A stretch of 64,000 bases of DNA from a virus (IMGVR_UViG_3300033066_000410:21391-85390); one strand, 5' to 3'; positions 1 through 64,000 are shown, counted from the first letter of the stretch. The notes: generated by a model from the letters alone, not told the origin. Program-made: numbers and translations.

Positions 1-26
1 AGAAAACGGTTTCGCTGTAATAGCCA

Positions 27-656
27 TTATATGTAATTTACGTTTATAGTTGACGAATTAGAATCCACAAACCAAGAATACAAAGGAACCACTTTTTTTA
101 CAAAGTCTGTAAATACAGAAGAAGTGTCCTGAGAATCCTCAATAGTAATTGTTATTTCACTATAGTAATCTTCCCAAGAACCGTCTAGTAACGTAGGAAT
201 AAGTAGCGGGTCGGTTAGAGGAGATTGAGGGTCTAACTCATCCTCTAAATTCTGCCCATTAGGTAGTATACCGCCATCCAAGGTAAAAAAATGTATAAGC
301 GGGTATGGAATGTTATACTCAATAGTAACTGTTCCTTGAGATAAGCACTCAAGAAGTTTAATTAAGCCCCACTCAGTTCCTTTGCGGGAGAAAATAGAAT
401 ACTTATTAAAGTATAGGCACTCTAAAGAAACTTTAGGTGTGCTAATCAAAAAGTCGCCACCAAACTCCAGTATAAACCTTCTTAGGTCTTCTATTTTGGC
501 GTTGGTTAGAGGGTGGTAACTTTCCTCATAATTTTCTATCTCCGCGTTCCTAGCATCAACAACAGCATCTAAAACATTGCAAAGGCTTCGCAAGTTTGGG
601 TTGTTCTCCATAATACTAGGAGGTATGTGACCTGATATTTTTTTAAGCTCTCTCAT
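27..656 (-). CDS. baseplate wedge protein (P2 gpI / T4 gp7-like, putative)
   Basis: 209 aa; directly follows the baseplate J-like gene; contains an RKGTEWGL motif typical of gpI-like proteins. Confidence 0.5.
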   Translation of the reverse strand: MRELKKISGHIPPSIMENNPNLRSLCNVLDAVVDARNAEIENYEESYHPLTNAKIEDLRRFILEFGGDFLISTPKVSLECLYFNKYSIFSRKGTEWGLIKLLECLSQGTVTIEYNIPYPLIHFFTLDGGILPNGQNLEDELDPQSPLTDPLLIPTLLDGSWEDYYSEITITIEDSQDTSSVFTDFVKKVVPLYSWFVDSNSSTINVNYI

Positions 657-2173
657 TATTGCCCTCCAATTATGTTTACAGTTACGCTACTGTTATCCCA
701 ATCTATAAGCTGAGTGTTTTCGACAACGATGTCTGCCGGTGAAGCAGGAGAACCGGTAACGTATAAAGTGGTAAAATCAACGTTTTGAGCACCTGCCACA
801 TTGCTTATAATAAGACTAGCTAGCAAACTACGAACAACACCGGCCCCAAATTTTGCATAACGCTGAGCATCTAAGTAGTCCTGAACAACCTCATTTGCTA
901 CTGCCTGTGCGCCGGCGTTAGAAAATCCACTAAGTATATACACATCTATAACTGCCGTAATAGCAACGTAGCTAGCAGAAGAGACAAGCAGTGCTCTACC
1001 CATACCAAGTTTGCTGTGCGGAGTTAAAAAATAGTCCTCAACCTCTGCGCCTTGCGTTGGGCTAATATTCTGACTTCCTACAGGAACTACGAATAAGAAA
1101 GAGTAGTTGCTTATGTTTATGCTCTTAGCATTTTTAACCCACTGTAGCTCCTTGCAAATTGTCTCCACATCTTCGTCGCTAACGGCCCTGTTAAGGTTGC
1201 GCTGAAAACCTATTGCTCTTTGACGAAGAGTTTCTAATGGAAGAAGATTCGTTCCACCTAAAGCGTCCTCATTCTGAACAAATGAAACTATGCCTGTAGC
1301 TGTATTATCAGCCTTTAAAACGTTTAAGAAAGCGGAGGCTATATTCCCTATAGCACCTCCGCCGACTCTGTAAGTTAAAGTAAATGGTGTATTTAGAACA
1401 GGGTAAACACCAAAGCCACCTTTAGGAAATATAACCTCTGCCTGACCAAGTTCGTTGTAAAAAACCATAAAGTGCTTAGTGTTCGCTGCGCCAAGAGCAA
1501 AGGTCTGCGTCTCCACAAAACTAGCATCTCCGTTAAGGTCAAGTTTAACAGATAACTCGCAAACATTTTCATCGGTAATAATTATAGAGCGACCATTAAA
1601 ACTACCTGAAAGGCTCTTATACACTCCGTGGGAAAATGGAACCGCCAAGGTTTGATTGATGCCCGAAGACGGGATAGTAAACTCATCATTGGTAAATGTA
1701 AATAAGTCGTCGCTACCTTGTAAGCCTATAAGAATAGTTCCCCGAGGAACTGTTTCTCCCGAAGAAGTGGGCTGAAAAGTAACGTCAACGTCCATAACTG
1801 CCGACTTATTGCTAGGAGGTTTAAAGCCGTTGCTTGTAGCCTTATGCACCAAACTTCTATAAAGCTCTGCGGTAGTTCCAAAAGCCTCTTTAGAAAAGTG
1901 GTTTATATAAAACATATCCTTATCAGAAATAAGGGCAAAAAGTTCGACCAAAAATCTACCAAAATCCGATTTGCTTCGGTCAGTCCACTGAGGGAAGTAG
2001 GTGTCGGCCCACCCACCGGCTTTGAAAACACTGTCTACTATAGAAGCAAAATCTACAGAAGTAAGCTGCCCAAGGTTAGGGTTAAGTATTGAGTCACCAA
2101 TAACAATCAGCTTCGCCAACTCTTCGTTGGTATACCGGTTAAATGTTTGTAGTAGTTCCTGTCTTGTTGCCAT
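656..2173 (-). CDS. baseplate wedge subunit (baseplate J / T4 gp6-like)
   Basis: 505 aa; W-T-D-x-S-x-S-D-F-G N-terminus, YRVGGGAIGN, and RAVSDED motifs typical of gp6/J; position in baseplate module. Confidence 0.82.
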   Translation of the reverse strand: MATRQELLQTFNRYTNEELAKLIVIGDSILNPNLGQLTSVDFASIVDSVFKAGGWADTYFPQWTDRSKSDFGRFLVELFALISDKDMFYINHFSKEAFGTTAELYRSLVHKATSNGFKPPSNKSAVMDVDVTFQPTSSGETVPRGTILIGLQGSDDLFTFTNDEFTIPSSGINQTLAVPFSHGVYKSLSGSFNGRSIIITDENVCELSVKLDLNGDASFVETQTFALGAANTKHFMVFYNELGQAEVIFPKGGFGVYPVLNTPFTLTYRVGGGAIGNIASAFLNVLKADNTATGIVSFVQNEDALGGTNLLPLETLRQRAIGFQRNLNRAVSDEDVETICKELQWVKNAKSINISNYSFLFVVPVGSQNISPTQGAEVEDYFLTPHSKLGMGRALLVSSASYVAITAVIDVYILSGFSNAGAQAVANEVVQDYLDAQRYAKFGAGVVRSLLASLIISNVAGAQNVDFTTLYVTGSPASPADIVVENTQLIDWDNSSVTVNIIGGQ

Positions 2174-2176
2174 CGG

Positions 2177-2575
2177 TTATAAAGCTCGGGTGAAACGAAT
2201 AGTTTTTACTGTCTCCTGTTTATCAAGGGTGTAGCCGTAAGCTATATCCACATACAATTCTCTTCTTTTTGTTTGGTCTATCGGAAGGTCAACAGCCTTA
2301 ACATTAGCAAAAGGAGCATATTTTTGTGCGCTCTCTAGGAACATAAGACGAGCAACGTTTTTGTATCGGGAAATAAAAGAAGTGTCCTTTTGATATAACC
2401 AGTAAAGGTTAGGAACAAAATCTTGGGTGAAAATTCTAAACCACCCCATAAAGTGAATAAGCATACGCATGTTGTCGTCCACTTTATCAGTGCCACCATA
2501 CATATAAAGACCTCCCTTGCTGTTAAGGGAGATATAGGTGCCAAGACCAACATTTCTTGTATTTACATATCCCAT
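2177..2575 (-). CDS. gp25-like baseplate / sheath initiator (putative)
   Basis: 132 aa between spike and J-like genes; size and synteny. Confidence 0.5.
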   Translation of the reverse strand: MGYVNTRNVGLGTYISLNSKGGLYMYGGTDKVDDNMRMLIHFMGWFRIFTQDFVPNLYWLYQKDTSFISRYKNVARLMFLESAQKYAPFANVKAVDLPIDQTKRRELYVDIAYGYTLDKQETVKTIRFTRAL

Positions 2576-2585
2576 AGCGGCAAAT

Positions 2586-3398
2586 TTAATCTATTGTAAC
2601 TATTTCACTCTTGATTTTTGGTATTAACTGGTTGATGGCGTTGACCTGGCTGTTGTAAGAAGCTACCATAGTTCCAAACGTTGTAAATCCGGTAGCTAGA
2701 GGGCTTAAAGGGGGACTAGCGGACGCGCTAGCCTGTGTGGTAGCCATAGTAGTCATAGCCGACATTAAGTTACTTTGTAGCTGCATTATAGCTTTAAGCA
2801 CCTCTATTAGAATATCAGCATACGTAGCGGGGTGTGCGGAAGCATTTTCGCTACCTATGCTTATTTTACCTTGGTTGTTTACGTGAATAGTTTTACCATT
2901 TTCTGCGCTTATTATTATGCCTTTGTTCTTTTGCAGAATAATCTTACCCCCTCCATGCGTAAACGTAAACTTCTCTTTATCAGTGTCGAACTTAAAGCTG
3001 AAATTCTCGCCTTTTAGCTCTATAAACTTCTTTTCGTCATTGAACTCAAAACTATACTGCTCAGTCTTAAAAATAGCTACGCTAGGGTAACCATCTGCAT
3101 CGGGGTATTTTTTATCTAACGGGCACACGCCAATCCACGTAGGGTGAGAAGGGTTCCCATTCTCGAAAGTTACCCATAAAGAGACTTCATCTTTGTGCTT
3201 TTTAAGCCATTTTTCGTTTGGAACGTAGAACCACCCAAAAGGCATACAAGGTTTGGCATAGGTTAGCTTTCCACCAATAGAAACCTCTATATAGGTTTTA
3301 TCGTCAGAGTTAACCTTACCGGTAGCTTTTACCCTATAGCATCCGCCTAGCCGTTGGTCTTTAACTACGTCCCAAATAAGTTCTTCTAAATCGTCCAT
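2586..3398 (-). CDS. baseplate central spike (gp5/gpV-like, OB fold)
   Basis: VWVTFENGNPSHPTWIG resembles the gpV/VgrG OB-fold end, followed by beta-strand repeats. Confidence 0.72.
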   Translation of the reverse strand: MDDLEELIWDVVKDQRLGGCYRVKATGKVNSDDKTYIEVSIGGKLTYAKPCMPFGWFYVPNEKWLKKHKDEVSLWVTFENGNPSHPTWIGVCPLDKKYPDADGYPSVAIFKTEQYSFEFNDEKKFIELKGENFSFKFDTDKEKFTFTHGGGKIILQKNKGIIISAENGKTIHVNNQGKISIGSENASAHPATYADILIEVLKAIMQLQSNLMSAMTTMATTQASASASPPLSPLATGFTTFGTMVASYNSQVNAINQLIPKIKSEIVTID

Positions 3399-3399
3399 T

Positions 3400-4929
3400 T
3401 TACTTTGTAAAAGTTAACTTCATCATAAATCCTTCTCGGCCCCAAGTATACACCTTTCTAAAAAGATAGTATTTAGCAGCATATTTGCCAAGACCCTCCA
3501 AAAAATAACTAACTCTTGTTTGAATATCGAGGTTACCGTAAGCGGTAACTGTTATATGAAAGCCGGCATCACGTTTTTTCTTTTTCTTACCATCATCGGC
3601 AGAAGCAGATTCTTTTTCAGAGGAGCGATTTTCAACTTTATTGTCGTCAGGAGTTTTCCTGTCACAATACATTTTAACATCATCCCAATCCGCCTCTCCA
3701 CGGTAAAATTTACCAAAAAACTCATTCATCTTTTCTCGTGGCATTTTTGAAACCTTAGTAGGATTAACCTCCCAAGCCGACTGGTCGTCTTCGGGGTCAA
3801 CATTAGCCGTGGCTGATGCGTTGCCGGTAGTTGGAGAAGTGTTTCCGGTAGTCACACCATCTTTCTTAGGGTCGCCGGAAAGTTTAACTATCTCAATTTT
3901 AGCGGGGGTTGGGTCTCGGGCAGATAATTCCGTTATTGAAATCTTTTTAAAATAGCCTGAAACGTCTTCCCACGTAGCATTTCCTGATGAGGTAAGGAGT
4001 AGTAGCTCATTCTGCTCTTCGTAGCTTAAACGCTCTAATTTCTCTTTATCGAGTATGTAGGTATTCCAGTCACCATTAGCATCCTGCTCCTGTTTTGTAA
4101 GCACATCGTTACCTTCTTTGTCCTGAGAAACAGTTAAGTCAGTTTTAGCACCTCCTTTTAGCGGGTCAAGCTCTAAATCAACTTCAAGCATCTGTATTTG
4201 CTTGTCACTAGATTGCACCACTTTAAATTCATTTCCGACTCTAGCGGGAAAGAAAAAAGTATGGTCAGCAACCCTATTCACGCAACGAGCCTCATCGTCA
4301 ACGTAAATATAGACCTTACCATCTTTGAAAGTAAACCACATAATGCTACTAGTTTCTTTACAAAGATTAAGCATGAACCTATAATCGGTAATCTTGTGCT
4401 GCCTTTTTGGGCTTGTTGAAGTATACGTAATATCCTTTTTTGGAGAAATTCTACCGATTAAAAAACCACAATCTTTAGCCAAGTTGGTTATTATCTCTGT
4501 AGCGGTTATTTTATTCACCTTACCCCAGTCAAAAGGGCAGTTAGAAGAAGGAAAGAACCGGTCAGAAACTAAAAGAGCACTCATAACCCACTCATGCCCG
4601 TAGCATTCAATAGAAAGAGTTATGTCTCCATTAGGTCTAAACAGGGGTTTGATTTGCTTAATAAAGCCGGCAAAAACTAACTCATTTCTGTCTAGGGTTC
4701 CTCCGATAAGGTCTACACGCATACCAAGAGTTAATACGTCCATCCACAAATAACCGTTGCGAAGATTAAAACTCAAAAGTCTTATTTTCTCGTCTTCATC
4801 AGAGTATATAACATCATCAATTACATCTTCGGTAAGGTCTTGCTTTGCAATCTTACCGGTCTTTTTTCCGGTGCTGTCTTTCTCATCACTGGAAACTGTA
4901 ATGTTGTAATATTGGTCTCTATAGCCCAT
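3400..4929 (-). CDS. baseplate hub (T4 gp27 / P2 gpD-like)
   Basis: 509 aa; VFAGFI, TDYRFM motifs and C-terminal GN..I......LEGLGKYAAKYY region; synteny. Confidence 0.68.
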   Translation of the reverse strand: MGYRDQYYNITVSSDEKDSTGKKTGKIAKQDLTEDVIDDVIYSDEDEKIRLLSFNLRNGYLWMDVLTLGMRVDLIGGTLDRNELVFAGFIKQIKPLFRPNGDITLSIECYGHEWVMSALLVSDRFFPSSNCPFDWGKVNKITATEIITNLAKDCGFLIGRISPKKDITYTSTSPKRQHKITDYRFMLNLCKETSSIMWFTFKDGKVYIYVDDEARCVNRVADHTFFFPARVGNEFKVVQSSDKQIQMLEVDLELDPLKGGAKTDLTVSQDKEGNDVLTKQEQDANGDWNTYILDKEKLERLSYEEQNELLLLTSSGNATWEDVSGYFKKISITELSARDPTPAKIEIVKLSGDPKKDGVTTGNTSPTTGNASATANVDPEDDQSAWEVNPTKVSKMPREKMNEFFGKFYRGEADWDDVKMYCDRKTPDDNKVENRSSEKESASADDGKKKKKRDAGFHITVTAYGNLDIQTRVSYFLEGLGKYAAKYYLFRKVYTWGREGFMMKLTFTK

Positions 4930-5216
4930 TATAAAATTTCAACTTTTGTGTATGAGTTCTCTACCACGGCTTCTGCTAAAATAATTGTGTCACCTATTTC
5001 GTATTCAAACGGGTCTCTAGGTTTGTTCATGTCTGCAATTATCCACCAATACGAATCAGTCCCAAACAAACTCTCAGAAAGTGTGTAAGGGTTCTCATCG
5101 TAGTTAAGCCGGTAAGGATAGGTATTTACTGCAACAATATTATCCCTAAACTTAAAGTGTGGCCTACCACCTGAAAGTTTGGTTTTTATCTGATGCTCTG
5201 TAGAATAATACATCAT
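4929..5216 (-). CDS. LysM-like baseplate protein (gpX / gp53-like)
   Basis: LSESLFGTDSYWWIIADMN...IGDTIIL LysM-like pattern. Confidence 0.65.
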   Translation of the reverse strand: MMYYSTEHQIKTKLSGGRPHFKFRDNIVAVNTYPYRLNYDENPYTLSESLFGTDSYWWIIADMNKPRDPFEYEIGDTIILAEAVVENSYTKVEIL

Positions 5217-6025
5217 GTTCTTAGGTAGCTTGGTTGTTTGTAGTTCTTAGTTTGGTCAGATAAATTTTGACTGTATGCGGGTGTGGAAGTTTCCTGTAAA
5301 GTTCCACCTCTAACCCAAATAAAATCAAGAGTAGCTTCTAACCTTCTGCAAATTAGTTCAGAGTTGGGAGCACTTAATGTATAGTCTACATTATCAATAT
5401 ACCCTTCGCGCCAAATGTTCCCATAAAAAAACCGGCAGATAGGAGGAGCAACAAATTTTAGCTTAGGGTTTTTCTTATTATACTGAGAAATATTAGTATT
5501 AATATCCTGAGCGTTGCGAACTACAACGGACGAAGCTGTAGCACCTTTTTGTCTATTAAAATACAAAAGTCTCTCTAGGTCAGGCCCAACTCCAAACTTT
5601 TCATTCGCCGTAGTGTTTTGCTCGTAATGTGGGGAAACATTAAGGTCAGAAGGAACAAAGTTAAACTGTGTATCTCTTCCCTTAAAAGCCGCTTTCGTCT
5701 CTGCCAAGATACTTCTTATTCTTTGCTGAAAGCTAGGCATTAGCTGAAAAGCAGACTTTTTATTTTCCCATAAATCTAAGTGCTGATTAGAACCCCCCGA
5801 TTCCGGCGTTCTATCAACAAAGATATTTAACGGAAAACTCTTTGGTCTACCGGAAACCCATAAAACGTCAGCCTCATCGGAACCAGTTAAAACTCGTTGG
5901 TTAAACTCCTGACTTTCTACAAATCGAAGAGTGTGTGGAGCAAACATGAATTGAAACATGTTCTCACCCTTCTCATCGCAGAAGTAGGCTATCTTTCTAT
6001 TTGCCGGTATTGATAATAGTTCCAT
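5213..6025 (-). CDS. tail tube initiator (CIS-tube / gp48-54-like, putative)
   Basis: FQFMFAP N-terminus and APPICRFFYG...GYIDNVDYT...RRLEATL C-terminus; lies between tape measure and LysM genes. Confidence 0.58.
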   Translation of the reverse strand: MELLSIPANRKIAYFCDEKGENMFQFMFAPHTLRFVESQEFNQRVLTGSDEADVLWVSGRPKSFPLNIFVDRTPESGGSNQHLDLWENKKSAFQLMPSFQQRIRSILAETKAAFKGRDTQFNFVPSDLNVSPHYEQNTTANEKFGVGPDLERLLYFNRQKGATASSVVVRNAQDINTNISQYNKKNPKLKFVAPPICRFFYGNIWREGYIDNVDYTLSAPNSELICRRLEATLDFIWVRGGTLQETSTPAYSQNLSDQTKNYKQPSYLRT

Positions 6026-8202
6026 TAGTTACCTCCTTGTTTGTGCATTTCTCTTAAATACCTAGCTGTTTGCTCTGCATGTTCTTTGGCAGAGGTTGTG
6101 TTTAACTGAGTTCCCGAAGGAAGGAGGAAGTTAACATCAACTTTTTGAATTGTCACAGTGCCCTTATTATCTGAATTGGCAGCGGGACTAGCCCCCTTAC
6201 TAACTGGAAGAACCCTAAAATTGCTGAAAGGGTCGTTAATCTCCGCAGCACGTTTAGCTCTAGCTTGTTTTTCCTGAGCAGTCATTTGACGAAACTGTCC
6301 ATTCTCCAAAATCATGTCTTCGTTAATACTAACGTCACTTCCTTTATTTCTAGCAGCATCTTTTTCACCAAACTGGTTAACCGGAATTTCGGGGTGGTCT
6401 TTCAAGTAATTTTGGAACCATTGCTGACTTTCATCACGAATATCTTTTCCAGTGCCATATTTATTATCATACCACTTGTAGGTCATAAAGCCGGCAACTG
6501 CTGTAGCCAAGGCTGCTAAAACGTAAGGATTCGTAGCGTAGCTCATAGCAGAAGAAAGTAGACCTCTTGCTCCTGCCGCACCTGCGCCGGTTCCGGTAAC
6601 TCCTCCCAAACCTCCACCGATTCCGCCAAGTCCGCTACCTGGCATATTGAGCACCCAAACGTAAGTATACTCTCCAGTAGCCAAAGCCGCCTTAGCGGTC
6701 ATATCCTGTATTTTCTTACTCAAAAAATTAGGTGCGAACATTTGAGCTAGGCCGGAACCAATTTTTCCAAGACCTCCTAAAGCGGAACCTACACTGCTAA
6801 CGACAGGAGCAACTAGTTTCCATGAAAGAAGAAGCGCGGTAATTGTGCCTAAGCGGTCACCCAACTTTTCCATGTTTATCATGTTCTTACTATCTCCAAT
6901 GATTCCAAATAGTTTTCCAAAGAATGTAAGCACCGGAGATACAACGTCCCAAAACTTTCCCATCGTGTCTAAGAACCCTTTCTTAAAACCAGTAAGGAAA
7001 TCCATCACTCGAATCTTAATAAGATACATGAAAACAATAAACGGAGCAACTTTGTTTTTCCAGTCAGAGAACCATGCGTCAGTAGCCTTTATAAAGTCTA
7101 CGAATTTATTTGTTGTCTTATCAAGAAAACCATCTACGGAACTCCATATAGTTTTAAACAAACCTCCCATTCCGTGTGCGATACGCTCAAAACTAGGAGC
7201 CAGTTCACGCAACTTATTTACCTGCTTAGACAGGGTAACACTAACCGCGTTAGAGAAGGTTCCAACCTCCTGTGAAACACCTACTAAATCTAGTTTAAAG
7301 TAGTTGTATATGTTGTGTAAAGAACTCAAAGAGCCGGCAATAGTTCTACTCATTTTTTCAGCAGCACCGCTCTCCATTATTCCTAAAAACTTAATAAGAG
7401 CCTCACCATACTCTTTAGTGCCCTTTTTAGCGGCGGCAAGGGAGGGGAGCAACTTGGTAAGCTCCTCGTTACGTTTCTTATTTTTTCCATCGTCTAAATC
7501 AGTAAAACTACCCATCGCGTTCTTAGCGATTGTAGGAAGACCTGCCTGTGTTATACCAAGGTTAGAAAGTCGTTGGAAGCTGCCTGACATAGATGCCTGA
7601 GCAACTATTTGGGTGGCCCGAGTGAGGTCAATGGCAGTAGCACCTGCTGCGCCGTTAGTTATTCGCTTACCTGCTGCAAAATCTGCTATATAGCGAAGGT
7701 TCCTATCAGCTTGTTTACTGGTCTTAGCCATTCCATTCATAGCCAAGTTAGCTACCGACTCGTGAATTTCATCTATGCTGAACATAGGATTCTCCATTTC
7801 AAACTTCCTAGCCGCTCGAAAGTGTTCCTTCACACGAGTAGCACTGCCAAACACTGTCATTAGTCGGGCATACACACCTTCTAACTCTGTAGCCGTGTGT
7901 AATAAGGAGTGCCCAAAGGCTCCCAAGCCCGTAGCCCCTAACAAACCAAATAGTGCTGTCTTTAAGTTGAATACAGAGTGTATGACACTATTTACTCCGC
8001 CGTTGAGTGTGGAAAATATACCCTTCATGCCGCCAAAAAAACCGCCGAAGTTCATATTCTTAAACGAGTTCATAACCGACTTAGAGATGCCGTTCAGCTT
8101 ATTCTGAAACTGGTTTAGGAACCCATTCATGCCTTGGTTGGCTTGATTAGGGTTAACAAACATATTCAGGTTTACCCCAAAGTTCATTACACCATTGCTC
8201 AT
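6025..8202 (-). CDS. tape measure protein
   Basis: 725 aa helical, Ala/Gly-rich, with periodic aromatic residues; downstream of the tail chaperone. Confidence 0.85.
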   Translation of the reverse strand: MSNGVMNFGVNLNMFVNPNQANQGMNGFLNQFQNKLNGISKSVMNSFKNMNFGGFFGGMKGIFSTLNGGVNSVIHSVFNLKTALFGLLGATGLGAFGHSLLHTATELEGVYARLMTVFGSATRVKEHFRAARKFEMENPMFSIDEIHESVANLAMNGMAKTSKQADRNLRYIADFAAGKRITNGAAGATAIDLTRATQIVAQASMSGSFQRLSNLGITQAGLPTIAKNAMGSFTDLDDGKNKKRNEELTKLLPSLAAAKKGTKEYGEALIKFLGIMESGAAEKMSRTIAGSLSSLHNIYNYFKLDLVGVSQEVGTFSNAVSVTLSKQVNKLRELAPSFERIAHGMGGLFKTIWSSVDGFLDKTTNKFVDFIKATDAWFSDWKNKVAPFIVFMYLIKIRVMDFLTGFKKGFLDTMGKFWDVVSPVLTFFGKLFGIIGDSKNMINMEKLGDRLGTITALLLSWKLVAPVVSSVGSALGGLGKIGSGLAQMFAPNFLSKKIQDMTAKAALATGEYTYVWVLNMPGSGLGGIGGGLGGVTGTGAGAAGARGLLSSAMSYATNPYVLAALATAVAGFMTYKWYDNKYGTGKDIRDESQQWFQNYLKDHPEIPVNQFGEKDAARNKGSDVSINEDMILENGQFRQMTAQEKQARAKRAAEINDPFSNFRVLPVSKGASPAANSDNKGTVTIQKVDVNFLLPSGTQLNTTSAKEHAEQTARYLREMHKQGGN

Positions 8203-8489
8203 GTCATGCTATCGTTTTGCTCCTTCTCTTTTTTCCAAGATGCAAGCTCGAGTTTAAAAAAATACAACCTGTCTTCCCTTGTCATTTTAAGTAACTCTGA
8301 ATACGGCTGCTTCAACCTTCGCATCAAAAATAAGCATTGTAACTGTAACGAAGGTATTTCTTCGTCCTCAATAAAAAAACAGCCTATCCAGTCGGTGTTG
8401 AGCCACGACAAGATAGAAAAATCTTTCGGATATGATTTTATCGGGATAAACTGCCCTCCTAAGAAAAGTTTATTGATTAAGAGAAAAAA
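8199..8489 (-). CDS. -1 frameshift extension of tail assembly chaperone (gpGT-like)
   Basis: -1 frame is open from the slippery site at 8489 through track ORF 8199..8411 to its stop (translated by hand). Confidence 0.68.
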   Translation of the reverse strand, partial: FFLLINKLFLGGQFIPIKSYPKDFSILSWLNTDWIGCFFIEDEEIPSLQLQCLFLMRRLKQPYSELLKMTREDRLYFFKLELASWKKEKEQNDSMT

Positions 8490-9328
8490 TCACTCGGAGC
8501 AACGAAGTATGGTATTTTTCTACGCTTAGGGCATGGGCAATCCTGTTCGTAATACATCTTAGCAGATGGTAGAGAAGTTTGTAAGCCGCTACGAACTGCT
8601 CTAAGGGTTTTAGTGTCCCAATCTTTGCGGAAAAGTAGCTTACCTCTGCCGGTAATAAATTGTTGGCTGATGAACTCTTTTTGCTCCGCTTTTTCGCCTT
8701 CATACTCTAGTCCAATAAGGCAGTCGAAAGCGATGTTCTGCCAAAATAGAACCTCATCTTGGGCAACTTTTTCGTGGCGGATAGCATCGGCTAAAACCGG
8801 TATGCGAAAAACGGCTACATTATATTGCTTTCCCTCATAGTCTTTAAGTGCATCAACACCGGTGTTTATTATGTAGGTGCTGCCAAGTTTAACTCTTATG
8901 TTCTCAGGTATTGGAGACTCAGCATCGAAAGGAACCTCAATCTTATTTAGGTCAACCTCCGGTATAGTAAGAGATTCAGCGCAGAATTTACAAACGGTTG
9001 TTTGGTCTTTGATAATATCCTGCCAACATTCTCTCTGTATTTGCAAAAGAAGATTACCTACGTCAGTTAAAGGAATTTGGGTAACAATCTCGGGAACCAT
9101 TCTGCCGGTTTCCTCGCTGTCAAAAAATGGTTTTGCTACTGGTGTTGAGCCTATAGCTACAACAGATGCAGAAATAACATCGGCAAACCAAGAGTAAAGG
9201 CTTGATGTTGATTTTTCCTGCGTGTAAACTCTCTCTACGTTTGCGCTACCTCTGTTTATGGTAAGCTCTTTAATTGGCTGTCCGTCTGTTGATTTAACTC
9301 CTACAGATAGTTTAAAAGTTTTCGACAT
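8477..9328 (-). CDS. tail assembly chaperone (gpG-like)
   Basis: 283 aa upstream of the tape measure; CKFC and CPCP Cys pairs; ends in a slippery heptamer. Confidence 0.65.
   Translation of the reverse strand: MSKTFKLSVGVKSTDGQPIKELTINRGSANVERVYTQEKSTSSLYSWFADVISASVVAIGSTPVAKPFFDSEETGRMVPEIVTQIPLTDVGNLLLQIQRECWQDIIKDQTTVCKFCAESLTIPEVDLNKIEVPFDAESPIPENIRVKLGSTYIINTGVDALKDYEGKQYNVAVFRIPVLADAIRHEKVAQDEVLFWQNIAFDCLIGLEYEGEKAEQKEFISQQFITGRGKLLFRKDWDTKTLRAVRSGLQTSLPSAKMYYEQDCPCPKRRKIPYFVAPSDFFS
8483..8489 (-). other. programmed -1 frameshift slippery site T TTT TTC
   Basis: GAT TTT TTC TCT TAA at the end of the chaperone ORF; XXXYYYZ pattern. Confidence 0.68.
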
Positions 9329-9353
9329 GATTGCTTCGGTTTTAGTTAGGGAA

Positions 9354-9361
9354 CAAATATA
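9354..9361 (-). promoter_or_regulatory. Bacteroidota-type -7 promoter element TATATTTG
   Basis: exact TAnnTTTG match 26 nt upstream of the chaperone ATG. Confidence 0.6.
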
Positions 9362-9366
9362 AAAAC

Positions 9367-9396
9367 AAAAAAGACTATCCGAATAATCGAATAGCC
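9367..9396 (-). terminator. intrinsic terminator
   Basis: ggctattcga-ttat-tcggatagtc hairpin followed by a U-tract on the minus strand. Confidence 0.7.
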
Positions 9397-9432
9397 TTTT
9401 TGTAAGCCACGGCTGGTGCGCAAGCCTGGCTT

Positions 9433-9657
9433 TTAGTTAGTTATAACCCAATCAGCAGCTACGCCGGCTACTGCCTCGCGGAAGTAGAACTTGTGGTTAG
9501 TGGTATCAATGTAGGTAGAACCAATAGGGTAACGGTCTACGTTAGTCGCTATTTCGTCGTTGTTCGCAGGAGCACCGGTGCCTTTAAGGGCTACAGGGTC
9601 TACAACTTCTACATCTTTGTAAGGGCCAGATAATACTTTAAGGTTGGTTGTTGCCAT
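9433..9657 (-). CDS. small virion decoration / fibre-type protein (putative)
   Basis: 74 aa; GTGAP...PIGSTYIDT...FYF...W pattern seen in fibre N-terminal and decoration domains. Confidence 0.45.
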   Translation of the reverse strand: MATTNLKVLSGPYKDVEVVDPVALKGTGAPANNDEIATNVDRYPIGSTYIDTTNHKFYFREAVAGVAADWVITN

Positions 9658-9691
9658 GATTTTTATTTTTTGTGGTTGTTTACTTAATTAA

Positions 9692-10213
9692 TTACTCGCC
9701 CATAATGGTCATATAAACCTTAGTTCCTTGCGCCTTGGGCAATGTGGTGTTGGGAACCTCCGCTCGAACGGTTATCGTTTTATTGCTGCCGCCGATTGAT
9801 TTAACGTATGCTATGCCGCCAATCGTATCATTAGAGGTAACAGTAAAGTTAACGCTATAGATAGTCGTAAAAATAGCTGTTCCTGTTGCAGTTCCTTCAA
9901 GGGTGAGGGTATCTACCACTAAACCACCACCACCGGCTACAGTAAGCTCACGGGTGTATATTTTGGGTTTGTGCGTAGTGGCTGCACCAGTTGTAGCAGG
10001 GCGGCTGTAGTGGGCGATACCAAGCTGCTTTAGGGAAAACTTTCTAAGCTCAGATTTAGCAGTAGTGAACGCTAAAAGCTCCGTGGTATCAGTAATACCA
10101 GTTCCATCGGATTTTTGAACGTCCTTAGCTCTAACCCTACCTATAGGAGTTTGAGCCTGTAAGCCGGTTGCTACTAGTATAAAAAGGGAAAGAAAAGCAA
10201 TTATCTTTTTCAT
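9692..10213 (-). CDS. Sec-signal-peptide protein with fibre-tip-like C-terminus
   Basis: MKKIIAFLSLFILVATGLQA|Q signal peptide; beta-rich C-terminus ending VYMTIMGE. Confidence 0.55.
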   Translation of the reverse strand: MKKIIAFLSLFILVATGLQAQTPIGRVRAKDVQKSDGTGITDTTELLAFTTAKSELRKFSLKQLGIAHYSRPATTGAATTHKPKIYTRELTVAGGGGLVVDTLTLEGTATGTAIFTTIYSVNFTVTSNDTIGGIAYVKSIGGSNKTITVRAEVPNTTLPKAQGTKVYMTIMGE

Positions 10214-10341
10214 TTGTGGTTTGTGTTTACTGTTAATAGGTTTTGGGTTTTTTCCGTCTTTCTCTCCACAAATAAAGCACTTTTGTTTAAGATAACAAAA
10301 GTTACGGTAGAGAACACAAAAAGGGCCAGGTATCGTCTCAT
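10210..10341 (-). CDS. 43-aa protein with hydrophobic N-terminus (not in ORF track)
   Basis: MRRYLALFVFSTVTFVILNK...; ATGA overlap with the next gene. Confidence 0.5.
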   Translation of the reverse strand: MRRYLALFVFSTVTFVILNKSALFVERKTEKTQNLLTVNTNHK

Positions 10342-10343
10342 AA

Positions 10344-10724
10344 TTAACTTTCGTCTTTTAAGTAGCCTGCAATTACTGAGCCAAGCGATGCTTCCACTTC
10401 TTTTCTTTCCGTCCCTAAGTCTGCTTCCGGTAAGGAAACCCTAACCGCGACCTTTAAAGAGCCTAGTTGAAAGTTCTTACTTTCAGTTCGGGTAACTAAT
10501 AAGCGAACAACGTTATTTTCAGTCCCGCCTACAAGGATATTTCCATAACCGGAAATGTTGGCTAAAGAGTATTTAGCCTGCATAACGTTATTAACCAAAA
10601 GGTATGCTCTAATTTCTGTAGCATCCTCTAGGTCAACTGCTCCGCCTGCATCGGTTAAGATAGGAACCTCAACTATAAGGTCTTCGCCTTGTTTTACTTT
10701 AATGGTTTGGTCTATGGTTTTCAT
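10344..10724 (-). CDS. BppU-like Ig-fold virion protein (putative)
   Basis: VKQGEDLIVEVPILTDAGGAVDLEDAT pattern typical of BppU N-terminal domains. Confidence 0.55.
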   Translation of the reverse strand: MKTIDQTIKVKQGEDLIVEVPILTDAGGAVDLEDATEIRAYLLVNNVMQAKYSLANISGYGNILVGGTENNVVRLLVTRTESKNFQLGSLKVAVRVSLPEADLGTERKEVEASLGSVIAGYLKDES

Positions 10725-10727
10725 GCT

Positions 10728-10784
10728 TTAGCACATTTTCTTTTTCTTTCCGCCTTTAGGCTTCTTTACTGTTTTAGTTTTCAT
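10728..10784 (-). CDS. 18-aa lysine-rich peptide MKTKTVKKPKGGKKKKMC
   Basis: fills the gap between tube and BppU-like genes; A-rich leader before ATG. Confidence 0.4.
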   Translation of the reverse strand: MKTKTVKKPKGGKKKKMC

Positions 10785-10798
10785 TGTATTTATTGGTT

Positions 10799-11245
10799 TT
10801 AAGTTCTTACTTCTTGCCACTCGGTAACTGAGAACATATACAGCATATCGTATTTTTCCTCAGAATCGGTGCGCAACTGCGGGTGTTCAGTATCTTTCAT
10901 TTTCATACCTAAGAAGATGATACGGAAAACCTCTTTTCCGCAGTGCATCTTCACAAGGTTACCGTCGAACTTTAAGCAGCCATCTAAAGACAGCTTGGTT
11001 AATGTCCGCATGAAATCATCATCCACACTACCGTCATAAGCGCGAACGAGTGTGATGTCAGAAAACTCCTTAATTTGATTGGAGAATTTATACCGAACTC
11101 CCGAGCTACCATCCACAATAGATACCTCTCCCGAAGATTTTTTTATCCCCGAAAGTTGGTGGAAGTGTGGAGACAGTAGCCCCTGTATCTCAAAATACCA
11201 ACTGTTTGCTGTAAACAGGTTCGTTGGTCTTAATGGTCTTGGCAT
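10799..11245 (-). CDS. tail tube protein (T4 gp19-like)
   Basis: 148 aa directly after sheath; F..LSGI, KF..Q..FSDITLVR motifs. Confidence 0.85.
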   Translation of the reverse strand: MPRPLRPTNLFTANSWYFEIQGLLSPHFHQLSGIKKSSGEVSIVDGSSGVRYKFSNQIKEFSDITLVRAYDGSVDDDFMRTLTKLSLDGCLKFDGNLVKMHCGKEVFRIIFLGMKMKDTEHPQLRTDSEEKYDMLYMFSVTEWQEVRT

Positions 11246-11266
11246 TAGCTTGGGTTTTTAGTTGGT

Positions 11267-13117
11267 TTAAACAAGAGATAAAATACCATCGTTACGGCTC
11301 AACGTAATGTGCATGTGCTCGTTACATTCAGGTGGTATGTAAGATACATCTAAGTCGGTAGCCTTGCGGTCTTCTTTGTTAACTGTAACGGTAATAACCA
11401 CGGCTGTGTCGAACGGTATGGTATTTTCGATACCTCCCTTGTTGTAAATATTTTGCATAAAAGCTAAGTAGTCAATTTGAACCTCTTTTAAGAAGGATTC
11501 ACTAATTAGCTTCTGTATGAACTTAGCTCCACGGTCTACAAGGCTTGCACCTAACCAGTTTGCCTCTAAGCGAACGTGGATAGATGAATGTAGGTCGTCG
11601 TTGCTCATGGTGCGAGAAGACCAAATAACCCAACCGGTTTGTTTGATAAACTTAATAACGTTTATGTGCCATGTTTTAACGTAGCGGCTCATTGTAGTAT
11701 CAGTCATGTTAGCATGGCTAAATTGAATAACACCAAATGAGTTGCTTTGTGTTCCGGCAGGAGGTGTCCAAACGTTACCGTTGTTCAATCCAGCAACACG
11801 TATGTAGCCGGCACCAAGTATATAGCCTAGGGCGGGAATCCATATTTTAGCACCGTTTTCATCATACACCTGTGCCCATTGTAAGTAGCCGCCGTTAAAC
11901 GATTCAGAACCCGAAAACATTCCGTTGTAGAACGAGGTAACCTGAGATTCTGTAGCATTAAAAGGCATGTTCCAAACGTAGAACTTCTTAACTGCCTTAG
12001 CGAAAGCGTCACACTTTTGGTGGAAATCAAGAGTGAAAATCTCAGGGCAAACAAGCAACTGAACATCATACGAATCGAAGATAGCAAGGCCACTTGGCTC
12101 GTTAGTTATATCAGCATACTTAGGCTCATAATCAGCCTGAACCGGAGCATTATAAACTCCGCCTGATAGGTTCGCCTCGAAAGGTAAACCATCTAGTTCT
12201 ACACCATAATCAATCTCTTCCATCATTACAAAATCACTAACGGTGTTAACCTCGTCTTGCAACGACTGCCAAGTTGCTTGAGCAAAAGATTCAACCAAAG
12301 AGTTTTTGTAATATACGTTAAGTAAATACTTAGTTGGGTTACCATTAGCATGGCCTATAGGATAAACCTTTACGGAAAGGTCGTCTCCCCAAGTTCCAAC
12401 ATCAGCTAAACCTTGATAGGCGGCTATCAGGTAAAAAATACTTTCCGGTGCTGCGGTGTTGGTGGTTGAGCCGGTAAGCGCAAAAGAAACGTTAGCGGTA
12501 GCTCCGCGTATTGTAAATACACCACCTGAACCTGATACTGGAGCCTCTGTAGTAGTTACCCATGCACTTGAGCTATTGGCCCCATTTGCGCGGTAAGTGT
12601 TTATGGCAGCAATTAAGCCTGTTTTAACCAATGCAGGAGTATCTCCTAGCACAGCTTCATAGCTAATGGTAACCCCGCCCAAAACTAAAGAGAAAGTATC
12701 ACCAACCTCTATTTCTCCTGAAATAGTGATGGTGTCAACTTGTTTAATGCCGGAAGCGGCAGCAGTAGTAACTGTTATGTCAATATCCTGAGTGTCGTCA
12801 TGGATATTTTGAACTTCTACCTGAGAGGCTTCACAGTTGTCACCAACTATGCGAAGACCGTAAATGTTTACTCCGTAACCTCCTAAGTTTTCAAAAAGGT
12901 TATTAAGAACATACGGAGAATACATCGAAGAAGAAAATCCGCCGAACTTGGCGTTACGGTCTTTTGGGTCGGTAAACAGGAAAACCTGATTAGCCACCCC
13001 ACGAACGCTTTGCATAGCGATACCGATATTGCGTGTGCTTATTCTCGAGCCTAACTGTAAAGAGTTCTTTACTTTTTCCTCGAGGGTAACACCTATTGAA
13101 CTTTGAAAACCGCCCAT
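11267..13117 (-). CDS. contractile tail sheath protein
   Basis: 616 aa; W.PPAG, IWSSRTM, IHVR sheath C-terminal motifs. Confidence 0.92.
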   Translation of the reverse strand: MGGFQSSIGVTLEEKVKNSLQLGSRISTRNIGIAMQSVRGVANQVFLFTDPKDRNAKFGGFSSSMYSPYVLNNLFENLGGYGVNIYGLRIVGDNCEASQVEVQNIHDDTQDIDITVTTAAASGIKQVDTITISGEIEVGDTFSLVLGGVTISYEAVLGDTPALVKTGLIAAINTYRANGANSSSAWVTTTEAPVSGSGGVFTIRGATANVSFALTGSTTNTAAPESIFYLIAAYQGLADVGTWGDDLSVKVYPIGHANGNPTKYLLNVYYKNSLVESFAQATWQSLQDEVNTVSDFVMMEEIDYGVELDGLPFEANLSGGVYNAPVQADYEPKYADITNEPSGLAIFDSYDVQLLVCPEIFTLDFHQKCDAFAKAVKKFYVWNMPFNATESQVTSFYNGMFSGSESFNGGYLQWAQVYDENGAKIWIPALGYILGAGYIRVAGLNNGNVWTPPAGTQSNSFGVIQFSHANMTDTTMSRYVKTWHINVIKFIKQTGWVIWSSRTMSNDDLHSSIHVRLEANWLGASLVDRGAKFIQKLISESFLKEVQIDYLAFMQNIYNKGGIENTIPFDTAVVITVTVNKEDRKATDLDVSYIPPECNEHMHITLSRNDGILSLV

Positions 13118-13174
13118 GTGGATAGTATTTTATTGTTTTGGTTTTTGAAAAACGGCGAACTTCTGTAATACTCG

Positions 13175-13182
13175 CAAATGTA
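13175..13182 (-). promoter_or_regulatory. promoter -7 element TACATTTG
   Basis: TAnnTTTG match in the intergenic gap upstream of sheath. Confidence 0.5.
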
Positions 13183-13208
13183 AGTAAATATTATTTTAAA
13201 CGACCAAA

Positions 13209-13952
13209 TTAAACTCCGATTATTTTAATGGGGTTTTCTATAACAAACTGCTGTAGGGTGGTAAACTGGCCCTCGGTTAACGAAATAGAGCCATTTTCTA
13301 GATTAGCTTGGTTGATAGTAATTCCAAACCTTTCCATAAGGCTTTTTGTAATAGGAACCTTAAAGTGAACGTATGTTTTAAGCATAAAGTCAATTACCGA
13401 TTCAAACATTCCATCGGTGCGGAGAACATTAAATACCTCTGAGCTATAAGGAACGACTACTCCTAGCGGCCCATCCTCTTCCGTCTCAACACGATTAAGT
13501 AAAAGAGCTTTATCGTTTTTCCATAGGTCGAAGTTCTTATAGAACCATGTAAGCATAGCATCGTAGGCACTTTCTGTCTCTGAAACAATGCTGCATTGAT
13601 ACCTAAAATTTAGGGGCGCAGGAAAAAATATTTCCATAGCAGTCCGGTTTATGAAGTCATACCCACCGGCTATACTTTCTTGGGTAAACAGAGACCTGGC
13701 TAAGTCGGGCTTAGGCTCAAAATTAGTAATGGTTATGTTAGGGTAATACTGAATACGGTCTTCCATTTGAGAAGAGCCGCCTCTTTTTGCATAGCGAACC
13801 AAAACACTTACTGGAATATTCTTGTGCGTGGTCATGGGAATAAACGGAGCCTCCATACCATCGTCAAGCAAACCAGTTATAGGCTCTGCTTTATCTAGGA
13901 ACAGACGGTAAAACTGCTCATTAACTTCCTGTATCGTTTTAAACTCGCCCAT
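13209..13952 (-). CDS. tail terminator / neck protein (putative)
   Basis: 247 aa; position upstream of sheath; YPNITI, LNFRYQ motifs. Confidence 0.5.
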   Translation of the reverse strand: MGEFKTIQEVNEQFYRLFLDKAEPITGLLDDGMEAPFIPMTTHKNIPVSVLVRYAKRGGSSQMEDRIQYYPNITITNFEPKPDLARSLFTQESIAGGYDFINRTAMEIFFPAPLNFRYQCSIVSETESAYDAMLTWFYKNFDLWKNDKALLLNRVETEEDGPLGVVVPYSSEVFNVLRTDGMFESVIDFMLKTYVHFKVPITKSLMERFGITINQANLENGSISLTEGQFTTLQQFVIENPIKIIGV

Positions 13953-14416
13953 TACATTGTTGTTACATCAAAATTACGCAATTCTTCCTTCAAAATATTT
14001 TCTAAGTTCTCTATAAACACTCGGGTTGACTCTCTCCATAAAGGTCTGGCAGGCAGTCTATCTCTACCAAACTCGAGCATGTTAGCAAGCTCTAAAAAAT
14101 CTTTTCCGCTCCGTGGGTGCTTTAAGCCTTCGGGAAACCCCACTTCAAAGTTTCCTTTGCGGCTAGCTACGGCTATTTTAGACTTATAGTAGCCCTCAGC
14201 GACAAAGGGGAGGTCGCTCCATCCTTTCATGCGCTTAACGTCAGACCATGCTTTTGATAGCTTAAAATCGAATTTATTAGTCTCAATATTGGTAACAACC
14301 ATATCCTTAAACCGATTAGCCAAAACAGGCGGAAGCTCAGTCTCTAGCACAGCAGAAACACGCTTTAACCACCTCTCAGGGTTCTCACCGGAATACGATA
14401 TTTTTACTTCAATCAT
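13952..14416 (-). CDS. tail completion / neck protein (HK97 gp10-like, putative)
   Basis: LANMLEFGRDRLPARPLWR motif. Confidence 0.6.
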   Translation of the reverse strand: MIEVKISYSGENPERWLKRVSAVLETELPPVLANRFKDMVVTNIETNKFDFKLSKAWSDVKRMKGWSDLPFVAEGYYKSKIAVASRKGNFEVGFPEGLKHPRSGKDFLELANMLEFGRDRLPARPLWRESTRVFIENLENILKEELRNFDVTTM

Positions 14417-14883
14417 TTTTTTCTTGGTAAGCTGCTTAAACGTAACTCTATAGCGATAGATAGCGACTGCTTTGTCTCGACAACCTCCATAGGCTCAAGC
14501 TCAATTATTTGCTGAACAAGGTATATCTCATCAAAAAGAGTAACCCGTATGCCGGCTTTACTACTCATAACCTGCTTAGGGAATCTATACTCACCAAGCT
14601 GCTTTTTAAGCTCTAGCGGAGATATAAAAACCCGAGAAACGACCTCCTCTACAATACCAAACTTATCCCTTTCTATTTTGGAGATAGTTCTGTTGTATAA
14701 ACAGTGCATTTGAAGAGTTTTACCTGCTTCAAAGTTGACTGTGCTCTCACCGGTAAAGTCCGTGTATGTGCTGTAGGAAGTAATTTTTGGCAATTCAATT
14801 TTTACCAGTGAATTATTCTTACAAGTCACCACTTGTGAGAAGAAGGTCTTTTGTAAAGAGAGATAACGAGAGAGTGTCAGCAT
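14413..14883 (-). CDS. head closure / neck protein (putative)
   Basis: synteny in head-tail joining module. Confidence 0.4.
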   Translation of the reverse strand: MLTLSRYLSLQKTFFSQVVTCKNNSLVKIELPKITSYSTYTDFTGESTVNFEAGKTLQMHCLYNRTISKIERDKFGIVEEVVSRVFISPLELKKQLGEYRFPKQVMSSKAGIRVTLFDEIYLVQQIIELEPMEVVETKQSLSIAIELRLSSLPRKK

Positions 14884-15739
14884 AAGCGTGGGAAATCCAA
14901 TTTTTCTCTAGGACAAACGATGTAGAATTTATCGTGCTATCCCTTAGAGAATAGTCATTAAATAATTTTTCAAACCGGTCTCTTATGGATAGTTGTAGCT
15001 TGGTAAGAAAGTCATACTTATCACCCCATAGTGCGGTAAAGTCCTGTTCTACTTTCCCTAGCTCCTCTTGCCCCTCGCGCAACACAAATGTTTCGCCTAC
15101 CTTGGTTGTTGTTTCCTGATACCGGTTTCTAAAATCTCCGGCACCGGCGCAAAGGTCGTCTACCTCTCCATTTTTTGTGCGAAGAAAGTTCATACTGGCA
15201 GTATTCTTTCTACGCTCTTCTATAAGGAAATAAGCGGCCCATAAAACCACTTTCTGCTGCTCCCTAGTGGTCATAACGCCGAGCATACGGTCAAGCTCTG
15301 CCGAGCCATTAAAATACACAAACGTATCAACGTATGGAGAGTATTCGTAGTCGTAGAACTTTTGAAAGTGGTCTAAAACTGTTTTATAAATCATTTCCAC
15401 AGAAAAGTAATTCCTACGCATTATTTCCTTTGGGCTATCGAGAGATACCGTAGGAATATCTTTTAGCGAAGAAGAATAGTCTAGTGGAACGTAATCTATA
15501 GACAATTTAACGTCCACACCTTTATCTTTCAAAAAGGAAACTAAGTCGTAAAACTTAGGGGCCTCAGAGTATAGAAGTGTGGCGTTTGTAGAACCTGTAA
15601 CCTCCGCTTTTTCGGTGTTTGCGCTAAAAGATAAACCCTGTTTCTGTAATGTAAAACAGGAAACAGGGTTTATATCTAAAATCAATTCTCGAACGGAAGT
15701 TACTATCTCGTTAATAGAAAGTAACTTAATTGTTGGCAT
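14819..15739 (-). CDS. head-tail adaptor (putative)
   Basis: 306 aa; synteny downstream of capsid. Confidence 0.4.
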   Translation of the reverse strand: MPTIKLLSINEIVTSVRELILDINPVSCFTLQKQGLSFSANTEKAEVTGSTNATLLYSEAPKFYDLVSFLKDKGVDVKLSIDYVPLDYSSSLKDIPTVSLDSPKEIMRRNYFSVEMIYKTVLDHFQKFYDYEYSPYVDTFVYFNGSAELDRMLGVMTTREQQKVVLWAAYFLIEERRKNTASMNFLRTKNGEVDDLCAGAGDFRNRYQETTTKVGETFVLREGQEELGKVEQDFTALWGDKYDFLTKLQLSIRDRFEKLFNDYSLRDSTINSTSFVLEKNWISHAYADTLSLSLFTKDLLLTSGDL

Positions 15740-15744
15740 AGTGG

Positions 15745-16050
15745 TTACCCTACGATGTAGGCAATTTTACGTTCAAGTAATTTGTTTGCAAGGTGCGGCT
15801 CGATTTCTACCGTGGCACCTTTCTTAAAGGTGTGCTTTTCGCTACCGGCAGTTAACTCGTGGTTTTCAAGGAACTTAACCTTTACTTTCTTAATCTTCTT
15901 TTCAGTAGCCTCAGCTACCACGATAGGTTTAACTGCTTTTCCGGTTTTTTCCTCAACAGTCTCTACTGCATCCTTTAATTCGGGTTCTGCGTTGTCTTTA
16001 ACTTGCGCAGTAACCACTTTTTCCGGTTTTGTTTCTTCTTGCTTCGGCAT
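15745..16050 (-). CDS. capsid-associated small protein
   Basis: charged linker plus KVKVKFL...FKKGATVEIEPHLANKLLERK domain common after capsid genes. Confidence 0.45.
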   Translation of the reverse strand: MPKQEETKPEKVVTAQVKDNAEPELKDAVETVEEKTGKAVKPIVVAEATEKKIKKVKVKFLENHELTAGSEKHTFKKGATVEIEPHLANKLLERKIAYIVG

Positions 16051-16092
16051 TGTTTTGTTTTTTAAATACGATTATAAAAAAGCCAGGTCGTG

Positions 16093-16998
16093 TTAGGCTG
16101 ATAACAGAGTGAAGATGTTTTTTTCTTCAATCAAACCAAAGCCCCACATAGCATACCACGCTAAACCGTGCTTTCTACCATAGTCTTCTACCCCATTATC
16201 GCGCATTTCTGCCTCAAGTGCTACTGCCCATGCGAACGAATTTTCCCCAAAAATGGTCGCTTCCCATGTAGGTATGTTGATACCATACTTGGTTAACGAT
16301 TCGCCTGCGGTGTTGGCCGGCATTTCGGTAGTTTCGATAAAACGAACGCCTTCATACATACCTACTTCACCTTTCCACATGTTTTCAGGCGATGTGTATT
16401 TGTGAACTTCAATCCAGTCGGTATCATCACGCAACTGGCGCAGTTGGTGGTTGTGCGCGATACACACGTAGTATTCGCCGTTAATTTTTGGGGCCAAGTT
16501 AGTTCCTAACTGCTCAACAGCATCTTTAATTTGCTCAGTTGAGAATACATCACCAGTAACTAAGTCGCCGGCTGCGCTTTTACCGTTAGGGTATACTACG
16601 TTGGTAGTAGAAAGCGCGGTATCACGTATAGCCGAATCCAGCACCAATGCCATATCCACACCTAACAACTTGGCTTGTTCATCCAAAATGTTGTGCATTG
16701 ATTGGCGCAGGGCTTTTTCAGATACAGAGGTGGCATTACCATACTCATCTACCGTTAAAGAAACCTCGGTGTCGCTCATTTGCTTTTCCGATAAAGGCAC
16801 ATTTTCACTCAATTTACCTCCGCGTGTTAGCGAGTTAAACTTGGTGAACCGGATGGTGCCACCGGGTTGTTGGGTTAAATCGTCGCGTCTTTTTGCGAAC
16901 TGCGCGAAGCGTAAAAGGGGCTGTGCCGCGTAGATGATTTCTTTTGAGTAAACGTCACGAATTGACTTCGTTAGATTACCGGTGTAGGTAGTTGCCAT
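16093..16998 (-). CDS. major capsid protein, N4-gp56 family
   Basis: QPLLRFAQFA, GGTIRF.KF, EYG, GEVGMYEGVRFIET, DYGRKHGLAWY motifs. Confidence 0.92.
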   Translation of the reverse strand: MATTYTGNLTKSIRDVYSKEIIYAAQPLLRFAQFAKRRDDLTQQPGGTIRFTKFNSLTRGGKLSENVPLSEKQMSDTEVSLTVDEYGNATSVSEKALRQSMHNILDEQAKLLGVDMALVLDSAIRDTALSTTNVVYPNGKSAAGDLVTGDVFSTEQIKDAVEQLGTNLAPKINGEYYVCIAHNHQLRQLRDDTDWIEVHKYTSPENMWKGEVGMYEGVRFIETTEMPANTAGESLTKYGINIPTWEATIFGENSFAWAVALEAEMRDNGVEDYGRKHGLAWYAMWGFGLIEEKNIFTLLSA

Positions 16999-17048
16999 TT
17001 GTTATCTGTTGGTTTTTTGTTGTTATTTAAAAATATGGTGGAAATGAA

Positions 17049-17930
17049 CTATTCGCTGTCGTCGTCTTCCTCCGAGCCACCGCCTGCAAACAGTTCTTTT
17101 TTAATCTGCTCACGGTGCTTGGCATACTCCTTAGCGTCCATTTTGCTTACATCTTTAAGTAACGTTTTAGGGTCTTTTTGAGTATCACGCTCCGGCGCAT
17201 CTGCACCAGCATCATCTTTACCCCCTGTGCGGTTTTTATTTCGCTCTTTCAACTTTTCTATAGCAGCTTCTTCATCTGCTTTTCGTTGCTCGAGTTCCGC
17301 AAGCGTTACTTTTTCAATTTTACCGTCTTTTCCTTTTACTTCCTTGGTAATGTAAGGTTTAGAGGTTTCAAGCACCTTTACTAAGTTAGCATCCAACTCT
17401 GCTTTCGTAGAACCCTGCAATAAGTCAGGTATGATTAACCCCTTATTCTTCTCCAACAACTCAGCGCGGTAATCTTCCAATGCTTTCTTGGTAAGTTCGC
17501 CTTCAACTTTTTTCACTTCCCCCTTCAACTCATCTTTCAATGGTTTAAGCAACTCTTCCATTGCTTTTAACATTTCTTTCTTAGTCAACGGGGCATCTTC
17601 GTCGTCTTCACCTTCATCATCAGCTTTCTTCTTTTTGCCTTTACCTTTCTTAGCTTCTTCAAGCGCAGCTTTGGTAGCAGCTATTTCACCGTCTTTTTTA
17701 GCTATATCGCCTTTTAACTTTTCGAGTTCTGCCTTCTCTGCCGCAGAAAGGGTTTCACCTTCTGCCACCTTGTTCTTCAACTCGTTAACCTTGGCTTCTA
17801 ACTTTGCTTTTTCCGAGTATAACTTTTCTTTTTCTTCCGTTCTTACCTGTTGGATAAGTTCCAACAATTCGGGGTGGTCTTTTAACTCCACTTCCTTGTC
17901 TCCAATTTTTACTTTACTTGGTAGTGCCAT
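17049..17930 (-). CDS. capsid scaffold protein
   Basis: highly charged coiled coil directly upstream of the MCP; ends MDAKEYAKHREQI. Confidence 0.8.
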   Translation of the reverse strand: MALPSKVKIGDKEVELKDHPELLELIQQVRTEEKEKLYSEKAKLEAKVNELKNKVAEGETLSAAEKAELEKLKGDIAKKDGEIAATKAALEEAKKGKGKKKKADDEGEDDEDAPLTKKEMLKAMEELLKPLKDELKGEVKKVEGELTKKALEDYRAELLEKNKGLIIPDLLQGSTKAELDANLVKVLETSKPYITKEVKGKDGKIEKVTLAELEQRKADEEAAIEKLKERNKNRTGGKDDAGADAPERDTQKDPKTLLKDVSKMDAKEYAKHREQIKKELFAGGGSEEDDDSE

Positions 17931-18001
17931 GACTGTTTATGTATTTAATGAATAAACTCTTCTACGACTTATTAAACGCTCAAAGAACGAAAAACAAATA
18001 A

Positions 18002-18172
18002 TTACGGTTTCATACTATCCGGCTTTCCATACTGCAACTTGCGCAGGAACTTGGTGCCTTCTACATTGGTTGCTTTTTTAAGCATTTCCGACTTTTGGCC
18101 CAAGCTAGCGATAGGTTGGTCATTGTGGAACTTGTCTTTCTGCCCCGCAGGGTATTTCGGTGTGTTAGCCAT
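18002..18172 (-). CDS. 56-aa hypothetical protein (not in ORF track)
   Basis: MANTPKYPAG...; A-rich leader. Confidence 0.5.
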   Translation of the reverse strand: MANTPKYPAGQKDKFHNDQPIASLGQKSEMLKKATNVEGTKFLRKLQYGKPDSMKP

Positions 18173-18257
18173 GATTTTTTTATTTAAGTTTTTAAACTAA
18201 TGTAAGTCAAAGATAAATTTCTTTTTTCCAAACCTCCAAATAGTTATATAATTATTT

Positions 18258-19766
18258 TTACTGAGCAGGAGGTTTAGTAGTATCGGCAGAGACAGCATAC
18301 TCAGCATTTGCCTTAGCCATACCTGTAGCGATACCATTAGATTCCTCAACTTTCATATCCACTTTATCTTTAGCGTCCTTAGTGGCTTCTTCCAGTATTT
18401 TAGGTATATTTTTCTTTCCTAAGCGTTCCATAACCTCCCGTTTACTTGCTATACCGTTGCGTAACTCTATATCCATTTGGTTAAGCTCCAGTAAACGGTC
18501 ACTTGGTAAGCCATAGTTAAATACAGGAGTAGCTATATAACGAGAGTAGAACTCTTTTTCGTCGTCCGCAATTTTTTTAGCAATCGGTTTAAGTAATGGG
18601 TGGTCTACAAAAAACATTACAAACATCTTCATCATCATTGTGTTGATGCGTTCTATTCCGTCTCCGTAAGTAAGAACCTTTCTATCAGCAGCTTCTATAA
18701 TCGGGTGGTAAAGAATTTGCAAAGCCGCCGCGCTAGTATTTGATACGTGCTGCATTTTACCTAGAACCGCATCGGGAACACCGGTCATGTCGTGCATGGC
18801 GTTCTTCAACGTAAGAAGAAAATTTAAACTAGCCGAAAGGTCGGTATTAAGGTTAAGATTAAACACCTCTGCATTCTCAGGAAGACCGCTCCATATTTGG
18901 TTAATGCCTCTTTTTAACTGGCCCACGGTGGCTCCGGTGATAACCGTAGTTGGTTGTGCGTAATAATCAATAATCATTTTAACGTCTTCTGCCATTTCGT
19001 TATAAATCTTATTGATTTTAACTATATCGCAGATGTCGCTAACTCCCCCGTAGTTATCCGACATAGTTTGATTTTCTATGTGAACTATAGGGATAAAACC
19101 AAGTGTGTTTGCTTTCTCTTCTACTTCAAACTTTGCCGCCTCTTCGCCGGTATCTTTTCGGAAATAAGTTTTAGTAAGATTTACCGTATACTCTACAACC
19201 TTTTGAACATACTCTTTGTCATTGTAGAATAGGGGAGTTACAACCTTATAACCAATGACCTTAGAGTAGTCACCTTTTTCAAACATAGGAAGGACATTCC
19301 TAGTATCTAGCAGGTCAACTTTTATATACTGTTCTTGAATATTTGGAGAAAGAAATACATAGCAATCACCACAAACTCCACCCATCTGTAGAATGTTGTT
19401 GAATAATAAGCCTTTTTTATTCTTACGCCAGTTGTATTCAATAAGTGCCTCATATTTTGTTTCAAACTCTTCATCAACAACTTCTCCATAGTCGTCAACA
19501 ATGTTAATTCTAAACCCCTCTTTTCCGGCGATAAAAGAGTTAACCTTATCAACTATGGCTCTACAATAGTTGAAACTAAGCAGCTTGTCATTGTTCTTAG
19601 CCCAATGCCTGTTTTTGTAGAACTGCCAATATAACTGATATTGAATCAGTTTTTCTTCCATGAACGGGTTATCAGAGATAAACCTAGTTCTTATCATATC
19701 TCGTAGAATGTTTGTCCCACGAGTATTTTGATACTGGTAATTTCCTACGCTATTGCTTCCAAACAT
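18258..19766 (-). CDS. portal protein (SPP1 gp6-like)
   Basis: 502 aa after terminase; FNYCRAIVDK, PIVHIEN, SAAALQILY motifs. Confidence 0.9.
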   Translation of the reverse strand: MFGSNSVGNYQYQNTRGTNILRDMIRTRFISDNPFMEEKLIQYQLYWQFYKNRHWAKNNDKLLSFNYCRAIVDKVNSFIAGKEGFRINIVDDYGEVVDEEFETKYEALIEYNWRKNKKGLLFNNILQMGGVCGDCYVFLSPNIQEQYIKVDLLDTRNVLPMFEKGDYSKVIGYKVVTPLFYNDKEYVQKVVEYTVNLTKTYFRKDTGEEAAKFEVEEKANTLGFIPIVHIENQTMSDNYGGVSDICDIVKINKIYNEMAEDVKMIIDYYAQPTTVITGATVGQLKRGINQIWSGLPENAEVFNLNLNTDLSASLNFLLTLKNAMHDMTGVPDAVLGKMQHVSNTSAAALQILYHPIIEAADRKVLTYGDGIERINTMMMKMFVMFFVDHPLLKPIAKKIADDEKEFYSRYIATPVFNYGLPSDRLLELNQMDIELRNGIASKREVMERLGKKNIPKILEEATKDAKDKVDMKVEESNGIATGMAKANAEYAVSADTTKPPAQ

Positions 19767-19781
19767 TTTTTTATTTGATTT

Positions 19782-21482
19782 TTACCACCTTGAATCACGA
19801 ACACTATCTCCCTTCCTTCCGTTATCAAAAATAAAATTTTCATCGGATATTTCTACAGGCTGTTGTGGCGTGTAGAAGTAGTTACCTGCTAAGTTCATTA
19901 ACCCAAGCGAATCACAATAGTCGTCTTTCTTGCCGGAAATCTTCGCACAAATCATATAACCACCCTTCCAACTCTTAGTTAAGTTGGTCATTTGGTCGTT
20001 GAAATTTTGGAACTCAGGTAGCTTCTGCATCGTAGGGTGCGCAGGAACTATAATTCTGTTAGCCATAGTGTCCTCATCTAACCTTTTCCACATATCAGAT
20101 TTGCTCTGAGGGGTAAACATGTAAGGAACTATAACCATTTTATTTGCGAAGTGGTAGACTAGCCGGTCAACAAAAACCCTACCTACGCCAGTGTAATCGG
20201 CAAAAAGAACCTTGGTATCTAGCTCCCTTAGCCGTTCGGAGATTATTTCAAACTGCTGATCGTAGTCTAGGTTAGCTAACTCAGTCCAACCGCAAATGGT
20301 TTTCTTGGGCCTTTCATCAATGTCCGCAACCGGAGCATCTAGTATAGCCTGAGTTAAAACCGTAGAAGCTCTAGCGGAGGCAATATCCAAGCCGGCTACA
20401 ACAAAATCACCCTGTTTTTTATTGTAGGAAGGGAACGTAATTCTCTTATTCCACATGCGTTCCTCAATAGCCTGCTCCGTAATAAACATACCTACATCAA
20501 GCAACCACTCAAGAGCATAAGACATTCGGAAAGACTCAGAGTGTTTGCCCATGCTCTCCATATCACGATAAACCGATTTTTCGTATAGCAGGTGGTATTC
20601 TAACCCATCTTTTTTGAATTGGTCTCTGCGCATCTTAACGATAGTTTCCCAGTTGTATTCAAAGTGCCTTTGTTTTGTTTTAAGTTCACTCTTTTTCAAC
20701 TTCTCGTCGTGAATCTTAGCCTTTTTAATGGTCTCATAAAAGTCACCTTTGTTACGGTTAGGTGTTCCTAGTCGAACGCATGTTCCGAAACTCGAGGCAA
20801 GCATCGGCATGATACTTTTACGAACTTTCTCAGTCTCCATATCCTGAGATTCATCAATGAAAACTATGTGGTAAGTCTTCGATTCTATCTTAGACTGTTT
20901 TGCTCCCGATTGCGCCTTTAGGCTAGAGCCTGATTTTAGCTTGAAGTGGGCAACCGATAAAGGGTAATCGGCAATGTCAGGGTCAGTTAGAAACTGCTTA
21001 GTGTTATCACTCCAAATTCTTTCTAGGCATCTACCATAAAGAGTTTCCACCTGGTCTAGCTGTGGCGCAAAGGCTCCCATCTTACAGCCGTTAGCAAAGT
21101 GGGCTAGCTCTTTAAAAGCCTTGGCTAATACTGGCAAGAAAACAGCTAATACCGTAACAACAAAAGATATAACCTCAGTTTTACCACTTTGGCGGGAAAA
21201 CAGCATGGTTATCTCCGCACCATCTCGGGCTAAAACGGAGTAGATTATCCGGTAGGCAGGGGCAAGTTGATACTCATAAAGATGAACTCCTAGCATTCGG
21301 GTTCCTAGCACGATAAGAACTCCGGCAAGTTTAGCAGGGTCATACCCCACTTCCTGCTCGATTTTCTTGGCCTCCTCTTCGACATCTATTTTTTCCGTAG
21401 GTATTGATTCTGATACTACGTTAGTATCATCTCTTAAAAACTTTTTTTGTGCCTCGTCTTGGTTTTCTTCTTCTTCAAACAT
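19782..21482 (-). CDS. terL: terminase large subunit
   Basis: Walker A RQSGKT, Walker B IDESQD, nuclease AGLDIA / DYTGVG / DDYCDS. Confidence 0.93.
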   Translation of the reverse strand: MFEEEENQDEAQKKFLRDDTNVVSESIPTEKIDVEEEAKKIEQEVGYDPAKLAGVLIVLGTRMLGVHLYEYQLAPAYRIIYSVLARDGAEITMLFSRQSGKTEVISFVVTVLAVFLPVLAKAFKELAHFANGCKMGAFAPQLDQVETLYGRCLERIWSDNTKQFLTDPDIADYPLSVAHFKLKSGSSLKAQSGAKQSKIESKTYHIVFIDESQDMETEKVRKSIMPMLASSFGTCVRLGTPNRNKGDFYETIKKAKIHDEKLKKSELKTKQRHFEYNWETIVKMRRDQFKKDGLEYHLLYEKSVYRDMESMGKHSESFRMSYALEWLLDVGMFITEQAIEERMWNKRITFPSYNKKQGDFVVAGLDIASARASTVLTQAILDAPVADIDERPKKTICGWTELANLDYDQQFEIISERLRELDTKVLFADYTGVGRVFVDRLVYHFANKMVIVPYMFTPQSKSDMWKRLDEDTMANRIIVPAHPTMQKLPEFQNFNDQMTNLTKSWKGGYMICAKISGKKDDYCDSLGLMNLAGNYFYTPQQPVEISDENFIFDNGRKGDSVRDSRW

Positions 21483-21493
21483 GAGTTTTAAGT

Positions 21494-22240
21494 TTATTTG
21501 TATGTAATAGTTTTCCTGCGATGAATACTCTTTAAGCAGGCTGTAGAGTTAGGTGTTATAGGAATATTAACTGTTCCATTAGCCGGTATTTCATAAGGCC
21601 ACGAAAAGTTATCCAAAAGCTCGATTTCAAACCTTAGTTTTTGGTTTGTCATGTTACGCACCGTATAGTAGTGCGCTCTAACTAAATCGCCGAAGTAAAC
21701 AACATAAGAACTGCTTTCTCTTTGTGGGTAGTTGGCATCCATGATGCCCTTAGATACAATCTCTCCGGTGTTTGGGTTTGTGCAGGTGAACATAGGGAAC
21801 CTGTTGCCAAAAATAGTTTCAAACTGAATTTTTATTTCTATTATGATTATATCAGTTATACCTATACTCAAAGAAACATTATCGGTGAATTGGTTAATCA
21901 TTCCATAGTCGTCAAGACCTATCAGTATCTCCGCATCCGTATTATTAAAGCCAACAGGCGTAGCTACTCCATCCACTATCTCAAATAAGAACATTTTAAC
22001 TACACCATCTATCTTACCTACTATTAAAAATCCATACAAGTCCCCCTTTGGCCCATAGAGTTCTTGCAAGAAAACAAAGGTATTTTTAACTGTAGTATTC
22101 TGCTTTATCGGGTAGAAAAGCTCGTTGTAAAAAACGTTGTTTTCCGCGTTTTTAGTCTTGGAGTTGAGCCACTCAGTAAACTTGATGTGGGCTACTTTAC
22201 CCTCGGGGACTATGATTATTGGGGGAACGGGTAGAGACAT
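21494..22240 (-). CDS. hypothetical protein
   Basis: 248-aa ORF upstream of terL; no motif recognised. Confidence 0.6.
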   Translation of the reverse strand: MSLPVPPIIIVPEGKVAHIKFTEWLNSKTKNAENNVFYNELFYPIKQNTTVKNTFVFLQELYGPKGDLYGFLIVGKIDGVVKMFLFEIVDGVATPVGFNNTDAEILIGLDDYGMINQFTDNVSLSIGITDIIIIEIKIQFETIFGNRFPMFTCTNPNTGEIVSKGIMDANYPQRESSSYVVYFGDLVRAHYYTVRNMTNQKLRFEIELLDNFSWPYEIPANGTVNIPITPNSTACLKSIHRRKTITYK

Positions 22241-22284
22241 TGTTTTGTATTAGGTTTAAGCGAAAATACAGAATGTAAGACAAT

Positions 22285-22312
22285 AAAAAAGGGTTCCTTT
22301 TACAGAACCCTT
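22285..22312 (-). terminator. intrinsic terminator after lysis cassette
   Basis: aagggttc/gaaccctt stem with U-tract. Confidence 0.7.
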
Positions 22313-22338
22313 CTTTTTACTCGGTTTAACTGGTGCTT

Positions 22339-22725
22339 TTAGTTCCCTGCTTTCTTGTCCTCTTTGTGCGCCTTGCTTATTTGTATGGCACCTTTAATCA
22401 GGCCGATTAAGCCTCCATTACCTCCTGATAGCAATGCGCGTCCGGCAGATACCGTAGCATCATCTACCTGGGTCTTTGTAAGGCTTGTTACAACCTCAGC
22501 AATATCGAAAATAGCGGCTATAAGCTCCTGCTCATCTACGTTATCTTCAAGGTTAATGCCGTTAATAGCTTCCTGCACCTTAGCGATAATTAAATTATCC
22601 TGTCCGGTTTTAGTTTGCTGCGCGGCGAACGTTAAAACAATTCCTAAGCCTTTGGCTAACTTGTCTTGGTTCTCTTCGGTAAACTGGTTCATCTTTTTTA
22701 ATTTTTGTGTTAACAATGTGGGCAA
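22339..22725 (-). CDS. hypothetical protein, lysis-cassette associated
   Basis: 128 aa with amphipathic terminal helices. Confidence 0.6.
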   Translation of the reverse strand: MPTLLTQKLKKMNQFTEENQDKLAKGLGIVLTFAAQQTKTGQDNLIIAKVQEAINGINLEDNVDEQELIAAIFDIAEVVTSLTKTQVDDATVSAGRALLSGGNGGLIGLIKGAIQISKAHKEDKKAGN

Positions 22726-22730
22726 AATTA

Positions 22731-23024
22731 TTACTTTTTATTTATCCTGTCTAGTTCTTTTTGGAGCATGTTCTTTAACGCATCTTTCTCTTCCTGAGTT
22801 AGTCCTCCGCCTACAAAGTTTACATACTCAGTAATAGAAACCTCTCTGTGGTGGCGCATGTATCTAAATGCCCTACGGTGAATGGTCATTTTAGTTTTAA
22901 AATACAGTAGGGGGTAGTGTAGTTTAAGCCTTTGCAACCTTTCTTCATCCGATGGAAGAGCCTTAGTTATTGTGGTGGATAAAGCGGTTCCAAACGCTAA
23001 AACGGCTTCTGCTATAGGTATCAT
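22731..23024 (-). CDS. hypothetical protein, lysis-cassette associated
   Basis: 97 aa; amphipathic N-terminus; overlaps the endolysin stop. Confidence 0.6.
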   Translation of the reverse strand: MIPIAEAVLAFGTALSTTITKALPSDEERLQRLKLHYPLLYFKTKMTIHRRAFRYMRHHREVSITEYVNFVGGGLTQEEKDALKNMLQKELDRINKK

Positions 23025-23470
23025 ACTGGTTGGTCTGCTTTTACGTATTCAATCCAAACTTCTTCCTCGCGGGTAAGGGCTGCAAAAATTATCGCATCCA
23101 AAGCTATACGGGCATCTTTAGAGTTTTGCAGCGTATCTTTGAATTGCTTATTGCCTACAAGAAGGCAACCCAAAGAATCATCGGCGGTTACTCCTGAGTG
23201 TATAAAAATACCCGAATAGCCTTTAACGTCGTTAACCTGTGGAACGAACCTTTTGTGCTTGGCCCACCACGTTTTAGTAACTCTATATCTTCCATAAGGT
23301 ATGCAGGTCTTACCGTAAACCTTTATTTTCTTTATCTCAGATAGAGACATAGAGCTTGTAAGCCCTCTGTCCTCATCCTCTAAAGTGAAGGCTTGAAACT
23401 TACCATTAACAAAAAGGCTTCCTAGTGTGGAAGCTCCTTTTTTCGGTATTCTAACTACTTTTAATTCCAT
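23021..23470 (-). CDS. putative endolysin (DUF5675 / L,D-peptidase-like)
   Basis: TLED, CIPYGRY, IFIHSG...DSLGCLLVG (His...S-x-G-C) motifs; adjacent to holin-like genes. Confidence 0.7.
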   Translation of the reverse strand: MELKVVRIPKKGASTLGSLFVNGKFQAFTLEDEDRGLTSSMSLSEIKKIKVYGKTCIPYGRYRVTKTWWAKHKRFVPQVNDVKGYSGIFIHSGVTADDSLGCLLVGNKQFKDTLQNSKDARIALDAIIFAALTREEEVWIEYVKADQPV

Positions 23471-23472
23471 AC

Positions 23473-23868
23473 TTAGTGATTTTTAACCGGTTCTTTCTTC
23501 TGAAATGCGCTTTTCATTTTTTCCATAAAGTTTGTGACTTGTGCCTGCTTTGGTTTTTTCTCTTTAAAATTTTCCTCTAAAACGTGCTCTAGCACCGGTG
23601 CATAATAGCATACGAAAAGAGAGATTGACGCTATCATGGCGTTAAGTATCACCTCAGATACTCCGCTTTCCCTTTTATCTAGCATGTCGAAAAAACACAC
23701 AATGAGGGCTACACCAATCATTCCACGGAAAACAGATACAGCACTCTCAGGGTATATCTTGTTAAGCAGCTTGGACTCGGGAATCACAATTTGCAAAATG
23801 TAGATAAGCGATATGATTAACGCTATGTGCGCTAATACGTCAAACAGTTGGCTTACTTCCAGTGGCAT
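23473..23868 (-). CDS. membrane protein (holin/antiholin candidate)
   Basis: three hydrophobic segments; charged C-tail. Confidence 0.5.
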   Translation of the reverse strand: MPLEVSQLFDVLAHIALIISLIYILQIVIPESKLLNKIYPESAVSVFRGMIGVALIVCFFDMLDKRESGVSEVILNAMIASISLFVCYYAPVLEHVLEENFKEKKPKQAQVTNFMEKMKSAFQKKEPVKNH

Positions 23869-24241
23869 CGTTATTATTTTTAGTTTCTACGGAATCTTCC
23901 TGTTTCATAAAGTAGCGTAAAGACACCAAATTCTTTATGGCTACTATAGGTGCTTTCGCAAAATCCTCACCAAATCTAATAAATCCAACCACTAGATACA
24001 TTCCAAGTATTCCTACGAAAAATGCGAGACAATTCTCCGCAGTTCGGGAAAGGGAAAAATGTTCACTTATAGCAGGTGTGGCATATCCTGCTACTAACAC
24101 CCCACACACTACAGTAACTATTGACTGAAAAAATGTTAATTGTTTGTTGGCTACTAGGGAGGCTATCGAGCCGGCAAATCCTGCAACAAGAGAACCTACT
24201 TTTATCCCCGTCATCTGTAGTGCATCTTCTACTGAAATCAT
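23840..24241 (-). CDS. holin (putative)
   Basis: AGFAGSIASL, 2-3 hydrophobic segments, AFFVGILGM; upstream of endolysin. Confidence 0.65.
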   Translation of the reverse strand: MISVEDALQMTGIKVGSLVAGFAGSIASLVANKQLTFFQSIVTVVCGVLVAGYATPAISEHFSLSRTAENCLAFFVGILGMYLVVGFIRFGEDFAKAPIVAIKNLVSLRYFMKQEDSVETKNNNDATGSKPTV

Positions 24242-24331
24242 TGTCTTGGTGTTTTTTAGGTATTACAATAATACATAAGAATTTTATTCAGATACAATTT
24301 AAGTTGTTAAGACTGATTTTCGTCATTGTGC

Positions 24332-24366
24332 AAAAAGAAAGCCCGAACAGAACGAACGGGCTTTCT
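24332..24366 (-). terminator. intrinsic terminator
   Basis: agaaagcccg/cgggctttct stem with U-tract. Confidence 0.7.
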
Positions 24367-24389
24367 GACACACTAACAAGGAAAGAAGA

Positions 24390-26528
24390 TTAATATTTTG
24401 TAAGCGTTGCGCCTGCATTGTATGTTATACTGCCAGATGAATTTGTTAGGGTAGCTGAAACAGTAATTGTTGTTGATGCCTTTGCCCTTATCTGTGTGCT
24501 CGGAACTAATGCGTGACCAGTATTATTTAAGCCTGCTATAAGCGCCATAGTTTGTGAAGTGTTTTCTTCGTCTGTATATGCAACTTGAAACTGTATTATG
24601 TCCGAAGATATAGCTGTTATATTAATCGTTCCTTGAACACTATACGTAGCGTCTGCCGAACCATTAGAGTAAACAATTAAATCTTTGCTTGCTGTTTGCG
24701 ATGTAAAAAAGGTATCTGTTACTAAATATGCAGCTTTTCGCCAGTTAGCATTACCTACTGCGTCTACAGATGTTAGCACCCTATTTAAACCTTGTGTGCC
24801 ATCCTGCAGACGAAATTTCGATTGTGCGCAAAGTGAATCATTAAAATAATGTGCTGAACCTGCACCCGTTGCATCGTAAACTATACGGCCCGCATTTGTT
24901 GAATATAAGTCAAGGTAGTTACTTAAATCATAGCCTGCACGAATTGGTATGCCAGTTGAAACAAAATGCCCACGAGCAGATGCCGAAGTTGTACCAAAAG
25001 CAAAGTTACCACTACTGTTTAAAAACATACCCACGTTGCTGCCATTTACAATATAGAATTTATCGTTCGCGCCTATTCCGGTTGCCGCGCTATTACCAAT
25101 ACCAACGGTATAATTTTGGGCGTTACCATCAAATAGCAAATAAGCATAGCTGTTAGTTGAATTAGTATTATTCATTATTGTTGCCGTTGGTTGCCCGTTA
25201 TTGTTTTGCGAAAGGAAAACAGCGCCCTCTATTGGCAAATTGTTTTTGCTTGTAGAATCGCCTTTTAAAAAACTTAAATTCACATCTTCGGTAGTAGAGC
25301 AACTTAAATAGCCAAACTTGCGCATTAATATACGGCGGTAAGCATTTGCTACTTTTTTGCGTCCATAATTATTTTCGTGTATTCCGTCCCCAATATCATA
25401 CCCTTGCCCTAAAGCTAATTTTCCATTACCTGCTATATCGCCAGTAAGTTCTTTAGTATGTTCATCCGTGCGCGCGTCAACTCTTAATAAAGCAAATCCA
25501 CCATGCCCAGGGTTGCCCCCCATAATGGCATAATTCATATCACGCCATTTGTTATATGCCTTTGTTCCGTTTGTTGCCCCCCATAACGATATTAACCGAT
25601 TATAGCAAGGTGTCATAGTAGCCAATACAATTTTAGCGCCTGCCTTTTTACCATAAATAACAGTATCAATAAAGGTTTGGTATTTAGTAAGCGTTTGCGC
25701 TAAAGTCCAGTTTAAGGAATCCACATCGTTCAACCCTATTTCAATAATAATTACATCATAGGTAGCTTTGTTTGCATCAGCTAACCATACCTGCATTTGG
25801 TGAACAATACTATCACCTGGTATTGCTTGGTTAACTATCGTATTACCTAAAGCACTATCACAACCCATAAGCATATAGGAAACTACCCCATTGTAAGTTA
25901 AGTATGGCGCAACTGTGCTATTCCCAAACAATACAATAGAAACAGGGTCCACAAAACCCAAACCGCTTCCAGTAGGTCCGGTAGGTCCTGTAACGCCTAT
26001 GCCAGTAGGCCCCGTTGGGCCTGTTACACCCGCTCCGGTGGGTCCTGTAATTCCGGTTGCGCCAGTAGGTCCCGTTGTGCCCACTCCCGTAGGTCCGGTA
26101 GGCCCTGCAATTCCGGTGCCAGTAGCACCAGTTGCTCCGGTTGAGCCTGTAGCTCCTGTTGCACCAGTTGCCCCTGTTGCGCCTACTGCACCAACAGTAA
26201 CCTGATAACCAAAAGGCTTCCAGCCAAAATAGTAGTAGTAATACCGGTTAGAATCGGTATCAAAAACAACTAAGCCGGTTGCGGGGGAGGTTATGGCATA
26301 TTTCTGAACAGAAGTCATTCTAGGAAATAAAGCACCTCCAGTCGTGGAGCGAATATCTACAACAGAAGATGGGTCTATAATGGTATCAGGCCCAACGGTA
26401 ACTGACCCTTTCATGGAAACTTTACCTTTTACAAGTTGATTGGAAGGAACAGTTGTCCAACCTGGGTATTGCGCAATAGTTGTAAGAGCTACCAATGTAG
26501 CAACGATAAATAGGGGTAGTTTTTTCAT
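24390..26528 (-). CDS. signal-peptide, collagen-repeat, SGNH/GDSL esterase fibre-like protein
   Basis: signal [19 protein letters not shown]|Q; FPRMT..Q...I.SPATGL domain; GxT repeats; SGNH blocks GNS, G, GLND, DGIH; beta-rich GNFAFGTT region. Confidence 0.8.
25963..26192 (-). repeat. collagen-like Gly-X-Thr repeats (GAT/GPT)
   Basis: [12 protein letters not shown]...GPTGPTG run in the translated ORF. Confidence 0.9.
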
Positions 26529-26830
26529 AGTATGCCTAGGATTTTAATTTGAACGCCTGTCATGGCTTCTGCGAACGTAACAATAATTTTTGCAAGAGGG
26601 TCTGTGTCGTCTACGCGCCAAGAGACACCGCCCATAGAGTTGCCGGAAGAATCAGCAAACTCTACGTTAGTTGCAGGGATGCCCATTCCGTGACGGACTG
26701 AGTTATCTCCTACTGCTAAATCTTGAACAATCTTTCTTCCGCGAACTTCGGAGCTATTTGTAAGCCCGATTACATCGCGTAAATTTATCCTATAGGTAGT
26801 CCTAATGTTGGGAGATAGTGGTGTTGGCAT
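26525..26830 (-). CDS. hypothetical protein co-transcribed with SGNH fibre gene
   Basis: 101 aa; 4-bp overlap with the downstream gene. Confidence 0.6.
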
Positions 26831-26834
26831 ACCA

Positions 26835-26842
26835 CAAATGTA
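26835..26842 (-). promoter_or_regulatory. promoter -7 element TACATTTG
   Basis: TAnnTTTG match in the intergenic gap; only 4 nt before the track start codon, which is unusually close. Confidence 0.4.
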
Positions 26843-26862
26843 GAAAATAGAAAAATAAAAAC

Positions 26863-27612
26863 CTAAATACCTTCGGGGATGGTTTTAGTAACGTCGGCTG
26901 CAATAGCCAATTTGTGTGCTTGCATATTCAGGGAAACATGCCCTAGAAGGGCATCTTTTTCCATTTTATAGAACAGGTCAAAAGTGTTAATCTCTCCTCC
27001 CCAGTAAACGCCTGCACTTATTTTTGCCTTAGAGGTCTTAAACTCAGGTGTAGCTAGAACCTCTTTCATTTCCGTGTAGTCAGCCTCGTTGAAAACTACA
27101 AACTTTATATAGTCCTGTGGGCGGAGTAAGTGCATAAAGGCACCGTGTTTGTTTCCAGTAACCCCTGCGCTAAGTAGCTTGTAATCTAGGATAAAAGATA
27201 CGTTATCGTATTTTAAGTATGGCTCAGGGCTTATAACTCCGCTAGTCTCTACGCAAACTTTAAACCCTGATAAAGCCTTAAATAGCTTGTGTAGGTCTTC
27301 TTCTTTGCGCCATAACGGGTCTCCTCCGGTAAGGCAGATAAGGTTTGCCCCGCTCTCCAATCGTTTAGCGGCTACAATCTCGTATATGCTAGCCGTTCCG
27401 CCCCACTTAGGGTCTAGCCCATCTAAAAAATCAATAGGTCGGTCAATTCCACTCTCTTTTTCTAAATACAAGGGTGTATCGCAAAGGGTGCCCAAAGTTT
27501 TTAAGTAGCAGCGAATAGGGCAACCGGATAGACGAAGAAAAATTGCAGGTGCTCCAATCCCATAAGGGTTGCACTCTCCCATAAATGTTGTGTATACTTC
27601 TGCTACTTTCAT
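26863..27612 (-). CDS. queE: 7-carboxy-7-deazaguanine synthase-like radical SAM enzyme
   Basis: E.Y.TFMGE...G.PAIFLRLSGC...CDT, LTGGDP, VETSG, QAHK motifs of QueE. Confidence 0.85.
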   Translation of the reverse strand: MKVAEVYTTFMGECNPYGIGAPAIFLRLSGCPIRCYLKTLGTLCDTPLYLEKESGIDRPIDFLDGLDPKWGGTASIYEIVAAKRLESGANLICLTGGDPLWRKEEDLHKLFKALSGFKVCVETSGVISPEPYLKYDNVSFILDYKLLSAGVTGNKHGAFMHLLRPQDYIKFVVFNEADYTEMKEVLATPEFKTSKAKISAGVYWGGEINTFDLFYKMEKDALLGHVSLNMQAHKLAIAADVTKTIPEGI

Positions 27613-27616
27613 CGTG

Positions 27617-27985
27617 CTAAGTTATTAAAGTTGCGGTAGCTGCCAAAAGTTTTACTTTCATGTGGTAAACCTGCCTAGAAGAATCCTCTATCTCGCAAGA
27701 GGCTTGTAACGTAAGTTTTCCCGATTTATCTTTAACGTAGTAGATACAAATAACCTTATATCTATCTTGCCGAAATTCAAAAGTAGTGTGCTCCTGCAAC
27801 CAAAAAGGACTCATTGATTTAATATCCTTTTTTAAAATTGATACTTCTTCCCCCGTAACAAAGGCATCTCCAACATCTTTCATGTTCCTGTGAAATCTCA
27901 AAATCAAACCTGCATTTGAATCAGATAAGTATTCTAAAACCTCAGAATTATTTATTAGGTAATACTTACCGGTCATTGAAATCAT
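27617..27985 (-). CDS. WLQxGD paralogue family member
   Basis: PFWLQEHTTF...YKVICIYY. Confidence 0.6.
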   Translation of the reverse strand: MISMTGKYYLINNSEVLEYLSDSNAGLILRFHRNMKDVGDAFVTGEEVSILKKDIKSMSPFWLQEHTTFEFRQDRYKVICIYYVKDKSGKLTLQASCEIEDSSRQVYHMKVKLLAATATLIT

Positions 27986-28346
27986 TAAGAAGCATTTTAA
28001 CTAAAAGCTCGTTAGTTACTAAGCGGGATTCTATACCATTGTATACATTGTTGACCTCATTGCACCACTTAAATGTCCCCACTGTTGCCGTGACTCCTAT
28101 CCATTTATCAGCAGTATAATCTACTATGTAATAGTCACCTTCTAAAATAAGCTCTATCCAGTAGTGAACGTCCATTCTTTTTCCGGTCTGCCTATTGTAT
28201 ATGCTCCCGAATTTAACTGTGTGGTCTACTCCTATCGTATTGAGCTTATATGAAAGAACTCTTGTTGTTCCATCGCATTCAAGTTTTGCCTCCCTGCATT
28301 TCGCAGCCCACAGGTCTAAGAATATAATTAACTTTTCTTTTTTCAT
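27966..28346 (-). CDS. possible diverged WLQxGD family member
   Basis: HYWIELILEGDYYIVDY; sits inside the array. Confidence 0.45.
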   Translation of the reverse strand: MKKEKLIIFLDLWAAKCREAKLECDGTTRVLSYKLNTIGVDHTVKFGSIYNRQTGKRMDVHYWIELILEGDYYIVDYTADKWIGVTATVGTFKWCNEVNNVYNGIESRLVTNELLVKMLLNDFNDR

Positions 28347-28768
28347 ATAGGTTCTGCTATTTGTTCAAACTCTTCAAATGTGTAGGTATACATAACACCA
28401 TTTTCAAGACTAACTAAGTTAACAAAGTTTACCCATTTTTCTATTCCATCCTCTCCGGTTCTCTTTTCTGAGTAGCACTCAATAAGTTTAGCTGTATACA
28501 TTCTTACGGAAGATTGCCCGCCAACTACTCTAGGCTCTACTATGTTGAAATTATCTCCTTCTTGAAACCATAAAATTCTAAGCCTTTCGAGCCTAGTGCT
28601 AAACTCTTTAGTGCTCCTAAGTCTGCTTGGTGCGCCAAAATACTTTTTTACGAGAATGTTCATAGAGCTATTATACTTCTTAATTAAGTATAAACTTTCT
28701 CCGGTTACTCCTTGATAAAAGCACAGCTTATTTTCATAGAATTTTGCGTTCATTATAGCAACTCGCAT
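28343..28768 (-). CDS. WLQxGD paralogue family member
   Basis: ILWFQEGDNF; C-terminal YTFEEFEQI. Confidence 0.6.
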   Translation of the reverse strand: MRVAIMNAKFYENKLCFYQGVTGESLYLIKKYNSSMNILVKKYFGAPSRLRSTKEFSTRLERLRILWFQEGDNFNIVEPRVVGGQSSVRMYTAKLIECYSEKRTGEDGIEKWVNFVNLVSLENGVMYTYTFEEFEQIAEPI

Positions 28769-29070
28769 TTTTGTGATAACTCTTCCATGTATACCTGATT
28801 AGCCGCACCACTTTGCTCTCCGCGAAGGTCAGCATAATACGCACCATCTATAGGGTCGAATTTTATATGCTCTACTGAATAGGTAACATCTTCAAAAATT
28901 AGTCGGTTATTTTTTTGTAACCAAAACTCACATATCTTGTTCCGGTCAGACCAGAACTTTCCCTGTGTTTTTATGTTGTGTAAGTGAACCTTACCATTCT
29001 TTTCTGCCAATACTCCAAATAGGTTAAACCCCTTAGAATCGTTTAAATAAGTAACGTATTTGCCTTGCAT
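28753..29070 (-). CDS. WLQxGD paralogue family member
   Basis: GKYVT; EFWLQKNNRL...YSVEHIKF. Confidence 0.65.
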   Translation of the reverse strand: MQGKYVTYLNDSKGFNLFGVLAEKNGKVHLHNIKTQGKFWSDRNKICEFWLQKNNRLIFEDVTYSVEHIKFDPIDGAYYADLRGEQSGAANQVYMEELSQKCELL

Positions 29071-29089
29071 GTTTTATTTATATGTGTTT

Positions 29090-29097
29090 CAAATATA
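29090..29097 (-). promoter_or_regulatory. promoter -7 element TATATTTG (internal to array)
   Basis: exact match upstream of the ATG at 29070. Confidence 0.55.
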
Positions 29098-29098
29098 A

Positions 29099-29446
29099 TC
29101 AAAAAGTGTAGATTTTTGCAAACTCTTCTATGTTCATTGTATATTTAGGTATGAGCTTACCTTTGAGTCTAGTAACACTTCCATATCTAACCATATACTT
29201 ATCAGAAGTAGGTTCGTAGATAACTTCTGAGACCCATACTCTTCGGTTTCCAACTGTGTGTAAAATGTCTTTTGGTTGTAGCCAAAAAGGTAGCAACTCC
29301 CCACCACTTACTGCTGATGTAGTAGCTGTTCTTATGCTTTGAATGTTTACGTGTGTGAAGCTTACTTTTTGAACTTTAAATATAGAATTAGATAGTTTTG
29401 GGCAGGTTACATAATCGCCCAACGAGTATGACCAAGTTATATTCAT
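29099..29446 (-). CDS. WLQxGD paralogue family member
   Basis: GDYVT; PFWLQPKDIL...RVWVSEVIY. Confidence 0.7.
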   Translation of the reverse strand: MNITWSYSLGDYVTCPKLSNSIFKVQKVSFTHVNIQSIRTATTSAVSGGELLPFWLQPKDILHTVGNRRVWVSEVIYEPTSDKYMVRYGSVTRLKGKLIPKYTMNIEEFAKIYTF

Positions 29447-29817
29447 TTGAATGTGTAAAGTTCTGACAGTTGCTTGCAGTCCATATCTAAAGTTGTTAGA
29501 CTTTTAGGGTGCGCTGCGTATGTAACAACATAGTTTTTAGTTGAATTGCTGTAGCATACCTTTCTTACCTGAATTTCATCAAGCAGGTGGTCGTTCCAAG
29601 CAGGGGTAAGAATATCTCCTACTTGAAGCCAATACCGTTCAAAAAGTGCCCCTTCTAGCTTATCTGTGGCTATGCCTGTTCGCAAATTTACTGCTGTAAT
29701 AAACTCAGTAACTCCTTTAACGTTGCTTGCAAATTCGTGTTCAATGGAAGAAATGGCAAACACATCATTTGAATGATGGTAAGCTGTAACGTAAATACCT
29801 GGCTCGAATTTTCTCAT
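29443..29817 (-). CDS. WLQxGD paralogue family member
   Basis: GIYVT; RYWLQVGDIL; LSELYTF. Confidence 0.7.
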   Translation of the reverse strand: MRKFEPGIYVTAYHHSNDVFAISSIEHEFASNVKGVTEFITAVNLRTGIATDKLEGALFERYWLQVGDILTPAWNDHLLDEIQVRKVCYSNSTKNYVVTYAAHPKSLTTLDMDCKQLSELYTFK

Positions 29818-30179
29818 TGTAAACTATACAGTTCTGAAAACAATTTAATGGGTAGGTTAAATCTAGCAGGGTTGGGGTTTTTAGAGAACCCATTAAAGTC
29901 TCCGAATTTTACCCAATACTCTTTTGACTTTGGTTGCCAGTAGATGCTGTCTACCCACACTCGCATTTTCTTAGCATCCTTAACCTCTGCTATCAACTCA
30001 TCTTTCTTTTGCAGCCAATGCAAAGAAAATTCCTCCTCCGGTAAAGTCGAAACCTTATTTTCTTTAAGGCTATATAGAATAACCTTACTCGCATCCGATG
30101 GGTCAGGTGCAGAGCAAACAACATAAATATCCCTATTCAATCGGGAAGAGACTACGTATGTTCCTTTATTTGCTTTCAT
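29814..30179 (-). CDS. WLQxGD paralogue family member (start MKANKGTYV)
   Basis: GTYVV; LHWLQKKDEL...RVWVDSIYW; LFSELYSL; start reassigned from 30266 by comparison with paralogues. Confidence 0.7.
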   Translation of the reverse strand: MKANKGTYVVSSRLNRDIYVVCSAPDPSDASKVILYSLKENKVSTLPEEEFSLHWLQKKDELIAEVKDAKKMRVWVDSIYWQPKSKEYWVKFGDFNGFSKNPNPARFNLPIKLFSELYSLQ

Positions 30180-30559
30180 AGAATGTGTATAGTTCAGAAA
30201 AGTTAGACAGCATAAAGCAGGACGATGCAAAAAATCTGTGCTTTGTAGTAGGGTTATATTCTCCAAACATTATATTGTAACAGTCTCCCCGTCCCCAAGC
30301 GAAAAATATTTTTTTCAACCCATACACGTTTACCATCATCTGCATCTGCCGGCCCTAGTATATCACCACTCTGAACCCACAAAGGAGCTAGGCTTGTCTC
30401 AATAACCCTAGTGTTATTCCATGTGCGAATATTAGTAACTAAGACTTCTGTGTCCTTTAGTTTGTCGCCTAGTATAAGCCCCGCAGTGCTTGCAACCTCA
30501 TAAATATCATCTGAGGCTTTGCTCATCGTAAGATACTGTCCGGTGTAATACTTTGACAT
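30166..30559 (-). pseudogene. WLQxGD paralogue with a +1 insertion in an A7 run
   Basis: PLWVQSGDIL...RVWVEK; removing one A at 30309-30315 restores IFFAW...NFSELYTFYESK like its neighbours. Confidence 0.7.
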
Positions 30560-31035
30560 TAGAACGGAAATAGTTTTTCTGATGTTCCCATAAATTCAAA
30601 CGTTTCTAAGTAGCTTATGTCACACATACTCTTACTTATTTCAAACGTTTCTAAGTAGCTTATGTCACACATACTCTTACTTATATTTCTAAGTTCCTTG
30701 GTGTAAACTTTATAATGAACTTTTAACTCAGGATTTCTCTTTTCTTGATATTTTGCCTCTAGGTAGTCTACTATAAGATACTCGTCAAAGTATAAAAAGT
30801 AGTCGCCTCTTTGTAGCCAAAACAGAGTTAGGTCGTCTGTGCTCCATAAACTAGTTAGGTCTTTCTGCCAGTCAATTTTTGTTCCGTTTGTTACAAATCG
30901 TTCCATCGCTATTAGCGGAAAAGTTACGCAGTCATATCCGCTAAACTCATCAGGGTTTATACTTTCAAAAAACACCGAAGGTATTTTATCTTCTCCCTTT
31001 AGAACGTAAGCTCCTTTAACTAAACCCTTCTGCAT
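30559..31035 (-). CDS. WLQxGD paralogue family member
   Basis: GAYV; LFWLQRGDYF; carries an in-frame 15-aa duplication. Confidence 0.65.
   Translation of the reverse strand: MQKGLVKGAYVLKGEDKIPSVFFESINPDEFSGYDCVTFPLIAMERFVTNGTKIDWQKDLTSLWSTDDLTLFWLQRGDYFLYFDEYLIVDYLEAKYQEKRNPELKVHYKVYTKELRNISKSMCDISYLETFEISKSMCDISYLETFEFMGTSEKLFPF
30595..30684. repeat. perfect 45-bp tandem duplication
   Basis: ttcaaacgtttctaagtagcttatgtcacacatactcttacttat x2. Confidence 0.95.
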
Positions 31036-31471
31036 CTCTTAAAAATTTTTCCCTAGGTATTTTTAGCATAGCCCTTGTAGCTAGTTGCTTACAGAGCACA
31101 TACAAGCCTCTTTTTAGCTGCTTGCTTGCCTTGTTTATGTAAAGTATATCTTCAACCCTAACAACTCCCCCACCGTATATAAATCTATCGTGTATCTGTA
31201 TAGGGTAGTCTTGCAACTTCATCAACTCCTCAATAGTGAAATCTTCGGTGTTGTTTTTGTTCTGCTTAGTAACCACTCTATGCACAGATATGCACTCATA
31301 CTTAAATTCACCGGTAGCATCCATAACCGTAACGTCTCCGGTATACTTATATAGTGTGTCGGTTTCAGGCTCGTATAAGAAGTGGTTCGCTTTGGGGACT
31401 TCAAATAAATATTCTGTTATCTTTTCCCCGTTCTCATCGGTAGAATGTATAGGAAAATAGGGCATAAACAA
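31016..31471 (-). CDS. WLQxGD paralogue family member (diverged)
   Basis: DYPIQIHDRFIY...VRVEDILY. Confidence 0.55.
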   Translation of the reverse strand: MFMPYFPIHSTDENGEKITEYLFEVPKANHFLYEPETDTLYKYTGDVTVMDATGEFKYECISVHRVVTKQNKNNTEDFTIEELMKLQDYPIQIHDRFIYGGGVVRVEDILYINKASKQLKRGLYVLCKQLATRAMLKIPREKFLRDAEGFS

Positions 31472-31490
31472 GCCATTACAGCCCTCTTTT

Positions 31491-31841
31491 TTAGTTATTG
31501 ATAGTTCCCTCTTTGTCCGCTAAAGATTCAGCAGCACTCTTAGGTATTTCTGTGGTAAATTTCCAGCCTGTAGGTCTTTTATATGCCCAACACAGGTCTT
31601 CTTTTTTAACCGGTAAGCCTTTAGACTCGAGTTCTTTTATGTGCTCGTCTTGTTCTAAGGCATACACATCAGGCTCAATAACTCCAAGAGCGGTTTTTGT
31701 TTCGTTTTCAATAGAATACATAACCAACCCCATAGGAGTAGTTGCTGCCTCTAAGCCAAAATGGGTGCCTTCTTCATCACCGCTTATTTTCTTGTAGAAG
31801 GGATGGTAAACAACGCCGTTCCTTACTTCTTTTTTTCCCAT
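31491..31841 (-). CDS. hypothetical protein
   Basis: tiling minus-strand ORF. Confidence 0.6.
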   Translation of the reverse strand: MGKKEVRNGVVYHPFYKKISGDEEGTHFGLEAATTPMGLVMYSIENETKTALGVIEPDVYALEQDEHIKELESKGLPVKKEDLCWAYKRPTGWKFTTEIPKSAAESLADKEGTINN

Positions 31842-32641
31842 ATAATGTTTGACTTTTTACTTCCGTTTTTAATTTTCTCTAGCATGGCGGAAATGCCCCT
31901 ATTTTTGTCAAAGCCTCTACTCTTGCCAATAGCATCGTTTTCCGCAGGAGACATTATCTTATCCATTGGAGGTATTCGGTCTTTAACGACAAAATCTCTC
32001 TCAACGTGGGCCTCATCCCATACGCGAAGAGGTGCCTTAAACACCCTTGATTTTTCGTGCCCTTTAATAGTCACGACAATATAGAAAAACCTAGGGTTCT
32101 CTGTGCCGTTTTCATTACACTTAGTGCAATAAACATCATGGGCATCTTCGCTAGCTCCTAGTTTACTAGCTATTGCATAAAGAGCCAAGACTGTAATAGC
32201 CTCCTTTGCTTCTAACTGGGGAATGTATGGTTTATTATAGTCTGATAAAGCACCTCTTAGGTCATTTATAACCTTGGAGATTCCTCTTGCGCGTTCAAGC
32301 GTTTCAGGGTCTACATTTCCTTCCATCGCTTTGAAGATTCGCTCAGTTTCACCTCTTCCAACAATTTGGGAAAATTCCGGTAAAGTCTCTTCTGTAAACC
32401 CGTAGCTAACTGCTAGGTCGAGTAAAGAAACCGGTAAAAGAGACGCTTTATGCAATCCGGTTTTAGGTATAGCTACCCAAAAATAGAAGTAGCCCTCTAC
32501 ATAGTCTCCATTGCTATCAAAATGGCTTACATGACCGCCAACAGGTTCTCCTTCCTTGTTAGCTTCTCTCATAAGGTTTAAAATAGCCTTGCCTTCTTCG
32601 GCACCTACTTTTTCAATGTTTGACTTTGGACTTTGTTCCAT
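31823..32641 (-). CDS. hypothetical protein
   Basis: 272-aa tiling ORF; one CxxC. Confidence 0.65.
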   Translation of the reverse strand: MEQSPKSNIEKVGAEEGKAILNLMREANKEGEPVGGHVSHFDSNGDYVEGYFYFWVAIPKTGLHKASLLPVSLLDLAVSYGFTEETLPEFSQIVGRGETERIFKAMEGNVDPETLERARGISKVINDLRGALSDYNKPYIPQLEAKEAITVLALYAIASKLGASEDAHDVYCTKCNENGTENPRFFYIVVTIKGHEKSRVFKAPLRVWDEAHVERDFVVKDRIPPMDKIMSPAENDAIGKSRGFDKNRGISAMLEKIKNGSKKSNIIWEKKK

Positions 32642-32871
32642 ACGTAGTTTTTCTTATAGTTAGTGTATTTGTCTGCCATTGCTACCGACATAGAGATTAA
32701 CCATGCGATAGAGATTACTACCATGATGTATACCAGTAGCCGGTGGGTCTTTATCTCTCTAAGCTCTAGTATCATTATTGCAACCCAACCCAATATAAGA
32801 ATTGTTGCCAGTATGAATAACAGGTTAAATGTGGGGTCGGAAAATAAAAATGGAATGAGGTTATGTCCCAT
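32605..32871 (-). CDS. membrane protein
   Basis: two hydrophobic helices. Confidence 0.6.
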   Translation of the reverse strand: MGHNLIPFLFSDPTFNLLFILATILILGWVAIMILELREIKTHRLLVYIMVVISIAWLISMSVAMADKYTNYKKNYVWNKVQSQTLKK

Positions 32872-32945
32872 ACAGTCTCCTTTTTGTGTTTTTGTTTTGA
32901 TTAATAAGAGTAAAGATAATATATTTTAGTAAAATATAGTATACT

Positions 32946-33341
32946 TTAAGCATCTAATTTTGCATCAGGGAATCCAAGGTTTTTAGCTTCTACAACATCA
33001 ATAAAAGCTGCGCCCTTACTTATGTCACCAAACATCTCCTTAGCTGCTTCGTTGCGCACAACCCAAATATTTCCTGACCGGTAGGGGTTCTTAATGTCGT
33101 CTGTTTTTGCTCCAACTACTCCGATTAGAAGAAAGCCCTGCTTCATCATCTCCTTACACTCGGAGCATGGCTCTTTCATGTAGCCAATGCACTTTCCATG
33201 AACGCTATCTTCTAGTTCATTGTTGCTTTTCTTAACTCCACGGGTTCCTATAATTATAGGCCCATCTTCTAACTTTCCGCAAAGAGGACACGCCTCTTTA
33301 GCCAAGGCTACCGGAAATTTAATATCATCTCTGTTACTCAT
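32946..33341 (-). CDS. Zn-ribbon hypothetical protein
   Basis: CPLCG and CSEC pairs. Confidence 0.6.
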   Translation of the reverse strand: MSNRDDIKFPVALAKEACPLCGKLEDGPIIIGTRGVKKSNNELEDSVHGKCIGYMKEPCSECKEMMKQGFLLIGVVGAKTDDIKNPYRSGNIWVVRNEAAKEMFGDISKGAAFIDVVEAKNLGFPDAKLDA

Positions 33342-33476
33342 CTATTTTCCATTTAGGGTAGGGGTGTCTGAATTTTATAATATCTACCGTGTCCCCTGTT
33401 TCTGATAAAATCTGTTTTCTTTATACTCAGCTATCAACTGTAATAGCTGTGCTTCTGCATTGTAGCTTGGCATAGT

Positions 33477-33728
33477 TTATTTTTTATAATCTCCGTAACC
33501 TCTCAAATACTCGCTTGCAAGCTCTTTATACGCCTTACTTCTATGGTGTGGTAGCTTTCTGCCTAGCCTAGCGTCTCTTGCGCCATACGAGTATGCTATT
33601 GGGTCGTCTGATTTTATTGAATTTAAGTCTACCGTCTCTTCATCTTTTACTACCGCAACTCCGTTTTCCAACACAAGAGTTCCGTATTTAATTTTTTGCA
33701 TCTCTTTCAAATATAAAGGTTCCATCAC
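33477..33728 (-). CDS. hypothetical protein
   Basis: tiling minus-strand ORF. Confidence 0.5.
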   Translation of the reverse strand: MMEPLYLKEMQKIKYGTLVLENGVAVVKDEETVDLNSIKSDDPIAYSYGARDARLGRKLPHHRSKAYKELASEYLRGYGDYKK

Positions 33729-33996
33729 GGAACGGGTTTTTAAAATTGAAGATTATTTGATACCTAACTACACCATCGGGAAGGCTTGTCTTGCCTTTCA
33801 TAAAGTCCTGCTCAACTACAATCATTGCAGCTTTTGTAGGTCTTTTTGCCATACCCTTTTCGAGTATTGGAAACAGAAGTGCATGGGCTTTCTCCATAGC
33901 TTCTTCTACCGTCTTTTTTGCTAAGTCCATGCAGATTTTATCCTCGGGACTCATTTCTGAGAAGTCTACTTCTTCTCCGCCCATTACATCTCCCAT
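33688..33996 (-). CDS. hypothetical protein
   Basis: tiling minus-strand ORF. Confidence 0.55.
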   Translation of the reverse strand: MGDVMGGEEVDFSEMSPEDKICMDLAKKTVEEAMEKAHALLFPILEKGMAKRPTKAAMIVVEQDFMKGKTSLPDGVVRYQIIFNFKNPFRDGTFIFERDAKN

Positions 33997-34001
33997 ATTT
34001 T

Positions 34002-34289
34002 TTAATCGTTTGAGTATTCTACTAGTTCGTCAGGAACTCTGAAATCTATTGATACAGATACATTTCCAAATATACCTTCTTCTATAATTTGAAAGTTATC
34101 CGACCCTACATTAAAAGAAACTACCCCATGCTCTTTAGGGATTTTAGTTACGTCTCTTTTAAGTATTTGTGCCGCATATGTCATAAACTTTTTAGTTAGC
34201 ATAGAGAACTCCTCCATGTTTTCTAAACTAAGCATGTGTTGGTCACCTTTCTCATCGGTGAACGCTTGAATACCATTCTTTTTTGCCAT
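34002..34289 (-). CDS. hypothetical protein
   Basis: tiling ORF with A-rich leader. Confidence 0.55.
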   Translation of the reverse strand: MAKKNGIQAFTDEKGDQHMLSLENMEEFSMLTKKFMTYAAQILKRDVTKIPKEHGVVSFNVGSDNFQIIEEGIFGNVSVSIDFRVPDELVEYSND

Positions 34290-34348
34290 CTTGTTTTTTG
34301 TTTTGTGAATGCTAATATAGTTATATTTAAGTGAAATATAAGCACTAA

Positions 34349-34510
34349 TTAAATGAAATCTAGTTTCGTCTCAGCTACCAAGAAAGTTGCTCCGGTAACG
34401 TTGTCACTAACTAGCCATCTTCGCTTATTGATGTCCCAAATTAAAAGGGTTACTAAATGTGGGCAACCTTCTACAGAACTTATTGCACCTGCGATGTGTC
34501 TTCTTATCAT
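34349..34510 (-). CDS. 53-aa hypothetical protein (not in ORF track)
   Basis: MIRRHIAGAI...; ATGA overlap with the upstream gene. Confidence 0.45.
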   Translation of the reverse strand: MIRRHIAGAISSVEGCPHLVTLLIWDINKRRWLVSDNVTGATFLVAETKLDFI

Positions 34511-34716
34511 TTGTTAGCTGTCTTTTTAAGCTCAAACCCATAATGCTCACTCGTAGTTTTGTTGCTCCAAATAACTCTATATAAGCAACTATCGGGGCAA
34601 ACTACCACGGCATTAACCATTCCTGTGTCTTTGCCGGCTTTTATATTAAACTCTACTATGTCTTCCGTATCAAACTCTGCGGTATCTAATACCTTTTGGG
34701 CTTTTGGTGCGTTCAT
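34507..34716 (-). CDS. small SH3-like hypothetical protein
   Basis: 69 aa beta-rich; YRVIW. Confidence 0.5.
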   Translation of the reverse strand: MNAPKAQKVLDTAEFDTEDIVEFNIKAGKDTGMVNAVVVCPDSCLYRVIWSNKTTSEHYGFELKKTANK

Positions 34717-35072
34717 TCGCTTTTTAAATTTTCATCATTTTCACATTCTCCTGTTCTAGCTAACTCAGCACAGAACATCAGTATCATCTCTCTTTCGGGC
34801 AAATACTGATTACAAACAGGGTAGAAATAAATGTAACCATACTCTTCATCGCTAGGCATTGGCCTAAGCATTTTAAACTCAGGGAAAACCTCATTTATTT
34901 GAAAGCCACTTCCGATATGTCTTGAAAGGTGTGCTGCATCTATTAGCGCACCGCAGAGACCTTGAGTAACATCTCCGTCTTTATCTGTAAGGTATTCTAA
35001 CGCCTTATAGTATTTAAACATTTGCCGCTCTCTGAGCTTTTTCTTTCTTTTGCTTACCTTTTTTGTTTTCAT
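34713..35072 (-). CDS. hypothetical protein, paralogue of 35069..35464
   Basis: shared YYxALExLT, PEF...PM, YLP.RE.ILMFCAE motifs. Confidence 0.7.
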   Translation of the reverse strand: MKTKKVSKRKKKLRERQMFKYYKALEYLTDKDGDVTQGLCGALIDAAHLSRHIGSGFQINEVFPEFKMLRPMPSDEEYGYIYFYPVCNQYLPEREMILMFCAELARTGECENDENLKSE

Positions 35073-35464
35073 AGTTCGGGGGAATCATAGTATTCTAAAT
35101 TATTACACTCATTAGTTAAAGCAATCTCTGCACAGAACATAAGAATAAGTTCTCTGTATGGTAGATACTTCTCATCCGCAGGAAGCCAAAACTTATTACC
35201 GTATTCGGGGTCTGTCTCCATAGGCTTAAACATCATAAACTCAGGGTAGCTTCTTTCTAACTCGCAAAGCCACCTACCTGTAACTTGTATGTGCCCCATT
35301 TCTATAGCAAAGCACATTCCATAATAACTTAAACCGTCTTTTATGTATGGGCTTTTTCTAGTAAGGAACTCCAAAGCCTCATAATATACTGCTGATTTTG
35401 TTTCCCGAATCTCCGCTCTCTTTTTAGCTGTTAACGAAGTCTTTTTGTTTCCTGTGCTTGCCAT
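35069..35464 (-). CDS. hypothetical protein, paralogue of 34713..35072
   Basis: same motifs as neighbour. Confidence 0.7.
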   Translation of the reverse strand: MASTGNKKTSLTAKKRAEIRETKSAVYYEALEFLTRKSPYIKDGLSYYGMCFAIEMGHIQVTGRWLCELERSYPEFMMFKPMETDPEYGNKFWLPADEKYLPYRELILMFCAEIALTNECNNLEYYDSPEL

Positions 35465-35535
35465 AGGTAGTTATTTTATTTAAAGTGCCCTACTGGGCCT
35501 GTATTGAGGTCGTTTTTGGGTTGTGTGCCTGTATT

Positions 35536-35790
35536 TTATGCCAATATGTTTGCAATAACCCACTCTTCTAACTCGGTATCAGAATAGGTCATAAGCACCT
35601 CTGCCGGAGCATACGCAAAATATTGTTCATCGAATGCCTCAGCTTCTTTGCTAACAGGTATTCCGTTTCGGAAAAGAGAAGGCATTACCGCATCGGATAT
35701 AATGGCTCCATTGCTTGTAAACCTTACTTCATAGTTAACTCCATGCCATTCGGTTGTCTGATACATTGGAGCCATAAACTCATTCTTCAT
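35536..35790 (-). CDS. hypothetical protein
   Basis: tiling minus-strand ORF. Confidence 0.55.
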   Translation of the reverse strand: MKNEFMAPMYQTTEWHGVNYEVRFTSNGAIISDAVMPSLFRNGIPVSKEAEAFDEQYFAYAPAEVLMTYSDTELEEWVIANILA

Positions 35791-35794
35791 AGTT

Positions 35795-36154
35795 CTAAGG
35801 TTTTACTGCGCTATATAGGTAATACAGCAATAAAATAATTTGAGTTACATATTCAAGCCACAGAATTAAAAATGCGCCTATAAGAGAGTATAGCAGCATA
35901 CTAAGAAACATGGCTATCGTTCCTCCGGTCTTGCTCATTTTGAAAGTTAACCATCGTATCTTATAGCGCATGTAGGAAGCGCGAGCCTCCCCTACTTTTA
36001 TTTTTAGCTTTAGAAAGTTCTTCCACAGCATGAGTGCTATCTCTATGAACTTTATATCACTAGTCGAAAGCCTTAGAATGTATTCTTTGCCTTGAAGGAC
36101 TACAACCAAGTTTTTTGTCTCTCTATTTTCCATATACGTTTTGTAACTGTTCAA
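35795..36154 (-). CDS. membrane protein
   Basis: hydrophobic C-terminal segments. Confidence 0.55.
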   Translation of the reverse strand: MNSYKTYMENRETKNLVVVLQGKEYILRLSTSDIKFIEIALMLWKNFLKLKIKVGEARASYMRYKIRWLTFKMSKTGGTIAMFLSMLLYSLIGAFLILWLEYVTQIILLLYYLYSAVKP

Positions 36155-36503
36155 TTAGTGGGTCGAAAAATCTTTGCAAGAATAAGCACCAGTAAACTGT
36201 AAGGTATGCTATAGGTGGGAAGAAAAAGCAAATTACCAGTATAGCAGCTACAAATTCTTTAGGTGGCAAAAGCCACTCATACCACTTTTCTTCCGACTCT
36301 TCTTTAGACTCCTCCGCTATCTTTAAGCACGTAGGGCAGGTAGCGGTTATATCTCTAGGCTCTATTGAAAAATGAACCTTATTAAGCCCCTCTGTAAAAG
36401 CTAAGTGGCATAGGCACATATAAACTTTAGCACCTCCCCCTTTTGGTTTTTTGCTCGCAGCCAAGTGAACCGCCCCTTCATACTTTATTTTGGTGTATTT
36501 CAT
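36123..36503 (-). CDS. Zn-binding membrane-anchored hypothetical protein
   Basis: H, CLC, CPTC residues plus C-terminal hydrophobic helix. Confidence 0.55.
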   Translation of the reverse strand: MKYTKIKYEGAVHLAASKKPKGGGAKVYMCLCHLAFTEGLNKVHFSIEPRDITATCPTCLKIAEESKEESEEKWYEWLLPPKEFVAAILVICFFFPPIAYLTVYWCLFLQRFFDPLIEQLQNVYGK

Positions 36504-36871
36504 CGAAAGAATTTTATAACTGCATCTAAAATGTAATCTGTGGTGTAGATAAATGATACGACAAGAGTTGCAAATATGGCAAACCCCAATAGAACCAATC
36601 TACACAGTTTTGAATCCTGCTCCGCTTTTAACCTGGCTCTTTCAAGCTCTCGGGTCAACTCAGTATTCTGCCACGGATGCTCACGAGCAAACTCCTCTTC
36701 ATCAATAAAGTTGGGGTCTTCTATGTCGTCGCCGGAATACTCCTCTATTTCGTAGTTGGGATAATCTCTCTGTGCCCTCTCCTTACTATGGTAAACGTCA
36801 AAGCTGTTTAGCTTACCATCCTCAAATATTTTGTAAGTCGGGTCAACCGGTTGGTAAACTTTATTTTGCAT
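36500..36871 (-). CDS. hypothetical protein with C-terminal TM helix
   Basis: acidic N-half; LVLLGFAIFATLVVSFIY. Confidence 0.55.
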   Translation of the reverse strand: MQNKVYQPVDPTYKIFEDGKLNSFDVYHSKERAQRDYPNYEIEEYSGDDIEDPNFIDEEEFAREHPWQNTELTRELERARLKAEQDSKLCRLVLLGFAIFATLVVSFIYTTDYILDAVIKFFR

Positions 36872-37100
36872 CTGACTTAGCTTTTATTGCGTTCATATAC
36901 CACTCCACTTCCCGAAACGTCCCCTGCCATTTGTTTTTCCAGTTGTGTAGATTACTCAACAACTCATCGGCTACCGGTCTAGGTATAAACGTGGCTGTCT
37001 CGCAAACCCCTCCATCGGAGTTTTCAATCTTTAAAGTAACTTTGGTAACCGGCGCATCTTTTGAGTAATCGGCCGGCCAGTTTAATACATCTGTTTTCAT
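36861..37100 (-). CDS. hypothetical protein
   Basis: tiling minus-strand ORF. Confidence 0.55.
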   Translation of the reverse strand: MKTDVLNWPADYSKDAPVTKVTLKIENSDGGVCETATFIPRPVADELLSNLHNWKNKWQGTFREVEWYMNAIKAKSDAK

Positions 37101-37107
37101 AGGTATG

Positions 37108-37410
37108 TTATTTAGTGGGCACCCAACACCCGTTAGAAATATTTTTCATCAAAGCATTGAGAACCCTCTTAGCGTTCTCTGATTTTCGCTTGGTTAACCA
37201 AATTGAGTTAACAGGTATTATCGGCCCCTGTGTGGAAGGTTTAAAGTCTTCTTCTGTAATAGGTCTACCTAGCCGTTTTTCCATGCAGACATCGCATATA
37301 CAGTCGCTTTTCTCATCGGCAATGTTAGCCCATAGCTTATCGTTAACTATGACCATACCGCCATCAAATGCGCTGTATTCTTTTCCGCAGTCCTTACAAA
37401 TGGCAATCAT
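37108..37410 (-). CDS. Zn-finger hypothetical protein
   Basis: CKDCG...V.D.LW...CDVCMEKRLGRP pattern. Confidence 0.6.
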   Translation of the reverse strand: MIAICKDCGKEYSAFDGGMVIVNDKLWANIADEKSDCICDVCMEKRLGRPITEEDFKPSTQGPIIPVNSIWLTKRKSENAKRVLNALMKNISNGCWVPTK

Positions 37411-37547
37411 GCTCCTGCCGCTTTGTTGCCCATAGCAACTGCCAGTGATACCAAGGCTGTTAGTTCAATAGCGAAGATTATAAGCATACAGCTCATAACC
37501 CTAGCGTTGAATTTTTCCTGCTCTACTGTTTCTTCCGTCTGTCTCAT
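37407..37547 (-). CDS. 46-aa single-TM protein (not in ORF track)
   Basis: MRQTEET...MLIIFAIELTALVSLAVAM; downstream of a promoter. Confidence 0.5.
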   Translation of the reverse strand: MRQTEETVEQEKFNARVMSCMLIIFAIELTALVSLAVAMGNKAAGA

Positions 37548-37560
37548 GTGTGTATGTGTT

Positions 37561-37580
37561 TATATTTAAGTCAAATATAG
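37561..37580 (-). promoter_or_regulatory. conserved early promoter CTATATTTGACTTAAATATA
   Basis: identical 20-mer at 51126 and 54859. Confidence 0.75.
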
Positions 37581-37609
37581 CAGATTTCTGAGCACTTTAA
37601 AGAAACTAA

Positions 37610-38035
37610 TTAGTTATACAAGGCTCCGAAGTTGTATACCAAGTCTAGTAGTATGGCGATGTCCTGATGCGAGAACTCTCCTGTTAGGTCTACAGAAGTC
37701 CCTTCACCAATAGAGCCTGCCATCAAAGGTAGCTCGCCAACCTTATCATTTAACGCCGTCAGCCCTATGCCGGTAGTTGCTTGGAAATCGTTTGCTATAT
37801 TTTTTAACCACTCAGGAGCATTAACTTGGTCTATTGGTAACGAGCCTTTCATTTTTCCGAGAATACCTATCTCCAACTCGTCTTTTGGCATAGTAACCAA
37901 ACAGCCTACTCCTAAACAGCAGTAGCTATCGTCTGTCGGTTGCAATGTGCCAACTCCCTTTTTGTAGGTTCCCGCATATAAAGTATCGAGCCAAGCATCA
38001 AACTGCTCCCTGTCCTTTTTTGTTTTAAATAGCAT
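37610..38035 (-). CDS. hypothetical phage protein
   Basis: W...L..G.YKKG.G.L.....YCCLGV motif. Confidence 0.6.
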   Translation of the reverse strand: MLFKTKKDREQFDAWLDTLYAGTYKKGVGTLQPTDDSYCCLGVGCLVTMPKDELEIGILGKMKGSLPIDQVNAPEWLKNIANDFQATTGIGLTALNDKVGELPLMAGSIGEGTSVDLTGEFSHQDIAILLDLVYNFGALYN

Positions 38036-38045
38036 AGTATTTATT

Positions 38046-38369
38046 TTATTGGCACCCTCTCAGTATGCCTGTTAGAAATGCAAGTGTGAGCACCGAAGCG
38101 ATACCCCATTTCATGCTAGGTGTTAGAAACGGCTCTTCCTCAGCCCGTTCATCTTCTGTCTCGAACGCTTCCGCATCAGGCCGGTAAACAACTGCCCTGT
38201 TATCTTCACTGGCCGGCTTTGTGAACTCTTTAGGTATACCTGTTAGCTCATAATTGGCAGTTATAAATTCCACAAACCCATCCAACGTAGGTTCTGTTTT
38301 TTCCCGTTCGCATCTGAACCGATACCTCTGTAGTAAGTATCTTTCTGTATTACCGTTTTGTGACTCCAT
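38046..38369 (-). CDS. membrane-anchored protein, paralogue group 38046-39102
   Basis: PTLDGFVEFITANYEL; C-terminal TM helix. Confidence 0.6.
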   Translation of the reverse strand: MESQNGNTERYLLQRYRFRCEREKTEPTLDGFVEFITANYELTGIPKEFTKPASEDNRAVVYRPDAEAFETEDERAEEEPFLTPSMKWGIASVLTLAFLTGILRGCQ

Positions 38370-38381
38370 GTTTATGTAGTT

Positions 38382-38729
38382 TTATATTTTACCTAGTAAA
38401 TGCAATACTAATGCGGTAAATGCTGCTGCTGCCAACGCCCCTAGCTTCAACCAAGTGATAACCTCTCTACGCCTTGTATAGTATTGTGGTTCCGGTAGTG
38501 GTGTGTGCCTGCGCTCATAGTGGAACTTCATCGTAGGAACCGCAGCCTGCACCCTCCTCTCAAAATCCAACTGCTCCTCTTCCTGTGTCGGAACTTCTAT
38601 CCGCTCGGGAACTTTGTAGAAGTCTTTTAAGTAAACAGCAAACCCCTCCGGTGTAGCTGTCTTCAAGTTATCTATACACCAATAAGCATACTCAATGTGT
38701 AGCATACCCCATGTTCTTTCCTCTGCCAT
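38382..38729 (-). CDS. membrane-anchored protein, paralogue group 38046-39102
   Basis: ATPEGFAVYLKDFYKVP; C-terminal TM helix. Confidence 0.6.
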   Translation of the reverse strand: MAEERTWGMLHIEYAYWCIDNLKTATPEGFAVYLKDFYKVPERIEVPTQEEEQLDFERRVQAAVPTMKFHYERRHTPLPEPQYYTRRREVITWLKLGALAAAAFTALVLHLLGKI

Positions 38730-38778
38730 TGTTTTATATTTGAATGCAATATAATCGCATTTAATGTAAATTAGGTAA

Positions 38779-39102
38779 CTATTTATCTTTTAAATCCTCA
38801 GCCAGTTTTTCAGCTAACGGCACCGGTAGTTTATATCGGTGTGCCAAGTAGAACGTATAGGAGCTTATTGTTTCCTTCCCGTCTAAACTGGCTCTGTATT
38901 CTCTGAATTTTCTTTCCACATCATCCCAATTTAACGGCTCTTCAACAGGCTGTATAAACTCATGTAGCTCCACCCTGTGCCCGTATTTTTGAAGCAGTGT
39001 ATTAACCGCATTTATTTTTTTACCAAGGTCTGCCCGTTCCTGCAACAACTCTTTTATGAACGCCTGCTCCCTGTATATGTCTTCGATACTCTTTGTATTC
39101 AT
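38779..39102 (-). CDS. hypothetical protein, paralogue group 38046-39102
   Basis: coiled-coil N-half; ETISSYTFYLAHRYKLP. Confidence 0.55.
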   Translation of the reverse strand: MNTKSIEDIYREQAFIKELLQERADLGKKINAVNTLLQKYGHRVELHEFIQPVEEPLNWDDVERKFREYRASLDGKETISSYTFYLAHRYKLPVPLAEKLAEDLKDK

Positions 39103-39105
39103 ATC

Positions 39106-39261
39106 CTAGTATTGGTCTTTTAAACTCTCATCAATCCGCTCCTGCTCCTGCGATTCCTGCTCATACGCAATTTTTATAATCTTGGCTAAGTCCCCATACG
39201 TCACCTTCTTGGTCTCCGGCAGGTTCTCTATTATTCCTAACACTCTTATTAGTATATCCAT
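39106..39261 (-). CDS. 51-aa hypothetical protein (not in ORF track)
   Basis: MDILIRVLGIIENLP...; A-rich leader. Confidence 0.5.
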   Translation of the reverse strand: MDILIRVLGIIENLPETKKVTYGDLAKIIKIAYEQESQEQERIDESLKDQY

Positions 39262-39273
39262 CGTTTTTTGTTT

Positions 39274-39441
39274 TTAGTTCTCGAACTCTATGAAGCAGTT
39301 TTTAAGTGAGCACGCAAACACCTCCACTTTGTCCTGCCCCTTCAATATGTAGAATATTACCCTGCTCTTTGAAAACTGCACGTCGTCATACTCTACGTCT
39401 TTCTGCCATTTGCCGTTCACCGTGGTCACTGTCGCTTTCAT
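39274..39441 (-). CDS. 55-aa hypothetical protein (not in ORF track)
   Basis: MKATVTTVNGKWQ... Confidence 0.5.
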   Translation of the reverse strand: MKATVTTVNGKWQKDVEYDDVQFSKSRVIFYILKGQDKVEVFACSLKNCFIEFEN

Positions 39442-39443
39442 TG

Positions 39444-39471
39444 TTATATAGCGTTATATAAGGTTATATAA
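39444..39471. repeat. 10-bp-phased TTATATA(A/G) boxes x3
   Basis: the 18-mer ttatataaggttatataa is also at 47703-47720. Confidence 0.7.
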
Positions 39472-39852
39472 GCAGTTTTAAGGACTGCCTTTTTTAAAAA
39501 TTTCAAAAATGTAGTTCTCCCTAGGTGCAAGTCCCCCTGTGAAAACACTTTTAAGGGTGGGGGTGGTCTGTATTACACAGGCTAATCTACCTTCTCTATC
39601 TTCTCTAGGTCTTCCATCACCTCTCGCGCCTCAGACTCCTCTGAGCCACTTATCCATCCCCAAGCCCAATAGATACCAATTATTATCACTCCTCCCGCTA
39701 TCGGTAGAGGCATATCCGGCATTACCATGATTCACTCCTTTCCCGCCCTTTCGGTGCGTTTGGTTCCATTGCAGTAAATAGAGCATACAGCCCTCCACCT
39801 ATCCCGCTTATGATTATGATTCCCATTTGTATAGTTTATATAGTATTATACG

Positions 39853-40047
39853 TCAATTCATTATCACTTGTTTCAGCTCTCTTAGCCGCGCATAAGGTAA
39901 AGCCCCAAAGTGCAGAGCCATTACTGCCTGTGAGTCCACCGTATCAAATGTTCCTCTTAGCGCGAGTTCCTCCTGTAACTCTTGCAGATTCTTCCTAGGA
40001 TAATCAGGGGCCACCCTTATCGGTTGTTTTCCATCTTTCTTTGCCAT
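39853..40047 (-). CDS. hypothetical protein
   Basis: 64-aa ORF with A-rich leader. Confidence 0.5.
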   Translation of the reverse strand: MAKKDGKQPIRVAPDYPRKNLQELQEELALRGTFDTVDSQAVMALHFGALPYARLRELKQVIMN

Positions 40048-40072
40048 TCGCTTTTACTTTTATTGTGGTTAT

Positions 40073-40306
40073 CTAATGTGTTACAAACTTAGCCTCCTCT
40101 CCGATGCCTGCTGTAGCCTCTGTGCATTTGCTGCCAATTATCCTACCATTCGAGTCCAGGTCAAGAATACACTTCTGACCCTTTATCATTATGTAGGTGT
40201 GCTTCTCATGCGGGTTTCGGTTCTCCAACCAAACTCCTAAGAATATAAGGCTCATAGAAAATGCGATAAAGGCAAACGCATATTTGAAATTAGGTATCTC
40301 ATCCAT
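40073..40306 (-). CDS. membrane protein (likely start MDEIPN)
   Basis: single TM helix; start reassigned to avoid overlap. Confidence 0.5.
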   Translation of the reverse strand: MDEIPNFKYAFAFIAFSMSLIFLGVWLENRNPHEKHTYIMIKGQKCILDLDSNGRIIGSKCTEATAGIGEEAKFVTH

Positions 40307-40316
40307 ATACTTTAGT

Positions 40317-40529
40317 TTATTGTTTACGTTTAGTGTATTTCCGCTTAATTCCCTTCTTCTTGAACACAATATCCATGTATTCCACCAAATACTTAGCATA
40401 CGTCGTATCGAAGTATTCTCCCCATATCTTAAACCCTTCTAACTTGTTCGCCTCCGCCGCTTTCTGTGCGCGTTTCAGTTGGGTCAACTTCTGCGGTGTC
40501 CATTCTATTATAGGCGTGGTAACAATCAT
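40317..40529 (-). CDS. hypothetical protein
   Basis: 70 aa; W....L..LK.A...A pattern. Confidence 0.55.
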   Translation of the reverse strand: MIVTTPIIEWTPQKLTQLKRAQKAAEANKLEGFKIWGEYFDTTYAKYLVEYMDIVFKKKGIKRKYTKRKQ

Positions 40530-40909
40530 ACTTCGTTGCTTTTTTCAATTAAGTAATCTACAAATGGCACACAGCCGGCCCCGTGTATCAGATAGCCTAT
40601 TGCATCTGCCGGTATTGCAAAATACCAAACCATGTGCCCTCCTAGGTGCGCTGTTACAACTCCGACCATGATAACAGCAAGTCCTGCGCTCATTCTATGT
40701 GCCTGCGTGTGGTGCTTCCCGAACGCATGAGTGCATATAATCATTGGCAGGTTAATCTTATCTAACTTACTCTTCGTTATCTGCGGAGGTTGGTTAGGTA
40801 TATCTGCCAGTTCAACCATCACCTTCTTCTTTTTCTTCTGTGTCGCTGATTCGGGCACAGGTATATGAGGTGTTTTCCGTCTGCGTGGTTTGTTGATATT
40901 CTGTGCCAT
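40526..40909 (-). CDS. membrane protein
   Basis: basic N-tail and two hydrophobic segments. Confidence 0.55.
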   Translation of the reverse strand: MAQNINKPRRRKTPHIPVPESATQKKKKKVMVELADIPNQPPQITKSKLDKINLPMIICTHAFGKHHTQAHRMSAGLAVIMVGVVTAHLGGHMVWYFAIPADAIGYLIHGAGCVPFVDYLIEKSNEV

Positions 40910-40921
40910 CGTTGGAACTCT

Positions 40922-41143
40922 TTAGTAGGCTAGGCAATAGTTAATGTATTCGTTTGTCTCCATACTAAAGTATTTGCTCGAATCATGTATGCGCTCGAAC
41001 ACGTCCTTATCACTTATATCCTCCGGCAGCATTCCCTCTTGCCCCGCGAACACCTCGCGTAAGCTGTCAATCATTCTACTAGATAGGGTGAACTTTTCCC
41101 CTATGTTGCGTCTCTGTTGTTCGGTAACTTCTGTGGTGTCCAT
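40922..41143 (-). CDS. hypothetical protein (likely start MDTTEV)
   Basis: promoter at 41176 lies inside the longer track ORF, so the start was reassigned. Confidence 0.55.
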   Translation of the reverse strand: MDTTEVTEQQRRNIGEKFTLSSRMIDSLREVFAGQEGMLPEDISDKDVFERIHDSSKYFSMETNEYINYCLAY

Positions 41144-41175
41144 GTGCTTGGTTTTATGTGTGTTTATATTCGATT

Positions 41176-41183
41176 CAAATATA
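41176..41183 (-). promoter_or_regulatory. promoter -7 element TATATTTG
   Basis: exact match. Confidence 0.65.
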
Positions 41184-41258
41184 GTATTGCTATCGTTAGT
41201 TAAAAGCAACTAATGCAAATTGTGGAAAAGTCATTTTGTGTGTTGGTTATAGGGCAAT

Positions 41259-41295
41259 AAAAAACCCCGAATACTTGTTATCGTATCGGGGTTTT
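41259..41295 (-). terminator. intrinsic terminator
   Basis: aaaaccccga/tcggggtttt stem. Confidence 0.75.
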
Positions 41296-41299
41296 CTGT

Positions 41300-41581
41300 T
41301 TAGGTGCCTAAACTGTTTAACCAGTTTAACGCTGCTTGGTGGCCTAAGCGTATTGCATCCTTCTTGTTCATACCGAGCGTCTGCAATTTCATAACCACCT
41401 TAAACTGGAGCTCAGCCTGTTCCCGCTCTTCGCTGAACATATCCATAAGTGTTAGCTGCAAGGCATTTAGTGCTACGTTTGCCTCTAAGCGTTTTTGATA
41501 AGTGCTAGCCAGTTCTCCTGTCTCTTTGTTAACCTGCTCTGTTGCCATTGCTTTAGTTTTTAGTGAATAAAAAACCCCCAC
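41300..41581 (-). CDS. hypothetical protein
   Basis: ORF between two terminators; probable start at MATEQ. Confidence 0.55.
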   Translation of the reverse strand: MGVFYSLKTKAMATEQVNKETGELASTYQKRLEANVALNALQLTLMDMFSEEREQAELQFKVVMKLQTLGMNKKDAIRLGHQAALNWLNSLGT

Positions 41582-41599
41582 CTTTTCAGGTGAGGGGCT
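41569..41599 (-). terminator. intrinsic terminator
   Basis: agcccctcacc/ggtgggg hairpin with U-tract. Confidence 0.65.
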
Positions 41600-41617
41600 A
41601 ATTTGGTTAGTCTTCGT

Positions 41618-43030
41618 TTACTTCTTCGCCGGTGCTACAGGTGCTCCACCTTTTGCGGCCTTAGCCTCTGCATCTGCTTTTGCAGTAGCTTGTGCTTTCA
41701 GGTCGTTCTCATACTTAGCCTGCGCTTTTGTATAAGTTGCATACTTTTCTAACAGCTTCTTCTCATCTGCCGTTGGTTTGTATGTTTTGTTGGCGTTAAC
41801 CTTAGCCTGTAGTGCCTGCATGTCTTTTAGGTTGGTAGGAATAGCCGGCGCATGTAAACCTTTTTCACGTTCCATCTCTGCCTTGGCTTTCTTTTCCGCT
41901 ACCGTAGAAGGGAACCTTGCGGCAATTTCTGCATCAATTTGCGCTTTTGTGGCGGCAATTTCTGCTTTCAGTGCTACTTTAAGTTTCACTTCCTGTGTAA
42001 TGCGGGTTTTTAAACCTTCCAAATACTCACGGTTCTTAGCCTTAGTAATATCAGCAGAAATATCTGCCAACACTTTTAGCTCCGTAGCTTTTTGGGCCTC
42101 GTGTTTATCCTTACGTTCTTGCTCGCGCTTTTGCTTTTTAGTAACATCGTTCTTAGCCTTAGCTGCATCGTTTTGCAGCGTTATAATGAAACCAAGTAAG
42201 TGTTGGCAAAGCTCTTCACCCAAATCTTTGTGGGATATAGGAACTACCTTGGTGCCTTTCACAATGGCGTAAGTGTAGCCTCTTTCGTCTACAACGTTCA
42301 CGATTGAATTTTTCCTTGCGGAACAAACAACCGCATACATCGGACTTTCTTGCCCTGTAGATACTACCACGGTATCACCTATTTTGTAGATGCCGTCTGT
42401 ATCAATAAACAGGTTAGGCAGGGTTAAGTCGCCGTTGCTATACGTTTTAATGTATTCAGCGCAGGCAACCTGTAACCACTTTCTTTCAGCCGGAGTAAAG
42501 CAGTTCATTAAGTCACCATAAGAGTAACGAAGTTCCTGTTTTACTTCTTTTAGCGGCTTTAACTTGCACATAGATTCTACCAAATCAGGTGTAATCTTTG
42601 TATCTGTAGAACCATATTTCACAACAAGGTTAATCAACAAATACCATGCGCCGTTAAGATACTCTCTCCAAAGTTCATACACCGGATATTCCGCTACGGG
42701 GATAAACCGTTTGAACCCTTGCAGGCCGTAATTTTGCGAATCAGTAAACGATATGCCCTTGGCATCTCTTACAACATTTTGCATGTCATAATACATAAGG
42801 TTTTCTACAACCTCTGCCTCTTCACGGGCAACACTTGGCACCAGTTGCTCAATTTTAGGTTCCTCTTTTTCAGGTGCAGTAGCCACCGGTGGAGTTACCA
42901 CGGTAGTATCTACAGGCTGTATAGTAGGTGCCTTTTGAGTTTCAATAGTGTTAGTGTTACTGCCTTTAGCACCTTGTTGTTGTTTATTTGCAGCTACAAG
43001 GTTTTTTGATTTTTTCTTATCAGTTTTCAT
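41618..43030 (-). CDS. large early protein (likely start MKTDKK), KOW/SH3-like core and Ala/Lys-rich coiled coil
   Basis: 470 aa; YKIGDTVVV motif; strong coding signature. Confidence 0.7.
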   Translation of the reverse strand: MKTDKKKSKNLVAANKQQQGAKGSNTNTIETQKAPTIQPVDTTVVTPPVATAPEKEEPKIEQLVPSVAREEAEVVENLMYYDMQNVVRDAKGISFTDSQNYGLQGFKRFIPVAEYPVYELWREYLNGAWYLLINLVVKYGSTDTKITPDLVESMCKLKPLKEVKQELRYSYGDLMNCFTPAERKWLQVACAEYIKTYSNGDLTLPNLFIDTDGIYKIGDTVVVSTGQESPMYAVVCSARKNSIVNVVDERGYTYAIVKGTKVVPISHKDLGEELCQHLLGFIITLQNDAAKAKNDVTKKQKREQERKDKHEAQKATELKVLADISADITKAKNREYLEGLKTRITQEVKLKVALKAEIAATKAQIDAEIAARFPSTVAEKKAKAEMEREKGLHAPAIPTNLKDMQALQAKVNANKTYKPTADEKKLLEKYATYTKAQAKYENDLKAQATAKADAEAKAAKGGAPVAPAKK

Positions 43031-43541
43031 TTGCTTGAATTTTAAAATGTTAGACATTAAATTCCACTCCATAAATAATACGGGGTTGAGCAAAGTAAAT
43101 AGTGTCAATCTTGCTACGGTCAGCTTCGTCTTGATTATTCGACTTTCTCATATTGTTATATATTCTATAGCTGTTTAGTGGCTTGCATCGTTGCAGGCTG
43201 TCTATAGGATATTACAAAATGTCAATGAACGTTTAGGGGAGGCAAATTGTGCTTTGCTCGTCTGAATTACCCCTCGCTGTCTGCTTTCGTTCCTTGTCGG
43301 TGCCGTTGTTCATTCGGTGCCGTTCGCGTCCCTTTTGGCTAATCGTTAGCAGCATGTTTATATAGTTGCCTCTGTAGTAGCTCGGTCAAAAGTTCGCATC
43401 TTATGCAAGGTTTGCCCCGTTTTTAGTCTATCCGTATAAAAGGCAGGCTATTTAATAATATAGCCGTTCGCCGTTCCTTTTATCCCTCAATAGCTAGTTT
43501 AGGGTTTCCGCTTTTGGTGCGTATTAAGTCAATGAACAGGT

Positions 43542-43549
43542 CAAATCTA
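43542..43549 (-). promoter_or_regulatory. promoter -7 element TAGATTTG
   Basis: TAnnTTTG match at the head of a 500-nt non-coding leader. Confidence 0.5.
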
Positions 43550-43668
43550 CTGGGGGTGTTTTTATCTCCCCCTTCGGTAGTGTAAATATAATATTTATAT
43601 GTGAATGCCATATAATTAAAGTGTTAAAATTGTTAATTTATTTTAGCTTGTTTGGTGCCCTGTAGCCT

Positions 43669-43840
43669 GTATAGTGTGGTATAGGTTTGCAGCAGGTGCA
43701 AAGGTTTGCTTTGTGTGTGTGTGGCTCCCTTTATGTGCTCCCTTTGCCCCGTTCCCTTGTTTGGGTGCCTTATGTGTGCTTTGCGCTCCCTTTGCCTTGT
43801 ATAGTGTGGTATAGGTTTGTATAGTGTGGTATAGGTTTGC
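43669..43840. repeat. three copies of 20-bp gtatagtgtggtataggttt
   Basis: copies at 43669, 43799 and 43819 (last two in tandem). Confidence 0.9.
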
Positions 43841-43861
43841 AGGTTTGCCGGTATAGAGAAT

Positions 43862-43917
43862 AAAAAATGCCTACAACAAAAAGGCGGCTTACCCTGTCCC
43901 CTCTTGTTAGTAGGCAT
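43862..43917 (-). terminator. long hairpin / terminator
   Basis: atgcctac-aacaa ... ttgttagtaggcat stem with U-tract on minus strand. Confidence 0.5.
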
Positions 43918-43940
43918 CTAAAATCCAAGCACGGATATTT

Positions 43941-44300
43941 TTACTTCAAGTATCTCTTTCTTAGCTTCTTTAAGTCCTCAGAAATAAATACAAGCGTAGT
44001 TCTTGTTACTACTGTTTTACTCTCCACATCAACGTCGAAAAGACCTTTGAACAACTTCTTCATGGTTGGGGCCGATAAAATCTTCTTCGACTCCCCATCC
44101 TTCGGCAATGAAAGATAACTCATCAACTTAGTCTTTTCTTCGTTTGTCTTCTTAAAGCCACATTTCTTATGGCAATCGTCCGTCTCGAAAAATTGAGCTA
44201 CTCCACCATATTTGCTGTCAATGTATGCACGAATGAATACCAACAAATCATAATACTCTACCTCTTTTCCTTTCACTGCTTCTTTAGTCGCTGTTCCCAT
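43941..44300 (-). CDS. hypothetical protein, possible HTH DNA-binding
   Basis: basic 119-aa helical ORF; weak XRE-like pattern. Confidence 0.5.
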   Translation of the reverse strand: MGTATKEAVKGKEVEYYDLLVFIRAYIDSKYGGVAQFFETDDCHKKCGFKKTNEEKTKLMSYLSLPKDGESKKILSAPTMKKLFKGLFDVDVESKTVVTRTTLVFISEDLKKLRKRYLK

Positions 44301-44310
44301 GTTTCCTCTC

Positions 44311-44685
44311 TTAGTCTTTATAGAAGTATACTATCGGGGTGTCCTCCGGTGTGTTATCCACCTCTATAGAATATCCCGACCAGTTCTTCACACCCGCCTC
44401 ATCAGCGTAAATGAACCATAAAAGTTCTTTTACCGTCTCCTTTCCTCCACCGAAGGTCATAAACACAACTTGGTGTTTCTCATCCCCGGTTTTTACTTCT
44501 CTTTCCACCATCTCCTGTAAATCTCCATCGAACTTAGCGTCCTTTAGAAACTTCTTTGCAGATTCCTGCAAGGGAGACATTTTTACAACCTTAGTTTCCT
44601 TCTTTCCGTCTTTACCGCTCATAGCTGCAACTTCTGCTGCTTCCTCGAACTCATTTTTCTTTACTCCTTCATCGCGCTTTGGCAT
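44311..44685 (-). CDS. hypothetical protein
   Basis: tiling ORF downstream of a promoter. Confidence 0.6.
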   Translation of the reverse strand: MPKRDEGVKKNEFEEAAEVAAMSGKDGKKETKVVKMSPLQESAKKFLKDAKFDGDLQEMVEREVKTGDEKHQVVFMTFGGGKETVKELLWFIYADEAGVKNWSGYSIEVDNTPEDTPIVYFYKD

Positions 44686-44736
44686 TTGAGTTACTTAATT
44701 AGTTGTTGAGATTCTCTTTTCTTCCGTCTATATAAG

Positions 44737-44744
44737 CAAATATA
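44737..44744 (-). promoter_or_regulatory. promoter -7 element TATATTTG
   Basis: exact match. Confidence 0.6.
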
Positions 44745-44746
44745 GT

Positions 44747-45004
44747 TTATTTAAGTATAATCGCAAATACTTGTAAATCTTTTTCAATCTCTTCTGTCTT
44801 CGCTGTGTAGAAGAACCTATATAGTGCATCAAGGTCTCTCAGCCCCTCATAGCGTTCTACACCAAGTTGCTCCACTAAGTCCTCCGCGTTAGCAGTTTGA
44901 TATAGTTTACTCCCCTTCTCTAACAGGCTCCTTATCTCCCGTATCTTTGCCGTCCGTTGGCGGAACGCCCACCACTCCTTTAAGCTCTTGTAAAGTGATT
45001 TCAT
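44747..45004 (-). CDS. hypothetical protein
   Basis: tiling minus-strand ORF. Confidence 0.55.
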   Translation of the reverse strand: MKSLYKSLKEWWAFRQRTAKIREIRSLLEKGSKLYQTANAEDLVEQLGVERYEGLRDLDALYRFFYTAKTEEIEKDLQVFAIILK

Positions 45005-45563
45005 ATTGTGCTATTTTTTGTGAGAACTGAGTAAACCCGCTCATCGTTCTTAGTATGTCCAACTGAGCCATAGTCACCTCATCTTCGCTATCCGGTGCAT
45101 AGGCAGTAATAAGTGTAGGTATGCCGTCCACTCCTGCGAAGTATAGTAATCTCCTCCCTCCGCTCTTAACCATGAAGAACCTTCCAATCTTATCCCCTTT
45201 ATCGGTCACTACAGGCGTAAAAGTGTCGTGTTCATAGTTTGCGCTCTCCCACTCCTGCTTATCGTTTACTTTCTCTAGCGAAGGTGTGGAAAGGCTTACC
45301 CCCATTAGTGAACGTTGTATTCCTTCGTATAGCTCAGCAGAAGGCGCAACAAAAGGAACATACTGACCCTCCTTCTCTATGTATATAAGCAAAGAGTTAA
45401 AGTTAAGTGTAGACAAAGCCACTCTGAATTTCTTCGGCTCGTCCCCCTGCCACACAGTAACCTGCTGAATAACCTGTCCCTTTTCATTGATTGGGAACCT
45501 TCCAAGTTCTACCTTTAGGTAGTGTTCGTAATCTAGTAAGCTGCTCATATTGTTTCGTTCCAC
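44907..45563 (-). CDS. hypothetical protein
   Basis: 218-aa tiling ORF. Confidence 0.6.
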   Translation of the reverse strand: MERNNMSSLLDYEHYLKVELGRFPINEKGQVIQQVTVWQGDEPKKFRVALSTLNFNSLLIYIEKEGQYVPFVAPSAELYEGIQRSLMGVSLSTPSLEKVNDKQEWESANYEHDTFTPVVTDKGDKIGRFFMVKSGGRRLLYFAGVDGIPTLITAYAPDSEDEVTMAQLDILRTMSGFTQFSQKIAQYEITLQELKGVVGVPPTDGKDTGDKEPVREGE

Positions 45564-45913
45564 ATTTGTTTTCCTTTTGCTTGGGCGCGTTCTCTCACTA
45601 TATGTAGTGCGAGTTCTTTAAGCATGTGCTCCTTTCGCATAGGAAGTGACATAGTATCTATGTCTTTTTCAAATTTTGTTTCCTCCGTCTTTCTAAGTTT
45701 CACAAATTGATACCTAGGTGTGGTCTCCATCTCCCTATTTCGGTATATTAAGTAATCTGCCACATCATACCCTCTTTGGTAGTGCTTCAAGGATTCTTCG
45801 GAAAGAAAAACTGCCGCAACAAACTGCTCTTCGTCAGTAGTTCTCTGCTCCTGCGCAAACACTTTTCCCCCTAAGCAATAATCTAAGAATTGAAATACCT
45901 CGGCTGCTGTCAT
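45545..45913 (-). CDS. hypothetical protein
   Basis: tiling minus-strand ORF. Confidence 0.6.
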   Translation of the reverse strand: MTAAEVFQFLDYCLGGKVFAQEQRTTDEEQFVAAVFLSEESLKHYQRGYDVADYLIYRNREMETTPRYQFVKLRKTEETKFEKDIDTMSLPMRKEHMLKELALHIVRERAQAKGKQMWNETI

Positions 45914-46416
45914 TTTGTATCTTTTAGCGAGTATAAGAATTTTCTAAGGAACTCCTCTTGGTGCCGGTGCGCAAAAGAGTAGTGGAACCTCTTCTTCTCA
46001 TCCTTCAATGCCTCTTCAATTCCGTAGCCCATCGCTACCTTCGCCAAAACGCTAAAAGTAGAAGTCCTACCGTGCCCATACTCACAATGTATAAGTATAG
46101 GCTTGCGCTCCCTCTTAACTATCTCCATAAACTCCTTCGCCTGCTCCTCTGTTGGAGCCTCATGGTCGGGAACTAGAAACCTAAATTCCTTTATGCCCAA
46201 TTTCTCACAGAACTTGTGGTCAACATCATTCTCCTTCCGAAGATTGATAACCGTGTTTACCCCGAGAGACCCCTCTAGCCATTTCCATTGATACTCATGG
46301 ATAGGTTGAGCACATCTATATATATTGTCGTAAATAAAAGCGAAGTTCTGTAACGGAACCAGTCCGAACCTCTTCTTATCGCTCTTTTTTGAATTTTCTT
46401 TGTGATACTCTCCCAT
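45910..46416 (-). CDS. protein tyrosine / dual-specificity phosphatase
   Basis: YRCAQP, VINLR, DH, and catalytic loop IHCEYGHGRTS (C-x5-R). Confidence 0.85.
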   Translation of the reverse strand: MGEYHKENSKKSDKKRFGLVPLQNFAFIYDNIYRCAQPIHEYQWKWLEGSLGVNTVINLRKENDVDHKFCEKLGIKEFRFLVPDHEAPTEEQAKEFMEIVKRERKPILIHCEYGHGRTSTFSVLAKVAMGYGIEEALKDEKKRFHYSFAHRHQEEFLRKFLYSLKDTK

Positions 46417-46417
46417 C

Positions 46418-46738
46418 TTATTTGAATTGTTTCGGTGCGCAGATTAAAACATTCCCCACTATGTAGTCAGTCCTGCCATAGTATTCATTCCACAACTCAG
46501 TCGCCGTCTCGTTCACTGGTAAATCAAAAAGTTTACCCTCCTCGTTCAGCAGCATAGTAAGAGTAGGCATCCCCTCTTTCACAAGGGTAACCATCTCCAC
46601 CATATTGTGTTGCTTGAACGCCACTATCTCTTGGCACTCCTCCAGTGAAAAGTTTTTGCCATTCTTAGGTTTCGTGGGAACCGGTTCTAAGCTGTTAGCG
46701 TTAATAATAACCGGAACTTCTATCTTTCTTGTTTCCAT
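46418..46738 (-). CDS. DUF3846-like protein (likely start METRKI)
   Basis: FSLEE.Q.IV...LLNEEGKL..LPVN..AT......D.IVGNV pattern. Confidence 0.6.
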   Translation of the reverse strand: METRKIEVPVIINANSLEPVPTKPKNGKNFSLEECQEIVAFKQHNMVEMVTLVKEGMPTLTMLLNEEGKLFDLPVNETATELWNEYYGRTDYIVGNVLICAPKQFK

Positions 46739-46763
46739 TTTATTGTGCTTGGTTTTATAAAAT

Positions 46764-46813
46764 AAAAAATGGGGACGGGTTAAAAGCAATGGCAGTCGCA
46801 AATCCCCGTCCCC
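46764..46813 (-). terminator. hairpin / terminator
   Basis: ggggacggg/cccgtcccc stem with long loop and U-tract. Confidence 0.55.
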
Positions 46814-46848
46814 TCATACCCACATTTATCACACTCCACGCTCTTCTC

Positions 46849-46998
46849 TTATTCCTGCTCTAACTCGGGGTCAAACTCAGGGTCAATCTCCTCATCCTCA
46901 CCATCCCCTAAGTAACCTTCCTCACGTTGGCTCTTTATTTCTTCCTGTATTTCGTCGCGCTCGATTTCCTCGGCACTCGGTCTTGTTGATGTTGCCAT
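46849..46998 (-). CDS. 49-aa highly acidic protein (not in ORF track)
   Basis: MATSTRPSAEEIERDEIQEE...; 20 of 49 residues are D/E. Confidence 0.6.
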   Translation of the reverse strand: MATSTRPSAEEIERDEIQEEIKSQREEGYLGDGEDEEIDPEFDPELEQE

Positions 46999-47137
46999 GT
47001 TTTTGTTTTTATGAATGATAGGTATTACTTCTTTCTTCCGTCTCTGGCGTTTTAAGGTAGGCGGGGAGACCCGCTCAAAAGTCTTTAGCCCCCGCCGTTC
47101 CTCAAACCGTTTAAATTACAACCTGGCTCCGCGCAAA

Positions 47138-47587
47138 TTAGGCTTTGTCGTCCTCATCTTCGCCACCCTCTTCCGAGTCGCGCTCATCATCATCTTCACC
47201 CTCGCCGCCGTCGCTATCATCGTCGTCGTTCCAACCATCGCCGGCACCCAAAATATCATCGGTGTCGCCTCCGGCAAAAGGGTTATCTTCTCCACGGGCC
47301 TCCGCATGTTTGCCAAGTGTTTCGTGAGTGCTGCTGTTCGCCAACACTGCCGCGAAGCGTTGTGCGCCTTCGGTCTTTTTACCGGCTAACCAATCTGCGT
47401 GGTCTTGCTTAATCTGCGTTTCCTCCGAGGTAACCGCATCGTCACCCATGATTTCGCGCAGAGATTCGCCCTGTGTCATTAATAATTGAACCAAAGCTGC
47501 CCCTGCTTTGATTTGAGCCGGTGTTCTTGTCACCGGTGCTGCTCCGCCTTTTTTCTTAGCGGTAGCTGTTGCTTTTTTAGTTGCCAT
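47138..47587 (-). CDS. protein with basic N-tail and very acidic C-tail (likely start MATKK)
   Basis: MATKKATATAKKKGG...DDDDSDGGEGEDDDERDSEEGGEDEDDKA. Confidence 0.7.
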   Translation of the reverse strand: MATKKATATAKKKGGAAPVTRTPAQIKAGAALVQLLMTQGESLREIMGDDAVTSEETQIKQDHADWLAGKKTEGAQRFAAVLANSSTHETLGKHAEARGEDNPFAGGDTDDILGAGDGWNDDDDSDGGEGEDDDERDSEEGGEDEDDKA

Positions 47588-47722
47588 TGTTGGAACTGTT
47601 TTAATGTGAATAATAAAAAAGTCTTCCTGAGTTTCGGGAGAGGGTGCAGAACTAGGCCAACCCACTTAGCCGTCGTCCCGCTCTCCCTCGCCTTACTTCT
47701 CTTTATATAAGGTTATATAACG

Positions 47723-48094
47723 CTATTTAGCGTCACCGTCTTCTTTGTCTTTTTCTAGTTTATCTGCCACCTTGACCTTGAACACAGAAGTAAGCATAAG
47801 CAAAGGGTCAATCTTACACCCCGCCGCAAAAAGAACATCAGCCGGTGCGTCTACTTTACAAAGAGACCCCATCACCATCTTCAATGCCTGCTCCTTAGTT
47901 ATCTCAAACTTCTCGGCTACGTGTTGGCTAATTTTCAGTAGCGCGTCTACATACACAGGAACTTGTAATTCCTTCGGTAGCTCTCTAAAGCTCTCTACAA
48001 GCGGTTTTAGTATGTTTTGAAACTGCGTGAAGAACGCCTCCTTCTTTTTTTCTTCCTCGGTATACTCTCTTACCGGTTCGTTTTCGTTTTCCAT
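47723..48094 (-). CDS. hypothetical protein
   Basis: ORF downstream of a promoter. Confidence 0.6.
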   Translation of the reverse strand: MENENEPVREYTEEEKKKEAFFTQFQNILKPLVESFRELPKELQVPVYVDALLKISQHVAEKFEITKEQALKMVMGSLCKVDAPADVLFAAGCKIDPLLMLTSVFKVKVADKLEKDKEDGDAK

Positions 48095-48117
48095 TTCCTT
48101 TTCGTTTATATCTGATT

Positions 48118-48125
48118 CAAATATA
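48118..48125 (-). promoter_or_regulatory. promoter -7 element TATATTTG
   Basis: exact match; TTG 19 nt upstream. Confidence 0.65.
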
Positions 48126-48512
48126 GTAAGTGTTTCCGTAAAATCAAGAACTAAAGTTATATTCTCTTATATAAGCCAATATAACGCAATATAAGCCTAT
48201 CGCTGATAATATAATGCCCTGAAAATCAGCACTATACGCAAAATTTGCGAGGCAAAATGCCCATCAAACCCGGTATTTATATGGTGTTGCGATATAATTC
48301 ATTCTGTTCAAAACAAGCAGTAAAGCCCCCATTATAGTAGTCTTGTAGTCTGTCTGTATCATATATAGGGAGTTCATCTCCTACTCGGTTCCTTTCCGCG
48401 CGTTTTTTGAAAATTTTGGGGTTTGCCCTGTTGGGTGTTCCTTATGTAATAGTTAGTAAGTAAGTGCCACAGCCTCTCCTTCTCCGCCGCGCTTGGTCGG
48501 GAGTGTCTCGTT

Positions 48513-48845
48513 TTACTCTTCTGTGCCATTAGTAGTAGGTGTAGTCTTTACTTCTTCCGCGCCTTGGTTGCGCCAGTCCTCTACTGTAAAGGAGAACACC
48601 CTCTTGGATAGGTCTTCTTTGTCCGTGGTTATAGCGGCCCACTTTATCATCTTTCTACACTCCGCGTTGAACTTGTTGGCTTTCAGTCTTTTAAGTCTCT
48701 TTAGTTCATGCTCATCAAACCACAAGCTAGTCCTCCCTGTCCGCTTCTTATCATACACCATGAATAGCCCACTTCCTGCGCCGGTTCCTGTGTATATGGC
48801 GAACTTCTTGGTTCCCCTCCTGTATTTTCTTGCGCGTTTTTCCAT
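48513..48845 (-). CDS. basic hypothetical protein
   Basis: 110-aa Arg/Lys-rich ORF. Confidence 0.55.
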   Translation of the reverse strand: MEKRARKYRRGTKKFAIYTGTGAGSGLFMVYDKKRTGRTSLWFDEHELKRLKRLKANKFNAECRKMIKWAAITTDKEDLSKRVFSFTVEDWRNQGAEEVKTTPTTNGTEE

Positions 48846-48952
48846 CTGTGAAAATCTCTGAAAACACGGCAGTTTAAAAAACCGTGTAGACTGTAAGTAT
48901 GTTAATACTTGCTCTGTGTGTTATATAATGTAATATAATGAGTTTTAACCTT

Positions 48953-49255
48953 TTATGTTAATTTTGGGGATAAAAACTTTCTAACCTGCTTTTGGTGGTA
49001 GCGTAAATAGCTTTTCATACTTGTTTGGAGCCTATTGAACCTCTTTTTTGAAAGATATTTCATTCTTAGATGCTTACCATAAAACAAAAAAGCTCCACAA
49101 TACCCGCAAATTGCTATATCACCTACCTTTGGTTTGGCTGCGTCATTCTCTATAGAAGTGGCAGCATCATTAGACTTTCCGCAACAAGGGCAATCATTCC
49201 TTCTTCTATTTACCCTACCTTGATACCTAGTGGCTCTTTCTTCCGGTTTTTCCAT
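48953..49255 (-). CDS. Zn-ribbon protein
   Basis: CPCCG ... CGYCG. Confidence 0.6.
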   Translation of the reverse strand: MEKPEERATRYQGRVNRRRNDCPCCGKSNDAATSIENDAAKPKVGDIAICGYCGAFLFYGKHLRMKYLSKKRFNRLQTSMKSYLRYHQKQVRKFLSPKLT

Positions 49256-49442
49256 CTGTTTTCTGTTTTAGCTCTTCCACGCAAGTAGCGCAGATTCTTA
49301 AAATAAATCGGGTATCTCCATCTACTTGGTAGACGAAGTGGCTCGTTCTGTTACAAATCATGCAGCCCCCTGCATGTAGGGTAGCCAATTCCGATACGCT
49401 CAATACTGTTTTACTATTCTCCATCCCAATCCAATATTCCAA
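49227..49442 (-). CDS. Zn-ribbon protein
   Basis: CMIC ... CATC. Confidence 0.55.
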   Translation of the reverse strand: MEYWIGMENSKTVLSVSELATLHAGGCMICNRTSHFVYQVDGDTRFILRICATCVEELKQKTDGKTGRKSH

Positions 49443-49866
49443 GTTTCTTGTCCTCTTCCCACTGCTCCTCCGGTGACATTTGATAGTAGTTTAAACTTCT
49501 TCCTTTCGCCTTTTCTTTGTCGTTTATCTTACGCCGGCTATTATACGCTTCTGTAGCCTTCCTTTGCGATATGGTGGTAGAAGAGTTTGACCAACCTCCG
49601 CCCACATAGTCCCAAAATGGAGCGGTTTGGCTCTTTTCCGGTAGTTTGTAGAATGCTACGCAAGCAGAGTTTGGAACAGATAAGTAGCCCCAAGGTCGCC
49701 CATCTTCTGAAAGTATTAGAGGAACATACCATCCTCTGTGGTCGTCGTCTAAGCACTCGTTGCACCTGCTGTCCTCGGGCCTGTAGAAGTTTCCATAAGG
49801 TCTGTAGAGCCTAACGTCTGAAACCCCGCACTTGCCGCAGCTAACTTTATTTTTCTCCACTTCCAC
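49414..49866 (-). CDS. Zn-finger hypothetical protein
   Basis: CGKCG...RLYR.Y...CNEC. Confidence 0.6.
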   Translation of the reverse strand: MEVEKNKVSCGKCGVSDVRLYRPYGNFYRPEDSRCNECLDDDHRGWYVPLILSEDGRPWGYLSVPNSACVAFYKLPEKSQTAPFWDYVGGGWSNSSTTISQRKATEAYNSRRKINDKEKAKGRSLNYYQMSPEEQWEEDKKLGILDWDGE

Positions 49867-50050
49867 CGAATTTACTTTTACCTGTTTTTGGAATATCCCA
49901 CATCTTATTGTCTAGCACCATTTGCCCCTGCTGTATCATGCTTTTCTCATCGCGCAGCCGGCAGGCGATACGGTCTCTATATTGGTCGGGGGTCTCATCT
50001 CCTTTACGGAAGTCCCACCCATAAATACCGGCAAAGTAATTAGCAACATT

Positions 50051-50272
50051 TTAGCCCTTATCCTCGTATCGGGACTTTATAAGACTCTCAATAGCCATGA
50101 TAGTATCAGGGTCAATCGTTTTGTTTACTCCTCTCGGTATTCGGAAAACCAGCAACTCTTGGTCTTTCTCGTCTGCCTCTTTAGCGGACGCTAACCAAGT
50201 GTCGAACCACTTTTGTCCTCTATCCTCCATATTTTCGGCAATAACGGAGCCTGCCCAATATTTTACTATCAT
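50051..50272 (-). CDS. hypothetical protein
   Basis: tiling minus-strand ORF. Confidence 0.55.
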   Translation of the reverse strand: MIVKYWAGSVIAENMEDRGQKWFDTWLASAKEADEKDQELLVFRIPRGVNKTIDPDTIMAIESLIKSRYEDKG

Positions 50273-50715
50273 TTTTGGTCGTAGTTAGTTTTAGATTCTT
50301 TACCGTTCTCGTTTCCGTTGCGCTGCTGTATTTTGTCTTTCACAACTATGTAAGGAACGCCACCTGGTAGGTCTTCCCAAATAGTGCGGTCACTTATTGT
50401 AAAATCTATGTAGTTAACAGCCATGCCTAGGGCGACCAAAACTTCCATAGTTACACGGAGGTCGGCCCATTGGTTTCCTGCATTATCGTTGCACATATTT
50501 AGAAAAGACCACCCTCCGCCTTTGCTCTCCATAAAATTGTCGGGAAGCTCGTTGCACATATCCATTATATCTCGGGTGTGCTTTTCCAACCGGTCGGGGT
50601 TAAATCCAAAGTTGTTCTGTATGCAGTTAACTATCTTGGCATTGTCGGTATTCTCTCCCTCTTTAAAAAGACAGTCCTTAAACACTGCCATTACATTTTC
50701 TGCGGATAGTTTCAT
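50269..50715 (-). CDS. conserved phage hypothetical protein
   Basis: FKDCLF, GGGWSFLN.C.D..GNQW motifs. Confidence 0.65.
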   Translation of the reverse strand: MKLSAENVMAVFKDCLFKEGENTDNAKIVNCIQNNFGFNPDRLEKHTRDIMDMCNELPDNFMESKGGGWSFLNMCNDNAGNQWADLRVTMEVLVALGMAVNYIDFTISDRTIWEDLPGGVPYIVVKDKIQQRNGNENGKESKTNYDQK

Positions 50716-50717
50716 TT

Positions 50718-51113
50718 CTAATTTGTTTTTAGTTCTACAATATTTACCGCCTTTCTCCCTCCCAAGCCTTTACAGTCTTCAAGGAAAACATGGCAGTTCT
50801 CGAGCGCGTTCTCAAATCCAAACTCGCTCATAATTAGTTTTACGGATTGAACGCTAGGCATGTCTTTAACGTCCCCGTCTACAGAAATGCTTAGGTGCCT
50901 AACTGGGCCTATAGGTTGCTCTTCTATAGAGAAAACAACCCGATACCCCATCTGTATTTCTAGCACATTCTCTTTGTTATCGCCGGCCTTTGTTCCTGTT
51001 CCGTTCATAACATCAAGTATATCATCCATCGTTACGCGGTGCGAATCTGCATACTCGATAACTTTCTTAATCTGTGCCTGAACCTCTTGGTCTATTAATA
51101 GCAGTCTTAGCAT
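50718..51113 (-). CDS. hypothetical protein
   Basis: GYRVVFSIEEQP.G..RHLSISV motif. Confidence 0.6.
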   Translation of the reverse strand: MLRLLLIDQEVQAQIKKVIEYADSHRVTMDDILDVMNGTGTKAGDNKENVLEIQMGYRVVFSIEEQPIGPVRHLSISVDGDVKDMPSVQSVKLIMSEFGFENALENCHVFLEDCKGLGGRKAVNIVELKTN

Positions 51114-51125
51114 TGCCTTATTTTT

Positions 51126-51145
51126 TATATTTAAGTCAAATATAG
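51126..51145 (-). promoter_or_regulatory. conserved early promoter CTATATTTGACTTAAATATA
   Basis: identical to 37561 and 54859 copies. Confidence 0.75.
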
Positions 51146-51174
51146 TAAATGTTTTGATACCTGTATGTATAAAA

Positions 51175-51573
51175 TTATTGAGTGTGCCTTTGAATGAATG
51201 CCATTCTTTTTTCCATCAAGTCACCGGCTTGAAAGTGCTTTGGTTCTACAGCATTACCTGCCATGCTAACTAGTTTTGCAAAGTTAGTTGGGTCATTGTA
51301 GTAAGGCTTTACGTCTTGTCTAGGGAATTGATTAGTGTCAAACCCATTTCTTAATGCGCCCTTAACAAGCGCATATAAAACACCCAAGAATGTTAGGTCT
51401 GCTCCGGCACAGTAATCTATGTTGCACCAATTAGCATCTATCTTACCAACTCTTACACGGTAGCCATACATTACCGGATATACGTATATCTCTAAGCCGT
51501 CTTCACTCACCTCTCTGTAGAACCCATTGTCGTTCTCTTTTGCCGGTGTGAATGTTCTTTTCCACTCTTCCAT
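51175..51573 (-). CDS. hypothetical protein
   Basis: tiling minus-strand ORF. Confidence 0.6.
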   Translation of the reverse strand: MEEWKRTFTPAKENDNGFYREVSEDGLEIYVYPVMYGYRVRVGKIDANWCNIDYCAGADLTFLGVLYALVKGALRNGFDTNQFPRQDVKPYYNDPTNFAKLVSMAGNAVEPKHFQAGDLMEKRMAFIQRHTQ

Positions 51574-51577
51574 CTCT

Positions 51578-51946
51578 TTATTTTCCTTTGTTGAATATTT
51601 TTTGTAACACTCCTGCGAAACCTGTTCCGTAGTTGTTTATCTGCTCTTCTACGTCTCTCGTTATGTCTTCTATGTCTATCGGAAGTCCTAGGCTCCAACC
51701 CGCGCTAACGATGTTCTGTGCGTCAAAGTATGCTGAGGATGATAAGCTGCCTTGGTTAACAACGCAGTAGCATCGGGTGGGGTCTCTTTTATCTATCAGC
51801 ACAATAACTGTCCACCATTTATCTTTATGCGCTAAGTGGTATAGATAGCCGTGAACCGTGTAATTAGAAACCGGCTTTTCAACTTCTTCTACCGGCATGT
51901 AAGGCTTTCCGAAAACTCTTATGGACTTATCTATTGTTATTTTCAT
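51578..51946 (-). CDS. hypothetical protein
   Basis: tiling minus-strand ORF. Confidence 0.6.
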   Translation of the reverse strand: MKITIDKSIRVFGKPYMPVEEVEKPVSNYTVHGYLYHLAHKDKWWTVIVLIDKRDPTRCYCVVNQGSLSSSAYFDAQNIVSAGWSLGLPIDIEDITRDVEEQINNYGTGFAGVLQKIFNKGK

Positions 51947-51951
51947 TTGTT

Positions 51952-52077
51952 TTATGGTGTTCGTGAAAAGTAAATTTTAGCTACAATAAGTGCAATGAGA
52001 ATTACATAACTAACCCCAACAAAAATTAGCAGCATGTGAAAAGCGAACTTTATTTGTTTAGCTGTTTTACCCCTCAT
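51952..52077 (-). CDS. 41-aa single-TM protein (not in ORF track)
   Basis: MRGKTAKQIK...LLIFVGVSYVILIALIVAK. Confidence 0.5.
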   Translation of the reverse strand: MRGKTAKQIKFAFHMLLIFVGVSYVILIALIVAKIYFSRTP

Positions 52078-52279
52078 AAGGTTCGTCTCTTATACTGTCC
52101 CACTTAGTTAGAAAGTCTAAAATATTTCTGTGGTCTATCTCTTGGTTATCTGACAATCTAGTGACCTGGATTTTATCCCCGCCAAGAGGTGTAACAGCAA
52201 TGTGGTATTCCATGTTTCTTCTAAACCCAAACTCTCCATCGTGCCCCTTGAAGACTGCTTTAACGTATCGTGGTGTCAT
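52067..52279 (-). CDS. hypothetical protein
   Basis: 70-aa tiling ORF. Confidence 0.55.
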   Translation of the reverse strand: MTPRYVKAVFKGHDGEFGFRRNMEYHIAVTPLGGDKIQVTRLSDNQEIDHRNILDFLTKWDSIRDEPYEG

Positions 52280-52438
52280 TGTTTTTATCTTTTTTAAGCA
52301 GTTCTATCTGCCTACGGTTAATCTCATCTCTTACTTTTGCCGCGAACTCGTAACGCTCATTATCTATAGCGAATGAGTGAAGTCTCCCAAGTTCATCATT
52401 ATCTACTTTATCTAGCTTAATATCATTTAAGCCCCCAC

Positions 52439-52825
52439 CTAAATCTCAGACTCCCCATCAATGTCCATTTTATAAACGTTAAACAACTTGAATTTGATGT
52501 AGTCATTAAGTTTAACATCTATGTCCTCGGGGAAGGCGGGTGTGTTTATTATCTTACCATAGATATACTCGCTGTCTTTTGCTAATGCAGCTACCCACAG
52601 CCTCTCTGCTTGGCAGTTCTTTGCTCCCGCCTTAGTGAATACGCAAACCTGCATAAACAGCTTTGTTTGCTCCGGTATTTCCTCTGTGCGTTCAAAGGTA
52701 GAAAGGTATTTATCCCTAGCTTCTACCATCTCAGATAAATCAGGAGAACTAAATGTTTGAGGGTAACGCCTTTGCATCTTCTGCGCATTCTCCATCTTAG
52801 GTTCTTTAAATACTATTTGCTCCAT
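52439..52825 (-). CDS. DUF2314-like protein (putative)
   Basis: ERLWV...GKIINTP....V.L.D.I.F pattern. Confidence 0.5.
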   Translation of the reverse strand: MEQIVFKEPKMENAQKMQRRYPQTFSSPDLSEMVEARDKYLSTFERTEEIPEQTKLFMQVCVFTKAGAKNCQAERLWVAALAKDSEYIYGKIINTPAFPEDIDVKLNDYIKFKLFNVYKMDIDGESEI

Positions 52826-53112
52826 TATACTTTGTAAGTTTTAAACTGCTGCTCAAATTTATACTCGCCCCACTTATTTATTAAGGCTACAACGTCCTTT
52901 CTTAGTTGTTCTCCTTTTCCATTTGCGCAGTCTTCTAAGGTAGCATCAACTGTTACCCTAGCAGAAGAAAAGTTATAGGTGAGAAAAACGCTGTAAAAAG
53001 TAGGTATTGCCCCTCTTGACCACTGCTCTTGTATGTTTGAAACAGCGATTAAGTTGTGCAGGTCTACTGCCATACCATTAGAGAAAACAAATATTGAATT
53101 AAACTTTTCCAT
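52825..53112 (-). CDS. hypothetical protein
   Basis: tiling minus-strand ORF. Confidence 0.55.
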   Translation of the reverse strand: MEKFNSIFVFSNGMAVDLHNLIAVSNIQEQWSRGAIPTFYSVFLTYNFSSARVTVDATLEDCANGKGEQLRKDVVALINKWGEYKFEQQFKTYKV

Positions 53113-53680
53113 CTTCTATTTTTAAAAGTTCTGTGGGAATCCACCCACAATCGCCATCGTCAATAGTATTTATAACCTCCATAGTCCACGGCTTGTTGTA
53201 GATAGTGTTGAATCCATCTTCAACCCTGCGGGTGTTAAGAGCTACTGTTTTAATATCTCCTATCTTAACCTTCGTGTCGTCAAACTCCACAAGCCCATCA
53301 TCTGTTTTAAGTTTAATAACCGTGGCTTTTGCACGAACAACTTTAGAAAATCTGCTAAGATGAATAAGTGTAGAAGGAACTAAAGAGGTATACCCTAGCT
53401 TAATAACATCAGTAATAGTTTCTGCCTCCTTAACCCACTTTTTATGACCTTTAATAGCGTCGTCTTCTGTGTCATACCTTTCCACCGGATGAGTTCCTGC
53501 GCGGTCTATAATAGCCGTCTCAGGCCCACGGTCATTAGTTATGACTGTAGACACAATCACCCCATTAACCTCATCTCTTGCTATGGACACAGGCTTTTGT
53601 GCAAACGCCTTTTGTGATAGCTTACGAAACTCTTCAAGACCCTTTAAGAAGTCTAGTGGGTTTTTTTCCGGTTCTTCCAT
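53099..53680 (-). CDS. hypothetical protein (two-domain)
   Basis: 193 aa; ERY.T...A..GH motif and C-terminal GWIPTELL. Confidence 0.6.
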   Translation of the reverse strand: MEEPEKNPLDFLKGLEEFRKLSQKAFAQKPVSIARDEVNGVIVSTVITNDRGPETAIIDRAGTHPVERYDTEDDAIKGHKKWVKEAETITDVIKLGYTSLVPSTLIHLSRFSKVVRAKATVIKLKTDDGLVEFDDTKVKIGDIKTVALNTRRVEDGFNTIYNKPWTMEVINTIDDGDCGWIPTELLKIEDGKV

Positions 53681-53682
53681 TT

Positions 53683-53973
53683 TTACTTATCTCTGTTTTG
53701 TTGGTCGGCAAGATAGCCGCTTACCTCTGCTGCCTTTGGGTATATAAGCCACCTTTTAGGGCGACCATCAGGCCGTTTAAAAACATCTAGCTCACCTTGG
53801 TCAAAAGCGTAGCCTGCTGCATCGAAAATTCCGTTTTCAACAACACAAACTATTCCTTCCTGCCATTTGCTAGGCTCTGCAATTTCTTTCGCTCCGTCCA
53901 CTATCAACTGGTCTGCCTTTCTGTGTCCCTGTAAAGGTCTGCCACTAGAATCTTTGTTTACGTAATATCCCAT
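53683..53973 (-). CDS. conserved phage hypothetical protein
   Basis: [14 protein letters not shown]...PDGRPKRWL. Confidence 0.6.
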
Positions 53974-53979
53974 ATTTAT

Positions 53980-54213
53980 TTAATACTTTTTTCTTAAAAC
54001 TCTATATGTTGTTATGCCCATGCAATTTAACCCAAACAAACACCATATAGCTGTGCCTATTTTCCAATTAAAAGAAAACTGAGGGTAAGCAAAAGAATAC
54101 AACATTCCTCCTAGGCATAAAGCGTATGAGCATATCCAAATCCACCCAAGAGAATTTTTTATGTGCTTTGCTGTTTCTACCGTCTCTTTGCTGTTTAGAT
54201 TGTTTAGCGGCAT
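53980..54213 (-). CDS. membrane protein
   Basis: two TM helices. Confidence 0.55.
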   Translation of the reverse strand: MPLNNLNSKETVETAKHIKNSLGWIWICSYALCLGGMLYSFAYPQFSFNWKIGTAIWCLFGLNCMGITTYRVLRKKY

Positions 54214-54216
54214 ATT

Positions 54217-54639
54217 CTACATCTTTTGTTTGTCTACGTTAGTCCAATTTATAACACCGGTAGGAGATATTATATTATTATTAATTAAGTCGTTAACGTT
54301 CCTACCATACCAACCTTGAAGGCTTCTCCAAAGCCCTGTTTTTATTATGTAAGCCCAAGCATACATAGTTTCGTCAAAAGTGGCATCTTCGCCTTCGCAA
54401 AACCCTTCTGCGTAAGCAGTAGCTAGATAAGGTGTCCATAGTATCTTACACCCTCTCCGCTCATTAGGGTCTTTCCCCTGAGAGCAGAGCGCACAGCAAG
54501 AATCTATAGTTGGTGTCTCATTCTCACAATGCTTACAATAGGAGTATGGTAGCTTGTTTTTATCTGCGAGGTCGAATACCGCTTGCTGCCCACCCTTCTC
54601 GTATGCCTTTTCGTAGTCCTTTATTGTTTGCTTTTTCAC
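54217..54639 (-). CDS. hypothetical protein
   Basis: CKHC/CALC pairs; AW.YII.TG...SLQGWYGR motif. Confidence 0.6.
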   Translation of the reverse strand: MKKQTIKDYEKAYEKGGQQAVFDLADKNKLPYSYCKHCENETPTIDSCCALCSQGKDPNERRGCKILWTPYLATAYAEGFCEGEDATFDETMYAWAYIIKTGLWRSLQGWYGRNVNDLINNNIISPTGVINWTNVDKQKM

Positions 54640-54641
54640 AA

Positions 54642-54851
54642 CTATAAATTTTCAACTGTTGCTCTCATTACTGCAAGTAAATACTTAGCAATATCAATAT
54701 CATCTTCTCCGGTTAGGAAAACTCTATTAACACCAGTATTGGTGTATTTTGCATTTTCCGTATCGTTGATTTGCTCGTCAAAGAACTTTAGCCACTCAGC
54801 TTTATTCTCTTTGGTAATCGGTTTAACTAGTCTTCCGGTCTTTCCTGCCAT
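54642..54851 (-). CDS. hypothetical protein
   Basis: first gene after a promoter. Confidence 0.55.
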   Translation of the reverse strand: MAGKTGRLVKPITKENKAEWLKFFDEQINDTENAKYTNTGVNRVFLTGEDDIDIAKYLLAVMRATVENL

Positions 54852-54858
54852 CTTGTTT

Positions 54859-54878
54859 TATATTTAAGTCAAATATAG
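54859..54878 (-). promoter_or_regulatory. conserved early promoter CTATATTTGACTTAAATATA
   Basis: identical to 37561 and 51126 copies. Confidence 0.75.
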
Positions 54879-54905
54879 AGATTTTATCTGAACTATAAAA
54901 GAGAA

Positions 54906-55253
54906 TTATTTATCAGTAAAGCCTTTTATAAAGTAATACCCTATTTCAGACTTCCACACATAGTGCCCGAACAGAAAGATTAAGTTCTCTTTGTTAGTTG
55001 CCTTTCCATACATATACTTAACGTCTCTGACTAGCTGCCAGTAATTTATTCTTACCGCTCTTGTCATACTGGTATCTGTATAGAAGCAGTATTTACTTCC
55101 TTCTCTACCATGAGGTCTTCCATTAGATAGCCAGTCTATGAATAGGTTAACAATCTCTTCGTCAGTCTTTTTTGGTAAGGGCATAAAAAGGTAGTTTTTC
55201 AGTGCCAAATAAATTTTTATACTCTCTTCTTCTTTTAAGCATTTTCTTGGCAT
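54906..55253 (-). CDS. hypothetical protein
   Basis: probable true start is MPLPKK at 55184. Confidence 0.5.
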   Translation of the reverse strand: MPRKCLKEEESIKIYLALKNYLFMPLPKKTDEEIVNLFIDWLSNGRPHGREGSKYCFYTDTSMTRAVRINYWQLVRDVKYMYGKATNKENLIFLFGHYVWKSEIGYYFIKGFTDK

Positions 55254-55905
55254 CGCCCTCTACGAGTTCTTTGCTCCAACTGCCTATAAACCGGTTAGGG
55301 TCTTTTTGCTTGCTCACCATAAGTTTACGATAGCTCTTTTCAAGCTCTACCATCTCGAAGTAATAATCTACACATATAAAGGGCCATATATCCAACCAAA
55401 CACAGTTGAATTTTATCTTCTTAGGTGTCTTGCACCACTCGTAAGCATCCGCATGTATTATCTTTAGCTTTGGGTGCTTTACATACGGCTCTATAAGTTT
55501 TATTAGGTCAAGCTCTAGTTCCAACACTGTAACAGAGCTAACCTCTTTTTTATTAAGTATAGCATGTAAAACCATTCCCATTCCCAAGCCGGCAATAAGA
55601 ACATCACCATGTGCTTTCTCTACAAATTCTGTATTTGTTCGCTGCTCCATCGGCGTGTCACTCATCCATATTCTTGCGTTCCTATTTTCAAGGAACTCAC
55701 TATCGCTTAATTTGTTTATTTCACGTTCTAGTAGAATGCAATAAGGGTAGTTAGGCTGTAGCCCTCGGGATAACCAAGGGTGCCCATCTAATCTGTGCTT
55801 CATCTGTTCAACTTTTACCTGAGTTTCAGTTAAAGAGTTGTGTAGTATTTTAAACCTACCGCTTTCTATCCCGTCAGGGAGAATTTTGTGCATCTCAGGG
55901 AACAT
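55162..55905 (-). CDS. class I SAM-dependent methyltransferase-like (spermidine-synthase-like fold)
   Basis: WMSDTPME, VLIAGLGMG, VTVLE, DA, WLDIW motifs. Confidence 0.75.
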   Translation of the reverse strand: MFPEMHKILPDGIESGRFKILHNSLTETQVKVEQMKHRLDGHPWLSRGLQPNYPYCILLEREINKLSDSEFLENRNARIWMSDTPMEQRTNTEFVEKAHGDVLIAGLGMGMVLHAILNKKEVSSVTVLELELDLIKLIEPYVKHPKLKIIHADAYEWCKTPKKIKFNCVWLDIWPFICVDYYFEMVELEKSYRKLMVSKQKDPNRFIGSWSKELVEGDAKKMLKRRREYKNLFGTEKLPFYALTKKD

Positions 55906-55908
55906 AGC

Positions 55909-56322
55909 CTATAGGTGCTCTCGGTTATTCATTATATACATCATATCAAGCACCGCATCAGGTGGTGCCGGTAGTGGTTTCATAGCGGTAGTTCCATCCA
56001 TGAATAGCCACCGTTTATGCTGTAGCAAGAAAGCGTGAATACGTATGCCAATCCAGTCGGCAGCTAAGAACTCACCAAACGCCTTGTTTGCTTTGTGTGC
56101 GTCCTCTTTAAGTGATAACTCTCTTTTGTAGTCCATCCCTGTTACGCGGATATACTCTCTTAGCTCATCTTCCGTCTCCATCGTAGTAATTAACTCAAGA
56201 GCTTTGTAGTAGCCTCTTCTAAAAGGCTCATACATTTCCTCACTTGGCATTTTAAGTGTGCCAAAATGTTCGTCTGCCAACTCGCAGGTTCTACGTTTAA
56301 ATTCGTCAAATAACATCTCCAT
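55909..56322 (-). CDS. hypothetical protein
   Basis: tiling minus-strand ORF. Confidence 0.55.
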   Translation of the reverse strand: MEMLFDEFKRRTCELADEHFGTLKMPSEEMYEPFRRGYYKALELITTMETEDELREYIRVTGMDYKRELSLKEDAHKANKAFGEFLAADWIGIRIHAFLLQHKRWLFMDGTTAMKPLPAPPDAVLDMMYIMNNREHL

Positions 56323-56335
56323 CTTTGTGTAGGTA

Positions 56336-56626
56336 TTAACAGTTTAATAAATAATGTTTTCTCTTTCTAGGAAACTCATTGCAAGCGCACGGGTTTGTTT
56401 CCCCTGAGTGAAAATTTTTGTCTTCGCTCATAGTCCACTTGGAAGATATACCGGTTGGGTGTTCTCTGTTCATATAGTTTTCTATACGCTTTTTACTTAC
56501 CCCGACCCTTGCACACGCCGAAGCAGCGCATAGCCCTATTCCTATAGCAACAACATCGCCTAAGTCTTCTTCTTTAATATTGCTTACAGGATTTTTTCTA
56601 CCTGCTGCTTTTTTCTTTGTTGCCAT
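56336..56626 (-). CDS. conserved phage hypothetical protein
   Basis: N..HPTGISS.W...F..G.TNPC.C...P..KHYLLNC. Confidence 0.6.
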   Translation of the reverse strand: MATKKKAAGRKNPVSNIKEEDLGDVVAIGIGLCAASACARVGVSKKRIENYMNREHPTGISSKWTMSEDKNFHSGETNPCACNEFPRKRKHYLLNC

Positions 56627-56642
56627 TTTTATATATTTTAAT

Positions 56643-56650
56643 CAAATATA
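56643..56650 (-). promoter_or_regulatory. promoter -7 element TATATTTG
   Basis: exact match. Confidence 0.65.
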
Positions 56651-56678
56651 AGATAAATTGGCTAATAAAAAAAATACT

Positions 56679-56981
56679 TTATTTATGAGGGCTATTCGCT
56701 ATATCAATTACGTTAGGTTTTTCTATCCATGCGCCTATTTTATTGATAAGCTCAAATGCTTCAACCAATGGGAATTTAGCTCCGGTTATCTGTATAGTTT
56801 TAGCATCTTCTAGTGGAGACTTTGGAACTAAAGAGCCTGCGCCTATGTAAGCTCTAAGGTCTCCAACACTATCAGCACACACAATAATTCCAATAGTTCC
56901 TATAGAGGCTGAACAGGTAAACCATGTGTAGCCGAGTATTCTCTTTTTCATTAACTCTTTATTAAGTCGGTGGAAACGCAA
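56679..56981 (-). CDS. hypothetical protein
   Basis: IGIIV......KAYIG...ED...I...GAKFP pattern. Confidence 0.55.
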   Translation of the reverse strand: MRFHRLNKELMKKRILGYTWFTCSASIGTIGIIVCADSVGDLRAYIGAGSLVPKSPLEDAKTIQITGAKFPLVEAFELINKIGAWIEKPNVIDIANSPHK

Positions 56982-57175
56982 ATGTTTATTCCTCCGTCTA
57001 CCATAGCATCTGCGTGAGATATTGGAGAGTCTTTACACTGCTCCATTGTTATCTTTCCGCTAAACTTTATACGCAGCACTGTGCCGCCTAAAGGAGAATG
57101 AACCCATATAGTGTTTCCACCATTTACAAATTCAAGCTCTGCTACTTTTATCTTAACTATTTCTCCCTGTTTCAT
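56951..57175 (-). CDS. hypothetical protein
   Basis: EF.NGGNTIWVHSP.GGTVLRIK motif. Confidence 0.55.
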   Translation of the reverse strand: MKQGEIVKIKVAELEFVNGGNTIWVHSPLGGTVLRIKFSGKITMEQCKDSPISHADAMVDGGINICVSTDLIKS

Positions 57176-57507
57176 AAATCCCGCATTTGCCCTTTTTCAA
57201 CCTTGGCTACAACAACAAAGGCTTTCTCAAGCTCTGCCATAACATGCCGAAGGTGCTCTGCACTATCTATAATACCGTTTTCATGGGCCTGAGCTATGTT
57301 AGCAGCCAAGCCGGAGACAAAACAATAGGTAAGTGCCTTGGTTCCTTCAAGAGTGAGGTCACCATCTTTTGTGTAGGCTTCCTCATCTAAGTTATCGCCT
57401 ACACCTAGGCGGATATTGCACTCTTTTAATGTGTTTTTGGAGGTTTTACCGTCCTTGTTTTCCAAAACTATTTGTGCGTAGCCTTGGAAAGATAATTCGT
57501 AACTCAT
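57172..57507 (-). CDS. hypothetical protein
   Basis: tiling minus-strand ORF. Confidence 0.6.
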   Translation of the reverse strand: MSYELSFQGYAQIVLENKDGKTSKNTLKECNIRLGVGDNLDEEAYTKDGDLTLEGTKALTYCFVSGLAANIAQAHENGIIDSAEHLRHVMAELEKAFVVVAKVEKGQMRDL

Positions 57508-57511
57508 CTTT

Positions 57512-57796
57512 TTAAATTTTACTACTTCGTGATTTAATACTTTTTAGCCCTTCTTCAAATGTCGGAGCACTACAAGCAATAAAGTTACCGGATAAAGCAC
57601 TCCATCCATCTACAACACCTTGTGAATCTCTATAAAGAATATAGAACTTCCTAGGGTCTATTTTATATTGCTCTGCTATCTCTTCAACAACGTTCTCTAT
57701 ATCGTTTGTGACTGAGCACCTACCTAAATTAAGGTCTTCGATAAAGATTGTTTTCTCCTCATCATCTACTTGAAATCTGTAATCTGATTTGCTCAT
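57512..57796 (-). CDS. conserved phage hypothetical protein
   Basis: IEDLNLG..SVTNDIE...ILYRDSQG..DG. Confidence 0.6.
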   Translation of the reverse strand: MSKSDYRFQVDDEEKTIFIEDLNLGRCSVTNDIENVVEEIAEQYKIDPRKFYILYRDSQGVVDGWSALSGNFIACSAPTFEEGLKSIKSRSSKI

Positions 57797-58128
57797 ACAA
57801 CTCTTGGGTATTTTATTATGTCCTCTTCTTCTACGATTTTAATATCTATCCAACCGATTCCAACATACTCTTTTACTACGTTGCCTAGAATTACCCTTTT
57901 AGGTATCTTAGGTGAATTTGTTACGCTGAGTTTTTGGAACTCATCAAATTTTATCGTGCTCCCCTTAGATACGTCTACTTCAACTAAATACTTTCTTTTG
58001 CATTTGTTGCTTTTGTCTAGGCCCCAATTAACCATATAGGTATCACGCATAGCCTTGGCTACACAGCCTATTCCTAGTTGTGTAAGCCTTATATGTCTTA
58101 CTAGAGTATTCTGCTTTAGTGCTTTCAT
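57793..58128 (-). CDS. hypothetical protein
   Basis: KEYVGIGWI motif. Confidence 0.55.
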   Translation of the reverse strand: MKALKQNTLVRHIRLTQLGIGCVAKAMRDTYMVNWGLDKSNKCKRKYLVEVDVSKGSTIKFDEFQKLSVTNSPKIPKRVILGNVVKEYVGIGWIDIKIVEEEDIIKYPRVV

Positions 58129-58700
58129 GGTAGTTTAAGTTCTTTACGTATCTCTTCCCCGCGCTCTTTTGTTAGCTTAACCCCACTATCCCAATACTCT
58201 ACTTCTAAGTAGGGCTTATCGGGAACCAAGTAACGCTTTACGGGAATTATGTGAAATCCTGTTATGTGAACAAAGGCAAAACAAACCGGCCTAGAGTTGA
58301 GAACCGTAGGGTCTACAAAAATAACGTTTTGGTCTGCCACACGCTCTTTCAGCTTTTCTGCGTCTGCCTTGCCATTATAGCTGCTCATGGCTAAATATGG
58401 GCACACAAGAAGAGCATACGTCCCGCATTCATGGTGTATCGGTGTATCTATATAGGCTCCTTGCGGGTGGAAGGCAGACATTATCCCGCCTAGCAGCCAC
58501 ATATCTTCTTTTAGGTAACCTCCGCAGATGGCGCAGCGTTTTTCCGCGATAGCCTTTTCAACCATCTTGGCATCGTTCACAGTAAACATAGGCTTGTTGA
58601 ACTTATCCCACATTACTATGTAAGGAACCGGTAACCCTCTTGCGTCCTTCTTCATTCCCTGCATTTTTGGCGGCAGAGGCACCTCTTTCCAATTTCTCAT
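58125..58700 (-). CDS. Zn-binding conserved phage protein
   Basis: RGLPVPY...CAICG...HHEC..YAL.VCPYL. Confidence 0.65.
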   Translation of the reverse strand: MRNWKEVPLPPKMQGMKKDARGLPVPYIVMWDKFNKPMFTVNDAKMVEKAIAEKRCAICGGYLKEDMWLLGGIMSAFHPQGAYIDTPIHHECGTYALLVCPYLAMSSYNGKADAEKLKERVADQNVIFVDPTVLNSRPVCFAFVHITGFHIIPVKRYLVPDKPYLEVEYWDSGVKLTKERGEEIRKELKLP

Positions 58701-58933
58701 TCTCCGTCTTTTTCAAAGTTTGACCTAATAAGTGCCTTTGATGAATCTATAGCTTTGTCTAGTGACTCCTCTAATTCAGCATCCCCGCCTCTTTTCTTTA
58801 CATCACTTTTAACCTTTTTTAGAAGCAAGTAAATCTTAATGCTAAGAATTACATTTCTTATAAAAGGAGCAACAAAAAAGTAGCCGAATAAAAACGCGCT
58901 AATAATTGCTGTGAACCATAGAAATCCTACCAT
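58697..58933 (-). CDS. membrane protein
   Basis: N-terminal TM helix. Confidence 0.55.
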   Translation of the reverse strand: MVGFLWFTAIISAFLFGYFFVAPFIRNVILSIKIYLLLKKVKSDVKKRGGDAELEESLDKAIDSSKALIRSNFEKDGE

Positions 58934-58934
58934 A

Positions 58935-59282
58935 CTATAAATTTTTATTTTGACCTGGCTTTTTAAATTCTCCTTTATGTGAGTGATACTCTAAGAACTC
59001 CTTAGTGCTCTTAAAACAATAGCCCGCCCCAACTTCGCCTTTAATTTCTATCTGAGCGGCCCTTACTGTCGGGTTTCGGGATAGCTTTAGCATGTTATTG
59101 TAGATATGCAGAACGCCCCTACAAAACCTCTCAGGATTCATGTGACAAGCAACAGGGGTATCGGTAAGAAAGTATTGCTCATACCGTTCTACTCCTGTTG
59201 CTATATCAGCATCTCCAAGCCACCCCTTAGCTGCCGTTTTTCGACATGGGCATTCTTTACATGGTTTACTTAGTGCCGGCAT
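58935..59282 (-). CDS. Cys-rich hypothetical protein
   Basis: PCKECPC ... CH ... CRG. Confidence 0.6.
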   Translation of the reverse strand: MPALSKPCKECPCRKTAAKGWLGDADIATGVERYEQYFLTDTPVACHMNPERFCRGVLHIYNNMLKLSRNPTVRAAQIEIKGEVGAGYCFKSTKEFLEYHSHKGEFKKPGQNKNL

Positions 59283-59592
59283 CTCTTTCTTTTTTCTTCT
59301 TTACATAACGAGGAGGTATTAGCTTCTTCGCGATAATTTTAATCTCTCTATAAATTGGGTCAACGCTTATTAAGTATGTCTTAATATCATCTACCAACTT
59401 ATCCCAATCCTTCTCGGGTATCTCCAGTTCTATTTTTAAGAACTGGTCTTCATGTTTATTATCCTGCGTTCCCTCAGAATAGAAAACTCCGAACCGGTAG
59501 TTTAACCCATACTTGGTTATAAAATAGGAACTAACCAATGCTTTAGCTGCTTTCAGCTTACTCATTCTTAAACTCATCTCTGTTACCTCCAC
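59266..59592 (-). CDS. hypothetical protein
   Basis: tiling minus-strand ORF. Confidence 0.55.
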   Translation of the reverse strand: MEVTEMSLRMSKLKAAKALVSSYFITKYGLNYRFGVFYSEGTQDNKHEDQFLKIELEIPEKDWDKLVDDIKTYLISVDPIYREIKIIAKKLIPPRYVKKKKERDAGTK

Positions 59593-60085
59593 TGGCCTGC
59601 TTGACCATTTTTTCTATTTTTAAGCGGTTCTCCGCCAAATCAGGAGGTATACGATTACTAGGGAATTTTCTTTGGGTCTCTCCAAAAATACTAGCCCCGT
59701 CAACAACACACCTTTCCGTAAATCCAAAAGGGAATCTTACCGTAGGGTCTTCAAAAACCCATAGGTGAAACTGGTTAGCTCCATCTACAAGCCGGCTCTC
59801 TGCGGGGAAAAGTTCACAACCTTCGTTCTCAGGCCCAACCAGTTGATTTTTTATCCATTGAAAATCCCGCCAGTCAGGTTTTGCCTGACGGTCATTTCTT
59901 CTAATGGATAGCCAACACATTGTTACTGGTTTGCCCTCATTAGATAATCCTGTTGGTTGATTTCTTTTAACGATAACTGTATAAGTATCGTTTGCCCACA
60001 TTTCATCTCCTAACGATTCTATAGCTCCTTTAAGGTGCTTTATCTTAGGGTTGGGTATTGCTGTTACTGCGTATAGCTCCTGCAT
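59558..60085 (-). CDS. conserved phage protein (DUF7694-like)
   Basis: WLSIRR.D...DWRDFQWIKNQLVGPE.E..ELFPAESRLVD.AN.FHLW. Confidence 0.65.
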   Translation of the reverse strand: MQELYAVTAIPNPKIKHLKGAIESLGDEMWANDTYTVIVKRNQPTGLSNEGKPVTMCWLSIRRNDRQAKPDWRDFQWIKNQLVGPENEGCELFPAESRLVDGANQFHLWVFEDPTVRFPFGFTERCVVDGASIFGETQRKFPSNRIPPDLAENRLKIEKMVKQASGGNRDEFKNE

Positions 60086-60103
60086 TTCTTCCGTCTTTTA
60101 TTT

Positions 60104-60367
60104 TTACTCCGGTGTTTTAAATCTTTCTTCGGCTCCTGCTAACGCTGCTGCTAGCCCTTTGAATATCTCTGCCGATGTTTCTATAACAACATGCGTCCCA
60201 TCGGGGAGCACAGTATGTAAACCTACAGATGCTTTACCTGATTTCATTCCTCCTTCAACTATCGCCATCTCTAAGTTATCTACAACTTCTAGTTTCGCAG
60301 TTTGTGGAATATCGAAAGCCGGTTTACTATCTGACTTTCTTTTAATTATAATTTTTCCTACTGGCAT
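60104..60367 (-). CDS. hypothetical protein
   Basis: GGM.SGK.SV motif. Confidence 0.55.
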   Translation of the reverse strand: MPVGKIIIKRKSDSKPAFDIPQTAKLEVVDNLEMAIVEGGMKSGKASVGLHTVLPDGTHVVIETSAEIFKGLAAALAGAEERFKTPE

Positions 60368-60368
60368 A

Positions 60369-60671
60369 TTACGCTTTTTTTAAGTTAGTGGGCTGTCTGT
60401 TCCACTCATCGAAATCAGCCTCATCTCTAAATTCATAAATGGCACCGATTGTAACACTATCAGCCTGAGATTGCTTTATTACAACTCTTTCGATGTCCGC
60501 CTTATTCACAAACTTATTATCGCCCGTAAAACAGGTTAATTCTCCGTCTAGTGCTAGCAGCTTACTGTCGCCCCTAGGGTTCTGTGGTGTTACCACTCCC
60601 CCTACTTTCTTTTGTGCGGTGTAAGCTACTCTGAAATAGCGTCTACTTTTCTTTTCTTCCTCTGTTGCCAT
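60369..60671 (-). CDS. hypothetical protein
   Basis: first gene after a promoter. Confidence 0.55.
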   Translation of the reverse strand: MATEEEKKSRRYFRVAYTAQKKVGGVVTPQNPRGDSKLLALDGELTCFTGDNKFVNKADIERVVIKQSQADSVTIGAIYEFRDEADFDEWNRQPTNLKKA

Positions 60672-60688
60672 TTAATTTTTATTTAAGT

Positions 60689-60696
60689 CAAATATA
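60689..60696 (-). promoter_or_regulatory. promoter -7 element TATATTTG (extended GACTTAAAT)
   Basis: near-identical to the conserved early promoter. Confidence 0.7.
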
Positions 60697-60717
60697 ATAT
60701 AATTAAGTAAAAAGCGG

Positions 60718-61149
60718 TTAACCAATAGTAGAAATAGTGCAAGAAGTTGTGCAGGTCTCCTCAATGGTAACTGTTATTCCTACATGGGCGATTTCCTTAG
60801 ACAGAAGATACTTTAATAGCCTATCATATATCTCCTTAGCTATAGTTTCACAGGTAGGATTTCCTATGGTAGTTACATACGCGCTATTTTCCAACTCACA
60901 GAAAGCTATAAGGGCTTCATCTTCCTGTGCTAGTATCAACTTATGGTCATAGTGCATTTCTATTTCTTTTGTGAAGTAGCCCAACTCTCCAAAGTCTACT
61001 GCCATATCGTATTTATCGGTTCCTAGCATTTTAACTGCTATATGCCCGTTCCACGAATGTCCATGCACACTTGAGCATTTTCCTACATATCCTTTTATTA
61101 GCCGGTGGGCCGATTCAAACCTGAACTTTTTTGTTATAGTGTATTGCAT
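60718..61149 (-). CDS. queD: 6-carboxy-5,6,7,8-tetrahydropterin synthase
   Basis: F.FESAHRL, C..VHGHSW, DFG, YDHK, NPT.E.IA motifs. Confidence 0.9.
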   Translation of the reverse strand: MQYTITKKFRFESAHRLIKGYVGKCSSVHGHSWNGHIAVKMLGTDKYDMAVDFGELGYFTKEIEMHYDHKLILAQEDEALIAFCELENSAYVTTIGNPTCETIAKEIYDRLLKYLLSKEIAHVGITVTIEETCTTSCTISTIG

Positions 61150-61153
61150 GTGC

Positions 61154-61498
61154 TTAGTATTTTTGACCTACTCTTCGTCCGTCAGGATAGTGAACCTCTG
61201 TTTTAAATTTTTCTAACGGCAAGAAATACTGTTGACCATGAGAGCCGTAACTTCTGACCTCAGCATTCCTAGCAAAGTGCCTAGGTGTGCAGGTATAGAC
61301 TATATTATTCTCATCATCAAGTATTCGTATCTGTTCACAGTCTACAATAAAGCTATCAAAGGCATCTTTGTCTATACCCCAAGCATTAAGTATAACCAGC
61401 AAGTGCTTAGACTTTTTTACCCGCTTGTAAAAAATATTGGCATTAATGCTGCCTACCTGAATTTGCTTACCGTTAGCGTCGTTTGTGAATATTATCAT
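61154..61498 (-). CDS. conserved phage hypothetical protein
   Basis: F.K.VKKSKHLL...NAWGID motif. Confidence 0.6.
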   Translation of the reverse strand: MIIFTNDANGKQIQVGSINANIFYKRVKKSKHLLVILNAWGIDKDAFDSFIVDCEQIRILDDENNIVYTCTPRHFARNAEVRSYGSHGQQYFLPLEKFKTEVHYPDGRRVGQKY

Positions 61499-61989
61499 TC
61501 TAAAAAGTTGTCACCTTCGTTTAACCAATTAAATGTAGAAGTCTTAATAGTCAATGGTAGGTCTACCGGATGCAGGTCTTTTCCTTTAGCTGTGTGTATG
61601 CGTATGCCTTTAAGGATAAAACTGGAAACTTGCTCGGACTCGCCCTCTAACACACCATCACCAACATACCCAAGTGCCTCAGTCCTTCCTAGGCTGTTAT
61701 TGGTGAAGTCGTTTAAATATATAAGAACTTCTCTTCCGTCCGGTAGCAGTTTAAAATTTGTCTCTAGCTGAGTTTTTGTTTTAGCTGCGACTCTATTAAG
61801 GTCTTTGTCGCTCGACTTCCCCATAAAATATATGAACATAGCCTTATTAGAAGTCTCTTTAATGCTGCCAAAAATACTAAGTATCTTATCTAGCTTTGCC
61901 TTGCTCATAGTAGGACTTGTATTTTTTGGTGTGGCTTTTTTCCCGACCTGCATTCTCGAACCAACGAGTTTAGAATAATCAATGCCCAT
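61495..61989 (-). CDS. hypothetical protein
   Basis: tiling minus-strand ORF. Confidence 0.55.
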   Translation of the reverse strand: MGIDYSKLVGSRMQVGKKATPKNTSPTMSKAKLDKILSIFGSIKETSNKAMFIYFMGKSSDKDLNRVAAKTKTQLETNFKLLPDGREVLIYLNDFTNNSLGRTEALGYVGDGVLEGESEQVSSFILKGIRIHTAKGKDLHPVDLPLTIKTSTFNWLNEGDNFLE

Positions 61990-62365
61990 TATACTCGTCC
62001 CGCATTTTTATATACTCGTTAACTGCCTTATTCCACTTTCTCCAACTAGTTATGGTGCCATCCATGTTCTGATAGTTAAACACTTTTGTAGCTGTATATA
62101 GCAGCGTTTTGGTTTTATTCAACTCAGTAAATATTTGAAGAATGGCGCAAACAGTATCTCCGTAAACAACTAAGTCAGAAGGGTCGTTAGATATTTTCCC
62201 GTTCTTATACTTTAGCTCTACGAAATACTCGTATTCGGGTTCGTCAATAAAAACACAGGACATCATTTTAATCTCCTCTATCTCTGCTTTAACCTCTTCT
62301 TGGGCCTCTTGCGTGAAAGCCATAAATGGCAACGCAACAATAAGTAGTGTGTATAGTTTTTTCAT
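61979..62365 (-). CDS. Sec-signal-peptide hypothetical protein (likely start MKKLY)
   Basis: MKKLYTLLIVALPFMAFT|QE. Confidence 0.55.
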   Translation of the reverse strand: MKKLYTLLIVALPFMAFTQEAQEEVKAEIEEIKMMSCVFIDEPEYEYFVELKYKNGKISNDPSDLVVYGDTVCAILQIFTELNKTKTLLYTATKVFNYQNMDGTITSWRKWNKAVNEYIKMRDEYNGH

Positions 62366-62427
62366 ATTCTTTATTTTATAACCAACCAAATGCTGCGGCT
62401 TTTTCTTCTATTGACATTATAAGCTAT

Positions 62428-63018
62428 TTAAACAAATTTGAACTCGGCTCCGGCGTAGCCAAATAAATTATTTATCTGTGGTAGCGCCTCTTCACTAACC
62501 CCATCCGGTATTTCTATTTCTCCGCGCTTCTTTAGCTGTGAATACATACACTCCGCCTCTACATTTGTCATAGAAAAACAATGCTCAAATATAGACTGTA
62601 TAGCCGTGGCTGAAATGTCGGAGTTATCAAACAACAATATTCTTTTGTCTCCTGAAAATTTCTCAGGCAAGTTTACTGAATCTATTGGAACCATAAAACT
62701 TGGCGGAAACATTAAAAACTCAAAGTTGTCCATAGTAAAAAGAGGTGCTATCTCATCGTCAATAATGCACTCAGAATAAGTTGCAAAATCATCCTCGTTA
62801 GTAACCCCCTCTATGGTTAGGTATGTTTTGTAAAGGTGGTCTCTGTAACTGTAGTTATTAGCAGCTACAAAATCTCTGTATTCTTTTCCCGTCACTGTAA
62901 AGATTCTCTGTAGTTTACAAACACCTTCGTTTTTTCTATTAAAGGCGCAAATGTATTCCCACAACCATCTAGGTAGCTCTTTCCCTCTCGTATTTAATAG
63001 TAGTGTAGTTAAGAACAT
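62428..63018 (-). CDS. hypothetical protein with possible ClpS-like C-terminal domain
   Basis: ILLFDNSDISATAIQSIFEHCFSMTNVEAECMYSQLKKRGEIEI resembles the ClpS core pattern. Confidence 0.45.
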   Translation of the reverse strand: MFLTTLLLNTRGKELPRWLWEYICAFNRKNEGVCKLQRIFTVTGKEYRDFVAANNYSYRDHLYKTYLTIEGVTNEDDFATYSECIIDDEIAPLFTMDNFEFLMFPPSFMVPIDSVNLPEKFSGDKRILLFDNSDISATAIQSIFEHCFSMTNVEAECMYSQLKKRGEIEIPDGVSEEALPQINNLFGYAGAEFKFV

Positions 63019-63047
63019 GCTTGGGTTTTCCTTTATTATTTGTTAGT

Positions 63048-63055
63048 CAAATATA
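63048..63055 (-). promoter_or_regulatory. promoter -7 element TATATTTG
   Basis: exact match. Confidence 0.65.
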
Positions 63056-63094
63056 GTAATTCCCCTAAGTATCTTAAAACGTATTGGAGTTAAA

Positions 63095-64000
63095 TTATCC
63101 TTTTTTCAATTCTTGCATTAGTATCTCCATAAAGCCACCGCCTTTAGGTGCAGGAGCATCCCCGCCGCCCATAACCTCAATAGTTCTCTCAGTGAATTTA
63201 AACCCTCTTTGTTGAGCGGTAATCATCATACTTGCCTTCATCTCATTCAACCTGGCTAATAAGCTCAACTCCTGAGAGTATACCTTGTTAGGTAAGCCGC
63301 CTTCCATTTTTTCAAACAGCATAGCCCTATTAACTCTCTCGCTCTGCGCGGTAATCAGGTTGTCCATTATTGCTAACGGGTCTTTAGTGAACTCAGCCGG
63401 TGAGAAATTAAACCCGCAGGCAGAATTTATAAGGAACTTTGGGCACTTATCTTTTATAAAGCAGTTATTGCAAAAAAGAGCACCGCTCAGTTTAGTGTTA
63501 TACTCTGTTATTGATTCAACGTCTTCTCGAGCGTTTACAACCACCACCTGAGAGCCATCTTCCCTCTGCTCATATTCGCTTAGAACAACCGGTTTAGCAT
63601 CCTCAAATTCGCCATTAGCTACCTTGGTTTCAAGGTATGCACCAAGTCCTCCTTTGTTGGTAGAAGGTTCCGGTTTAAGTATTACCGCTTTTCCATCCAT
63701 AACATCACCCACTGTTTGTTTAAGTTTATGAGAAGCTATCCTTCCTACATATTCCAAGGTCTCCCTCCAAGCGCAAAGAGAAAATGTTAACCCTTCATCA
63801 TCATTATGTGAGCCATCAGGGTTCTTTTCATCACAGAACTCTTTAAAGCCCACACCATATTTATCACAATACTTCTTTAGCGTTTTTCTTATTGATTTAT
63901 TGTCTTTGTCATACTGCTGAAAGTTTACCCCATCGAAAAATATAGTAGCCCCATACTTCTGATAGTTAACCCATGAAGAGCTATCCACAGAGAACATCGG
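63095..64000 (-). CDS. TGT/DpdA-like 7-deazaguanine DNA transglycosylase, 5'-truncated, with C-terminal Cys4 domain
   Basis: PMFSVDSSSW motif of TGT-fold phage proteins; frame open to the window edge; CNNC...CPKF...C; queD nearby. Confidence 0.6.
   Translation of the reverse strand, partial: PMFSVDSSSWVNYQKYGATIFFDGVNFQQYDKDNKSIRKTLKKYCDKYGVGFKEFCDEKNPDGSHNDDEGLTFSLCAWRETLEYVGRIASHKLKQTVGDVMDGKAVILKPEPSTNKGGLGAYLETKVANGEFEDAKPVVLSEYEQREDGSQVVVVNAREDVESITEYNTKLSGALFCNNCFIKDKCPKFLINSACGFNFSPAEFTKDPLAIMDNLITAQSERVNRAMLFEKMEGGLPNKVYSQELSLLARLNEMKASMMITAQQRGFKFTERTIEVMGGGDAPAPKGGGFMEILMQELKKG

Follow-up and report, generated by a model that had tools for sequence, protein, structure and literature searches.

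Nine diverged tandem copies of a predicted two-barrel protein lie upstream of queE in an uncultured phage

The early regions of phage genomes are rich in small orphan genes, and host-takeover and counter-defence factors are best sought in those that form expanded families. The locus described here, in a stretch of 64,000 nucleotides from an uncultured phage (the window) whose host is probably a member of the Bacteroidota, is a tandem series of nine strongly diverged genes for a small protein that has no name. The genes of the array and their flanking features are as follows, with E-values from the external-only HMM described below.

g1, 31016 to 31471, minus strand: 151 aa; YPIQIHD, no Trp; extra N-terminal hairpin; E 4.9e-5
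g2, 30559 to 31035, minus strand: 158 aa; FWLQRGD; E 9.3e-6
g3, 30166 to 30559, minus strand: LWVQSGD; frameshifted copy
g4, 29814 to 30182, minus strand: 122 aa from the ATG at 30182; HWLQKKD; E 3.7e-10; BLASTP to g6 6e-9
g5, 29443 to 29817, minus strand: 124 aa; YWLQVGD; E 1.5e-6
g6, 29099 to 29446, minus strand: 115 aa; FWLQPKD; reference structure
Promoter- or leader-like element, 29077 to 29097, minus strand: TATATTTGAAACACATATAAA; in the sole real gap in the array, 19 nt before the g7 ATG
g7, 28753 to 29070, minus strand: 105 aa; FWLQKNN; E 5.3e-12; best conserved across phages
g8, 28343 to 28768, minus strand: 141 aa; LWFQEGD; E 2.1e-6
g9, 27966 to 28346, minus strand: 126 aa; non-member; transglutaminase-like Cys-His-Asp fold
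g10, 27617 to 27985, minus strand: 122 aa; FWLQEHT; last member, 4 bp before queE; E 4.1e-8
QueE-like radical-SAM gene, 26863 to 27612, minus strand: phrog_2076 at 5.6e-22

Membership was decided by a non-circular test, in which an HMM built from 25 homologues, all of them in other phage contigs, was run against the 597 ORFs of the window. This HMM recovers exactly nine genes (E 5.3e-12 to 4.9e-5), the next ORF scoring E 0.66. BLASTP alone connects only g3 to g6 (E 1e-9 to 1e-4), and in stepwise HMM iteration g7, g10, g1, g2 and g8 enter as the top non-member matches of each round. A reading made earlier from the sequence alone had proposed nine to ten paralogues; given that the external-only HMM finds exactly nine, and that g9 scores E 1.9, we conclude that there are nine and not ten. 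The nine motifs quoted in that sequence-only reading are all present in the minus-strand translations of g1 to g8 and g10, and it was also correct about the overlaps between the array genes and the 4-bp gap before queE (27613-27616). The most divergent member is g1. The start of g4 is most likely the ATG at 30182 rather than the TTG at 30266, from which a longer ORF overlaps the tail of g3.

As judged by profile and sequence searches, this two-barrel family is new at the sequence level, in keeping with the earlier remark that no named family could be recognised: there is no Pfam, PHROG, PADLOC or PDB sequence match. Pfam hmmscan gave no KOW or Tudor_RapA match, either for the 10 window proteins at E<=1 or for 40 family members at E<=0.1; searching PDB sequences with the profile yielded 0 matches at E<=10; and PADLOC, which holds defence models only, gave just two single-member, near-noise matches. 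A single-protein search with g6 of a 5.8-billion word-indexed database returned only g6 itself, and alignment searches of that same database added 3 further proteins. Among cultured phages, blastn with the region and tblastn with g7 and g4 found no match in 50,697 GenBank phage records, and the closest phages by terminase, Bacteroides phage BS162P1 and faecal phage MT835482, gave no family match. A back-translated motif scan of IMG/VR produced 12 single matches, compatible with chance, and no arrays. A single-protein scan of IMG/VR with QueE found no match, while an alignment search with QueE reached 10 more distant phages, from all of which the family is absent. The 66 members are all stand-alone proteins of 60-236 aa; exhaustive HMMER searching found none above 188 aa, and a search among longer proteins found none, which is weak evidence.

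Among 1.84 billion protein representatives, the family turns up in only about five phage lineages, each with a same-strand array of 9, 9+, 12, 13 or 18 copies upstream of a QueE-like gene. The locus is constant in related phages, between a 272-aa gene and queE: queE orthologues of 44-62% identity directly follow the arrays in L009, L013 and L014, and in L028 and L029 a radical-SAM gene likewise lies downstream. A quick IQ-TREE search, which leaves most deep nodes unresolved, nonetheless shows a clade of 13 genes found in L013 only (SH-aLRT 97), and groups g3 to g6 of the window with one gene of L009 (SH-aLRT 87). Collinear orthologues are also apparent, in that g8 has an orthologue at L009:10309-10749 (33% identity, SH-aLRT 98), g10 pairs with L009:11452-11820, and g7, 41% identical to L009:10001-10312, groups in the tree with L009_10001 and L030_46. 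The variation in copy number that had been suggested as a check is thus present, and since related phages hold between 9 and 18 copies with lineage-specific clades, we conclude that the family evolves by birth and death, combining collinear orthologues with lineage-specific bursts (1 to 4 in this phage, and the 13-gene clade in L013).

How old are the duplications? At the DNA level no similarity between array copies extends beyond 17-18 nt, which indicates that the duplications are old, and the terminal branches of the tree have a median length of 1.8 substitutions per site. The proposal that the family was amplified and then diversified is supported. The further suggestion of a gene accordion does not survive in its recent sense. 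Gene accordions are recent adaptive amplifications, of the poxvirus K3L type, that leave near-identical tandem copies and expand or contract over short times; here there are no near-identical copies, no inter-copy DNA repeats above 18 nt, and the long terminal branches just noted. Strain contigs have the same copy number and are identical over the array.

Fresh mutations had been claimed for two members, and both are found. In g2 there is a perfect in-frame tandem duplication of 45 bp x2 at 30595-30684 (TRF period 45, 2.0 copies, 100% match). In g3 the N-terminal part (30254-30559) spans profile positions 1-83 of 119, while beyond an A7/T5 run at about 30310-30322 the SELYTF tail is read in the +1 frame (30166-30345); the DNA coding for this tail has an 18-nt match to g5. 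The shift in g3 may be genuine, or it may come from a sequencing error in the homopolymer. One copy in L011 carries a deletion.

Such lesions, taken with the extreme divergence, might suggest that the copies are dispensable, drifting duplicates that have no current function and are decaying after a past amplification. We regard this as very unlikely, given that 66 copies in five lineages still have open reading frames, the pattern of hydrophobic core residues and an unchanging Gln, that the genes remain tightly packed with coupled starts and stops, and that AlphaFold2 folds even the most divergent copy. Together these observations imply purifying selection on the fold.

That fold had been anticipated as two small KOW/SH3/Tudor-like halves, for which AlphaFold2, Foldseek, VIA-align and the ESM Atlas all now argue. 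The AlphaFold2 model of g6 (pLDDT 90.6) has two SH3-like barrels joined at a P-[FY]-W-L-Q-x-G-D motif, where barrel 1 ends and barrel 2 starts (pLDDT about 95 at this junction), and that of g1 (pLDDT 78) has the same order of barrel, helix, junction, barrel and helix. The two halves do not show significant homology to one another (HHalign probability 3.5%). The nearest folds are the RapA N-terminal tandem Tudor, the KOW domains of Spt5/NusG, CarD and eukaryotic tandem Tudors; the Foldseek neighbours of g1 are SAWADEE tandem Tudor, Spt5 KOW, CarD and RapA. Conservation across 66 sequences is limited to the hydrophobic core and the junction: Q is present in 66/66 and is the only invariant residue, W is nearly invariant, the conserved aromatics are Y12, Y/F23, F/Y54 and W55, which may make up either a surface cage or part of the buried core, and no polar surface residue beyond Q and D is conserved. 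No set of 7-10 conserved columns is found in the family alignments. The pI ranges from 4.05 to 9.55, being below 6 in half of the members, and net charge from -17.5 to +5.8.

Among the closest known systems is the N-terminal domain of RapA (PF18339 + PF18337), in which about 110 residues likewise form two consecutive Tudor/SH3-like barrels. Foldseek ranks it first among PDB matches for g6 (8t0l_F E 1.9e-4, 6bog_A 7.3e-4), and no structure lies nearer to an independent ESMFold model (TM 0.51). However, there is no sequence match, a TM of 0.4-0.5 with about 10 A rmsd indicates that the inter-barrel geometry differs, and the RapA domain is fused to a Swi2/Snf2 ATPase whereas the family proteins stand alone. 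KOW domains (PF00467; NusG/Spt5/L24) share the five-stranded SH3-like barrel, with tandem pairs in Spt5 (KOW2-3, KOW6-7) and Kin17 as further comparisons, yet the Pfam KOW model matches 0/40 members, the NGN domain of NusG/Spt5 is missing from the family, and the W-L-Q junction is missing from KOW proteins. The eukaryotic tandem Tudor, SAWADEE and Agenet readers (53BP1, SGF29, UHRF1, SHH1) have a two-barrel architecture of similar size and recur among the Foldseek matches of g6 and g1, but the matches are weak (E 0.01-0.05, TM 0.25-0.4) and lack sequence similarity, and methyl-lysine reading would have no obvious substrate in a phage-bacterium setting. In its pattern of expansion, the family resembles phage small-domain expansions such as the lineage-specific one in Bacillus phage G, where zinc ribbons number about 35 (PMC7824862), with tandem, same-strand, highly diverged paralogues in non-structural regions whose copy number shifts between relatives. 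It differs from them in belonging to another sequence family, in having a fused barrel pair with its own invariant junction, and in occurring only in a few phages, all uncultured. Compared by HHalign with the nine phiEco32 'GDVF' paralogues, the family scored a probability of 37% over 39 columns that are out of structural register, and its members gave no match to the PHROG of that 'GDVF' family.

When in the infection might these proteins be made? The internal promoter that had been placed at 29090 exactly matches a recurring promoter-like element, TATATTTG-N6-ATATAAA, which has 9 matches against 0.03 expected. Of the nine, eight fall in the 29-61 kb interval on the minus strand and precede an ATG by 16-32 nt. 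The element also occurs in L009 and L013 and is clade-specific. Since the same element punctuates the 29-61 kb region of small genes, it points to early or middle expression. A scan for sigma-70 promoters found no more than chance would give (21 against 25 expected).

The position of the element bears on whether the proteins might instead be virion-associated, as decoration, tail accessory or ejected internal proteins, or serve as chaperones for neighbouring fibre genes. Two genes downstream of the array, and in the same orientation, is a collagen/GDSL tail-fibre gene, and the order array, queE, fibre, portal recurs in L009. The element before g7, however, is of the class found in the small-gene region, and its exact extended form is absent from the structural region. 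Structural PHROG matches are lacking, free variation of copy number and content among close relatives would be unusual for stoichiometric virion parts, and in a genome otherwise roughly 99% complete one of the copies carries a frameshift, making us doubt strongly that the proteins have such a role.

We tentatively favour, as a possibility short of a probability, that the array encodes stand-alone, non-enzymatic, diversified two-barrel binders for host takeover or counter-defence, expressed early or in the middle of infection and evolved by birth and death. Each protein stands alone as a predicted rigid pair of SH3-like (Tudor/KOW-type) barrels, in which everything outside the inward-facing core and the junction, including net charge, varies freely; the genes are translationally coupled, and the promoter-like element of the small-gene region drives them. 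We infer that a constant scaffold might thus present a different surface in each copy, and that in takeover or counter-defence each copy could act on a host factor of its own. The RapA N-terminal domain, the RID of CarD/TRCF and the KOW domain of NusG all dock onto the transcription or translation machinery, which makes RNA polymerase and its partners the first candidate targets. Anti-defence binders and readers of modified DNA had been suggested earlier as candidate roles. The wide pI range, and the fact that no basic surface is conserved, speak against DNA reading as a role common to all copies, and are compatible with diversified protein binders.

A different explanation is that all copies bind one machine or ligand through the invariant W-L-Q-x-G-D site and differ only in regulation or affinity; candidates are the flap/zinc-binding domain of host RNA polymerase, Rho, the ribosome, or 7-deazaguanine-modified DNA of the phage itself. 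The invariance of Q and near-invariance of W would fit such a site, although the junction may merely staple both barrels together. The closest folds are barrels that dock on RNA polymerase or the ribosome or associate with nucleic acid (RapA NTD, Spt5/NusG KOW, CarD, PWWP with ssDNA; PMC8666675), yet the spread of net charge and the acidic pI of half of the members are unlike a shared nucleic-acid binder, and conserved polar surface residues end with Q and D. In every case queE adjoins the array, and genes for FolE, QueD and QueE are present in the genome, but this linkage may be inherited synteny only. Pfam TGT and QueC were not found in the genome, where a divergent DpdA could escape the TGT model. 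It is not obvious why one target should need 9-18 very different copies. We consider a common target unlikely, while giving it appreciable weight.

A further reading, for which we see a small chance, is an evolvable 'binder library': the scaffold would be anchored through W-L-Q-x-G-D to one common partner, and 9-18 hypervariable surfaces would each capture a different host protein. The RapA N-terminal domain docks on the RNA polymerase flap tip and zinc-binding domain, and by analogy the anchor would be, for example, this region of the polymerase or a phage effector, and the prey a defence sensor. Were this so, the array would amount to a natural repertoire of adaptors whose diversity arose as genes were gained and lost. 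The weight of the family is limited for now, its phages being uncultured and its functions inferred. The family itself is well defined: it has 66 sequences, two barrels modelled with confidence, a single invariant motif at the junction and a constant position beside queE. It would serve as a tractable test case for the diversification of a phage binding scaffold through birth and death of genes. With it, stand-alone tandem Tudor/KOW-like proteins gain an example from bacterial viruses; in bacteria, relatives of this fold dock on RNA polymerase.

There remains g9, which scores E 1.4-1.9 against the family HMM. Its Pfam matches, Transglut_core and NAT, are sub-threshold, and its Atlas structure has a TM of 0.55-0.79 to transglutaminase-like clusters, with the pattern C...H-x-W-x-E...D. 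Transglutaminase-fold enzymes act on Gln side chains, and Gln is the family's one invariant residue, raising the idea that the family copies are substrates of g9, modified or cross-linked at that position. We think this extremely improbable, given that no g9 homologue or Transglut_core-like gene was found either within the arrays of the four other lineages or beside them. Moreover, g9 sits where L009 has a duplicated family pair, and looks like an unrelated insertion in the array.

The array lies in an IMG/VR record of 85,390 bp, whose completeness is judged to be about 99% and of which the window covers bases 21391-85390. It ends 4 bp short of a QueE-like gene, as the sequence-only reading had it.

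26863-27612, minus strand: QueE-like radical-SAM gene, matching phrog_2076 (E 5.6e-22)
27617-31471, minus strand: ten closely packed ORFs, g1-g10 in order of transcription
27966-28346, minus strand: g9, a minimal transglutaminase-like Cys-His-Asp fold within the array

That reading had counted nine or ten diverged paralogues, and every motif it quoted is found in the ORF translations. BLASTP by itself connects only g3, g4, g5 and g6 (E 1e-9 to 1e-4). Run over the window's 597 six-frame ORFs, an HMM of these four finds g7 at E 4e-4 and, with g7 added, g10 at 1e-3, after which the top three remaining ORFs are g1, g2 and g8. From 1.84 billion representatives, an exhaustive HMMER search retrieved seven outside proteins that share the family motifs, and their contigs carry long series of similar small genes. 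We built a further HMM from 25 genes of other contigs, picked by an HMM of six solid window members and including no window sequence. It recovers exactly g1-g8 and g10, at E 5.3e-12 to 4.9e-5; the best non-member ORF of the window scores 0.66 and g9 scores 1.9. Since this external profile avoids circularity, we conclude that g1-g8 and g10 are a true family of nine paralogues, and that the tenth gene, g9, stands outside it. In family-bearing loci all HMM matches fall within arrays and on the coding strand, and among 1,227 ORFs of ten more distant QueE-carrying phages, which served as negative controls, none scores below E 0.1.

About five phage lineages, each metagenomic, carry the family, and additional carriers are fragments. 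Copy number, checked with the family HMM, does vary.

Family copies per lineage
This record: 9
JGI Ga0613775_0000182 and identical strain contigs: 13 at E<1e-3, up to 16
NCBI JAWVHG010000440.1 (101 kb): 18
Logan SRR25435939 (88.8 kb): 12
SRR27294600: at least 9

Every array is an unbroken run on a single strand with a QueE-like orthologue, 44-62% identical in the cases aligned, at its end. Upstream, the window and L009, the array locus of a related phage, share the boundary gene (272/274 aa). In a quick maximum-likelihood tree, whose branches are very long and most of whose deep nodes lack resolution, 13 genes form a clade exclusive to a second related locus, L013 (SH-aLRT 97), L009 has a duplicated pair (99), and one L009 gene groups with g3-g6 (87), which indicates a one-to-four expansion in this phage. 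Collinear orthologue pairs are also seen (g7/L009_10001; g8/L009_10309, 98; g10/L009_11452). Between the window and L009, array orthologues are 29-41% identical and QueE 61%. No DNA similarity between copies is longer than 17-18 nt, so the duplications are old. Thus the family was amplified and then diversified, as had been proposed, but it evolves by birth and death and is not a recent case of the suggested gene accordion.

Turnover of copies is apparent from three lesions. Two are the fresh mutations noticed from the sequence: g2 holds a tandem duplication of 45 bp whose two units match perfectly, and g3 is frameshifted at an A7/T5 run, its SELYTF tail continuing in the +1 frame, though this frameshift may be a homopolymer sequencing error. 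The third is a population-level indel: a strain contig of the L009 phage (L011), otherwise identical to L009, has an in-frame 60-bp deletion in the array gene at L009:12137-12547, shortening its product from 136 to 116 aa. That the copies are simply decaying duplicates is, in our judgement, very improbable.

AlphaFold2 predicts a fold of two SH3-like barrels for the family protein. Across 66 members at E<1e-3, conservation is confined to alternating inward-facing strand hydrophobics (G10, Y12, V13; L22, Y23, V25; V72, I75; V86) and the inter-barrel junction P53-[FY]-W55-L-Q57-x-G-D60, in which the Gln is present in 66/66 members and the Trp and Asp in 86% each. Entropy in the remaining columns is close to maximal, pI spans 4.05-9.55, and net charge lies between -17.5 and +5.8. 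This pattern marks a constant scaffold whose surfaces are free to vary. We tentatively favour the view that the copies are non-enzymatic binding modules, each diversified surface engaging a different host factor, and that such binding would serve host takeover or counter-defence. The main rival, which we consider rather doubtful, is that all copies share one target through the invariant junction, either RNA polymerase or its partners, or nucleic acid. An analogy with the N-terminal domain of RapA, whose docking site is the flap tip and zinc-binding domain of RNA polymerase (PMC8666675), may speak for the former, but the spread of charge and the near-maximal entropy argue against a common generic nucleic-acid-binding surface. 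A structural role for the copies is unlikely, and what weight is left falls to roles outside those considered here.

The invariant Gln, the only such residue in the family, raises the idea that the copies are substrates of g9, and we accordingly searched the other arrays for a transglutaminase-like enzyme. They hold no g9 homologue, which makes this idea scarcely credible, and g9 is treated as an unrelated insertion. It has a C...H-x-W-x-E...D pattern, sub-threshold Pfam matches to Transglut_core and NAT, and transglutaminase-like structural neighbours in the Atlas (TM 0.55-0.79); similar uncharacterised proteins of roughly 126-145 aa are common in bacteria.

A generic sigma-70 scan gave matches at chance level. 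The minus strand has 14 copies of the exact box TATATTTG and the plus strand one; this box is of the TAnnTTTG type, the Bacteroidota -7 promoter box. For the extended element TATATTTG-N6-ATATAAA, 0.03 matches are expected and 9 occur. Eight of these lie between 29 and 61 kb on the minus strand, in each case 16-32 nt before a start codon.

29077-29097, minus strand: exact copy in the array's sole real gap, 19 nt before g7, where an internal promoter (29090) had been suggested
37559-37579, 41163-41183, 48105-48125, 51124-51144, minus strand: copies
54857-54877, 56630-56650, 60676-60696, minus strand: copies

The element also precedes the L009 and L013 arrays, and probably represents the promoter class that the clade uses for early/middle expression. 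Its position before g7, its small-gene-region pattern and its copies in related phages suggest that g7-g10 and queE form one unit, which would be driven by the promoter class of that region, presumably early/middle; g1-g6 would continue a unit starting farther upstream. The terminase is nearest to that of Bacteroides phage BS162P1 (about 40%), and this kinship and the promoter type make a Bacteroidota host likely.

Besides the QueE-like gene, the genome has FolE (G000 10815-11345) and QueD (window about 60733-61140). Pfam detects neither QueC nor TGT in it, which leaves a 7-deazaguanine pathway as no more than a plausible context. Alignment of the QueE-like protein shows an invariant Cys triad C-x3-C-x8-C, whereas the radical-SAM norm is C-x3-C-x2-C. 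Downstream lie a 101-aa gene and a tail-fibre-like gene (24390-26528, minus strand), whose collagen repeats and GDSL/SGNH esterase domain (Pfam 4.9e-8) are likely those of a receptor-modifying fibre. Near the arrays of related phages (L009:2498-3409; L028:8010-8786) are unusual auxiliary genes: one is DIT1_PvcA-like (isonitrile-synthase family), and another gives a weak TRM-like methyltransferase match.

No named family had been recognised, and none emerged: Pfam, PHROGs and PADLOC gave no consistent match for the ten window proteins or 40 family members, a profile search of PDB sequences gave zero matches at E<=10, and 50,697 GenBank phage records gave none. HHalign against nine phiEco32 'GDVF...VNLxTG' paralogues reached a probability of 37%, out of register, and homology is not demonstrable. 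The kind of phenomenon is already known, the zinc-ribbon domain present in about 35 copies in Bacillus phage G (PMC7824862) being likewise a lineage-specific expansion of a small phage binding domain. The new elements are the sequence family as such, an architecture of two fused barrels with the invariant W-L-Q-x-G-D junction, and the fixed array position beside queE with copies reaching 18. Among the top viral structural neighbours of g6 in BFVD are two proteins of Bacillus phage AR9, A0A172JI82 and A0A172JI81, with adjacent accession numbers, a hint from predicted structures that this jumbo phage may also have tandem two-barrel paralogues.
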